DNA of 64,000 bases from Setoptus koraiensis (taxonomy: Eukaryota > Animalia > Arthropoda): positions 18,290,001 to 18,354,000 of the forward strand of contig CM106586.1 of the NCBI GenBank assembly GCA_048013815.1, read 5' to 3'. Position 1 is the stretch's first letter. Every line of letters begins with the position of its first letter. The translations under genes and the position numbers were made by a program. Under the pieces are notes generated by a model. The model saw nothing but the letters and a program-made list of their open reading frames with translations, ran no database searches and was not told where the DNA came from. Positions 1 to 64,000 of the stretch are shown here, piece by piece.

Positions 1-55
1 TTTGCGCCACCGACTTTGTGACTTTGTGTTGCTGACTTCGCGTTGCTGACTCGAA

Positions 56-124
56 GTAACGGACTCGACGTAACGGACTCGACGTAACGGACTCGGCGCA
101 ACGGACTCGGCGCAACTGACTCGG
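56..124. repeat. Imperfect tandem repeat, 14-nt unit GTAACGGACTCGAC, about 5 copies
   Basis: Read directly from the sequence. Confidence 0.9.
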
Positions 125-424
125 TGTCGCCAACTGCACAACTGGCTGCGCCAAGCTGCGCCACAGCAAGTTGTGCAGTTGGCAGTTATGTAACAACTGC
201 ATGTTGCCGCAATTGTTGCATAACAATATAACGGTTATGTATATGAGGCCACAAGCAGCGATCGATATTACATCATAGTATCATGTATCATAGTATCATG
301 TATCATAGTATAGATATATATAGATGGATTTAAATTGACACTGCTCGTCAGTGGCCAGTGTGTGCGTCTGACAAGAATAATAATAAGCAGTGAGCGTCTT
401 GTCGGCTGCTTGTGTTTTTGGCCC

Positions 425-586
425 ATCGTCTCATTGCGTCATCGTCTCATTGCATCATCGTCTCATTGCATCATCGTCTCATTGCATCATGGTCGCTGCA
501 TATGGATACTGCATATAAAGGCATGGATATGGCGTGGATATGGCGTGGATATGGCGTGGATGTGGCGTGGATGTGGCGTGGATATG
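425..586. repeat. Adjacent tandem arrays: 16-nt CATCGTCTCATTGCAT (about 4 copies) and GGAT(A/G)TGGCGT-type unit (about 6 copies)
   Basis: Read directly from the sequence. Confidence 0.9.
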
Positions 587-900
587 GGCCAGAGTGCGGC
601 GCAGAGAGCCGACGGCAGCCAGTTTGCGCTCGAAGCTAGGTGGCCCGAGACAGGTTATTATTGGTGCAGCGGGCAGCGGGCGGCAAGCGGCAAGCAGCCC
701 GAAGCCTGCAACAGGTACACAGGTAACTCACCATCAATCATCGGTGCGGAGGGGCATCCACGGCGCAAAGTAGAAGTAAAACTAGACTTTTGAACAAACC
801 TGACGAGTGCTGTTTTGCTGGTCGGTATCGCAGCGACGACACGGCCGCGGACAAACAGATAGCCGGCTCGCGAGATATCCAGCCGAAGAGATAGTCTCAC

Positions 901-968
901 TGGCCGGCCGAAGAGACGCTGAGATGGCCGGCCGAAGAGACGCTGAGATTGCCGGCCGAAGAGATGCG
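901..968. repeat. Tandem 24-nt unit TGGCCGGCCGAAGAGACGCTGAGA, about 3 copies
   Basis: Read directly; it produces the RRDAE(M/I)AG peptide repeats in the ORF track. Confidence 0.85.
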
Positions 969-3697
969 ACAGTGCGCAGAGACGCACAGGCGAGGGCAGA
1001 GATGATAAAACGAATTCGAGATAAAACGAAACGAAACGACACAGGGGCCATCACAGAGATAACGGTCGCATCAATTCGGAGACACACAGCCGATGGCTGG
1101 GCTGGCTTAATTAGCGAGCGCCTGTAATAAGCATGCTAATGGGTAATGCGCAAATGAAACATGCAACATTACGATGGCATGTATGTTAATTAGCGAGCGA
1201 GCCGCTTGTTGCTGTCGGTGTGTGTGTGTTATCATACAGTGTAAAGATTGCGTCAGTTGTTGCGATTACGTCAGTTGCCCCTGTTGTTGTACTACAACAG
1301 TTGTAGAGAGTGTGTGTGTGTGTAATTAAGCGGCACATTGCAACACTAATCAGGATTTGCTTGTTGTCAGCTGGAAGTGCGCTCTGATTTATTAATGAAA
1401 CCTCCATTAGCGCGATCTCTCACGACTATTACGAGGCCACCGGTCAGCCGACTGGCCGGCCGTTGGCCAACTGCCCGCTGCCCGCTGCCCGCTGCTCACT
1501 GCTCACTGCCACCGAGCGGCCACCGAGCGGCCACAACACGCCGACAGGTGAGCGGATCCGTCTGATCTGGATCAATTCACAGCTGATATCAGGCCAATTG
1601 TGAGCGTTCACAGGCCGCCAGCGAAAGTGCGCATGCCATCGGATGTTTGTTTGCAAAGAAGAGCCGACTTGGCGTGCCGAGGGCCCGGGGCTCAACGGAC
1701 AACACCCAGGCTCACCTTTGCTGTGACTCACGGCCTGACAACGCTCGAGCCCAATGGAAGGCGCTCGAGCTGCTCGCTGAACGCAAGGCGAGCGTCCGAG
1801 GCGAATTATCAGAGTTATCAGAGGCGAACTGTCAGATGATCCGACAAAAGGCAAATACTGGCAAGTCAAACAGCGGCCGATACGAGCAGCCAACGGCGTG
1901 GACAATGGTCAATCGCCAGTGGCCAGCCGTTACACGTTGCATGTTTGTGTCAGAGCGAGTGCTGGCGTCGGACAGGTGCGACAACAGTTGGCTACCTGTT
2001 GTTGTTGTCGTCGCTGTTGTCGGTGTCGCCGTTGTTGTGTGTCTATGTTGCTGTTTGTCGTTGTTGTTGTTGTTGTTTGTCGTTGTTGATTTGCATCTAT
2101 TGAGAGCACGAACTAACTGGCCGCTACCGTGCAGTGCGCTGTCTCGGTCACGAAATAATCACACACTCGCACTCACTGTTACATTGCAGCCGAGCTAAAC
2201 TGAACCCGGCCGAACCCGGCCAGCGCACACAAGCCCACCAAAGCAACGCTGACCAAACGAAAACGGACCGAACCAACACTGACCAAGCGAACGCTGACCA
2301 AGCGAACGCTGGCCAGGCCAAGTGTGCGTGCCAGCGAAAATCGATTGATTTGGCAAGCTCATGAGCGCGCTCGCTGTGTCCGGTGTGACAACTTTCTCGC
2401 TGCGGCTCCGATGGGCAGCGCCTGCCTTTTTGGGCCTGACGCTGGCCGGCGCCGGCCAGCATCGCCCAACGTTGCCCGATATCGCCTAATGTCGGCCGAA
2501 ATCGGCCGAAATCGACTGATATCTCCGGTCCGCGCTCGTCGGCCTAATGTCGCCGATGTTGCGATATCGGGCCGGCGAGCGCAGAATGGCCAGACCCGAG
2601 CGGCGAGACCCGAGCAGCCAGACCCGAGCGGCCAGACCCGAGCGGCCAGAGCCGAGCCGCCAGAGCGACAGACGCGGGCCAGCAAGCGAAAGGCCAAATA
2701 TGAAAATAACGGGCGAGCGCAAAATGACGGGCGAGCGAAAGTAACGGGCGAGCGAAAATGACAGGCTTGCGAGCCAACAGCAAACGAGCGCCAGACGGTG
2801 GTTGCTGTGGCTGTTATCTCGCTGCCGAAATCGTGCACCGTCGTCGGCTGACCGCTCGTCCATGGACATGTCAATATTTGGTCTGCGCTCGGCCGTTGCT
2901 CGGTTTGGCGCTCGGCCGGCCGCTCGGCTCGGCGCTGGCTCGGCGCTGGCTCGACCGCATCAAACGATGTCGACCGGGTCAGGCGCCGAATGAGAGCATA
3001 GTCCACGGCTGACCCAACGGCAAAAACACGAGCTCGCCGGACAACAGAAACATGACGATGCGGTCACTCATCAATCAACTCGTTGGTCGTGGATGGTCGC
3101 TGGCGAGTGGCAAGTGGCGAGTCGCCGAGTGGTGACCAATAAACAAACACCGGACAAACTTGTGAAACTTGTCGGTATGTCCATTGAATGGCACGCACCG
3201 AGAAACGGTGGCGCCGCCGCAGCCATTCAATGGAATTTCCATTATTGTCGAGTCTCTATTTGAATAATAATTTGGCCCGTTGCGCCACACCAAACGCCAA
3301 ATAGCGAGAGAGCACAATGGCGGCGTTGCGCGAACGCTAAATGGCCGCGTCGCTCGGTCCGAGACTCTCGGAGCGGCATTGTGGGCGCGTTTGCGCAAGC
3401 GGCCACCATTAGCCATTGGCCAATGGCCGTTTAAACGCAAATGCAACTCAAATGGCGCCATCACTTGATGCAGATCTAATCTCATTGTTCGCGATATTTA
3501 TTCACGAGCGCCGCTCGCTCGCCAATTTGCCGATTCGGCCAACTTTTTGGCCCGCTTGCCCACTCTGGCAGCTCTGGCAACTTTGCCGACTCTGGCAACC
3601 GTTGCGTCGCTTCGCAATGTTGGTGTCCGGCAGACGGAAACGGGTCACCAACTGAGACAAAAGAGTCGCGCGCAACACCGCAGCGCCACCAGCAACA

Positions 3698-4250
3698 ACA
3701 GCAACATTGGCAAGACAGCAACAACAACGTTGGCAAGACAGCAGCAGCAACAACAACAGCACAAACAACACAAACAGCGCCAACAACCGAGCAAACAACA
3801 CAAACAGCGGCGATGGTCAAGATGGCAACTGGCTGGCATCAAATGTGATCGCTGATGTGATTTGAATCTCAATCTAGTTACCTGGCCAGTTAGCCGGTCA
3901 GTCAGTGGGCATCGCCGACTGTTGTGTGTTGTGCAACGGCCAGCGTCAGACTGAACTTGCGTCACTAGAGGCACCAAAACTAAAACTGAAACAGAAACAG
4001 AGAGAGAGAGTGCAATCTATTTTTAGTTTTTATTTGGCCGCTCTTTCCGACTTGCGCCGCCATTTAATCGATTATATCGTATGACGCAACTGGTGCCCTC
4101 ACTAGCTCACTAACTCGCTCGCTCGCTCGCTCACTCTGTCGCCGTTGCTACCTGGTCGCTGTCTAACTGTCTCGCCGGTTTGTTGTTGCTGTGGTTGCTG
4201 CTGTCGCTGTCTCGCCAGCGTTGTTGTCGCTGTCTTGCCAATGTTGCTGT
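3698..4250. repeat. Inverted repeat, 50-bp arms (3698-3747 and 4201-4250), 45/50 identical
   Basis: The reverse complement of 4201-4250 aligns to 3698-3747. The peptide SNIGKTATTTLARQ appears in ORFs on opposite strands. Confidence 0.9.
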
Positions 4251-5227
4251 CTCGCCAATGTTGCTGTCTCGCCAATGTCTTGCCGTTGGTGCCTGTGGTG
4301 TGCGTAAGGACGTCACAGGCGCGCACAGCTCACGACAGCAACAAACGCAACTCTGCATCAAATGGATGTTGCACTTGTTACGCAACTAAACAATGTTGAC
4401 CGGCCAAATGGTTGCCGTTGCACAGGCCGGCCGACAGCAAGCGTCGTTTGGATGTTGTTGTTGCTGTAACGAGCCTAACAAGTGTAGCAACGAGATGGAA
4501 CGCGATGATTAATTGTTATTGTTCCTCTGGACGCGACGTAACAGCAACAGCGCGCTCACTCTGGCCATAAATCGCATAATTGTTGTTGTTTACCGTTATA
4601 ACTGGCTCAATATATTACGCAACATGTCGTTGTTGGCGCTGTTGTTGTTGTCGTTGTTGGCGCTGTTGTTGTTGTCGTTGTTGTTGGCGTTGTTGTTGGC
4701 GTTGTTGCTGGCGTCGGTCCTGCAACAACGATTCGATTCGGCTCGACTCAAATCGATTGGATTAGATTAGATTGTTCGTTGGTCAGCGAGCGTCGCCCTT
4801 ATCGCCGGGCCTGTTTTGTGTGCCGTTTCAAATCAGTTGCGTCAGTGGCGCCGGTCGCGACGGTCGCGTCTTGTGCGTCGGCCGCGGCCGCGGCTCGTAT
4901 CTGGTCAATTAATCAGTTTGATTGAGTGTATAGGTATGTCCAATTGTGTTGCTGGCCAACGCAAGGTGCTCATGACTCACAAATCATATCTCTTGTTGTT
5001 GTTGTTGTCGAGCTCGTTGGCCGGTACTGCTCGCCACTTGTGCAACTCACAGGCGATGGCGCAACAATTGTTGGCCTAACCAACTGTTGTACCACCACAG
5101 CGTCGTTATGTAACACTTGCAGCGTCGTTAATATTATTATGTAATATTGGTATTACGCTAATATTACGCCGATATTATTAGCTGTTGGCAAGCCGTCGCT
5201 GTTGCCATCATAATCGTACTCGGCATG

Positions 5228-5340
5228 TGAGTTTGCGAGCTGGCGAGTTTGTCAGTTTGAGAGTTTGTGAGCTCGCGAGTTTGTCAGTTTGAGAGTTTGC
5301 GAGCTGGCGAGTTTGTCAGTTTGAGAGTTTGTGAGCTCGT
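5228..5340. repeat. Tandem 32-nt unit GAGTTTGTCAGTTTGAGAGTTTG(T/C)GAGCT(C/G)GC, about 3.5 copies
   Basis: Read directly from the sequence. Confidence 0.9.
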
Positions 5341-6600
5341 GAGCCCGAGAGCCCGAGAGATTGCGCCTGATGCAAGCGGGCGAACAGCGGCCAAGTTTAA
5401 TTATAATTATTGAAATTAAAATAGCAAAAAGAAAAAATGATTTAAATCTGGCCGCTCTCGATTGGCCGGTCATTAGGGCCAACAAACAGTTGTTGTAGTG
5501 AGTAATGGCTGTACATTGACCGGTCGTCATTTGTCGCGCGCCTCTCAAACACAGTGTGTGTGTGTGTGTGCCAATGGCAAGTGCAATTGCGCTGCTAATT
5601 TGTTTCGCACTGTCCGCGCAACAAGCTCACCAGCCAGTGATTTAATGGGATATTTACACACGTTTTAAGCACACGATTTGCACCGCCAGCATGTTTACAC
5701 CAGCATGTAGTAGCCGCGATTATTGTTATGTAACGCCAAATAACGTTCACACTGTGCATTGTTGCACCTTGGCTAGTCATAGTGACTGCACACTGAACTA
5801 TTGCTGACTGAACTATTGAATTTGCGCTGGCCCGAGCCGAGCCAAAGTCAATTGAGGAATAAATATTATTTGCGATTATTTGGATTCGCGCACACAATCC
5901 CCATTGTGAGATTCATTCACCATTGCACTTCGCAATTTGTCAGTCGGTACGGCCAACAGTGAAAGCGACAAGTGAAATGTATCTCGCGCCACTAATAAAC
6001 GCGTTCGCGTTGAATCGCGCTCGATCGACAAATTGATTGAATTGATTTGCTCACTATTAATTTAATGGACTGCAATTGGCATTGCGTAACCAGTGTTCGT
6101 GAGAACGCAAACATCAATTTGTCGGACAGTTAACAGGTAGCCGGTCAACACTGGCCAAGTGGCGCAGCCGCCAGTAGGAAAATGAAAATTGATAATTGAA
6201 TTCTCAATTGGTCATTTGGCAATTCTCGGCTCGGCTCGGACTGGCCGTCGATTGTAAATCGCGTTCGACACATCGCTCAAGGTCATTCGTGGCTGTTGTT
6301 GTTCTCGCTGCTGACCGGTCTCACACAGCAACAGCGGCAACAACATCAGCAACAACATCAGCAACAACATCAGCAACAACAGCAGCAACAACAGCAGCAA
6401 CAACAACTGAACTGCTAATTGTATACAAATTGGGTGGATAATTGGCCGAATTGGACGGTCGACGCACTCAGATATTCGCACATCTGACGTTGCACAGCCA
6501 ACGAAGGCCCAGGCTGCATCTACCGCCGTCCTGGTTCCAGCTGATTGATTTGATTTGACTCGATCGATGATGCAACTCACAATGTATGCAAATTAGTCGA

Positions 6601-6705
6601 CTGTTGTTGTTGTTGTTGTTGCTGTTGCTGCTGCTGTTGTTGCTGCTGTTGCTGCTGTTGCTGCTGTTGCTGCTGTTGCTGCTGTTGCTGTTGTTGTTGT
6701 TGCCA
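6601..6705. repeat. (TTG/CTG)n trinucleotide tract of about 105 nt
   Basis: Read directly; gives poly-Leu and poly-N/S ORFs. Confidence 0.95.
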
Positions 6706-7915
6706 CCTGGCGGGCTCGCCAGACAGCAACAACAATTAGCCGATTGGACCGTCAGTTTGCACCGTTTCGTCTCTCGGATGTACGCCAACACACACACACA
6801 CACATGTTATATAATACATATTATATAATACATAATATATCGTACAGGTGTACGATGCGTTGGAACAGGTAACAACAATGCCCATTCGTCTGTCTGTGAT
6901 CTGATGCGCCGCATCGAGCCCCCTAGACAGTTGTTTATATGCGGCAAATTGTTGTTACGCAAGAGTCGTCTAGTCGTTTAAAAGTTGGTCGCTATGATGG
7001 TGTCTTCACTTGAACGAAACACATGAACACACACAGCCGACACTCGTTGGCCAATAATAATAATAATAGTAATAAGCATAGTAATAGTTATAATAATAAT
7101 AATGGCGGTTGAGGGGATGCTAGTGGCAATTATCGATTGTTATATAATCTTATGTTATTTCTTATGTAACATTGACAGACATATGTTACTGCATGCGACT
7201 CACTGTGTATGTGTTAACAGTGCAACCTGTTAACAACGACAGCAACAGCAACAACAACAGCAACAACGACAGCAACAACAACAACAGCAACAAGTGTGCT
7301 GCATGCGCATATGGATACTTCCCACTGTTTCATTGGTTGTGAGTTGAGTTATTTCTCTCGTTATTGAGAGAGACACTTGTTAAACTTTTTGGCCAAATCA
7401 GTTAAGCGCAGAGGAAGAAAAAGAAGACCGATAGCGGTCGTTGGCGCTGTTGTTGCTGTCTCGCTAAAATTGTTTCCTCGCGTGTGTACGCCGATTTGCG
7501 CTAACGATACTGTATACGATACCTGATTTACACGACAACAACAACAACAGCAGCAGCAGCAACAACTCGCGATAAACTCATACCACCCCCAAAGAGTAAA
7601 ATAGCAGTGCAACCTTACCTGTTGCCTGTGATCACTTATCACCGATAAGTGATCCAGTTGGCGGCTGCACGGAAATCAGCGAGTGTCAGTGACAGAAAAA
7701 CCTTACGTAACCATAACATACACCATGTGACAGCGACTAGTGACTAATTATTTATTTATATCATCACTATTACCATTTTGCAATGTATCACTGATTCTGA
7801 TCAATTATGTATCATCATCAACAACAACAACAACAACAACAGCAGGATCAAAAACAAAATCGTCGGCCTGGGTCATCATCAGGCGTCCAACATTTACAGA
7901 GATCATCAGCATTAT

Positions 7916-9668
7916 ATGGAATCGGCTGCCATCACCAAATTGGGTGTTCAGCCGCATCATTCGTCTCCGTCCACGTCAAGCATTCAAACGCCGCCAGGTT
8001 CTAGCGGTAAACACGGCAGCACAGGTAGCAGTAGCGACGGCGACCATCATAATCATCATCACCATCACAATACCCATCACACTCTCATGAATGCTCATCA
8101 AGTGTCACAACAGCAACAACAACAACAACAACAGCACCAGCATCATTCATCCAGTGCTAGACAACGTTCAGCAAACGTGCTCAAATCGGTCGGTGTTGGC
8201 GTCGTAGGCGTAGGCGTTGGCAAGACCGCTGGCTATCTAAATGTCAACAACAGTGATGACCAGAGTAGCGGCCTAACAACAACAACCATGACAAACTCTA
8301 TTAATAAGCATCCATTTAGTAATCATCACGGCAGCAATAGTAGCCAACACAATGGCTCTAATAACAATTGTGGGGGCAGATTTCTATTAGGTGTATTGTT
8401 TACTATTGCAGAATTATTATTATTTAGTTGCGTCACTATTTGGCTGTATTGGTCTTATCAGCACGATGATGGTTTAGCTTGGAATCAGGATAGAAAGCAA
8501 CAGTTTAATTTGCATGCCGCTCTCATGTTATTTGGTTTTGTATTCTTAAATGGTCAAGCGATGCTAGTGTACAGATCGTTTCAATGTTGCAACAAGATAT
8601 ACACAAAAATATTGCACACCATATTGTTTGTATTGTCAACATCGGCCATTAGTTTAGGCGTCATATTGGCCTATAGTGCCCAGGAGAATGTTGGCATTGG
8701 CAACAAGCCCATAATGCACTTCTATTCGCTGCACGCTTGGATAGGCCTGGTAACGGTGGGCCTGTTTGTTTTTCAGGTGAGTGTCTCTGGTCTTGCCATC
8801 CGTCTGGCCGTTGGTCTGGCCGCCGACCAACTGGCTCAACGTCTGAATGAAAGTCCACTTTTTATAATTCAATTCCTGTATATCTCTTGCTCGCTCGCTC
8901 GCTCGCTCTTTCCTTCTCGATATGTTAAACTTTCTATCGACTGATTCAACAACAACTGTTATGCATAATGTATTCCGCTAATTAACGAACCCTGTGTGTG
9001 TCTCCAATGTCCAATGGCAGTTTGTTTTTGGTTTCACCTCGTTCCTCATACTATTGTGCTGCGACCGGGCCACCTCCAGATTTAGGGCCGCCTTGTTGCC
9101 TATACACAGAACATTCGGACTTATCATATTCAGGTAATAAAAACCCGCCAACCGGCCAAATGCCACTGCCAAACAATATAATAATAATAATAACAACTTG
9201 AAATATAATAACTTTATTGTTCCTCTCACCTTCTGTCTCTCGAACTAATCCCATTCTCGGCACAGTTTGGCCGTATCAACCAGTCTAACTGGACTCTTGC
9301 AGACAGCTCGTTCTCGTTTGAGGTAAGTGAAAAACAATCAACGGCACAGTTGAATATTATCTCTTTGCGGGTCAATCTGTACAGAAAGGATTAACAGTAT
9401 CATCGGGCACTAAAACTTTATTTATCATTATATTATAATATCATTCATTGCATTATTTCGCTTTTGCTTTCATTATCATCATACTCACAGCTCGAAACTG
9501 GGCAAGATCGACTATCACGAATTATCCGAGGCCGGATTACTAATTAACGCCATTGGTGTCTGTCTAATTGGATTGGCTATTCTCATACCGTACATCATAA
9601 GAAATTCGCCAAACAAGAGAGTGAAAAGTGATAGGCTGAGATTATCACAATTGGACATGAGGATATAA
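7916..9668 (+). CDS. nemy: Cytochrome b561 family transmembrane ascorbate-dependent reductase, nemy-like, about 402 aa
   Basis: Exons 7916-8776, 9021-9133, 9266-9322 and 9491-9668 all have GT-AG boundaries and total 1209 nt in frame. Four heme-ligand His are present (FNLHAALM, KILHTILF, YSLHAWIG, LPIHRTFG). LVYRSFQCCNKIYTKILH and QFVFGFTSFLILLCC...ALLPIHRTFGL match the recalled Nemy subfamily. The start codon is uncertain: the ORF track starts at TTG 7778, and the first in-frame ATG is 7916. Confidence 0.85.
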
Positions 9669-11391
9669 AATAAAACAGCTCGTATGTGTTTCATTTGTTG
9701 ATAAACAAAGCAAAAGAGATAATATGCATATATATGGAGAATACCAACACCAACAACAACAATAGCAGAGAAAACAGTATTGGTTGTGCAAATAATCTTC
9801 ATCTTTTTTTTGTTCGCCGCTCCTAGTTCCTCTATATACAAATGTATAAGTATAATGTCTAACCGGGCGAAATCTGGTATTAATGAATTAAGAGATAAAC
9901 AATATTAAAATAAATACTCACAAGCGCTACACGCTAGCTAACAACAGACATATCTTTCGTGCTACCCATCGAGACAAACGTATATTTGACAGACGTATAC
10001 CTAGGTGTATCAAGAGTACGGAGCCGGGATAAGTTAATAAGCTTGCCAAGTGGACATGTGACCTATGGCAGATCACCCTCATTTATCAGCTCTCACACGT
10101 GCGAGATATTGTCTGATACGTGATCGGTGTTGATTGGGATGCTGATAAATGTACAAGTGTATCGTAGTAGACCAGACAGCAAATCTGTTGCAACTGTTGA
10201 TTGTTCGCTACGTGGCCCTGGCGAAATCTAAACTAGAAACGCAGGTTAGATTTTGCCAACACACGTTACGATTGGTAATAGAAATTGTCATTACTGTACC
10301 TTGGGCGACCACCTGACCATGCTAATTTTGGCTAAACTAATTATATAATGTATAACTACATACATAATCGGTCCGACTAACAATCACACCATTGAGACCA
10401 TTGGATTGTTCGAAAATAGCGCCTTACCGGACTTGTGATGCGTCGAATTGTCGAGAGGTGGCACTACATTACATTTTTGCACGAGCGTCAGTTTCTCATG
10501 ACTAGAGCCTAGGTGTGTGCGTTAGAAAATATCTGTGTGTGTGCGTGTGTGTGTGTTTCTGACATGGCTAACAAAAATTTGTGTGCGTGTGCTGCGGAGA
10601 ACGTTAACATAACTGGTACATGTTTTATCGCGCGGGTGTTTATAGAACACACACACATGTTATAGTGTTGGCAAGTTTGTTAAGAGGGCGCTGTGTGCGC
10701 TGACAATTGTAGAACGCTGTGAGCGGCGTTGGCAGCAATGCGTGTACAAACACACTGAAAGCAACAGTTTATGTGGCCGGTCAGTAATGCATGCTGGCAT
10801 TGACGTGTACCATTGTTGTGTTTTGCGCGCCTTCTACAGTATATTTTGTGCACTTCACACTCTGGATGCAACAGTATCATCAATCGGCTCACAGACACTA
10901 TACATGGTGTTGAAAGAATTTTCTTTGGACATGAATGAATCTATAATCGTTCTATTCCATGTCCGTATACCGGCAAGTGTTCAGTGTTAAGTGGAAAGAG
11001 GAGGCGAAAGGAACAGCCCGATGAGATTCGTCAAGGAATATCCAACCAAAATCTATTAACTATTATTTTTGTTTTGTATATATAGTATTATATTTATTAT
11101 CATTATTATTATATTTTCACTGGTATTATTATACCCCCTAAGGCCATTATTATCATTCTTAATATTACTATTATTTAGACACATCACTCCAGGTATATGT
11201 ATACATATTTTTTTGTATATATATACAGTTACTTATGTGTGTATCCCACATACATATACATATAAAATTATTATTTAGATTACAACACTATCGCTATACT
11301 CATATGTACATATTTATATAGAATTACCAACACCAACAATATATAATAATACATGTATAGTCACCATAATTAGTCAAAACAAGCACGGATT

Positions 11392-13310
11392 ATGGATGGA
11401 GACGATTTTGCCTCAATCCAGCTACTGGGCACCTTGAATGATGGCTTCAAATCTAATGATTTTAACACTGATGTAGCGAAATATTTTCGCATCTTTCAAG
11501 AGGAAAGTATTGTCGATCACTCTTTCACAATCAACGAGGGCCTCAGGAATGAAGCAAACTCACTGACCATTTCAAACGCCATTGTCAACAATAACAAACC
11601 AAAAAACCAAGCCTGCCATGTAGTATTTCATCCAAGTAATAGTCAACAACTAGGATCAATTAAACAGGAATTCGCACAACCTATTGTCTATGATTCTAGC
11701 TTTAAACAACTAGATCTGCAACAACAACACCAACAATTCTTACAACTACAACAACAGTCAATGGTAGATGTTCAATATGTCTACTATGATGATATTAATT
11801 GCCAGCATAATATTCATCACTCATCATCTCACCAAAGAGCTGATATTGGAACTAATAATCTCCTAGTAGCACAAAATATTACTAATACCAGTAGTAACGC
11901 TTGTAGTGGTAGTGTCAATAGTGGTAGTAGTAATAGCAATGATAACGGTGTGCTCTTAGTCCCTGATTCGAAAACACTAATCAACACTTTTATCAAGTGT
12001 CAAAATTGTAATCTCAAATTCAAGTCACAAGAAACACATGATAATCACGCTCGTTGTCACTCACAAAATGGAACCAGTGGTTTCAATTGTTACCTTTGCG
12101 AATTCACACGAAAGAAATGGGCTAGTCTAGCCAACCATTTATGGTCAGCGCACAAAATAGATTTGGAATTATCCAAATGTGACAAATGTGAATATAGAAC
12201 TTACAGTCAAAGCATACTAGATAGAGTCCATCTAGCAACTCACGGAGAAGAAAGAAATTTCCTATGTGAAACTTGCGATAAACGTTTCAAAACTATTAAG
12301 CAGCTCCAAAATCATAAGGTAACTATCAGGTTCAGAATAACAAAGTTAATAGACTCCATCTGAATCTAAAACCTTCTTGATATTCTGTATTATGCACGCA
12401 ATACTAACCTATATTTTTGATTGGTTTTTTCATTGTATCAATTCTCATAATGCCCAACTCCCTAGTCTACTCACAATGGTGATATCAAACCAAAGCCAGA
12501 AGTAGTCACCAGAAGTTGCGAAACTTGCCATAAGGAACTTAAAGATAAGAAGTCATTAGATAAACACATCAAAGTAGTTCACAATCGGGTAAAAAATCAT
12601 CCTTGCACTCTTTGTTCCTATAAAGCTCATTCAAGAGGTACCTTACTGACTCACATACGAGCTCAGCATACTGGTAAGTTTACTTCGCCAATTCATAATA
12701 TTTGTTATTTTCTATCAACATTAGATTGTCAACATTAGATTAACCTTTATCTTGACTTACAAATTCTTTATTGTTCACCAAAAGGAGAAAAACCTCATCG
12801 TTGTCAATTCGACCAGTGTCAGTTTTCCACTTCTGATCACAACTCATTTAGGAGACACAAATTGCGCCATGAAGGACACTATCCGTACAATTGTCCTTTC
12901 TGTGAATACCGCTCAATACAGGTAAGCATATTGGTGGAAAAACAATTATTTTCCAAATAGAGTTGGATCGAGTAACAATTGAAACAATATATCATCATCA
13001 TACTTCATCTCTGTCTCTCCCTCTCTTTCAAACTAACCAGTCCTGCTCATACAAGGACCATCTAAAGAAACACAAGAAAGAACCAAGACTGAACGAATAT
13101 CTATTTACTTGCGAAAACTGTGGATTCACTACTATCAACAAATCAAAACTGGCATCTCACCAATTTGCATGTAACAAAAGCGATGTAGAGAATAACATAG
13201 TCAGTAGCGATGAATGTTCCATCGGAAGTGCCTCCTCTTTTACATCGAATGCTCTAGCATCTGCTGCGTCCACTGGTAGAAGTGTCGTGACAGCACGGTA
13301 CCATTTATAA
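11392..13310 (+). CDS. C2H2 zinc-finger protein with about 9 fingers and a Q/N/S-rich N-terminus, about 513 aa
   Basis: Exons 11392-12318, 12466-12673, 12785-12921 and 13041-13310 (1542 nt, in frame). Fingers include CQNC..H..CH, CYLC..HLWSAH, CDKC, CETC..HKSTH, CETC..HIKVVH, CTLC..HIRAQH, a TGEKPH linker, CQFDQC..HKLRH, CPFC..HLKKH and CENC..HQFAC. Confidence 0.9.
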
Positions 13311-13427
13311 AACAAGAGCCCACTAAATAACGAATCATCAGAACAAATATGTTTATCTACTATAACAATTGTTTATATATTGATTGATATATAAAAATAA
13401 ATTAATAAATATGAATTAAAATCTACA

Positions 13428-15869
13428 TTATGATATACCAGGAGATAGTACGCTGTGATATGCTGGCGTCCAACCTGATAGATAGTCCCAATTATATGTA
13501 CCTGTTAAATCAACTGTATTTACTAATTGAATAGGAACACCAGGTATATTGGTCCATTTATCTAATGTTGGCGTTGCGCTCCTCTGGTGGGGGCATGTGG
13601 GTAGTTGATGAGTTGGTGGTTGTTTACTGATGGTTAGCTGACTACCACCAGATGCAAGAATCATCATTGATGCATCATTAATAGATTGATATGGATGGGG
13701 TGCCAAATGATTACTATGTGCAGAGTACATGGTCTGGTATGGATTGGTAGTGGGTATATTGTTGGTGCTAGACATGATGCCATTGACATGATGATGACTA
13801 CCATAACTTCCGTCTCCTTTAAATTGACCACTATTAGTTGAAAGAGCTAGTCCTGCTTCTATGTAAGTTGACTCTTGCTTGTTTTTTGCTCGATAGGCAA
13901 ATGTCAGAACAAATATACAAAATAAACATATTATAGCTATGAATATGGACCCTGATGTCATTTGATTGATGAGAGTTTCACTTGATATTGAAGAGTTTAG
14001 TGCCCCGGGTGTGTGTCGATCGCTCGAGTTTTCGATAGCTTGGCTGTCTCCTATGTGGATTTCAATGGTCCTAGTTGTTATCGAAGAAGGACTAAAATCA
14101 TTACCATCGCTAGCTGTCAGAGTGAGCTTGAAGACGGACTTGCTTGAGCGATCCAATTCTCCCTTTACAACCAATAGATAAGTAGTTGGATCTTGGCTAT
14201 TCAGTTCGAATTTTCCATCTCCACCACTCAATTGTAATAGGAATAATTGTTGTTTAGTACTATCGACATTCTTTTGAGGATTGATGGCATTGGGGGAATC
14301 GGCGTCCTCGATTGTAACTCTGGCGATCACCTCGCCAGGTTTTATACTCTCACTAATAACTGGGTTTCTATTTTCTGTCAAAAACAATATATTAATAGTT
14401 GGTGGATTGTCATTGACATCTATCACATTAATAGTAACAATAGTGTAGGTTTTCAGCGATTGAACTCCTCCGTCTCTAGCCTCGATAACCAGTTCGTGAA
14501 CTGGCTCTGTTTCAAAATCGAGCTCTCTAACTAGGAATATTTTTCCTGTGTCGGGATTAATGCCAAAGTAAGGAGCATTTGGCGATTGTACGAAATTATT
14601 CTCTATACGTATATCATTATCTAGAGTATCGCCACTTATATATCCAGGATAGGTTTTAGTTGGCTCTAAGGTGGTAGACTTGATTGTTGTTGATGTGGGC
14701 TGTTGTTGAGAGTGCCCTGTTCTTTTCAATATGTGATAGGTGATTTGACCATTTTGATCAGCATCGGGATCATGGGCTTCGACTTGTAATATTGTTGTGC
14801 CAGTGATCGCGTTCTCTTTGACCTCTCCTTCATATCTGTCTTGCTTAAAGACGGGTTTGTTGTCATTCAAATCTTGCACAGTTATATCTACTACAAGCTG
14901 ACCAACAAGAGGGGGCGATCCACCATCGATGGCCTCAATGGTCAGTTGGTAGGAGGAAACATTTTCACGATCAAGCGGAGCATTAGCCACCTCCAGATCC
15001 ACATAGAGCATATCACCGGTTCTGTTTTGTATTAATTTGAAGATGTCATTCTTATTGCCCGAGACAATTTTATATTCTTTGATACCAAATTGTGTTGAAT
15101 CTTGATCAATTGCAACAGGTAGGGATCTTCTGGCACCCTTGCTACCCTCAGGCAAAGCAAAAGATGTTTTATTGTTAGGCAAAAATGTGGGCCTATTATC
15201 GTTGACGTCCCGAACAATGATGGTGCATGTTATTTCAACACCATTGGATGCAATGGCTAAGAACGAGTATTGATCTTTGAATTCGCGATCTAATACCACT
15301 GTAGTTCTTATTTCGCCTGTTGCGTGATTGATATTGAGCGCACTTCTAATCTCTTCTTCCCTTGTCTGGTGCGTGGGCAATATGAGAAATGGTGGCTGGC
15401 CTTGAGGCGACTTGATAAAGCCAACAAGCGTGTTGTTGGGCAAATTCTCACCTATTTCAAATTTGAGATCATTGAAATTATGAGATTGTTGTTGTTGTTG
15501 TTGTTGCTGATATGAGGGAGTAGTTTTTGTTTGGGTAGATTGTGATGATGATTGTGAGGTAATTTGTGATTGTGGTTGCTGTTGCGGTTGCTGTTGTTGC
15601 TGGGGTCTGGCTAGAATTTGTTGAGTGCTCACAGATAATGTGATAATAAAAAACAATATGATTACAGTATGATTAAGCAACATAAAATTATGTTTTGCCC
15701 GAATGTGATTCATTGTGCATTTTTCGTTAGAATTAAATGTATTATTGTGCATTTGTGTTGGCTGCTTTCGGGCGAAGCCAACAATATTATTATTACTTAA
15801 ATAATCTTGTCTGTGTCTTGTTGAGGTGGACAAGTGTAATTGGTGGCTATGTTGGCTTGTATGATACAT
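13428..15869 (-). CDS. Single-exon Dachsous-like cadherin: signal peptide, 4 cadherin repeats, TM helix and short tail with a YNWDYL motif
   Basis: The 826-codon open frame contains the hydrophobic signal LLNHTVIILFFIITLSVS and the cadherin motifs LDRE, DVNDN, DLNDN, LDFE and DVNDN. The TM segment is SIFIAIICLFCIFVLTFAY followed by RAKNK, and the tail is GTYNWDYLSGWTPAYHSV. In-frame ATGs lie at 15869 (813 aa) and 15713 (761 aa); the ORF-track start 15908 is TTG. Confidence 0.9.
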   Translation of the reverse strand: MYHTSQHSHQLHLSTSTRHRQDYLSNNNIVGFARKQPTQMHNNTFNSNEKCTMNHIRAKHNFMLLNHTVIILFFIITLSVSTQQILARPQQQQQPQQQPQSQITSQSSSQSTQTKTTPSYQQQQQQQQSHNFNDLKFEIGENLPNNTLVGFIKSPQGQPPFLILPTHQTREEEIRSALNINHATGEIRTTVVLDREFKDQYSFLAIASNGVEITCTIIVRDVNDNRPTFLPNNKTSFALPEGSKGARRSLPVAIDQDSTQFGIKEYKIVSGNKNDIFKLIQNRTGDMLYVDLEVANAPLDRENVSSYQLTIEAIDGGSPPLVGQLVVDITVQDLNDNKPVFKQDRYEGEVKENAITGTTILQVEAHDPDADQNGQITYHILKRTGHSQQQPTSTTIKSTTLEPTKTYPGYISGDTLDNDIRIENNFVQSPNAPYFGINPDTGKIFLVRELDFETEPVHELVIEARDGGVQSLKTYTIVTINVIDVNDNPPTINILFLTENRNPVISESIKPGEVIARVTIEDADSPNAINPQKNVDSTKQQLFLLQLSGGDGKFELNSQDPTTYLLVVKGELDRSSKSVFKLTLTASDGNDFSPSSITTRTIEIHIGDSQAIENSSDRHTPGALNSSISSETLINQMTSGSIFIAIICLFCIFVLTFAYRAKNKQESTYIEAGLALSTNSGQFKGDGSYGSHHHVNGIMSSTNNIPTTNPYQTMYSAHSNHLAPHPYQSINDASMMILASGGSQLTISKQPPTHQLPTCPHQRSATPTLDKWTNIPGVPIQLVNTVDLTGTYNWDYLSGWTPAYHSVLSPGIS

Positions 15870-18800
15870 GTTTGGTTGCTTGTTGATAATAATACAATTT
15901 GACAACAACAGAAAATAAAAATAATGTGATGTGATTTAATTGATCTCGATGAGGACACTGGTGATGTGGTGTTGTTTTTGTTTGTTGTTGTGCACCCACT
16001 TGGACATTTCGACTAACTAATATTATCAACTACTGACATAAATATAATAGTGTGTGAGATGGCATGTGAAAACTGATGATGGGTGAGATAATATGACGAC
16101 GATATAAGATAATAATAATAATGCTTTATGTCAAATAATAGAAACGTCCTTGTCGATGGTCAAAGTTTGAATCAAATGGACGCAGCGCGTTGAAACTTGT
16201 TGTTGGCTGTTGCTGCGCGTCGATGCACAGTGGTGCACACACAAAGGCACAGTTGAGTGTGATGGTGCAGCAGCGCTATAGAGTGTGCAGCAGCGCTGGC
16301 CCGTACAGTGATAAGTACTAGTGTGTGTGCGCGTTAGCGTTTGCAGCGCATGTAATGGTCATCTGAGAGAGAGGGAGAGATATAGATACACACAACATTG
16401 GTGCAGCTTTTGGATTTATGTGTGACCCACCCTTTATGCTTTTATGCTTTTATGCTTGTGGCCTTGCTTGCCGCTTCTAAATTATACGAACGAAATAAAA
16501 TAAAAATAATGATAATATAAAATATACTACGGCAGCAGCAACAGCCGCTAGCGGCGGCTAATGTGCGTGCGCTTGTTGCCTGTTGGCCGTGCTTGCTGGT
16601 GCTGTTGTTGCTGGTGCTGTTGTTGCTGGCGCTGCTGATGCCGATGCTGTTGTTGCCAGTTGTTGCCAGTTGTTGGTGCCAGTCGCTGGTAGTTGTTGGC
16701 GCTGCGGTGTGCGCGTTGCCCGTTGCCCGTGTCGTGGCTATAGCTGTAGCTGTTGACGAACGATGGCTCGTATGGCTCGTATAGTTCGCGTATGGCTGAT
16801 GCTGGGTGAGTTCGAAACGACTCGCAAACGAAGCAACAAATTCGACTGCGGCCAAACTACGGCCATGCTAACACAACGCACACACACTGGCGTGCGTTCC
16901 ACTCCCTGTCGCCCCCACTGCGCTGGTCGTTGCTTCAACGCGTTCGCGATTCGCGATGCGTGTGCACCATCGAGCGAACGCATGAGCGAATCACTGGCAC
17001 ACATCGGCACTCTCTCGCATTCGAATTTCGAGCTGCGAACTGCGGACTGCGAACTCCGCGCTGCCAGTTTCGAACTGCGAACTCGGCACTGCGAATTTCG
17101 AACCGCGAACTCCTCGAACGATCAGAGAGCCTGGGAATGGACAGTCCGCTACGACCATTGAAATGGCACACACACGCACTGCGCACACCACGCACACTGG
17201 GCACATCGCCAGTGAAGTGGACAGAAGCCGAGCGCGGCGTTGCGTTGGGCCGCCAGTTGCATTGGTGCATTGGTGCAGCCCGACGGTGCGCCGCATCTGA
17301 TGCGTCTGGTGCGTCTGATGCGTCTGACGCATCTGATGCAGCCAACAAGCGGCCAGTGTGCAGCGCGCACGGTGTAGGTGTCTCACGAGTGGTGCGCACC
17401 ATACCGCCGACTGCAGACTGTGGTGCAGACTGCGCAGCAAACTGCTGACATGCAGACTGCCAACAAAGGCAGCAGCAACAACAACAACAACGACAACACC
17501 GATGACAGAACAAGGCAAACTAATCAGCTAGTGTTTGCTGTTTGCATCTCTATCGCTAATTACTACCACCAGCACCGCTGGCGCGCTTAACAACAGCAAC
17601 AGCAACAACAACAACAAGCGACCGAGCACTACTCCTAATCTTGTCCACTTGCACACACACGCACACGCACTGTCCGTTATTTGCATTATTCACCTGTTGT
17701 TGTTGTTGTTGCTGTTGCTCTTATCTTGTGCTCGCTGCACTGCTGCTGGCACGTTGGGCCAACGGCGTGCACGTACGGCCAGTGTGGAGCCGGAGAAGTG
17801 GCCATTGTGTAGCAGAATGGATTAGTATGGCGCTGGGCCGCTGGCAGACGGACAACAACAATAGCACGCAAACAAATGGCACCTATCAAGATATATCTGA
17901 TTTGAGCCAGCAGCAACAGCACCGTTGGGGATTATCGTGTCAATTACTGACAACTGCTGCCAGCCACCACACAAACACAGCCATGCAACCCGAGACGCAA
18001 ACTCTTTCTCGTCGTCTCTGCGTCCCTTTGCAATCTCAACAACTCTGCCAATTTGCTGCCGCTGCCGCCGCTGCTGCAAACTGGCCGCTGCTGGCCAGCA
18101 TTGTCCGAGCGAGCATTGTCCGAGCGAGCAGCGGTATCGAATTTGCGCGTGCCCGCTCGCCTGTTTGTTTGTTTGTTTGCCTGGCATCACTCCAATATTT
18201 GGAGTGCAAACGCTCGCGCTGCTGGCACCAAATGAGACGAGACTCGCACGGCAAACAATTAACCAGCTTACATAGGGGCGCCTCCGATCTGCGCCCGTCC
18301 GTCCGTCCGCTCGCCCGTCCGTCCGCTCGCCCGTCCGTCCGCGCGTCAGTTTGCGCCGATACGCGCCCTCTCGCTCTTTTGGGTGTCCCTCTCGGTGCAA
18401 TTGCCAATCCAATTAGCTCAACATGCTCGGCAGCGCCTCGCATCGCACCGATGCAGGCCACACCCGTTAGCCAGTTTGCTGGCAGCGCGCAGTTTGTGCG
18501 CCGGCCAGCACCGGTCTAGTGCCAGGCTAATTAGTAGGTAGTAAGGCAATAAAGTTTGCGCGCGAGCTTGCGCACCTTCGCACCGCCACGCACCATCTGT
18601 GCGCCTGTGTGCCCGACTGTAATTAAATCACCTGGAATCAATCTCTGACAGACGAGCGCTCATATGGGCCAGCACTTGTGGCGCGTGGCGACCGGTGCGC
18701 GCGCAAATCTGGCCAGATTGATACATCTGACACGCATCTGGTTGCATTGATATATTGATATATGCGCCATGATGTATGCAGACGATGTATGCAGATGATG

Positions 18801-21667
18801 TATGCAGATGAGGTGCGCGATGATACGCGTCCGTGGTGCACGAGACGATACGTGTCGATGATGTACGCAGACGCAGATATGTGGTGCGCCTGTTGCTCCC
18901 TCTGTTTATTATCTGGTCAAGCTGCCAACCTGCAGCGCCGACACGAGTGATAAGCAAATTTTGTGCGCCAGTGCTGCCAGTTGGATCGCTCCACAATTGC
19001 CAAGAGACTGCGCTCACTGCAACGATCATCGTGTCGTTGTTGTTGTTGCCGCTGTCGTTGTTGTTGTTGCCGCTGTCGCTGTTGTTGTTGTTGCTGTCGT
19101 TGTTGTTGAGCCCTGCAAAGTTATGGCCTGCCCTCTCGTTTGTTGCCGGCTGACAGCGGTGCCAGGCCGAGACTGGCCATCATCGTGGCCATTATTACTA
19201 CTGGCACTACTGCTCGAGAGCGCCTGATGATAATGGTGCGTGCTTGGCGTGTTGTTGCAGCGCCAGCAGCACCAACAGCGGCAACAACAACAACGGCAAC
19301 AACAACGGCAACAACAACGCCAAAGATACCACTAATGTTAATGTTCGGCGCTTCTTCTGCTGCTGCTGGCACTCGTGCACCGAAAGAGACTAGTTGTTAG
19401 TGCGGCCAGAGAACCAAGTGAACCAAATAGAGCAAGAACAGTAGAAGTAAACTAAATTAAGATGGTGATGATGATTGAAGGTTTGCCTCGCTCCAGGCGC
19501 ACACCAGGCCCACGGCCCAACAGCAGCAGCACAACAACAGCAGCACAACAGCGGCAGCACAACAGCAGCGCCGGCACAACAACGACAGCAACAACAGCAG
19601 CTCAACAACGACGCCAACAACAACGGCAGCACAACAGCGGCACAGACCGGCGCACACTGGCACGCTGAGAGAGAAAGCGCGCGCGCACGCACAGGTAAGA
19701 GGAGCTGACAATGGGCAAGCGCTGTCACGGACAAAGGTGAGCGCGCGCACACGGCCGAAGCCCCCAGCCCCTGGCCGTTAATTGTCTTCACGGAGTGTGC
19801 CCGTTGGCCAGTGTGTCCAGTGCGGCCACTAGCGACTGCGAGCGACTGCGAGCGACTGCGAGCGACCAGTAACTGCGAGCGACCGGCCACTGCGAGCACT
19901 TCGTTTCTGGGCCGGACAAGAGCGAAGGGCCGGCGGAGAAAGCGCACAGTGAGAGCGGCCACAATGGAAAGAATGGCCAGCGGACAGCGCATTTGCATCT
20001 ATAATGCACGCTGACCATGACTCCCTATTCACATTTGTGTGCGTGTGTGCTGCACACAAAGAGCCGTTCGCCCGATCGACGCACCGAATCTGTTCGCGTT
20101 CGCATCGGCGTTCGCGTTCGGCGTTCGAACTGGAGTCGGCGTTCGAGCTGGATTCGGCGCTCGGATCGGCGACGCTCCAACTCCGAACGCAATCGGAGCC
20201 GCGCTCTGCGCCTCCGCTCGCCCCTCTGCAGCACCGACGGAGCGTTCCATTTGTGCGGCCCGTGGCCCGGTCGCCGCTCGGCGTTCGCGTCTCGGGTCGC
20301 GTCTCGGGTCGCGTCTCGGTCCGCGCCGGCCCCACGTTCTCGTGCATGCAAACTGACAACTGTGGGCGGCACTTGAACCGGCCCGTCGCAACAGCTCGCA
20401 ACGGCTAGCCGGCCGGCGAGTCGGTGCATCACATTTTGGCTGGCAGTCGCAAGTTGCGAGTGGCAACTGTTTTCGGGCCGCTCGCACTCGATCGGCAACG
20501 CATGTCAGCGACGCCGATGAAGAGATCCGATCTCTCGAGGCACGGTCGTGTTTGCATGCGGCCGCCACTGGCAAGAGTATCAATTATTGTTGTTGTTGCT
20601 GCTGCTGCTGCCCGAATCGTGCCTCCAATATGCATTTTCGACACACCCTGGCTTCTGCGCCGGCACAGAAGCCGGCACCCAAACTGGCGAGAGCTCGCAT
20701 TTTTGTTGCAACAGGCCAGCCGGCGATGCACTTGCAGCGTCGCCGGGCCTGTTGCATCGCGTTGCAACAAGTGCACCGATCGGCACCGTGACGCAAGCGC
20801 CGGCACTCTGGTAACTCTAGGAGAGACTCGGCTCTGGCTACCAGAGGCGGTGCGGCCGAGCCGCGGCCGACGGACATTAAAAACGAATATAAACTCAAAT
20901 GTAAGTGCGGCCGGCCGGCCGGCGTTGTTTTGGCCTGAGCGCTTCATGCGCAATAATCACAATGGCGCTGCCAGTAGCCGGCAACAACTGCGCTAATCAT
21001 CATCAATCTCGTCATCGTCAGCAACGACAGCGCAACAACGACAGCGACATCATAACAACAACGCTGACGACAACAAAGCAATGGGCAATTTGCCAGCACC
21101 ACTCGGCCGCCGCTTGTTGCAGCGGCTGCAGTGGTTGCGTGGTTGCAGTGGTGCAGTGGTGCAGTGGTGCAGTGGTGCAGTTGCTGGCTGCGGCCGTTCG
21201 GTAGCCGCAAGTGCAAAGTGGCCAGCGCAGACGCGAAAGCGGAGAGAGTGCAAAGTGCCAAGTGCAGCCAGACGGCGCAACCAAACAACAATTACCTGTC
21301 CGCTGCGAGCGCTGCGATGCAACCGCGCCGAGATGCCAGCACGCCGGGATGCGCTAACGTGCCCACGACGCCAAGCGGGCCTAATTGACGGGCCGCCACG
21401 GTGCTAGCACTTGCCAGGTGAGTCTCACGGCCCGTCGTCACGGGCCGGCTCACAAGCGGGCGGCCCGCGAGCCCGCGGCTCGTCGGCTAGGCGGCGCCGC
21501 ATGGGCTCACCTGGGCCTGGGTGGCGCGTTGATGGCGCGCTGTCGACAGCTAATCAATGTCGCATGTGTCCGCCGGTGCTCATGGGAAGCGCCGCGCCAT
21601 CGGCTATTAATCAACTATTGGCCGCAAAGGGCTCTCTGTGGCCGAACACGAGTGGCTCCGCCGCCAA

Positions 21668-21712
21668 CAGCGACGGCGACAACAACAGCAACAACAACAA
21701 CAGCAACAACAA

Positions 21713-21759
<47 letters not shown>

Positions 21760-21825
21760 TCAACAACAACAACGACAACAGCGACAGCGAAAACGACAAC
21801 AACAACCGCAGCGACAGCAGCGGCG
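21668..21825. repeat. (CAA/CAG)n and AACAGC microsatellite tract
   Basis: Read directly; gives poly-Q, poly-T/A and poly-L frames. Confidence 0.95.
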
Positions 21826-24800
21826 ACGGGCGAGTTCAATTGGGCGGCATGAACGTGTGTTCATGGTCAGTTAAATTAGGCATTGGCTCGTGTTAATTCG
21901 GGCTGGCTGTTTGTTTGCGTCGTCGTCGCTGCTTTTGTACTTCACCGGTTGATTTGGGCCGCATTTCGGTTGCATTGGCCGGCGTCGGGGCTGGTTTGGG
22001 TCGTTGCCACTTGTGGCGTGCCTCTCGAGTTGAGATAAACTCGCCAGCAGCGGCAACAACAGCAACAGCAACAACTACAACTCCGACGAGCACGACGCCA
22101 ACAGCGACAAAGCCACTCGCAACAAACATGGCCGCGATGTTTGCGTTGATAAGTCATGCCGGGCACCAGCTACAAATAGAGCCGAGAAAGGGTTTGCCGC
22201 CGCCGCCGTCGCCGCTGTTTGTTTGCGAGCGGCGGCGGCGGCCGCCGCCTCGCTCGTGGCAACTCTTTGGCCAGCCACGGCCGCTCTGGCCTTGCGTTCG
22301 TGGCCAGAGCGGCCAAAGTGGCCGGAGTGAGCAGTGGCCAGAGCGGCCAATTTGGCCGAATGGCCAGTGCGCAGGCCCCGGGCTCGCGGCCTGCTGCGTC
22401 TGATTGGCTCAACAATCGCATTGAGTGGATTGATTGTTGACCGGCCGCGATGACCACGAGTGTAAGGTGACCACGAATGTGAGCTGACCACGCATGTGAG
22501 GTGACCACGCATGTGAGGTGACCACGATGACGCCCATAAGCAAACACCCGATCGTGCACAATATACACATTTGCCACATAAACACATGGGTGGGTATGGG
22601 CCGGTTGTTGGTTATTAGCAGCGGGTTTGGCGCTCGCCGGCGCTCACTTGTTGCCCAAATACAAAAGTGGCCAGCAGAAACAAAAGAATCGATTCGGCTG
22701 CTTCCAATCAGCGACAATAAACACACACTGCATCGGATGTGGCGGGTCTGGCCATAGTGGATAATTAGTGCCCCACATACAATTGCACACATAACGCTGC
22801 CGCCATACTACCGCCGGTGCACTGCTGCTAATAGTGATAATAGTGGTAAAAGTGGTGATAGTGGTAACAGTGGTGATAGTGATGATAGTGTATCTGGTAG
22901 TGGACACTCGCGCCAACACACTCTGGTGGCCAGAGTGGCCAATTTCAAAACTCTTCAAACTTTTCGAAACGCTCGCTCGCAAATTGGCGGCCGACCGGCA
23001 GTGTCGTTAATGACATCTCTCTATTAATTGAGAGCCTCTCGTCGCGCAGTCTGTTTGTATCTCTGTTGCAGTCTCTCGCCCATCGACTGTCGCCAATTAA
23101 TTATATAACCTAGCCTGCGCGGCAAGCCCTGCCACTGCGTCAACTTGACCGACCGCATCAAATATCCGAGCGTCCGAGCGTCCGAGCGTCCGAGCGTGCG
23201 CATGTCCGTGCACCGTGCAAGGCATGCGGAGCCGAGACCAAAAGCTAATGAACTCATATACCAGCCACATGTAACATCGGCGCACAATACTGATATTAAT
23301 GCGCTGCAATTTGTCGCTGGTGCACCGACAAATTGTTGTCGTTGTTGCTGCTGTCGTTGTCGTTGCTGCTCTTGTCGCTGTTGGCCAGCGGGCAACAGGC
23401 AACAGCGTCACCTCGAGGCTCGAGCCTCGAGCCGTCCAATTGGAGATGATGGTTGACATTTTGATTAATCAAACACGGTGCAGGTGAAGTGGTGCACATT
23501 CAACACTCGAAAGGCACAAACTCAAACACTGTGCTGAGCGTCGAGACCAGACAACTATCAACACCTCATCATGGCACTGAATCATTCGCAGTTGGTGCGT
23601 GCACGGAATTCATTTTTGCTGCTCTCGCTCGGTGCGTCGAGTCGGGCGCGACTCGGGCGCGACTCGGACGCGACTTGAATGCGACCGATGCCACTTTGAT
23701 GCGACTAGTGCGACTGATGCGACTTGCACCAACGGCGGCTCACCTCGCTCTGCCTGGCAGAGCAACTAATGTAGCCAACTGGTGCGGCCGACTAGTGCGG
23801 CCGACTGGTGCGGCCAACTGGTGCAGCCAATTGGTGCAGCCAATTGGTGCAGCCAGTTGGTGCAGTGTCCGCAGAGAGCAAACAGACGCAGCAGAGGAAG
23901 TCAATGTTTGTTGCTTGTTTGTTTACTAGCGATGGCGAGCAGCGAAATAGTTGAACAAATAGTCGGCCGGCGAGATTATTATCTAACTGCGCACTGCGGA
24001 GCGCGGGCTGCGACAGCAGACAGTCTCGGGACTCGGCACTCGGCACTCGGACCGAACAGCGATCGGCACTCGGACCGAGCGGAGATCGGGATCGGGCACA
24101 CACAGTGGAACTGCTGATCAATTATTTATACGCCGTCAAGTGCAGCCAGCAAGTATAACAACGACGGCAACAGCAACAACACCGACAGCAACAGCAACAA
24201 CAACGACAGCAACAACACCGACAGCAACAACAGCAACAACAAGTGCTGTTGCGGGCGTCACGTCGCCTGGCATCGTGTCGCCTGTGTGGTAGTTTGAATA
24301 AAGATGCTAATCTAGCTAAGTGTGTTTAGATGCTGGCCAGCAGATACAAACACACTGACCAGCGGTCAGTGTGTGTCAGTGGGCACTGATTAAATTCAAG
24401 TTTGCGCACACACATTGCAGATTAGCCAAGATGGCATGATGATAGTTCACACGAATACAAGCCGAGCGTACGATATATTTATTTGGTTTGCGCTGGCCGT
24501 GGCTTGCGGGCATCGCGAAAGGCAAAACAAACAGCAGCGAGCCTTGAGTGGTCAGCGGCGACTCGAGAGTTTGCCCGACATCAAGTGCTCATGACTAAAT
24601 GGGCAGCCAGGCAGCAGTTTATGGCCGCAACAAGCAAACGTTGCGTCTGCGTTGCGCCCGCCGGCCGCCGGCGGCCGATATCGCTCGGCTTCAACTTGAC
24701 GCCGTCAAGGTGAACTATGGATGATGCGAGCGCGGACAGTGCGCCCTCGTTGAGCAAACATCGCGCAGCCTGCGACACACATCAGCTGTCATGTGTCCAC

Positions 24801-26507
24801 TTGCGAGCCGAGCCGAGCCAAACTGACCGCTCCGGCCGGCCAGTCTGGCCGCGAGACGAGATGACCATTAGTGATATAATTGTGCGCGACATGTAAAATT
24901 TTATTTCGTCGGTGTCGAGCGCAAACGGACCATGCGAGCGGGCCGGGCCACCATTATCGAGCGCATGATTGTTGAGCGCATGATTATTAAGTGCGCGCCG
25001 CGCAAACCATTAAATACATCGGCGGCGTGAAAACGGGCGACATTTCCATTTAATGTCGCCCCGATCTGCGGGCCGTTGGCGCGCATCGCCGGCCACTGAT
25101 TGCGCGCTGCGGCCCGCTGCACGGGCGCGCTGTGCGGGTCGCGCGGGAGGCGCCTATCCACGCCATAAGATATCTGTGCCACATGATTACTATTATGCCC
25201 GCGTGCTGTGCGGTACGCAACACACCGGTCATTTGGTGGGCGCGATTGGCCGGCGGCGCGCCGCCGAAACCGTTATCGCTGGCTGTGGCAACCGGCCCGA
25301 CACATACGACGCGAACTCAAACTGGCAACCTATCTGCGCAGCAACGGAGCGTCTTCTTTTTGGCCCAAGTGGCCCAAGTAATGAGCCGTGCTCGGGCTGA
25401 TACAATGGTCACACTGACAGCAACTTGTTGCCGCTTGCGCCTCGTCCGCGATAAACGCCGGCTCACATTTCAGCGCGAGCGCCAGTTGCTCGACACGGCC
25501 GACAGTGGGCAGCCCGACCGGCCAGCGACCAGCGACCGACCAGCGACCGACCAGCGAACAATAACAAAGCTAAAAATAAAAAGAACGCGAAGAAAAAGAA
25601 CAGGGCGAGAGATTCGTCCTAAGCATGGGGCCAGCGCATGAGACGCGCATGCGACTGCCAGGCAAGTTGCAGTTCGAAAATCGAAAATCGAAATTCGAAG
25701 AGCGAAAATTCGAAAATCGAATATTCGAAAATACAAACTCTAGTCTCAGAACAACAACGGGCCCCGCCCACTCACCTGGACACAAATTTCGGCGAATTAT
25801 TGTTCGGAGCGGGCCGAGAGGGCGTGCCAGTGTTGCCGTTGTTGCTATCGGTGGCTTATAATGGCCGCCATAAGCTGTGGCTGCTGCAAGAGGGAGAGAG
25901 ATGAAATTATAGTTATTATCAACACTATAATTGTTGATCATCATGGCGAGTGTGTGATTAGCATCATGGCTCTCTGGGCTGTTGGCCGCGAGTCGGCAGC
26001 TAGTGATAATTTGCTGCCGCTGCTCCGGCCAACGCTGCGCCTCGCACTGACCGGTCCGCGCGAGTCGGTCCGCGCCGACCGGTCAGCACGAGTAGGTCCG
26101 AGCGCACCGCACACGGTCCGTGGGTCTGGGCTGGCCATGTTGGCGCTGAGTGGCCGAGTTTGCGGCCATTTGCTGGCCACCGGGGCCTCATTTTCGGTTG
26201 CTTCGTGCGCCCCGTCAGCGTCGCTGCAAATGCCGGGACGAAACAACGCCGCCATTGTATGTGCGGCTTGTGTTCCCGACCAGACCGCAACCAGACCGAC
26301 ACTGCTGGCCAGGGGCGTAACCATGCCATCGATCATGGCTGCACGGTGCGCGGCCCCTTTCCAGTTATCCGCTTATTATGGTGCGAGGCTCTCGGGCCGA
26401 GAGTGCGCACGCTGCCGGCGAGTACGCGCACTCTCGACGGAATGATGCTCGCCGGTCGCACCGATTTTGTGCCGACACAAAATTTGAATTTTTAAAGATG
26501 CAAGATG

Positions 26508-26551
26508 CGAGGTGCAAGGTGCAAGGTGCAAGGTGCAAGGTGCAAGGTGCA
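26508..26551. repeat. (GCAAGGT)n heptamer array, about 6 copies
   Basis: Read directly from the sequence. Confidence 0.9.
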
Positions 26552-27940
26552 AGACGCAAGACGCACGATGATGCTGCCACGAGCAGATACGAATCAGCGC
26601 GGCGTAGGTGTCGGCCAGCTCGTGCAAGCCGACACCTACGCCGCTGGACAACGGCAACGACACTCGGTAAAACGAGGGCCAGGTTGACAACGACACCGAA
26701 TCGAAGGATAATTGATGGGCGCAGCACGCTGGCCGGACAGCTGAGCAAATTGTATAATTGTGTTTAATTGGGTACGCGCCGTGCGCCGGTGTCGCCGTCA
26801 TCGAGCTATTATAAAACTATTATCAAACCATTATCAAACTATTATCAAACTGCCATCAAGATTGACTGTGCGCTGTCCGATGAGCTGATAAAAAAGCGGC
26901 GCTGCCATGGCATCGACAGTGTCGTACTATCAGCCCTGACATGGTGCTACTATGCGTGTATGCGTGGCGTGTATTTTGATCTGTGATATGATTTAATGAT
27001 GATATCCGAGGCTGGCCGTCGATGGGCCGCCGTTGCGAGATGGCGCACACTTTTGCACTTGTGCCTGTTTGCTCATTAGTGCGCCAGGCCCGCAACTAAC
27101 CTAATTGCTTATCTCTAATGCGCCTCTAATGTTGCTCGCTTCTTTTTCTTCGTTCTTCGGTCGCTTCTTCGCCGTTCCTCGCTCGCTTCTTCGCCGTTCG
27201 CTCGCTTGTTGGCTCGCTCAACTGGCGGCCCATTTGCGCGCACACCATCCGCTCGTCCCGACAGTGGAGACAAGTAAGCGTCGCATGCGGCCGGCGAGTG
27301 TCGGGCCAGCGTCGGGCCGGTCGCACGATGCACGAGGAGACGGGGCTCTGGCGAGGAAATAAACAAAACTCCTCCCCAGTTTCTCATGCTCGCAAACCAT
27401 TCCTCCCACTCGGACAAACACAAAGGCACACTGACACACACACACACACCGGCGACAGTGCCGACCGGCCGACAGTGACACCGACACCGACGCCGATACA
27501 AACAAAGGCTCGCACACAACAAGTGATGCGGTACCATCATCATAATTATCGCCATGCCATGATACACATTTACCCGTCTGTGTCTGTGTGTCAGTCTGGC
27601 AGAGACTCTCGACACAACGTGTACCTTGCGCTCGATTCCGAGCCAGCTCACACAATCTCAACACATGCAAAGGTCATTGGCATGGCTCCGGCCGACTGAC
27701 ATCAATCACGCCATATATTGGTCAGTCGCAAATATTCCGTTGTTGTCACAGTGCGGCCACCACTGACCGCACTGGCCGCGCAAACAACAATTATTACTGT
27801 ACCTCATCATTATCGGGCCGCCACTTGTCTCGCTCGTAGCGACTCGCCATTCGTGACTCCCATTTACACGACGCCAACTTGTCCGTCGAACACGTCGGAA
27901 CGTGTGTACGTACGCCATGGTTGCCTGGTCATTCCGTCAT

Positions 27941-28012
27941 TTTTGTCAATTTTTGTCAATTTTTGGCCATTTTTGTCAATCTTTGGCCATTTTTGGCCAT
28001 TTTGGGCCAATT
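27941..28012. repeat. Decamer array alternating TTTTGTCAAT and TTTTGGCCAT, about 7 copies
   Basis: Read directly from the sequence. Confidence 0.85.
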
Positions 28013-31000
28013 TTACATGTACACACACACAAATATGTAAACATTGGGCATTATGCAATGCAGTTTTGACGGAGAAAAACAAAACAGGAAGGCGCGTGGC
28101 GCCATCTGCATTCTTTCGGAACAACTGTCATTTCCAGCAATATGCCAGCCCGCATCCAGATGGAGCTGGTGGCGTTTTTCAAACTAACTTTTTCACGACA
28201 CTCTCCATATTCGCCTCTTTTTCTCTGACTATTCTTGGCATACAAATCGTATGATACAATATTTGTGTCATGCAAGAATAGTCAGTTCGGGGCCCGACCA
28301 CATGCAATCTAATTAAAGTTGCGAACGGATAAATTCTGCATATACAATGTGTATGAATACAAAGTGTATATGGTGCTGGCCTATATGAGGTCGCACCATA
28401 TACGCACCATGTATGTGAGCGCAGCGTGATGCTGCACGACAGTGGGGCCGCCGTTGAAAAAGTGGATGTATCATCGATACGAGCAAGACGCGTAAACATG
28501 TCGCCAGACGAGACGATTCTCTTATCCGACGATGAGTGTGTTATAGAGCCAACTGTGTTGTGGCAACTATTAATCATGGGCAGTCTAGTTGGCACAGAGA
28601 TCGCTGCAGAGATTGGGGCGCCCCGAGTTGGCGAAAATCCGACAAATTCTTCAAATACAACAACGGGGCAAATTATCGCCACAGCAGCAACAGCAGCCGC
28701 AGCAGCCGCAACAACAACGAGCATAAGAATAAGCATGGCCCGAGGATAGGCATTGACGAAAATTGATCCCCCCAACAATCCCGTGATGCATTACTATTCA
28801 TAGTTATCATTGTGCCGCTAATAATGGCGATGATACAAAGCGCAGATTTACATATATTGTATATATATACAGTGCATACATTTGTGGTGCGTTTATTGTT
28901 AATGCAAGTCGCCGCAAACAGAATAGAATGGGCCGACAAGTTGGCGAACAGTGAGCGAAATTGATTAGCATAATCGCGGCCTCATCCATTGTCATTGTTG
29001 GCCGGCAAAAACATGCCAGCCACAACTGGTTTGTGTTGTCGTTGTTGTTGCCGCTGTTGTTGGCGTTGCGCGAGTCGGCCGCCGGTATTTGTGTGTGTTG
29101 ACAACACCAATTTCAACGACAATATTATTACTTCATAGGGACATTACTTTATATGAACGACGACGATGATTTATGAATCAATGGAGGCAATACGCGCACA
29201 AGTTAAACAGAATGGACAAGTTGGCACAGAATAGATAGAAACAACATGATGCCGGCACAGATACGACAAGTTGATGATGCAACATGATGAAATATTGATA
29301 TTCGCAATTTGCGATCATAATGTCACGTGTAGCAGCATGTAGCAACTACATGTGACAATGCAGCAGCAGCGCTTTATTTATGCAAATAAACCTGTGCTGG
29401 TGCTTGTTTTGTTGTTGGCGACAGTGCTCGCAAACAATACCGACTGGTCGCAACAAACCGCCGGCGTGCTCACTGGCCGACATGCCAAAAACAACAGCAA
29501 CAGCGTCACATTATGTTATATTATTATTGCATATTTCATCAAGGTCGCATATTGTTTGCGCGCCTCCAATCCCCCGCCGAACAACAATCGATCTCTGGCA
29601 ATCTCTGGCAGTCTCTGGCAGTCTCTGGCAAACGTTGGGCCCCTCGCAAAGTTGTGCGGTCATCTCTGTGTCCAGTTTTCTGTCTGTGCCGGTTTGCTCG
29701 CAGTCGGCGTGCAACTGTCACGCTGGCAACTGTCTGACGTGAGCGATAATTAGCAGCCAATTAACACAAACAAAGCTCGTCTGCTGCTGCCAAACTGTTT
29801 GGCAACTACGTAGACTCTATTCAACAATAACTACTTACGACAACCAGTTGTTGTTAGCTGGCACCGTCACTTGTTATGCTCAAGGCTCGAGCATCAACCA
29901 CAAATGGAGAGACGCACTTGACCAGCGATCGAGCAGCGGCCACCGGCCAATTGGCACAGCAGCCTCAAGTTGGCACAGGCTGCCCGGAAGTGGCCCCAAA
30001 TCGGCCCCAATCTCACAACAATCTCACAACAATCTCACAACAATCTCACATACATGAGCATACACGTGAGTGTATGCAGAATCCAGTGAGATGATACAAT
30101 ATACAATGAGAGCCAATGCACGGGTAGCTTCGCTTTGCATTAGCATTCTCTTGTTCGCCCACAATGGTTCAGGCAGTTTGCATCACGACGAACGGTGAGA
30201 TAAATTGCCATTTATCACACCTTAAAAATGCGTGGAAAATGTGTGAAATACTTTAAAACTATAATGTGATTTGTTATCTAGCGCTTACATCATCATTAGA
30301 TGATCGTTAGCCCACATTACTTAATGATGCTATGCTATGTTGATAGTTACAGCGGTTGCGGTGCAGACGATATGTGCGCAGTTGTTGAGATGGCGATGAT
30401 AGAAAAACTGGCGACAACATGATTCGACAATGGATAACAGCAGCAGTTCTAGTGGCAACAACAACGACAAGCGGCAACAACAACGACAAGCAGCAACAAC
30501 AACGACAAGCAGCAACAAAATAGAGAAAATGAAATAAAACGGAATAAATCTCTCAAAAGTGCGCCGAGTGCCACGTGCTGCCAGCGCGCGTTAGTGTCCA
30601 AGTCAATTGTGGGTTCAGTGAGAGAGAGATTTATTTGTGTGTTTGTGGCTTTTTTGCCCGCTGTACGTCGTTTGCACTTTAAAAAGTTTTAAGTCGCCCT
30701 TGTAATGGAATGAGAGCGAGAGCGAGAGAAAATGAAGCAAGAAGCGTTCAATTGTGGCGAGATTGAGCAAATATGATAAGTTGCTTGTTGACTGGTGGCC
30801 ATCTTTCATTGGTGCAATTGGCGACTTGGTGTTGCCATTAGCTTTTGCCTCAACGACTACAAAAATAACAATTGAATTATGAATAGTGAGCGCAGTCAAA
30901 AAGAATTATCAAACACGAGACGAGAGATATGTTCTCTCGATATGGATATGTATATGGATATGGATGAAAAAGGAATGCGAAAAAAGCCAAGTGGAAAAAA

Positions 31001-32699
31001 AATGCATCGCGCATTTTTTCCCGCTTGGCGGACAAAAAGTGATTCGCACTTAAGTCACAAATATACGCAACTGTCTATGGAGATAAACAGACAAGATTGT
31101 TGTAACCTGTAAACTGTAACGTGCAACCATTAATGCAGTGCGAGTGCATATGTGCACCGCGGCAAGGCCTATATCCCGGTTGGGCGCCTATATGGGCCAG
31201 CTAGCTAACTGTGTATCTGTCTGTCTCGAATAATTTGCTATCTTTAAATAGAAATTGAGACACCGAATTGGCTGGCTGACTGGCTGGCTGAAATGGCTGC
31301 CTGTTTTTGGTTTGAGCGCAGCAATTTCAACCGGCCAACACTTGCCGTTGTGATCAAGAGATGCAACAAACACAATTCAATCTCTTTTTGTTGCCATTTT
31401 GTCGGCTTGCCAACTTGCGCGCTCTTGTGTGTCGAAATGGGCCGCCTAATTGAGTGCCATTTAATCCAAGCCTCTACAGCACATATATCAGTGTTTGTTA
31501 TTGCATTATTTTGTGTGTGGTCAGTGTGGCTCAAGCCACAAAAACTATTGGCCAATCGCAGCGGGCCCAATTACACTATTACGTATTGTGTTATTAGGAG
31601 GAGAGTGACCAATGAATAACAGTGTTCATTACATGAGATCATTACATAAGTGTGTATTGGTGGTTGTTGTTCACGCTTGAGTAACATTGGTAGCACACAG
31701 CATACACGACATGACCACTTGTGTGTTTGTTGGCAACGCACACAAACACGGACAGAAACAAATGGGCCCAATGAGGGGCCTCAAGACGAGCACAGCAACG
31801 AATCTAAATGGATGTGTTGTGTCAATGGTTATTGCCCGGCAAGCAACCGCAGCGAGCAACAAAATAACAAAACAACAAAACAAATCGCCCGCCCGCTCGC
31901 TCGCCGTGTCCGATGCAGTGTCCAGTTGACTAACGGTATCGCACGAGTTTGTTTTTGGTCAACAATAGCGCAACACTGACAGTGCCAATCATAATCATAT
32001 TTAGTGAGCACCGTTAACCGTTGACCATTATCGCACTGACCTCTCTCGGATGCAGCATGGCAGCTTGTGGCCAGCAGCGACAACAATGGCCCCAAATAAG
32101 TGCAGTGCGCACAGTATGACATTGCACACTCTCGGAAACAGTTACAAATTAGCAGTGATACCCGCGATGGGGCCCCATAGCGGCGACATGGCGGCCATTC
32201 CAACAGCGATACAGCCGGTTATATAGCGGGCGATACAGCGAGTGATATAGCGGGCGATATAGCGACAGGCTGATATAGCGACAGGGTGACAGGTTGCGCG
32301 CACTGGCCAGATAGATTGGCCGGCTCAGCGGTTGGAGAGCGCTCTTTTCTGCTCCAGCGAGCACTTGTATGCTCTTTTGGGGCGCAAATATCTTGTTCCG
32401 CTGCGCCGAACTCGCTGTCTGTGTGCCCGTGATCGATTCAATCAGGTCCGAACCACGACACAATGGGCCACCACAGTGACACTGTAAGTGTATTTGTGTC
32501 CCCGGCACAGACACAAACAGAAACGGCGCCAAGAGCACAAATGGGGCCCCAGCAATGCTAGCCAAGCGATAAGAATTAATCGCCTCACATACACACACAC
32601 CGATAATAATTGCCAATACGATGCCTCTTTGGCCGATAATGCGCTCATACGCTAATACGCCGTCCCGACAGTCGCAGCGTCATGTAGTCGCAGCGTCAT

Positions 32700-32722
32700 G
32701 TTATGTAACAGCGTTACATAAT
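32700..32722. promoter_or_regulatory. Inverted pair of PAR-bZIP (D-box) consensus sites, GTTATGTAAC-AGC-GTTACATAAT
   Basis: Both decamers match RTTAYGTAAY exactly, on opposite strands. Function is inferred only. Confidence 0.35.
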
Positions 32723-33572
32723 AATGCCGGGCCGGCGGCAACAGGAAGACACTGTCTACCTCTTCTGGCACCCTCTTCTGGTACGTACGCGTGGTTGCAA
32801 CAGCGCGCGTTGTGCCACAAGAGCGGCTTCTGTGATTGCGCAATTGTGTGGAGGAGGTCGAACAAGGATCAGACACACGACGACAAGATTAGCGCGTTGT
32901 GTGTTATTGGGTTGCACCCATATCGCCGGCGCGCCAGTTATGACAATATAATTGCGCGACAACAACAACAACACATACACACACACACCCATTAATACGT
33001 AACTAATCCGCGCCCGACAACAATTTTCAACTGCGCACGAGCCCGTCATTTGGGTATTTGTCGGCTCAGCGAGGTTCCAGCCATTAGGCGCTAGGTGGTG
33101 TGTCTGGCGATGAGATAAACCGAGATATCTCACACGAACACACACACACACACACACACATTTTGGCACTGCTTGCATAACTGTATCAACTGCGATAAAT
33201 GCGATCGCTGAGCATTCACACCGATCGCTGCCGGCGCGCTGCGACAATCACGTGCCGTTGTGAGATAATCCAAATACGCGATTATGATATTTTAATCAAC
33301 ACGACATAGGTGCGGTGTCCAGCAGAGGGCCCCACTGGCCCCCTGGCCCCGCTGGCAGGTCAGCCGGCCGGGCCGAAGCCTGCGAATGGATGCAGGCGGG
33401 TTTTGTTGCAACTTGCGATGCCTATTGCAGCGGGCAGTGCCCGGCACGAATGGCATCTCGTAAAAAAGTTGTTGAGGCCAAAAGTAGCAAGTATTTGTGG
33501 CCCGAGTGACACTTATTCTGTGTCGGTGTGAACTGATTTGGTGGCGCCGGCACACACACAAAATCACACAGA

Positions 33573-33616
33573 CCCACCGAATCTCAGAGACCCACCGAAT
33601 CTCAGAGACCCACCAA
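33573..33616. repeat. 18-nt unit ACCCACCGAATCTCAGAG, about 2.5 copies
   Basis: Read directly from the sequence. Confidence 0.85.
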
Positions 33617-34077
33617 ATCACACTGACACACCGAACGGAGCGCGTCCCAAACGCTAAACGGCCGCCAGTTTGTTCGCATAAAACAACGGACAGCGAAAAT
33701 ATTTAGTGACGACGATGATGTGTGACTGACCGCTACAACATATATTATAATATATGAATATTAGGTGAGTGGCGGACGGCCCAAAATGGCCACGGACAAT
33801 AATGCGCCATTGAGACGGACAATAATGCGCCGTTGAGACGGACACAGGCAACAAATCAAACGAGCTCGGGTCCGCTTCGCCTTGTCACAGGGGCGACAGT
33901 TAGTGCGCGCCGGTGTCACTTATAATCTCTGGCTGGCCAGCACTCACTTTTTTGGCTTGCGCCCCAAAAAGTGAGTGCTGGCCCCATGCTCTTGAGCGTG
34001 GTTGTCGCTTGTTTTAGTTGGCGCGGCCACTTGAGGTGAGCGCGACCGGCCCATCTTACGGTCCGAGGCCGTCTTAC

Positions 34078-34172
34078 GCCGCTGACACTGCCGGCGCCGC
34101 TGACACTGCCGGCACCGCGGACACTGCCGGCACCGCGGACAACGCCGACACTGCCGACGACGCCGACACTGC
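34078..34172. repeat. Degenerate 18-nt unit CGC(T/G)GACACTGCCGGCAC, about 5 copies
   Basis: Read directly from the sequence. Confidence 0.85.
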
Positions 34173-36967
34173 AAGAGCATGAGAACAACAAATATCTCTA
34201 GTGGTTGCTCGGGACACGCTCCGGCGCGGCAATATTGCCCGTGTGTCCAGTGACAGGCATACAGCAACATGCAAATTTAATCAGGGTAATTGATATGAAC
34301 TCCCCATTCTATGAATTGCATCACTTTGCCTGCCCACTGGCACACTCGTTCGTTGGTGTATGCTGATTCTTGGCGCCATTGGCCGCTAATGGTGATTAAT
34401 TGCAGCCAGCAACACAAGCAATTACGGCCAGTGGTCATCGTTGTTTGATTGATTCGAGCGCGTTTTAAACAGTCGGCTCAAGCAGTTGTTGCTGGTTCCC
34501 ACTAACAACCAACGACTAGCGACCAACAACCAACAGCTAACAACTAGCAACCAGCAATCAGCAACCAGAAACCAGCAAGATGCCAGTGATGCGGTTCCGC
34601 GCGCATCCCTGGCATCAAATAAATAATAAATAGTGGATAGTAAGTTGCGTAAGATGCCTCCTTTTTAACACGCTCATTTTTCATTGTGTCGCGTGAGTGT
34701 CTCGCTCTGTCCGGCGGCGTCTCGAGCCGCTCTTCGAGTCGGGCCCGGCAAGAGCCGTGTCAGGGCAACCGGCAACACGGCAAGAATGTCAACTGCGCGC
34801 CAACTGTGACACTGGCGTCGGTGACGCTGGCATTGGTGACGCTGGCATTGGCGACATAGCTGGTATTAGCGACACCAGTATTGGTGACATAGCTGGGGCT
34901 CGGAAAAAGAAGCGGCCCCAAAAAAATCTTGCTCTTGCTCTCTCGCTCGGAGAGGGGCAAGCAAGCCGGCTCTTGCCCTCGTGCGCGTGCTGCCCGCGGA
35001 GACAAACTCAGCTCAGACAAACAAATGTACATACGAATCAATGTGTGCTCACGCAGTTTGTGGGGCCCCGACGTCGCGTGCTAACGTGTGCCCTCTAATG
35101 TGCTCATCGTGATAAGAGAAAGCGGACCGAATGAGCAAGTCAGAACCAGCGGCACGCGTCACGTGTCGCCTAGATGATTTCATTTTGGGCTCGCTCACTC
35201 GCTCTCACTGCTGCCTCGTCTGCTGTCTGTTTGTCTATCTATGATTAGTGGTGGATGCACTTCATTAAATCACACCCGCTGATATTACACCCCGCTACTC
35301 GTATCATATTCTCCTATCGCATATTATGTAAGACTGTGCTGCTGTGATCCATTCCATTCCATTCAATTCCATTCTGTTCCGTTCCGTTCCGTTCTGTTCT
35401 GCTCGCTCATGTTCTTTTGTGTGCGCCAACATTTTGTGTGCGCGCCAACATGCTCCGTTATAGTTGGCTGGCGTGCTATATGCTAGTCGTGCTGTTTGTT
35501 GTTATGTTGCTGTCGCCTGTGTCCCATCGTCTAACTGTGTTATTCTGGGTCAACTGTTCGCAACAACATGACTATTCATGAATAGTCATCATGGGGAGCT
35601 GCAATCCTAGAGAAAATAAGATTTGTCACACACCGACACACACACCGACACACTAAACAAGTAGTCGTGTGTTATCGTTGGCGGGGATTATAGCCGCTGT
35701 TATGTAACCGCTACGACTACTTAATACCCACTAGCTACTTTTATGTGCTATTATCGTGGCGCCCCTCTAATCTCTTTGTCGCAGCTACTGCTGTTGGCGC
35801 TTACAACAATTTGTTAGTGTCTGTGAGTGCGCTTACCACTCACCAAGCCAGCGCAGAAAAGTGTCCGAGTAAGTGAAGACCAGATGACGATTACGACGAC
35901 CATGATGACCATGATGATGATGATGTAATAACTGATAATAACAACAACTTTCTATTGGGGCCCCGATTGTGCAATTTGTCAAGAGAGTGGTTCTTCTTGT
36001 TTTTTGTTCGCAGGCTAAACTTTGCCAGACACACTTTGCAACCTAATGTAAACTGATAGAGAGAGACATAAATTGAGCAGCTTGATTCGAGACGAAACAA
36101 AAAGAGATTAGCTGGCCGCCGGTGAGTGACACGACCAGTGTGACTCGATTAGTGGGCGCCGCGAGCTGCCGGCTAACGTCCGACTAGCCGCTTGAGAGCT
36201 GCTGGCTCTCACAATTGTCACAATTGAGGCGAGTCACGGTGCATGCGATGCCTATAAATGCCAAAAGAACAATAGTCTGCGTCAGCTGACACTTGTCAGT
36301 TGTGACACAAAAAGCGCCCCAAGATATTGCCCTGCTCTAATGGTGCAGCGATATCTTTGCACTAATTGCTGGCCTCGTCACGACACACCCACTTACCTGT
36401 CGCTCAATTGACTCGATATAGGTCAAGCGAATGAGATTGGTGCTTGGGCTCGTCGGCCATATTATTTCATATTATCTGCTTCAAGCACCCATTACAGTGG
36501 CGTATGAGGCGCAGTGTGACGATCGTTTGTTTTGGCAGCGCTGCAAAAAGATGGCCGCTGGCCAGTTGCATTATAGTGGCAGCAATATAGTCTCGGTGTC
36601 GTGTGCAATGTTGCACATATATCGAACATTAAACGGTTAGGCGGCCTAACTTGGGCCAACGACGGCAAGATGGTTGGCTGGCCTGCGTGAGTGTTGCGCG
36701 GTGCGCACAAGAATGCAATTGTGTGTCGCTATTGTGCCAACTGGGCCGGACAGCTGGGCAGCACGGGGGAGGGGGCAAGCAGCGAGCAGTGAGTGGCTGG
36801 CTTTTTGTTCGATTTGACTCAAGTCGAACAGGCCGGCGGCAAGCTGAGTCTGGCAGACGGGCTACTTTTGTCAATCTGTCCTATATCGGGCTCACTGGAG
36901 CTCATCTGCTGCTGCTGCTGGCTGGCTGGCTGGCGTGTATTGGCGTCTAGTGGTGCCCAGTGGCGCC

Positions 36968-37034
36968 TGTCGGGGCATGTTGGTGCCCAGTGGTGCCTGT
37001 TGGTGCCTGTTGGTGCCTGTTGGTGCCTGTTGGT
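36968..37034. repeat. (TGGTGCCTGT)n decamer array, about 6 copies
   Basis: Read directly from the sequence. Confidence 0.9.
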
Positions 37035-37633
37035 GTGGTGCAATGCGCGTATGTGCGCCAACATATTGGAGCGACACACGAGCGTGCGTTGCGTCGCTGC
37101 GCCATGTTCGTTTGTTGCAACACACACACACACATATTGCTGTTGGTTGCGCCCTAACCAAACCCGAGAATACGCCCCCCATCCTCTCCCCTGCCCTTTA
37201 GTGGCTGTGTTGGTGTGTGGAAAAGGCTGGCAGTGAGCAGAAAGTGCGCGCATAAAACCGGTATGGCGCATCTGACCTATATCGGGCGACGCACTCAAGT
37301 TGGCCAAGTGCATATGTGCGTGTAAGTTTGTTCGTCTGGTGCGACTGGCGCGCCACTACACGCCGTTGTGCTGCATGCGTCACTACATGTGTGCGTTTAT
37401 TTTTATACATACAGTATATTGGCCATACCAACGATAGCGGCAATAATAATATAAATAATAATAACATCAGTGGGCCACGTAACAAAAACAATAACAAGCG
37501 ATATTACAATAAACGACATTATGATAAACATTATGTAACATCTAGCGACATAATATTAATAACGACAATAATTGCATAATAATAAGCGACGCAAGCATTA
37601 TAAGCGACTAGCAGCTCATGTCCAGACACCAAT

Positions 37634-40600
37634 ATGACCAACAGGCGCTCGGAACTAGTCAGTCTAACTGCCAACCACAACAGCACCATCGCCAATTGTA
37701 ACACTGCCACTGATTGCAACAGCATCCAACAGCAACAACAGCAACAACAGCAGCAACAGCAACAGCACATGGTCAGCAATTTTTCAATTAATGCCATTAT
37801 GCATCAGCAACACCAACTGCAACAAGACAACAACGCCAAAGCCAACGACTTCCCCGCCGCCTCGGGCATGCAACTTCAACCGCCGGCACTACAGCAAACC
37901 ACTGACCAAACCCTGGCTCTGGCCGCAACCAGCGATACAACCATACAGCACCAATTAAATCTGCTGAGACACCAGCAGCAACAACAACAGCAGCAACACT
38001 CGACGACGCCGTTTGAGCCGTACAGAATCAAGGTGAAACAACGCGCCAACCAAAATCAATTACTCAATCAACAGCAACGCCTGCTAGAGCTCGACGTGGA
38101 ATCTATAGAGTCGCCCTTGAGCAGCAGTAGGTGCAGCACAAGCGAACTGTCTCTAATTAATGGCGAAAACTCTTCGACCACAAATAGAACACAAAACAAC
38201 AATCGCAACGCTAGTTGCAATTCCAAATTCACCGGAGACGAACTCGAGTACAGCGATCAACAATCGAACAGTGGTCAGCGCAAGACGAAAATTCCCAAAA
38301 CCGTGAGTTGAGCGCCAATCACTCCTATTCTGATAATAATATATTCTTCAAACGTCATTAATAATTATAATTGTTTTCATTATCCATATCCTGTGCCGCA
38401 TATCTCTATATAGGTTAGGCTAAACATTAACGCTCGCGAACGGCGCCGAATGCACGATCTCAACGATGCCCTCGATGAATTGAGGCACGTTATACCATAT
38501 GCCCATTCGCCTTCGGTGCGAAAATTATCCAAAATAGCGACACTTCTATTGGCGAAAAATTACATTCTCATGCAGGTGAGTATCAACTACAGGTGCTGAA
38601 GCCCAAAATTGCTGTTTTTATTTTCATTCGTTGTGGCTAAAATCATTCCATCTTAACAACACTCTTATTCGATCTCAAGGCAAACGCTTTGGACGAGCTC
38701 CGTCGCATGCTTATCTACGTTCAACAGTCTGGTGTAGCAATGCCCCAGGGTCTACCCGCGTCTATAGCAACTCTATTGGCTAACACTAATGCAATACAAC
38801 CACTGCAAAACAAACTGACACCGAATTCCGATGCAAATGGAGATGCTCACAAAAAGCAACAACAAAACTACCAACTACAAGAAGCAAGCTCTGCTAAAGA
38901 AAGAGCACCCGCGAAGAATACAGATGATAGAGCCATATCACAAGCCTGTGACAGAGCTTTCAAGCAAAGTGTTCCCATTAAGATGGGAGACAATCATCAA
39001 AAATTGTTTCGTAACGACAACAATCATTCTAAAACTGACTTATTTAGTAGCAAAAATGACATTTCCGCAACTGCGACATGTCAACAGATAAATACAAATG
39101 CAAGCAATCATAAAACTAGATATGATCAACCACAATCATCCAAGGAAATACCTTATCAATCGATGCAACAAACGATGAATAGCAACTCAGTCAATCTCAA
39201 TAGAGAGAGGCCAAACCATATCAATGAGGGCATTCTAATTGATGGTATTGAGACAGAGTCGCGCGCTATTATCAATAATAATGCTCATACCGAGTCAATA
39301 AAAGGAGATGGAGTCACCAATGGCGTAACAACCGTGTTAAACAATCCCATAAGTCAAACAAAATTGTCAACAGTTATGAATTCATTTGTGTCTAGTGCAT
39401 CAACAATGAGACAGCAACATTTTTCCTCCCGTGGCAAACACATGAAGCAACAGCTTATATTGTCAGCTTCTAATGCCTACAACAAACAGTCTGGAATGAG
39501 AAGAAAAGTGGCACTCACATCTAACAAAATGATCAAGAACAATAAACGTCAAAATTTTAACAATCCTAGTCAACAGATGATTGATAATCAACCTGTGAAC
39601 CTTATGAGCACAACATCCGCATCTGCTCCAGCAGCAGCCTATAGATATTTAAACAATCCATCGTCATGTTCAAATATTGCAATGAATGACAAAAATAGCG
39701 GCATCAACAGCAATATCTCTCAAACATATCCTGCGAATGATGCAATCTCACGCCAACCTAATGTGCTCTTTGGAGCTTCATCAATCCCATCATGCCCGCC
39801 AAATTCTACATCATCTCTCTTGCATGCTATAAAACAATTGAATAGTCTGTGTACTTCTAATCAACACCAACAACAACACTACAATGTCAACAATCTAAAC
39901 AATATAGGCAAACAAAATGGAAATCAACAAGACACTGCTGCTAACAAGCATATGAGACGCAATTTTACAACTTCGCTGGAACCAGTTGGCTCACCGTTTA
40001 TTCAACCATCATCGGGCTCAACAAATGACATTTATTCATTTGGTGACCATAGTCTGATTGACCATCAGCAAGTCAATCTAGCTAACACCAACAGTCATGC
40101 TACCAATAGCTATCACCAGCAGTATATCCCTATGCCCTATAACGACTTGATAGCGAATAACAGTGGCTTTCCATCTGCGATCAATAGTTCACATGCACAT
40201 CCATCAAACAACATAATGGATATCAATTTATTAACCTGCCAACAATCAGTGCAACATGGAGATGGCAACAATCCCAATATCAATTTTGTTCATCATCACC
40301 AGCATTCACTGTTGGCGCGACTAAATTCTACTCAACAGCAGCAACAACAAAACCACAACAGGATTGTTTCACCATCATCAACTTTATGTAACGGATCTCC
40401 CATAATTAGTCCGACAGTAATGATGCAGCAGCAGTTCCCTAGGAGCTCTAAATCATCGGGATCGCTGCACGGCAAAATATCGCCTCGTCTTTATGGCAAC
40501 ACACAATTGACTTGCACATCGATTAGTAAAAATGCCAGTGAATCAAATAAGACTAGTGAATTCACGAGCAACAATAGTAAAATCACGACGAATATTATGC

Positions 40601-40803
40601 GACCATCGTCAACAGAGTCTACTTGTACTAATGCTAGTAGCTTAGTTAGTGTTTGTGACCATCATAGCGACAAACAGCAGCAACTGTCGAAAACAGACGA
40701 TTCCGATCATTATCAAATCATCAACAACAATGATGATAACAATAATCAAAGTTGCCCCTCCTCCGGAGACGAAGACGACAATGAAAGTATTGCTGATCTA
40801 TGA
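37634..40803 (+). CDS. Oli: Olig/Beta3-family bHLH transcription factor (Oli-like), about 984 aa
   Basis: Exons 37634-38302, 38414-38575 and 38680-40803 (2955 nt, in frame). The hidden middle exon encodes [54 protein letters not shown], followed by [13 protein letters not shown], which is diagnostic of the Olig/bHLHe22/23 family. Confidence 0.92.
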
Positions 40804-42526
40804 GTTGCAAAAATGAACCAATACTGAGTTGGTAGATGTTCAATAAATGATGATTTGTTATAAATAAACTGTTTTATATGGATGTTTCCTTTGTCTGACC
40901 CGACGAAATTCGATCAGAACGAATATAGATTGATCTAAGATGTCATGAAAGAGGCGTTAAGAATTTCATGTCATAGTTAATTGCCACATGAATGTAAGAG
41001 TGAAATATTAATCGATTCTAAACCCTATGTTGTCCACCACCATTGAGCGCACGCCTTTCTGTCTAGAGATGGGATGCCGTGAAAATATCATGCATTCTTA
41101 CTTCGTAAGAAAGAGCTTAAAGAAAGTCTGGACTGAGGTAGTGTGTATTGACATTAATTGCGCCTTAATTAATTGAGGCAATTTACTTTGGAGTTACAGT
41201 TATAGTTCAGCTTCCGAGGCCGACAATATCGCTATGATATGTGTGTCAGGAAAAAACTTTGTTTTGTTGGATAGAACTTCAATTGACATTTTGATTCGTA
41301 ACACCATCTCTCGTGTCTTTGAACCAATTGCTTATGATTTAAACAGTGCCAGAATAATAATACTGGCAGAAGGAATGCTTTGCTGTTTGTGTTTTACTTA
41401 ATCATACCATGAGCTGATTTTATGTGGGATATCTTTCTATAATTGCTGTATTCAGAGTTAGAGACTCACCATAAACTATAGTACATTATATTGATAATGG
41501 GAAGGGAACTGTCAGCCTGCTGTCACATGTATTGTTCCATTCGGAGCAATCAGTGATATACTTTGGAGATCAATCACAAAAATTTGTTTGGAACATTTTG
41601 AAAGAATGTGCGTTCGAGAGAATTTTGATGCAACTTGCAAGTAGCCTTGTTTAGCTAAATCAGGATGAAGCGATCGATCTTACCGCTAGATATGGTCTGG
41701 AATCGTCGTTGGTGGACTCTTGGCAGATTTACCCCAACTGATATTCTACAAATGAGGTCCAAGTTATCATTATTTTTGAGTTTGAAAATCCATGTCCTAT
41801 AAAAAAAAAACTGGATAAGATGTTAGAACTTCGGACGCGCCGGACTTTTAATGATTGCGGACAGTGGAATCACTCTGAGTCTAGTATCGGGTGGATGGAC
41901 GTTTGGGAGTAGACCTGACTGCAAGGTTGCACGGAGGGAGTTGATCTAGGTCATAGGGTAAGACATGCAGAAATGGTCAAGAGCTGGATGGGATAAAAAA
42001 ACTGAAATTTTTGCAGTCGATCCTATGGGCGCTTGCGAAAATCGCATGTTGCATGATGCAGACTTCGATGCATACGATGAGCTCGAATTATTGCAAGTTA
42101 AATTTGGGTTAGGCATCACTTTTGTCAATCATCCGAAGTTTACCTGGGATACATAAACTCGCAGACAGGTGCATCGGCGTCGGCCTCACTATTGTCATAG
42201 ATACAATGCTTGTGCATGTCGCTGACGCTGTTCGTCCGAGTCAGATCCACACAAATTTTTCAGCCGTTTGAATAAGCCGCGAACTGCGCCAATAATGCGC
42301 GTGCGCAAAGAGGAATCCTCACAACAGCCGATATTTTTATATCAATAATGAGTGTGATGATATACAATTATTTCATTGCATCCTGATATATTCAATGGCA
42401 ATCCATTATATTATTTAAATGAAGCACCCGTCTAGACACACCAATCAATCCCCTGTTTATTTGTAGCTGCTGTCAGTACAATCAATTACCATCACTAGGT
42501 GCCACAAGTACGCTTTATATCATTGA

Positions 42527-43732
<1,206 letters not shown>

Positions 43733-44057
43733 TCGAATAAAGTACACAGTATATTATACATAAGAAATGTCTCTGAGTAAACCTGGTCTTCAATTGGAAT
43801 GCTCCAGTTTTGGTAAAATACTAGACTACTGTAGATTATTTACATTTTTCCATCCGAATCTACCCATTGGGGGGAGGGGGGAACAAAAGCTTCTAGCTAT
43901 TGAACATTTGCTAAGATCAAATCGATGTCGCTCCCTCTTAGATCTAGACTTACTACCAATGGCTGAATACTTCATAGACAACAAAGCCGTTTAATTGAAG
44001 GTCGAAGTTCGCCTAGAATAAAGAGATCCGTTCATTGAAGATATTATTTCTAGTGCA

Positions 44058-44604
44058 TCAATAGTGGTAATCCCCATAGCCAGCGCCTCCGCCACTATAC
44101 CCGCCACCGTAACTAATAGGTATGACCACTCTAGGTTATTAAATGAGATAGTTTCGAAAATTGAGTGAGGAGTCGCACATCACAACATGTTATTTCTGTT
44201 CACTTCGTTTTAGTCTCGTAAGAACATAGTGAGTTGTGTATGAATAAATTGATTTGTTGATCTTGTCAACTAGATTGACCTAGTTTGGATAATCCAAGCT
44301 AACTTACATATAGGGATGGGGACTTTGTTGTTGAGGGTAGTAGGGTTGCTGATAGTTTTGCTGTCGTTGATTTAAGGCACCTAATATGTTGAAGTGATAT
44401 TGAATTCATAGTTTTTTTTACAGGATTGTCATTCATATCAACAATTAACATCATAGACGATAAATTAGAGATTAGTTGAGATATCTTACCTATGAGTGCG
44501 GCTAGCAAAAAGCCTTTCACTATTTTTTTGCTTTCAATGATGAGAGCCATTGTAAGTATTAGCATGAATACCTTGTAAATAGTTGATAAGTTGATGAGTT
44601 TCAT
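44058..44604 (-). CDS. Small secreted Gln/Tyr- and Gly/Tyr-rich peptide, 86 aa, 3 exons
   Basis: Exons 44604-44490, 44380-44308 and 44130-44058 have GTAAG donors and TAG acceptors with matching phases. Protein: MKLINLSTIYKVFMLILTMALIIESKKIVKGFLLAALIGALNQRQQNYQQPYYPQQQSPHPYIVVIPISYGGGYSGGGAGYGDYHY*. Confidence 0.75.
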
Positions 44605-45584
44605 GTTGCTTTTCCATGTAACATCACTGATTTCGAATACGAGAATGACTTCATCTGATGATTAGAAGAGCGTTTAAGTTGAGGTGTATCTAGCAATATA
44701 ACTTTCCAGTAACTAGTGAGTAACTTCGATATATGCTTGATGTCTGTGTTAGTCCACTTGTTTAATCATTCTATACTGTCTTGTTGACTGGTTGACTCTA
44801 GTCATAAGCGGTGAGTAGCGAGACGAACTATCCTGTAACCACCCAACTCAATCAAATCAAGCTTATTCGAATCATCGATGGATTTTGATTTATTTCAGCT
44901 TATTCAATAATTACATCATTGTCAATAGTGTGATCGAATGAAACAGGCCACTCTCTTCTAAGCAAAAATTTAACGGTAGCTATGGCACATCTGTGATAAT
45001 TGCTCATAACGAAGTGACTTCCGTTTGGAATATTCTTGATTGAATCAAAGGTAATGACAATCAATCAGCAAAAGCGCAATCAACTATAAGGAATAAGATA
45101 CAACTGAACATCAGCGATCAAAGAAAACGGAAGAACGTTACGCAGAGATGTAAATGTCATGGGAGCAGATAGAAAGTTGTTGTTATTGAAAATTGTGTCA
45201 AAGCTGTCCGAGTGAGAAGCAACGTCAACAACAAGTGTTCAATCAAGCAATAACATATTCTCATTATGATAATATTTTTGGTCTGGTGGTTCACGATCAA
45301 AAAAGCAATACAGAAGCAGAAGCGATAAGCCATTCTAAGAAGAGGAGCAAGATGACTAAGTCGAGAATCATGATTGCACAAACAACATGATAATTGGAGG
45401 AAAGAAAGCATCGTTCAGACTGGCTTTGCAACTATCCGGTGCAAAAAATATATGGCTCTTAATATTTTGCGATATTAACAGGGGTGGTGTGACCAGATTC
45501 GACATAAATCTCGATAATAGAGACGACTTTCTCTTACCCCCTGGTAATTTAAGCATCTGATTATTTCTTATGGACTATACTTGA

Positions 45585-46567
45585 TTACGTGATATACGTG
45601 ACTAAAAGATGAATGATCTGAACTGAGTTTCTACTGTGAATACCCTCTACTGTCCATTTTATTACAGCCCACTTGGCTTTCTGGTTCAATATTCTATTGA
45701 TAGACTCGAGGACTTGTCGCAATTTGCGTCTTTGGGCATCTTTGTTCTGAGTCACTCCAACCACGTCTAATTTTGATCCGCTACTGGAAGAGATACAACG
45801 AAAATCCGTTATTCAAATGATAGAGACATTTCGATAATTTTTCGTTTGATGATTCAATCCAGCGAAAGCGTCATGCACTTACCTCAGTTTTTCAACTAGT
45901 TTACCCAAAACTTGACCATCATAAAGATCTTGCTCTAGATTTTTCACGATGATCCGCTGATCGTTTAATTCATAATTAATTCAATTGACCAATGTAGTGA
46001 CCAAATAGTTAAATTGTGACGAATCTCTTGATGACTGATCAATCACCGCCCTGCTCTCGTTCTCGCCAAAACCGTAATCGCCGCCGGCATCTATTATTCT
46101 GGGAACGATATTTTCATCTATGGCCTCTTTTCCTTCTTGTTCGACTTGTTCCACTGTCAGCTCAGCAACTGTATTATCGTCATGTAGCATTCGAGCAGAA
46201 AATTTGCCCGATATTGAAAGACATCGTTAATCACGAGGTTCTATAGGACACGAAAATAGAAAGATAACAGTTGGAGATATGTTGCTTACCTACGCGTTGC
46301 TTCTTCTTGCGTCCAAGTGTGCTTATGTAATCCAAGAATTCTCCAGATTCTTGTTTGTTCATATCTAAGCGCGAGTGCGACAACGATACAGGCGGCCCAT
46401 GATGAGGTAGATTCTGTTGTTGTTGCTGTCTTCGAAACTCTTTACTATTGTATTGATACTGGCTAAGATTATTGTTGCGGGGATGAAGTTGGAGTAGCTG
46501 GAGAATCTCTTATTGACTGGTTTGATTGGCTAGATTGATTTCTGTGGCCGAATTTCGGAGACAACAT
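45585..46567 (-). pseudogene. parvin: Parvin-like gene, disrupted and truncated (N-terminus plus CH1 only)
   Basis: Exons 46362-46290, about 46168 (or 46153)-45883 and 45783-45585 give EFLDYISTLGRKKKQRV..EQEGKEAID..LVTTLVN*INYELNDQRIIVKNLEQDLYDGQVLGKLVEKL..KWTVEGIHSRNSVQIIHLLV. There is an in-frame TGA at 45983-45981 and a TAA at 45587-45585, and no CH2 exon is recognisable. Family identity is confident; pseudogene status is less so. Confidence 0.7.
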
Positions 46568-46863
46568 TATGAGGCTACAATTGTAAAACTATTCTGTTCA
46601 ATGATTTGCTATCACTTTCGGTTGGTCATCCGAAAATTTTATAGATGTCTCTATTGTCTGAATTAGATAGGACCTCTAGCAAGTAATTAGGTCACTCCAC
46701 CCAAACAAAGATCGTGACATGAAGACAAAAGGTGTAAAAGATAATAACTTAAGCTACTAATATTAACAGCACCAATAATAATAATTATGACGTTTACTTT
46801 ATTATTGATAAATTATTTGATATCTAAAAAAATGTTGTATATGAGTAGACTTTATGGTCCTGT

Positions 46864-48216
46864 TTAAGTTCTAACTTGGAATGTTCCAGCTTTCGTTATA
46901 TACTTAACTCCTTTAAATGGCTTATATTTTTCGCCAAACATATCCAATCTATTGACTCGAACATCTGAGATGGAGGCTTGATCAATTGTAAACTTGACTA
47001 ATATAGTTGGATTGAAGCCAGGACTTTCTGTGTTTGATTGTAAACTTAGAGTACCTTTTAGAGAAGCTGTCTTGGACTCCAGACGGCCAACTTCCCAAAT
47101 GAATAACTTAGTTGATGGACTAAATGAATATTTCCCTTGAGATTGATTGAGAATTACATTCACTACGTTTTTTGGCATGACTATTTCCAACGTTACATTT
47201 TCCAGGACTTTACCCATAAGACGCTTAGGGCCGACTTGCAGTTCCAGTTTACCACTGGACGGATCCTTGAACGATATAAGCTGTTTAACATATAGTGGCA
47301 CAGCAATTAGGCTCTGAGTCCCAATATGATATGTCATCAACCTGAAGTTACCATCAGGAGGAACAAAGGAAAGCAATCTATCTGATTCCCATCTTCTATG
47401 CCTAACACAAGGATGAAAACTGACATCATCAAAAAGCCTAGAATTGACAAATGATAAGCTCAAATCAGGCATACCAGACAACTTGACACAACAGTCTATG
47501 TGTCCGTTGATTTCTGCTGACACGATTCCCCCATTTTTATCTATGATTGCGTCTATTTCTTCTATGACATCAAAGTAAGCCTCATTATTGGCGTATTTGA
47601 TGCCCAATTTTCTCCAAGGTACATTAGACATTTGATTTGCTGGTAGTGTTTCGCTTATGTTTGTTCGACCTGTGACGGAATTGGCAATGGTACGAAGTAG
47701 ATTGGGTGGTCTTATTAATTCTTTGAGGACGTTAGATTCGGTTGCGAATGGAAATCCAGCATCTAGCATCTCATCAAGTAGTTCGTATATAGTAACTAGT
47801 TGCTCTTTAAATAAATTTTCATTGCAGTCATTAAAATAGTTGACAATAATATCAACAATCCTATGAAGGAATTCGATAACAAATAATGGAGATATTTCGT
47901 TTGTGACCACAGCAACAAAAAATAGATTATTGTGGTAGATGTTGATCAAGTGCCTGTGGGGTGTTATAATAATGGGTGAAATATCATTCAAGTTTGGATT
48001 CTTCTGCAATAGATTGGTCAAATATTCTAGGTCGCTGCGGGGTACCACTTTTTGCCAGTGCTTCTCCAAAATCAGGTCCCTGGGAAGATGTAGAAAAATG
48101 ATGAAGAGTGTTGAGAGTTGGAGATATATTTATGGGCCTGGTGAAATCAATGGATTGAGTGAACTGTGAGCAACTTACCCTCCTGAGTTAACTACAAACA
48201 ATGAGTCGATCAGCAT
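46864..48216 (-). CDS. AP3M1: AP-3 complex mu subunit (carmine-like), about 417 aa
   Basis: Exon 1 48216-48179 (MLIDSLFVVNSG) splices to 48079-46864 (GDLILEKHW...YANNEAYFDVIEEIDAIIDK...LSGMPDL...FHPCVR...YKPFKGVKYITKAGTFQVRT). Confidence 0.95.
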
Positions 48217-48271
48217 TGTTCAGGCAGATTGTTGAAGATGCTACAACAATGTCAATGAAAGAATATCACTA

Positions 48272-48722
48272 TCAGACAGAATGCTTATATTGCAAGCTAT
48301 TTGCCGAAAAATCGAACGACAATAGAGCTGAATTATCTGGTAGATATGATGATTTCTTCAACGACGGGCCTCGGCTACGGCTTACACGGTATGCAAATGA
48401 TAACAATACAGGTACAAACGAAACCAATTCATTCACAGCCTTCCATACTACGTAGGACGGTTTATCGGGCAAATCATATGTTCTATCCCTGACCATTATT
48501 ATCAAGGCTATCAACATTCGTATGGCGAGTGTGAGAGATGTGCGCCAAAGGCCAATGCGCAGGGCTGCCACCAAAGTGCACGACAATATACTGACAGCAG
48601 TAACAACAGTATTCGCTTGTGAGTAATCACGATGACTAACAAGATATAGAAGGGGTCCCGATCGGCCGTTTGTTTTCTCGAATTCACCATGAGAAATAGA
48701 AGAAGAAAATAAAAAGATGTAC
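48272..48722 (-). CDS. Possible unidentified multi-pass membrane protein fragment
   Basis: A candidate exon 48722-48688 joins through a 52-nt GT-AG intron to an open frame 48635-48272: VHLFIFFFYFSCHRDYSQANTVVTAVSILSCTLVAALRIGLWRTSLTLAIRMLIALIIMVRDRTYDLPDKPSYVVWKAVNELVSFVPVLLSFAYR. No start codon or family was identified. Confidence 0.25.
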
Positions 48723-49646
48723 CTAACAAATTGGGATATTCATGTTTAGTTTGTTCGAGAGTCAACCGAACGTGTTGTAGATGTTTCAATAATCTTGATT
48801 CAATAATAAGAATTCTGGCTGATGGCGTGCTCATGCATGGCTTTTCTTGTGCTGACTTTGCTAGTCTCGTGTGCTCCTATAAGATGGTTCATTAGTCGCA
48901 TTGAACAGACTGTGTGAGTAGTGCGCACAACTTTAACGACAGCCTGATCGAACATTCTCTTGCGCTACCACCGTGGCTACGGCCGATCCTTACAATTGTT
49001 AGTCTATAATCGAATCTTTTTTGTTTATTCTCAGAACAGTGCTTGCGTGAGGATCTCGATTGCTACATAATGCAAGAAAAGATTATACTTGCGTTCAAGC
49101 AATAATGAACTGAATATTATTCCGCCGTTCGTGTAAATGATAGACGACCAAACGAAAGAGCTCAAAACGAAAAAAACAATAATACAGCCGTTAATTAGCC
49201 GTAAAGATTACCATGGAATTCCTTCCATTCGATTGTATCTTGCAGTTCAAAACGCAATAGGAAATTTTTCTTGCTAGAAGCGACATCATCAATAGTCTCA
49301 ATCAAAAATCAATTTAGGAATTATCAAAGATCTCAACGCAACGATAAACTTCTGGGCCCGGACCCATTCACCATTGCATTTACAACGCATTTAAGTTCTT
49401 TCATAACAAATAATCAATTCAAAGGGGTACAAATTGAATAGAATAAGCACATTCTCACCAGGACAATAATTCAAGCCGGAAGGAGTCGCATTTTTTAATT
49501 TTATATCAAATCACAGACATTGAGTTTGAATATAGTCCATTCACTCAATCCATTTTGCGCATTTTAAGATATCTCTAAACAGCTAAATCTATCAAATTAC
49601 AAGTAATAATCACAGGTGAAGCGTTACATTGAACAACAAACGAACA

Positions 49647-50181
49647 ATGTCCGAACAAGCTTACGACGCACCTAAGTGTCCATTTCAGGATATGCCTGAA
49701 CCTCCGCCTAAATATGAAGAATCCAGACTAGACACAGGCGATGATATCAGCAAAAGTAGAGCGTCAGGGGAAATCTGTAATCAGCAGCAAGCTCCCGTAA
49801 TGCTGGTTCACAATGGGCAAGTTGTAAGAGTAGGTCAAGGTACAACGCTTTTGGCTGGTGCAGTCTTTGGAAAACGCACAATGCCCTACACATGCCCAAA
49901 CTGTATGCAAACCATTATGACTCAGACCAAGCACAAAGCTGGCAAACTCACCTATCTACTAGCTTGTTTGATGTGCTGTTTCGTATGTAAGTTTCTAAGA
50001 GATGATGCATTCTTTCAATTCATTTCTATCATTCTCAGCAAAATACTAACCTAATCGTATCTGATTTTATTGTCTAGCTCCTCTGCTCGCTTGGATTCCG
50101 TGTTGCGTAAAATCTTGTCGGGACGTGGATCATACCTGCCCATCATGTGATGCTTATATCGGAACATTTAAGCGAATGTGA
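49647..50181 (+). CDS. LITAF: LITAF/CDIP1-domain protein, 147 aa
   Basis: Exons 49647-49986 and 50078-50181. Contains a PPKY (PPxY) motif, then CPNC, a hydrophobic Cys-rich segment and DVDHTCPSC, which is the LITAF zinc-ribbon signature. Confidence 0.93.
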
Positions 50182-50557
50182 TGCAACCATTGCTCCAGCA
50201 TTTAACAGTTAGATTTTATACTGCTTAAGTTACAAACTAAGGAAGATTCTGCTCGATATGATCTTAAACCCCACCTTGGAACTAGAACTGATTTTTAAAA
50301 ACAGGACCGAATAAGACTATAAAACGTATTCAATGTATGACACAAGTGTTATACCGAACGATTCATCAGGTTAAATGTTAAATGGATCATTTGAAAATGA
50401 AAATACTTAGATATGCTCATTAGCATAGAAGCTAAATTTTGATTGTGTTATACTTCATACATTATTGATAGCATCTGAAAGTTCCAGCAGATGATTTTTG
50501 AAGGATATAAGACATGAAGAGAGATGTGCTAAGTTCAGTCTGACTCTTTTTTTGATC

Positions 50558-52045
50558 TTATCTCGGAGAGTTGTAAGTTTTTGGTCCTGGGGACGAGCCA
50601 CTTCCTGAGCCTCCCCTTCTCAACAGAGGAAAACCAGATGTTATTCCGCCAGGCCTTATCTGACCAGGTTGATTTAGAATCATGTTCGCGTGAGGTGAAT
50701 GTAATGCAGTGGATGTGCCTTGGGTCTCACAAAACTGTTTAAATGCCTGTGCTGATCTATCGTAATCCTGCTTCGTCAACCTTGGAGCAGCATGTGGAGG
50801 GGCATGTCTGAAGGGAGGCTGGATCACTCGCAGATCTTTAAGATCTTTGGGGTTGAAAGGCGGCGGATAGAACTGCGGTCCGAGTGGACCACCGGGTAGG
50901 CCTGAATTTCAAAGAAAAATGAAGTTAAAGAAGCTATCAATTATGTTTTGGTAAAATATCGAAAAAGATATCAGGCTTAACTTACCAGGTGTAGGTTGAT
51001 AGGCGAATGCGGGGCTACCGAAACCTTGATAATTTGGACTTGATTCATGCGATGACCTTGATGATTCATATTGACTCCTTCTCGGTTGCGATGCTCTATC
51101 TCCAGTTAAGTTTTTTAATCCGTTAGAACTTTGATCCATACGATTACCAGATAGTTGAGAAGGAGGATTAGGACGTAACTGAGGAGGCTGAGGCGGTGTA
51201 AGGTGGAATTGTCCATGTTGAGAAAGGTAGCTTTTTCTGGGTGAGGAGACCAGTTGGTCACGAGGATCATTAGAACCACTAGGGTAGGCCCTTTTCAGAG
51301 AATTTGAGTTAGAATTCGACTCTAAATTTCTGGAGGGGGACTGTTCTATGGGGATCATTGGTCTTAGAGGCACGCTCATTCGCATATTTGTCCCGGAAAC
51401 TGGCATAGATATTGGAGGCATACTCATTCTTGGTGAGTACAATCCAATCGGTCGAGGAGGGAGTACGTTCATATGTGGATGAGGCGGTACATGATTGTCG
51501 AGATGGTACGGATAGATATGAGGCATGGGAATCGGCATCCTGGGCTGGTTTAATGTAACATCTTTGCTAGGTTTGATAGATTGCTGATTTGAGGTATTAT
51601 TCACGAGAGTTATCGGAGTTGATTGCTGCTGTTGATGAATCCCTTCTAACTTAGTTTGCTGCGGTTGCTGTTGATGCTGCTGCAGTTGCAATTGATTAGC
51701 GTGATTGGCTACTTGTTGAGCTTGTGAGGCAGCCAATATCTCCGCTTCACGTTGCTTTTGGCGAGCTACTTCTTCGTTAAGTACTTTTTTCAATTGTGCA
51801 AAAAGATTATGTTTTTCATCTTTCAGATTGTTGAGTTTCTTCTCTAATGCGGCCAGTTGTTCTTTGATTTGATCTAATGTCATTGCATCTTGTCTCCTTT
51901 GCTGTTCACGTTCTTTTTTAAGACGTTTTTCTATGGCATCCTGCTCCATTTCTTGTTTGAGCCGTTGTCTCTTCCTCATGATATGATTCTTCAAGGCCCC
52001 TTTCATGGCTGAATCAATGGTAGATGCCTTCTGTACGAAAATCAT
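50558..52045 (-). CDS. GPS2: G protein pathway suppressor 2-like corepressor subunit, about 467 aa
   Basis: Exons 52045-50986 and 50901-50558 (in frame). The coiled-coil AMKGALKNHIMRKR...MTLDQIKEQLAALEKKLNNLKDEKHNLFAQLKKVLNEE matches the GPS2 N-terminus and is followed by a Q/P-rich tail. The true first exon may lie further upstream. Confidence 0.85.
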
Positions 52046-53010
52046 CTTTGGTGAAATATTAATCTAGTGATAAACAAACAGTCCTCCTATTTTGGTGTGA
52101 ATATTGTGATGATTCTTGAAATTAGTCTCATTTCAATTAAGAGTATTCCATTGTAAAGCATCGGATATTCAGTAAACTTCAATGATTGTAAAAATCTCTC
52201 CTAACCTTATCAATTGGTGGGTGTGTGATGGGTTCCAGTGTTCGAAAAGCATAAATTCAATTGAAGCGCGATCTTTTTTTTTTCTCTATCTGAAATTGAT
52301 ACTCACTCCCTGATCGTATGCCAGTCTATCTAATTGACTCTTTTTTTAGCGATGAAATATTAGAAGAAAATAACAGCAGTTACCAATAAGAGCATATTGA
52401 CCAAGGTTTAACCAAACTCCATAACACTTTCCATGGATGTACCCTTACGTTCTATTTATTTATATTTATGTTTATCTATTATAGATCCTCGGCGATAACG
52501 ATAAAAATAAGAATAATGATGAAAATCAGTCTGATCGTCTGTATCTGATGTAATAGAAGATTGTGTGTGCAAGCTAGTGTTGCGGCCAGGGGCATGGGCA
52601 AAGGCCGCTCCTGCCCAAATTTCGGTTTGAGCGGTCGGACGGGCGGGTATGCCCAGCGCTTGGATGGGTTCTGAGCGGCGGGCATGACCAACAGGAGCCT
52701 CCAAACAGCCCAAAGTTGGCCCAAAATAGAAGAAAAAACATCAAGCCTCACCCATAGATATGAATAATTATTAATAATGTTATTATAATTTCTTGGATAA
52801 AAGATCGAGCTAGCTATCTGTTACAATAGGTATGCCGACAATTCCATCTAGAGACCACTTCTACACAGATCGACCGGCGATCGAGCAATAAGAGATACAC
52901 AGAGAACACAAGAGAACCAACAGAAAGAGATCTTGAATGGAGGATTTTTGTGTCTAACAAATTGTAAAAAATATATTTATAAATCCAAAATTGATAATAA
53001 TTAGAGAATT

Positions 53011-53062
53011 CGGGCATGCCCAACCGCCCATCTCGGGCGGATTTGTGATGTGGGCATGCCCG
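53011..53062. other. Nested GC-rich hairpin containing two GGGCATGCCC palindromes
   Basis: 53011-53022 (CGGGCATGCCCA) is the exact reverse complement of 53051-53062. An inner stem CCGCCC-ATCTC-GGGCGG lies between them. Confidence 0.6.
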
Positions 53063-54684
53063 GCTGAGCGGCCATCGTGCCCGTACGACTGGTGTAAACA
53101 CAAGGAGAATATGCTTATAGGTTTTTTACTGCGATTCGATTGTTACAGGGTAATCAAGTGCTTGTGCCCTGAGAGCAGAACATATAACGCACTGTATGGT
53201 ATTCTGTGTGAGAGAGCTTTGAGCGTATTTTTTAGTATATCATGAGCACGGCATCACAGTCCGCTGAGCCGACTCTGCTCTTGTGCCCCAGCAGTTGCTC
53301 TTGAGGGTATTGATTGTATGTCAAGAGGCGTGTCAAACACATTGGGCCGGTATGAACAGCTTAGAACTGAAGCGACTTGTCTCACCTTTAATGTTGAGTT
53401 TGGTGCCCACCAGTCGGTCGGGCCGAGATATGAGAGTCGCACACATCGGAATGCCCAGTCCGACACGCCCGTTCTTCGCGCACAGAAAGAGCTGAAACAG
53501 TTGATCAGCCTGTAGTGCGACGCCCGTCTCACGTCACAATTATTCTATTTATTTTTCTCTTTTCACTGTACTGATGATGTTTCTAACTGCCCCCATCTTG
53601 GACACACAGATGCGTCCAAACTTTGGACTCCAGAGCCATCCATCCCCCTTTCTCCTATATGAAAAGTGAAGTGCTAATTCGAGCGGCCACCGTGAAGCTG
53701 TGAGTGGGCGCGCCGATCAACAGCGACATGTATCGGTGTTGAAAGTAAATATAGTAAAAATAAGGCAAAAATCAAATTTGATTAGAAATTATTGATCTCA
53801 CCACAATGAATTAATCGCCAGCGCGATTTATTCATTACTGTGCGCCATAATTGTGGTTTTGTTGTTGTTTTGATCACCATTGCTGAACTGGGTGTGATTA
53901 AACATACAAGTGATATCATGAGGGCATCTCTGCACACCCAGCCCGTATCTTATATCTGTGTGCCCTGTGAATGTTGCGCAATCAATCTGGAAATATTGTG
54001 CGAAATATGAGTATTGATGATAATTCTTTTAATCGCTCTTATCCAGTCCAACATTAACGACATTAATACATGTCGTGTAATGTATGTCCGTTACATTTGA
54101 CTTTTTGGACCTTGTGCTTCTGATACACAAACATTGCGAGTACAGTCCGTCACAAAGGTTCCACCATATGGCCATGTAGTTTGACAATATTTCTATGCAG
54201 CACTGTACGTGCGCACACAAGCATAGTAATGTCCGTGTGCGAGCGCACAGAGAGTGAGGATAGTTGTTCAGAAGCCCGATTACACCCAGTATTATTATGA
54301 ATTTATCAGGATCATGATGATGATCAGATAATAGGGCTATATGTTCCATTGTAATCCTAGAAGTATATTCAATATACTCTTACTTACTCAACTTGTGTCC
54401 ATATACGTGATCTGCGAAAGATATCGATTGCTCAATCAACAATGATGCCCATAACTACGATTAGGTCATGTACAAAATCGATAAAACACATAGTAAATTG
54501 AATTAAATCGCTTATGCTAATCAATCAAAGTTTATGTAGATATTGAAATTTTTGGATGTCAACACCAACACTAACAGAAAAAAACTAACTTCACGAGGAT
54601 ATTGTCGAGGAACCTGTTGTGTACTACATCATCATATATTTCTGTTAGATTGGTCAATAGTAAAATTCAAGGCTACAACCATAA

Positions 54685-56413
54685 ATGCAATATAATGATG
54701 GCGACCTGGCGGATGCAAGTTATGATCATCAGACCAGACACCTAGAATCATCGAGTCGATCGAACTTTCTTCAAATAGAACAAAACAAAGTCAAATATAA
54801 AGCCATTATCGGATTACATACAAGACCTAGAGTCCTCTTGGAACATCGACATGATACTCTGACACAGTTAAATCTCGAACCCCTGTATACCACTAATTCT
54901 ATTGAGATACCACAGAGATTTCCACCTGAGATTATTATAAGAATTCTGCGATTAGCTCTGCTGGAAGAACCAAGACCTCTTCGGCAACTTGTTAGATTTA
55001 GCCGAGTATGTGAAACATGGAGAAGAATAGTTAATGAGAACTCTTCAATTTGGGTTCGATTGGATACCAACGAAATATTGCCTAGCTTGACTGACAATTT
55101 ACAATATTTTAAGCAAATTTCCGAGACAAACACTTTCAGTTCCTGCAGAGATTTAGTTCTTGGATCCGACACACTATTCCTAAAGTCATTCCGCGAAACT
55201 AGCTTGAAAATTAGCCCAAAATGTCTGAGTTACATCGTACAGATCAATCCTATCTTTGAATCAATACTTCGTAAAGCCCTACCAAACTCGAGGAGGCTTT
55301 ACTTAACGAACAGCAGTGAGATTGTGAAACGACATGCAGAAATAATTGAGTCGCATTGTACCAATGTTACGGCCATTGAACTGGGTGCTGACGATGTCGA
55401 ACGTGGCACCACAATCTTCAACAATCTTAATCCTAACATCATTACTGAACGATTGCTCAAAACGGCAAGTGCCACCTTAAGGGAAGTGTATATTCACTAC
55501 CCGTATCAGGTTTCAACACTATTATCTCGTCTTGCGAAACACTGTAAACAATTGACTCATCTAGAGCTGGGAATCCTTAAACAGGGACGTGAAACAATCA
55601 AACAGGATGATGAAGATAGCGACTCTGATGGAAGTTCTTCTTCGGACGATGAAGATCAAACTCAATGCATTGATCCCAAGTTGATTTCCGCTAACTTTCT
55701 ACATTTGAAGGTTTTCTCTTGTTACTCTTATGAGTTCACACGACATAGCGCTGCCCCAGCAGTTCTGACTGAGATGATTGATCTCCGCGAACTGAGGCTA
55801 CCTATTCTAAAAGGATGTGACCAAACTAGAGACGAGTGGACGCTTAGAACACTAGCACAAAGTTCCACAAGATTGATTCATTTAGACGCCAGGGGATGTT
55901 TCCTAAAAGTCTTTTCCCTTGGTTGGCTTACAACTAACAAGCTAAGATCTCTGCATCTTCACTATTCTGTTCCAGCCGCTGCAATTTTGAAACGTTGGTC
56001 AAATAGTTTGGTTTATCTAACGCTCTCTAAAGTATCCGAGAAGTATCGAGAACATAGAAGCCAAGGTCCGCCAAATCCATCCCAAGAGCTGGATGCGTGT
56101 TTAGAGACTTTGTCTGGTGCTGAGACTCCTAAACTGAAGTACCTGGACCTCAGCGACTCAGATTGCGGCTTTTTGCCAGTCAGGTGCGTCTTTTTTGGGG
56201 CCATGAAATACTAAACTAAGATGGATAACTTTATAATGACTCCTCTCTAACTTTTTCCTTTTTATTCTATATAGAAATTTGGTTGGCCATTGCAAAGAGC
56301 TCGAGTATTTAAACCTCTCAAAGTGTAAACGCATACCAATAAATGTACGGGTGTGCTTTTCAGACAAACAAGCGATAGAGGAGTTAAGAATGAGCTTCGC
56401 CGATTCTCTCTAG
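54685..56413 (+). CDS. F-box/LRR protein, FBXL6-like, about 545 aa
   Basis: Exons 54685-56183 and 56275-56413. F-box FPPEIIIRIL...FSRVCETWRRIV..SSIW, LRR-like repeats (LRELRLP, LIHLDARGC, LKYLDLSDSD) and terminal CKELEYLNLSKCKRIP. The FBXL6 assignment is from recalled similarity. Confidence 0.85.
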
Positions 56414-56637
56414 GAGGTGCGTTAGATCTTATTTGATCGAGGATGGAGTATCATACCCAACAATCACTATATGTTAAACGATCAGTATTTTATGGAATAA
56501 ACTTTTATAGCTTTCAAATTATACAAATGTTCTAGTTTGTGAGTGTTTCCCAGTACAAATTTCAGGTGCTTTGTAAATTTTTCTATCAAATCTGTTCGAT
56601 GTTCAGTCCAATAATATAGGTTGAAGTAGTGACTTGA

Positions 56638-57904
56638 TCAACGCATGCTGAAGACCAAAGAGAGGAAATCCTCGTACTTGATAGTGATGACCCTATTGGG
56701 AGGTGATGAGAATTAATCAGTTGAAAGATGAGAATATATATATATATATATATAAGGGAGAGCCGGGTCAATCGAAGTAATGGGCAAATAATATCGACTT
56801 ACCCATCAGAGTCAGTGTCATGATGACGGAAGGCAGCTGTAATGGTCTGCAATGATACACATATTTGGATGAAGTCATCGAAATATATCCTCCCTACTAA
56901 GATGCAAGAAGTGCAAGTTTGTAATAAATAGGAAAAAATACGTAGCAAGTAGGTTTGCATGCAATTCTATGAATGTGGGTTTGTTCATGCAAAATATAAC
57001 TTGAAACTATGGTTACTAGTATTGTGTGCTTTACGCTTACCTTGACCACTCTTAACGAATTTTTGCAGTATCAAATCGTAAAATTTGTCCGAAAGTTGGT
57101 AACCAAAGGTGGTAAGTGCTTGTTTGATCTCATCTTTGTTTATGTAGCCTGACTTATCTTTGTCGAAAGACTGGAAGCATTGACGCCAATCTTCGATGTA
57201 TTTCCACAATTGTTTGAATTCTTCATAGTTCAACTGTCCTTTTTGGCTTCTATCGAAGAGGGTAATCATTAGTCTCACTGTTTCACCATTGAATGGCTCC
57301 CATGTTCCGTTAGACAAGCAGGATTGCAATTCAACTGCATTGATTGCGTTACTGCGGTCCTTGTCCACTTGTTGGAAGACTTTCTTTAGGAAATTTTCGT
57401 CTACAGCAGGTGCAGGTGCAGCCATGTTACAGCTAGAGAAATGGTGAGAGTCGTAGAATACAAGAGAAAAGTGCGTTAGAAGGTTGTAATGAGATGGTCG
57501 GCATGAGTGTAGTAAATGTACGTATGTGGAATAAGTGAACTAGTAACTTGAGGCGTGGAGTGTTTTAACCAAACAAGTACAGATAGTGCTAGTATTTTTG
57601 CTGGCGCGTACCCCGAAAATGCTTGCTGATACATGACGTTATTGGACGGTTGTTGCGCTGGATGTGTCGTAATAATATTACCAGGATAAGTAGTCCGCTG
57701 CTGGCTATAGCAAGGATATTGGTAGCTGGGAGTGACTGGCTGATGCTGTTGAGAGTACCCATTATATTGTGATGACGCTGGACTTGGATAGACAGGACCG
57801 GCTGAATTGTTAGTAGGCCACATATTTGGTGAGTTTACAGGCGGAGTATGATAGGTCACTCTAGGTTGATTTGCTCTATTGGGGTATGATTGATCGGCAC
57901 CCAT
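56638..57904 (-). CDS. PDCD6: Penta-EF-hand protein (ALG-2/PDCD6 core) with a P/Y/Q-rich N-terminal extension, about 277 aa
   Basis: Exons 57904-57612, 57432-57041, 56896-56803 and 56692-56638 (834 nt, in frame). Core FLKKVFQQVDKDRSNAI..LSNGTWEPFN..WKYIEDW..FDDFIQ..DTDSDGVITIKYEDFLSLVF. The core is very confident; the exon-1 junction (GG|GTAC donor) is less so. Confidence 0.85.
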
Positions 57905-59917
57905 CGAGTTTTTTATTTTCCACTTAATTTAATACGATTGCTCAGTTGGGCTCTTGTTTGCAAACCTCCCTAAAGCAATTGAAATATATCCGTTGACAAT
58001 TGTTGTTTGTCTGTTTTTTTTTGTGTTGACGACGTTTCACAAGTTGACCAGTGATGATATCATTTTCACAAGCGGTTCTTTTATAGAAAGTGTTTGTGTG
58101 TGTGTCTGTGTGTTTGTTTGTGCTAAACAAAATACTTACTGTTGTAAATGTAATATAGTGTAACAAAGAGTGAGTTAATAATACTATAATTCGAGTGTGC
58201 GAATTGCTACAGTGATTCAGTGCTGTCTGTTGTTTGTTATATTCCCAGACAGGCTCCACGGGAGTCAGCCACTAGTGATTATACGAGAGGATCTGTTTTT
58301 AAACCTTTGTGCCCTGACAATGATTTCAATGGGTTTTCTACCTAAAATCGATGATCACAATCTACAATGTGTGTGCTTTTGATTGGTATTAATATATCCT
58401 CCGGAGTACTATCTCACAATGCTTGATCTGAAGCATTATTAACTTTTCATGAACGCAACATTACATCATATGTTTTTTTCTGTAAAAGAAAGGGCGTGAC
58501 CGGCTTGTATCGCTTCGATATGCACACTTAACACTGTTGTGAGTGTTGTGTGTAGATTTTGTTAAGTGTGTACATTTAGTTCGCGAGGTTGGCGCCAGAG
58601 GGCCACAAAATCTCCTATTGGCATCTCCTATGAAATACCGTAATGTCGTATTCCGGGATAAACAAAAGACAAAGTTCAACATTTACCCAGTATCAGACCA
58701 TCTCAACTTGAACTACGTGTTCTCTAATGTCGCCAATCTCCAGTCTGCATCTGGCACCAGACAGTCGACAGCGTACCTATCGTGATTATCACGATCCGAT
58801 CTACCAGTAGAACATAGTTTCAAACGCGCGCTTCTCATCAGACACATCGACTTATCGAACCAACGGGATATCCATGATTGGTCGAGAAACATACTAGAAA
58901 CAAGCTGCTCCATCAACAGGTATACTCGAGTGCCGAACAGCCACTCTACTACTGCACAAGTGGCTTTCAAAATAAACTGACCACTAAGACAGGTCAGCGC
59001 TTCGCTCGCTCTTTCTCTGAATAAAAGCCTACTGAACTTAACTATGCACCATCTCAACAACGGTCTAGCCAAAACGGAACGCTGTCTGACGGAGCCCTCA
59101 TTTCCAGCAGTAACGGTGTGGTTTCGATCAGAGCTTTAGCCAACTTGTAATCTTGTTTTTAATTTGTGGGCCATAGCAGATTTAACGAGCCTGCAGATTG
59201 CATCGTCGATTCAAATCAGCCGAAATCGAGTATTAACGGAGAGTTATATTGGTGTTCGTTCGGTAAATAGAATCTCTGCTATGTTGGTCTCCATCATAAC
59301 GTCTTCCATCTTAGTTACCCTTAAAGTGACTAGCATCGCATTGAGTATAGCAGCAGGTTAATTTGTTGACCAATGGACTTGTTTTGTTGTTATTTTCCAC
59401 TCTCAAATGGTCAAACAAGTGATGGGCGTACACATTCCCCTGGTCAGATATGTTAGCTGTTAGAATCCTTATTTAACAGGAGAGAGTTTTGCTGCAAACA
59501 CAACTTGAAAAAATAAAGATTTCTCTTTGCTAGTATTCATTTACACACATCCCTTTTTAGAAAATAAAAGTACTAACTCTATGTGAAAACTTTCGTATCC
59601 ACAAATCCGACTCAACAACCACAGCAAAACTGTTCGACACCCAGCCAGGCCATGTTCTGACACGATTGTTTATGCTCGAATCTTTATTGTTTTTCTCTTG
59701 CTAGCTCTGCAAGGAACAAAACTATTCTTTTGCTGATTTCTTACAAGAATTGTACATTTTGCATCTGACGCAGACGGAGAAAAAACAAAACTTCAACACT
59801 TTACTCATCTTTAAAACTGCAACAGCATATCACGTCTATCGAATTTATGAAGTTAATCAGAATAAAAACAATAATCAAAAAGATATCAAAAGTTTAACGT
59901 CAACATCAGTGTTAATC

Positions 59918-62058
59918 ATGTTGACTTACGCCTCAATATTTTTCGCATTCTATGCTCTCTTGTTTGTCTATCTGCCTCTATTCAATGAGCCACATCAGAT
60001 ACAATATTATTACAATTTGTGCCAGATAATAAGGCACGTCGTCATCACTTACATAACATGGCACTCAACCAATTTTGTTTGGAGACAAAAATGGGTAAGT
60101 TTAACGAAAGTGAAGCTGCAACTCCATCGAGCGTTCATGTTATACTAACTAGAATAGATGGATCGTATTTTCTATGAATTTATACCGTAGGTTCCCAAGA
60201 TGAGACTTCCAGTCGCAAATCATGCTATACTTATTACAGGTAGGCCTTGCAACAACCATTTGCCGTTGCTAGAATTCTATGGGTGCATTCAATTGAGCAT
60301 AACTATAATGGCGTTGTCAACCTCTCTCATTCTATCACGAATCAATATCTAAAACAATATATTATATAGGTTGTGACTCTGGTTTCGGTAATTTGTTGGC
60401 TCGAAAGTTGGACAAGCAGGGGTTCAAAGTTTTTGCATGCTGCCTCTTTCCCCAAGGAGACGGAGCCAAGTCGTTAGTAAAGGAAAGCTCAAAGAAAGTA
60501 AGTCATACAGTGTAGTTGGCGTTATTTCAACTTCTGTTCTCATTGCTCTAATTATTCAAATCGTAAAATCATTTGTCCATCAATGATAGTTAACTGTGAT
60601 CAAAATGGATGTGACCAACGACGACGACGTCAACAATGCGGTGAAGGCCGTCGAGAAAGGGCTAAGTGATGATTACAGTGAGTACAGAAAACTAAATATC
60701 ACATCATTCTTAATAGATAAATGTTTGTCTTGAATCGCCTACACCGTAGAGACTTATCATGTATATAATCATTGTTTTGTTTCGAATGCTAGAATTGTTG
60801 GCTGTTGTCAATAACGCGGGCGTATTGGCTGTAGGAGAGGTTGAATTCGGTTCCACAATTGAGCCATTCGAAAGACAGATTAGCATCAATTGTTTAGGTG
60901 TTATACGAGTCACAAAAGCCTTTTGTCCATTGTTGAGAAGATGTAGGAATTCAAGACTGGTCAACGTCACAAGCCTAGCAGCAAGAATAAGCCTTCCAGG
61001 TGAGTTCAGAATTGCACGTCAGTAATTCAAGTCACAGACAATGCACAACATTGCGACACAGGTGGCAGATTCTGTCTTTATCAGTTTTCTTGGCCTCGCC
61101 GGTCTTATAAAAGTTGAATAATTGCAGTTTAACAATCAGTTATTCGGCGAAAGGGCCATTGTGTCAAGCTGTTTGTTCAGTAGCGTACTCTCAAACACAG
61201 TAGCAAACAACAGAACAATTTGTTGTTGATTATTTCTTTTGTGTTCCATATTGGACATGGTTTCGAGCTGATGATTATATAGAGTTGCTGATTGTTCGAA
61301 TTATCTTTGCTCACTTTTTGACAGGTCTTGTTGGTTACTGTGTATCGAAATGTGCCGCCCTTTCATTCACAGACGGAGTCAGAATTGAGTTGATGAAGTG
61401 GGGCATTAAAACCATCTCCATAGAGCCACATCTGTTCAAGTAAGTACTTCGAAAGAAAACAATAGTAGTATCCCGATAGATTTAAATCAAGAAGGCAATT
61501 TTTACTTATAATTGCACATTTAATGAATGCCCCCCCCCTCCCCCATACCCTCTTAGGACTAATTTGATCGCCGAAGAAGCTCAACATAGAATGTTAGAGA
61601 ACTTGTGGAAGGATAGCCGCGAATCTACCAGAAAAGATTACGGTGAAGAATTCTTCGAGGGGGCTAAGAAGCTCTTGAATAGAGGCACTGATACGGCCAG
61701 AACCAACATAAGTGATGTAGTCCAGGCCATGTACGACTCTATTACAATTCGACACCCTGAGACTCACAAAAAGTAAGTAAAGAACTGTACCGTTGTTCAG
61801 AAAGTCCGCGCTACCCTAGAATCTTACACTGACAAGAAAACAACTGACCTTTCACGCACTTTGAACACTTTCTATAGGGTGTGCTCATCTGAATTCGAGA
61901 GGATACGAGTATGGTTCCTGATATACGTCGTTCCGAGTGCTGTACAGGACTTTTTACTTCACATATCAACAGCCTTCGTTACAGGAAAGCCGTCAATGTT
62001 AGCAGGGAACAAGGGAGTACTCAAGGAACAAGCTGAGGCCAAACCAAAAGCCTGCTAG
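59918..62058 (+). CDS. Short-chain dehydrogenase/reductase of the BDH1/RDH/HSD17B2 (SDR9C) type, about 386 aa, 8 exons
   Basis: Exons 59918-60094, 60191-60239, 60370-60497, 60590-60677, 60793-60999, 61325-61439, 61557-61772 and 61878-62058 (1161 nt, in frame). Motifs: ITGCDSGFG, MDVT, VNNAG, VTS, catalytic YCVSK and IEP. Confidence 0.93.
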
Positions 62059-62331
62059 ATGATTCTTTTTTTTTCAGTGGTTTGTTATAGGCATGACCAG
62101 GGCAATAAGAATGGAGTTCATAGCGAGTGGGAGATGATCCAGTAGCTAGGCCATTAGATGATATCGTATGTTAAAAATACATGCGCTATGTGAATAAAAT
62201 GTTTTCAGTAAGACTCCATATAGAACTTATCCTGTGTGAAATGTGGCTCGAGTTGAGATGAGTTAATTTATTACAAATCTATGCTCTCGCACATTATTGA
62301 TACCCTAACAGGTTTGATATAATCATTGATT

Positions 62332-62841
62332 TTATTTTTTGGCCTTCACTGCCTTAGCGGATTTAGCGGCAGCAGCAGCGGGCTTCTTTTTATCTGTGTT
62401 CTTCTTTTCTCCGTTCTTCTTGCTGGCTGCTTGTTTCTTTTCTTGAAATTTCAATTGTTTCACTTTTTCCTTGAGGAGTTTGTTTACCTTCTGTTTAAGC
62501 TTGTAGACTTTGAATCTACCTAGGTCGCTTAAATCCTTTCTCCTTTTGTCAGCTAACAAACGTTTGAATTGGATTGATGACTTCCATTTTGTGTCAATAT
62601 CGTTCTTTTTCCATTCACGTTCAACGACGGACGTTGAGGCACTGTGTTCTAAATTGATCTTGTGTTTTGTCAGACGGAGCCTCTTGAATCTGATTGGTTG
62701 CCTTTTCACTTTAGAGCAGGGACCATCAACTAGGGCTCTGTTTTGGTCGATAACATCGACGATGGCCACAGGTCGGCCAGCGTTCCTTCCATAGCTCACG
62801 TAGGCAACACGGCCAATTTCAACGAGATGCTTGATTGCCAT
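62332..62841 (-). CDS. RpL14: 60S ribosomal protein L14 (eL14), coding region intronless
   Basis: VEIGRVAYVSYGRNAGRPVAIVDVIDQNRALVDGP, plus a Lys/Ala-rich C-terminal tail. Confidence 0.97.
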   Translation of the reverse strand: MAIKHLVEIGRVAYVSYGRNAGRPVAIVDVIDQNRALVDGPCSKVKRQPIRFKRLRLTKHKINLEHSASTSVVEREWKKNDIDTKWKSSIQFKRLLADKRRKDLSDLGRFKVYKLKQKVNKLLKEKVKQLKFQEKKQAASKKNGEKKNTDKKKPAAAAAKSAKAVKAKK

Positions 62842-63560
62842 CCTAGATTATAAATGGAGAATGTCTATTATCTTGGCTATAAATGTTTTGTGTAAATGAA
62901 ATTATAAATAACTAAGCGATGACCAATATAATTTGTTATAATAATTGTTCCGATAATGATTATGTCCAATAGCCCAATAATAATAGTGACGGTAATGTCG
63001 ATCTGTCTAGCATGCCTTCGAATTGAAAACGGAATGCCTCCGATCGCATGAGTTTTCACCATTCGCTTCCACAGAGCACATGCACAAACTCTGCTCATAC
63101 TTCCGGACGTGCATTTCTGTGCCAACGAGGATTTGAGCAGCAAAATTGCGGCTCTTCACATGCAGGAATGAAGCAGTCTTTAGAACATTGCAGAACAGCG
63201 CATGATTCTATTATACGGCGCGAACGAGAGGAATTCTTGACATTTGGCGCCAAGTTCAAAGCTCTATTTTTTTTTTTAAATCTGACCAACTTTCGAAGAA
63301 CATTTCCAAAAGATAACGTCCTCCGGCAAATCCTTTTCAAAATTAACAGAGGCTCAAGGAAGTTAAAAATTGCCACCGAAATATACTAGCAGGAAATAAT
63401 CAATCCACTGATATCGATGAAATCGTCATTGGCATTATGAGCATGGGGAGCGGTTTCGTCTAGCATCTTGCAGACCAGTTAAAACTTTTTCACCATGATG
63501 CCAACTTTACTTTTGATTTTCACCGAGAAATAGTTGAGTATTGTCCCAACAAATACTTAC

Positions 63561-63821
63561 TCGTAGCTAAGATTTTTCCAAGATTGTGTGAATATACTCG
63601 TCTTAGTGCCACAATTTATGTGACACTGACCCACGCTTGATGCAATGTTTGCAGTGCAAACTTTGCACCGATTTGCGACGAAGCATCAGTTTTCACGAGA
63701 TTTGTCGTTGGATTTAACGGATTTTCACGGATGAAATATGTATATCGTGATGTGCCGGTGTCGAAATACAAGTTTGACAGATCGAGTTTTTTGTGAATTC
63801 TGGCGCACTCAAAATTCATAG
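63561..63821 (-). other. Exon-like segment of an unidentified gene probably entering from beyond the right edge
   Basis: Acceptor TTACCAG at 63822 and donors GTCAGT (about 63631) or GTAAGT (63560). The frame reads MNFECARIHKKLDLSNLYFDTGTSRYTYFIRENPLNP...LHQAW. No family was recognised. Confidence 0.3.
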
Positions 63822-64000
63822 CTGGTAATTGATTGATCCCAAAACAATGAATGATTAAGCTGGGTATGTTTGTTTTTATTCATTGAAACAATTGCGAGAA
63901 CATTTTAATTCTCTAATAATGAATATTTTTAACAACTTTTGAATCATGACTAGAGTTTGACTGTTAAATTTTGCTCATAAATACTGTGGTGACAATTGTA

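What the first reader, a model, noticed from the sequence alone, without database searches (positions are those of the whole stretch)
13428..15869. Mini-Dachsous: a single-exon cadherin reduced to EC1-4, a TM helix and the Ds tail motif
Seen in sequence: one uninterrupted ORF with a signal peptide, exactly four cadherin repeats, a TM helix and the tail GTYNWDYLSGWTPAY. Established: Dachsous has about 27 EC repeats (over 3000 aa), binds Fat through EC1-4, and carries a conserved YNWDYLLxWGP cytoplasmic motif. The repeats align in order with recalled Ds EC1-4 (e.g. GEIRTTVVLDRE, YKIVSGN..F.L, GGSPPL.G..V.ITVQDLNDN, DVNDNPPTINI.FL...P.ISES.KPGE.IAR, GGDGKFEL). Inference: either a miniaturised Ds suited to very small cells, or a Ds paralog acting as a short-range Fat ligand or decoy in planar polarity/Hippo signalling. 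I do not know of a described 4-repeat Ds.
Basis: partly seen in the sequence, partly recalled or inferred. Interest (0 to 1): 0.82.

Follow-up and report, generated by a model that had tools for sequence, protein, structure and literature searches.

The report
Miniature four-repeat Dachsous of mites
This mite genome encodes the planar-polarity cadherin Dachsous cut from about 27 repeats to its four-repeat Fat-binding head, a membrane anchor and a stub of its tail; similar shrunken genes are conserved in at least 26 related mite sequences, which offers a natural test of why the protein is normally so large.

Summary
Window 13428-15869 (-) is one intact ORF encoding a signal peptide, four folded cadherin repeats, a TM helix and a 150-aa tail that ends in GTYNWDYLSGWTPAY.

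The repeats are orthologous, one by one, to Dachsous EC1-4. In the tree the protein sits inside the bilaterian Ds clade, apart from Fat and the protocadherins. The tail matches the first half of the Ds "D motif" (hhalign 97.7%).

It is not an artefact.
- An 87%-identical syntenic orthologue exists, and the mature protein has dN/dS 0.064.
- Twenty-four further mini-Ds proteins of 493-1205 aa turned up, including UniProt "Protein dachsous" of the eriophyoid Aceria tosichella.
- All four relatives' genes whose DNA range I checked are intronless.

Nearly all of those relatives have gone further and keep only EC1-3 plus a stub of EC4. The window's lineage is the only four-repeat form and is sister to the others.

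Lost parts are EC5-27, the other conserved blocks of the Ds tail, and the Four-jointed serine, which is now Asp. Key Fat-contact residues are kept.

Most likely it is a short trans ligand for a Fat-type partner. I could not verify that partner. The paralogue or decoy reading is not supported. I found no published description of the truncation, so this is a new variant of a known kind.

The parts
13428..15869 (-). Whole mini-dachsous ORF (813 codons plus stop), single exon
   Evidence: The orthologue L001:742-3135 is also one ORF.
15609..15713 (-). Probable true start (Met53) and signal peptide MNHIRAKHNF...STQQILA
   Evidence: Sequence checked. The Met is conserved in P0001, whereas the upstream 52 aa have dN/dS 0.75.
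15480..15608 (-). Gln/Ser-rich linker between signal peptide and EC1
   Evidence: It is less constrained: dN/dS 0.23 for residues 53-130.
15180..15479 (-). EC1 (residues 131-230)
   Evidence: Pfam Cadherin_FAT4_N. Best hit is D. melanogaster Ds residues 30-121. Matches the Ds-EC1 HMM at 79 bits. Folded in the AF2 model.
14856..15179 (-). EC2 (residues 231-338), ending in the DLNDN calcium linker
   Evidence: Best hit is Ds residues 122-230, 88 bits against 43 for any other repeat. Ds-EC2 HMM 95 bits.
14400..14855 (-). EC3 (residues 339-490)
   Evidence: Best hit is Ds residues 231-338. The Ds-EC3 HMM matches in two pieces on either side of the insert.
14838..14840 (-). Asp344 at the Four-jointed site (D-x-N-D-x7-S/T)
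   Evidence: Ser in 13 of 13 other Ds aligned; Asp in the window and in P0001. The motif is defined in Medina 2023.
14577..14717 (-). 47-aa disordered low-complexity insert in the EC3 beta3-beta4 loop, just after the Arg equivalent to DCHS1 R297
   Evidence: AF2 pLDDT below 50; alignments.
14046..14399 (-). EC4 (residues 491-608). The usual DxNDN linker to an EC5 is absent.
   Evidence: Best hit is Ds residues 339-443, 72 bits against 34 for any other repeat. Ds-EC4 HMM 69 bits. Arg517 corresponds to DCHS1 R387.
13956..14045 (-). 30-aa Ser/Asn-rich stalk with NSS sequons
13881..13955 (-). Transmembrane helix (residues 639-663)
   Evidence: AF2 helix; hydropathy maximum; dN/dS 0.04 for stalk plus TM.
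13431..13880 (-). Cytoplasmic tail, 150 aa, predicted disordered
   Evidence: dN/dS 0.045. Blocks conserved among the mites are listed.
13818..13880 (-). Juxtamembrane block KQESTYIEAGLALSTNSGQFK, conserved across the mite family
   Evidence: Conservation profile of 24 mite tails.
13434..13532 (-). Remnant of the Ds D motif (IQLVNTVDLTGTYNWDYLSGWTPAYHSVLSPGI)
   Evidence: hhalign of mite tails against Ds tails: 97.7%, E 2e-12 over 32 columns. BLASTP against the D. melanogaster Ds tail: 12 of 18 identical, E 8e-7.

Best explanation
This is the mite's dachsous gene, reduced by loss of EC5-27 and most of the tail. What remains is an 813-aa (probably 761-aa) type I membrane protein: signal peptide, the Fat-binding head EC1-4, a 30-aa stalk, a TM helix, and a 150-aa tail that keeps the first half of the D motif. 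Shown here: its orthology to Ds, its four-repeat architecture, strong purifying selection, and its membership of a family of at least 26 mini-Ds proteins in eriophyoid-type mites. The window's lineage is the only one that still has EC4. Inferred: it still acts as a trans ligand for a Fat-type cadherin on the neighbouring cell through the antiparallel EC1-4 interface. If so, it forms a bridge of only four repeats on the Ds side instead of a giant one. This would happen without tuning by Four-jointed, because the phospho-serine is replaced by Asp and fj is reported absent in eriophyoids. It would also happen without Dachs, which is reported absent too. The remaining half of the D motif and the mite-specific juxtamembrane block would then hold whatever cytoplasmic partners are left, for example a Lowfat-like protein or the Fat tail. 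I put the identity as a reduced Ds orthologue at about 0.93 and the Fat-ligand mechanism at about 0.5.
For: Architecture.

Orthology:
- The best colinear PDB hit is human PCDH16/DCHS1 EC1-4 (235 bits).
- Each EC hits the same-numbered repeat of D. melanogaster Ds by a clear margin, and the tail hits Ds 3325-3343 and nothing in Fat.
- In the ML tree the mites lie inside the bilaterian Ds clade (100/97) as sister to the other arthropod Ds (96/91), with Fat and protocadherins outside.
- The tail-to-D-motif profile match is 97.7%. The motif GSYNWDYLLDWGPQ is present in all recovered full-length Ds.

A real gene:
- The P0001 orthologue is more than 94% identical over the mature part. dS is 0.45 and dN/dS 0.064, with EC1-2 at 0.014 and the tail at 0.045.
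- The 5.3-kb contig is colinear and includes the neighbouring zinc-finger gene.
- Twenty-four further mini-Ds were found, including A. tosichella A0A6G1SNR1.
- The gene is intronless in L001, L002, L004 and L006.
- dN/dS is 0.12 within the three-repeat clade.

Fat binding is plausible:
- The equivalents of DCHS1 R297, V331 and R387 are kept, V120 is Ile as in other arthropods, and F347 is Ile.
- The calcium linkers EC1-2, EC2-3 and EC3-4 are intact.
- Medina 2023 shows that the interface spans EC1-4, and that Dchs1 EC1-3 alone binds Fat4 with KD 0.98 uM against 0.47 uM for EC1-4.
Against: - No Fat partner was verified. Greenhalgh 2020 could not identify a fat orthologue in A. lycopersici. My metagenome scan with a Fat EC1-8 profile found no recognisable mite Fat. 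The 'mini-Fat' notes for this genome are unchecked first-stage notes.
- In the three-repeat relatives the critical R297 is mostly His and F347 mostly Thr, so the canonical interface may not be conserved across the family.
- The EC3 insert sits next to the R297 equivalent.
- The second half of the D-motif block (VFSEIARLKDE) is missing. The paper's D-II and D-III sub-regions are both needed for full Lowfat binding, but I could not map them onto the remnant.
- I could not search the rest of this genome for a second, full-length ds.
- No expression data exist for this species.
Confidence: 0.6

Rival explanations
1. Orphaned Ds. The gene does descend from dachsous, but Fat has been lost or changed beyond recognition. 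The mini-Ds then works through another partner: homophilic adhesion like a protocadherin, or binding in cis or trans to a different receptor.
For: Greenhalgh 2020 report fat, fj and dachs as absent in A. lycopersici while ds is present. The three-repeat clade has replaced R297 and F347. All mites share Glu at the T126 position, and all carry large loop inserts in EC2 or EC3. No mite Fat was recovered. Structurally, protocadherin EC1-4 homodimers are the next-best matches.
Against: In the window's lineage the Fat-contact residues R297, V331 and R387 are all retained, and EC1-2 is almost frozen (dN/dS 0.014). Exactly the biochemically defined Fat-binding module is what survives. A much-shortened Fat could easily escape an orthogroup analysis. 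First-stage notes report two reduced Fat-like genes in this genome, but these are unchecked.
Confidence: 0.25
2. A Ds paralogue, acting as a short-range ligand or decoy, that coexists with a normal full-length ds elsewhere in the genome.
For: I could not search the whole genome. The mite branch is long (about 1.25 substitutions per site), as might be expected for a diverging duplicate.
Against: The exhaustive HMMER search of 1.84 billion representatives returned no long cadherin above 40% identity to this protein, although it did return the short orthologue P0001. Greenhalgh 2020 name a single ds gene in A. lycopersici. All 26 mite sequences form one clade that is sister to the other arthropod Ds. 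No other cadherin-coding DNA lies in the 64-kb window.
Confidence: 0.07
3. Artefact: an assembly collapse between EC4 and the TM segment, or the first exon of a long ds read through into unrelated sequence.
For: In other arthropods the first coding exon of ds also encodes EC1-5, and it is often mispredicted as a protein of about 580-620 aa.
Against: The same head-TM-tail architecture appears in independent assemblies from many samples. The stalk, TM and tail are under strong purifying selection (dN/dS 0.04). The tail carries the genuine Ds D motif in frame. The junction lies at the end of EC4, not at the conserved end of exon 1, which falls just past EC5.
Confidence: 0.02
4. A member of another short cadherin family, such as a delta or clustered protocadherin, that only resembles Ds.
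For: Protocadherin EC1-4 structures and sequences score highly, as they do for any cadherin.
Against: The tree puts protocadherins and Fat outside the Ds clade that holds the mites, with 100/97 support. BLAST bit scores to Ds N-termini are 171-311, against 166 or less for Fat and protocadherins. EC4 and the tail match only Ds.
Confidence: 0.02

Closest known systems
Dachsous (Drosophila Ds, Q24292, 3503 aa; vertebrate DCHS1/PCDH16 and DCHS2/PCDH23)
   Same: EC1, EC2, EC3 and EC4 are positional orthologues of the same Ds repeats. It is a type I single-pass protein. The tail carries the Ds-specific core (L-x-G-S/T-Y-N-W-D-Y-L-x-x-W-x-P-x-Y) of the D motif. The Fat-contact residues R297, V331 and R387 are kept.
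   Different: It has 4 repeats instead of 27. The tail is 150 aa instead of about 340-490 aa. These tail blocks are missing: SSGRGSAED..EEIRMINE, PDSGIQQDDD, EYLARLGI, VFSEIARLKDE, PPPLIT, SPSFSPSLSPL and the C-terminal E-L/F-R-I. The Four-jointed serine, invariant in the 13 other Ds aligned, is Asp. The gene is intronless. EC3 carries a 47-aa loop insert.
Three-repeat mini-Ds of other eriophyoid-type mites (for example UniProt A0A6G1SNR1, 'Protein dachsous', Aceria tosichella, 1093 aa; P0108, P0298-P0321)
   Same: Same origin: one clade with 100% support. Same head-TM-tail plan, the same tail ending GSYNWDYLxDWxPEYH, the same juxtamembrane block, and intronless genes under purifying selection.
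   Different: Nearly all of them have lost EC4 except for a stub of about 55 aa. They carry large low-complexity inserts in both EC2 and EC3. R297 is replaced, mostly by His. The Four-jointed site is mostly Lys. The window protein and P0001 are the only four-repeat members found, and the most conservative ones.
Recombinant Dchs1(EC1-4) and Dchs1(EC1-3) constructs (PDB 8egx, 8egw; Medina et al. 2023)
   Same: The natural protein keeps the fragment that was engineered as the minimal Fat4-binding unit. Its three-repeat relatives match the EC1-3 construct, which still binds with KD about 1 uM.
   Different: Those are soluble laboratory fragments of a 27-repeat protein. Here the fragment is membrane-anchored, is the whole ectodomain, and has been maintained by selection.
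Delta and clustered protocadherins (6-7 EC, single exon for the ectodomain and TM)
   Same: A short cadherin rod encoded without introns, with an antiparallel EC1-4 type fold.
   Different: They are not closest kin in the tree. They lack the Ds-type EC4 signature and the D motif, and they bind homophilically.

Membership tests
Dachsous | N-terminal EC1-4 orthologous to Ds EC1-4 (the Fat-binding head) | tested here: met
   Per-repeat BLAST maps EC1-4 to D. melanogaster Ds 30-121, 122-230, 231-338 and 339-443. Ds-derived per-repeat HMMs match in the same order. The protein lies inside the Ds clade with 100/97 support.
Dachsous | Giant ectodomain of about 27 cadherin repeats | tested here: not met
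   Four repeats only. There is no other cadherin-coding DNA in the window. I therefore file it as a reduced descendant (orthologue) of Ds, not as a typical member.
Dachsous | Single-pass type I topology | tested here: met
   Signal peptide and one TM helix.
Dachsous | Cytoplasmic D motif (64 aa; binds Lowfat, Dachs, Sple, Fat tail, MyoID) | tested here: inconclusive
   The first ~32 columns align at 97.7% probability. The following VFSEIARLKDE part is absent. The paper's D-I, D-II and D-III borders could not be read because its figures are not held.
Dachsous | Other pan-bilaterian tail motifs (B, E and F of Tripathi & Irvine 2024) | tested here: not met
   The tail alignment shows none of the other blocks that are conserved among the nine complete full-length Ds tails. 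At most there are weak vestiges near the membrane.
Dachsous | Four-jointed phospho-site D-x-N-D-x7-S/T at the start of EC3 | tested here: not met
   Asp344 replaces the Ser that is invariant in 13 of 13 other Ds.
Dachsous | Conserved Fat-contact residues (DCHS1 V120, R297, V331, F347, R387) | tested here: met
   The window protein has I, R, V, I and R at these positions. The residue roles come from Medina 2023.
Dachsous | Heterophilic trans binding to Fat | not testable with these tools
   No mite Fat sequence was available.
Fat / Fat-like cadherins | Fat-type EC1-4, EGF/LamG modules, Fat-type tail (LGWEYLLNWGP) | tested here: not met
   Fat N-termini form a separate clade. Pfam finds no EGF or LamG module. 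The tail has no BLAST hit in Fat.
Delta / clustered protocadherins | Six or seven EC repeats, grouping with protocadherin EC1-4 | tested here: not met
   Protocadherins fall outside the Ds-plus-mite clade, and the protein has four EC repeats.

The most novel reading that the evidence does not exclude
Eriophyoid-type mites run a naturally minimised Fat-Dachsous system. Ds has been trimmed to the fragment that biochemistry defines as sufficient for Fat binding: EC1-4 here and EC1-3 in most relatives. Its Four-jointed switch is hard-wired (Ser to Asp) after loss of fj, and its tail is reduced to half a D motif after loss of Dachs. Ds probably co-shrank with Fat and Flamingo. If that system still polarises or sizes tissues, the giant length of Fat and Ds, conserved from cnidarians to humans, is not needed for the core function.
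Probability: 0.35. Interest if true: 0.85.

Novelty: new variant of a known kind. Interest (0 to 1): 0.72.

Why it matters
Dachsous and Fat keep giant ectodomains of 27 and 34 repeats from cnidarians to humans, and nobody knows why that length matters. Here selection has kept a Ds of only three or four repeats for a long time in a species-rich group of very small animals. The same group is reported to have lost Four-jointed and Dachs.

What remains marks the indispensable core:
- the Fat-binding head;
- a membrane anchor;
- about 30 residues of the D motif, plus a short juxtamembrane block.

This gives ready-made constructs for two kinds of test: whether ectodomain length matters, by rescue of fly ds mutants, and which tail contacts are essential. 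It also suggests that orthogroup-based "gene loss" calls in streamlined genomes, such as the reported absence of fat, should be rechecked for drastically shortened orthologues.

Tried and rejected
1. Tail-only word search. Residues 640-813 against proteins of 447-1423 aa found only P0001. This was too insensitive for a 20-aa motif. I settled the point instead by reading the C-termini of full-length Ds returned by the exhaustive search and by profile-profile comparison.
2. Metagenome scan for a mite Fat. A Fat EC1-8 profile returned 79 loci. Most complete ORFs among them are protocadherin-like (four to six linker motifs plus a TM). L049, from the same JGI sample as a mini-Ds contig, is an internal multi-repeat exon of ordinary composition. 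No recognisable mite Fat was found.
3. Greenhalgh 2020 supplements searched for aculy04g02000. No length or sequence is held there.
4. Synteny between the four-repeat and three-repeat loci. The neighbours differ: a zinc-finger gene here, a 7TM receptor in L004. This is uninformative.
5. Exon-skipping retrogene origin (exon 1 joined to the last exon). Rejected as the simple explanation, because the junction lies at the end of EC4 whereas the conserved first exon of other arthropods runs about 25 aa into EC6.
6. Flank conservation as a way to delimit the gene. L001 is about 83.5% identical over its whole 5.3 kb, coding and non-coding alike, so this says nothing.
7. Foldseek does not discriminate Ds from Fat or protocadherin heads.
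Full report
**What is there.** Window 13428-15869 on the minus strand is one uninterrupted ORF of 813 codons from the first ATG. Pfam finds an N-terminal Cadherin_FAT4_N domain and further cadherin domains (E 1e-46).

An AlphaFold2 model of residues 131-813, built on a 43-sequence alignment, shows the following:
- four well-folded cadherin domains, with pLDDT mostly above 90;
- a disordered 47-aa loop inside the third domain;
- a disordered 30-aa stalk;
- one transmembrane helix (residues 639-663);
- a disordered 150-aa tail.

Foldseek's best PDB matches are the Fat4 and Dchs1 EC1-4 chains of 8egw and 8egx. The three inter-repeat calcium linkers (DVNDN, DLNDN, DVNDN) are intact, and the linker that would lead into a fifth repeat is gone. 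One refinement: the first 52 codons evolve almost neutrally, and a conserved Met53 directly precedes a good signal peptide, so translation probably starts at 15713.

**It is Dachsous.**
- The best colinear hit among solved structures is human protocadherin-16/DCHS1 EC1-4 (235 bits).
- Cut into single repeats, each mite repeat finds the same-numbered repeat of D. melanogaster Ds (Q24292) as its best match. EC1 maps to 30-121, EC2 to 122-230, EC3 to 231-338 and EC4 to 339-443. The margins over every other repeat of Ds or Fat are clear; for EC4 they are 72 against 34 bits.
- HMMs built from EC1-5 of non-mite arthropod Ds give EC1-EC2-EC3-EC4 in that order.
- BLAST scores to Ds N-termini are 171-311 bits, against 166 or less for Fat and protocadherins.
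- In a maximum-likelihood tree of 51 heads, the mite sequences lie inside the bilaterian Ds clade (100/97). They are sister to all other arthropod Ds (96/91), on a long branch. Fat and protocadherins fall outside.

**The tail is a Ds tail, but only a fragment of one.** The exhaustive HMMER search returned full-length Ds of 3000-3550 aa. Cluster look-ups name several of them as dachsous, PCDH16 or PCDH23 from Drosophila, Lingula, Argopecten and fishes. The Nematostella one carries the automatic name 'protocadherin Fat 4', but it has the Ds motif and groups next to the Ds clade in the tree.

All of these carry GSYNWDYLLDWGPQ(Y/F)QPLAxVFxEIARLKDE in the tail. Fat carries the different LGWEYLLNWGP version.

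The mite tail matches the D. melanogaster Ds tail at 12 of 18 positions (E 8e-7 for the pair). A profile of 13 mite tails matches a profile of nine Ds tails with 97.7% probability (E 2e-12) over 32 columns. Aligning whole tails shows that every other conserved block of Ds is absent, as is the second half of this block.

Tripathi & Irvine 2024 (PMC11634027) define six conserved tail motifs, A to F. They show that the 64-aa D motif, which overlaps the stretch similar to Fat, is necessary and sufficient for binding Lowfat, Dachs and Spiny-legs. It is also required for association with the Fat tail and MyoID. The block kept by the mite is the only one resembling Fat, so it must lie in D. I could not map the paper's D-I, D-II and D-III borders.

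**It is a real, constrained gene.** P0001 (797 aa, from a Logan assembly) is 87% identical overall and more than 94% identical over the mature protein. Its 5.3-kb contig is colinear with window 16620-11257 and includes the convergent C2H2 zinc-finger gene.

| Region (window against P0001) | dN/dS |
|---|---|
| Mature protein (dS 0.45) | 0.064 |
| EC1-2 | 0.014 |
| EC3 | 0.05 |
| EC4 | 0.20 |
| Stalk and TM | 0.04 |
| Tail | 0.045 |

tblastn with fly, tick and Lingula Ds and with a Fat finds no cadherin-coding DNA anywhere else in the 64-kb window. Assembly collapse and read-through of a first exon are therefore very unlikely.

**It belongs to a family.** A search seeded with a more distant hit, P0108, returned 24 further proteins of 493-1205 aa. 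One of them is UniProt A0A6G1SNR1, 'Protein dachsous', from the eriophyoid Aceria tosichella.
- Nearly all have the same plan. The tail motif GSYNWDYLxDWxPEYHTLMPLI lies close to the C-terminus in all but three, which lack it.
- The four genes whose range I checked are intronless.
- A close pair within the family gives dN/dS 0.12, with the tail at 0.04.
- None of them has an EC4. Nearly all read EC1-EC2-EC3, with large low-complexity inserts in EC2 and EC3, followed by a stub of about 55 aa that still aligns with the first strands of EC4.
- The window protein and P0001 are the only four-repeat members. They are sister to the 24-member three-repeat clade; this is a quick tree with SH-aLRT 100, because the careful search did not finish.

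The simplest history is a reduction from 27 to 4 repeats in a common ancestor, and then from 4 to 3 in one daughter lineage.

Earlier notes of this scan call the genome a gall-mite genome, and its two large pieces fit an eriophyoid karyotype. I did not verify the species.

**How it probably works.** Medina et al. 2023 (PMC9935876) show that Fat4 and Dchs1 bind head to tail through EC1-4 of each. Dchs1 EC1-3 binds almost as well as EC1-4 (KD 0.98 against 0.47 uM), while Fat4 needs its EC4. R297A in Dchs1 nearly abolishes binding, and R387 of EC4 is highly conserved. I anchored the numbering on the residues named in the paper, using the chain text and a bird orthologue.

| DCHS1 position | Window protein | Three-repeat clade | Other Ds aligned |
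|---|---|---|---|
| R297 | Arg | mostly His | Arg in 11 of 13 |
| V331 | Val | mostly Leu | Val in 10 of 13 |
| R387 | Arg | mostly absent | Arg in 13 of 13 |
| V120 | Ile | mostly Ile | Ile in 7 of 13 |
| F347 | Ile | mostly Thr | Phe in 11 of 13 |
| S258 (Four-jointed site) | Asp | mostly Lys | Ser in 13 of 13 |

Greenhalgh et al. 2020 (PMC7738191) report that the eriophyoid A. lycopersici lacks four-jointed and dachs, has ds, and has no identifiable fat.

Taken together, selection has kept the module that binds Fat, an anchor and a fragment of the partner-binding motif. It has discarded what depends on Fj and, plausibly, on Dachs. I therefore favour a short trans ligand for a Fat-type partner. 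With four repeats the rod would be roughly 18 nm long, taking about 4.5 nm per repeat from general knowledge of cadherins. That length suits junctions of ordinary width.

The weak point is the partner. I could not find a mite Fat. The two 'mini-Fat' notes and the 'mini-Flamingo' note for this genome are unchecked. The rival in which Ds has been re-used without Fat stays at about one in four.

**Known or new.** Two facts were already public: that eriophyoids have a ds gene (Greenhalgh 2020), and that a 1093-aa A. tosichella protein is automatically named dachsous. I found no paper that mentions the truncation. Only five papers in the library hold 'dachsous', 'mite' and 'genome' together, and only Greenhalgh 2020 is relevant; the 2026 eriophyoid genome preprint does not mention cadherins. 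I class it as a new, extreme variant of a known kind. The scan had already flagged the Asp at the Fj site on this same window (s1-345703).

Noticed in passing
window 14838-14840 (-): Asp344 sits at the Four-jointed phospho-site (D-L-N-D-x7-D). It is Ser in 13 of 13 other Ds. Among the three-repeat relatives it is mostly Lys, with a few Thr or Ser. Greenhalgh 2020 report fj as absent in an eriophyoid. This was already noted by the scan as s1-345703.
   Followed up: partly
window 14577-14717 (-): A 47-aa disordered low-complexity insert lies in the EC3 beta3-beta4 loop, directly after the Arg equivalent to DCHS1 R297. All 24 three-repeat relatives carry variable inserts at the same site, and a second one in EC2. 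Those inserts are themselves under moderate constraint (dN/dS 0.12-0.19).
   Followed up: partly
window 15714-15869 (-): The first 52 codons of the ORF evolve almost neutrally (dN/dS 0.75), with indels relative to P0001. The real start is probably Met53 at 15713.
   Followed up: partly
window about 16000-37500: About 20 kb next to the mini-ds gene is GC-rich (50-61%, except about 43-47% at 28-32 kb, against 36-41% around the genes). It is full of short tandem repeats and has no convincing ORF. That is a surprisingly large gene-poor tract for so compact a genome; it may be a regulatory landscape or repeat-derived DNA.
   Followed up: no
window 11392-13310 (+): A C2H2 zinc-finger gene, apparently in two exons (11392-12363 and 12963-13310), lies convergent to mini-ds. 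The same neighbour is present in the related species (L001:4172-5158).
   Followed up: partly
window 42533-43732 (+), 46864-48069 (-), 50909-52045 (-), 54685-56214 (+): A proteasome AAA-ATPase and an AP-complex mu subunit each appear as a single long ORF, as do a G-protein pathway suppressor and an F-box protein. This fits a genome that has lost most introns.
   Followed up: no
EC1, position equivalent to DCHS1 T126 (window residue E212): All mite mini-Ds aligned (the window, P0001 and 22 three-repeat members) have Glu at a Fat4-contact position where other Ds have Asn, Thr, Leu or Val. This is a candidate co-evolved interface change.
   Followed up: no
L002:925-3471, L004:10001-11968, L006:10001-12937, L086:1259-3838: The three-repeat mini-Ds genes keep a stub of about 55 aa that aligns with the first strands of EC4; 8 of 22 still have the R387-equivalent Arg. 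The three-repeat state is therefore derived from a four-repeat one.
   Followed up: partly
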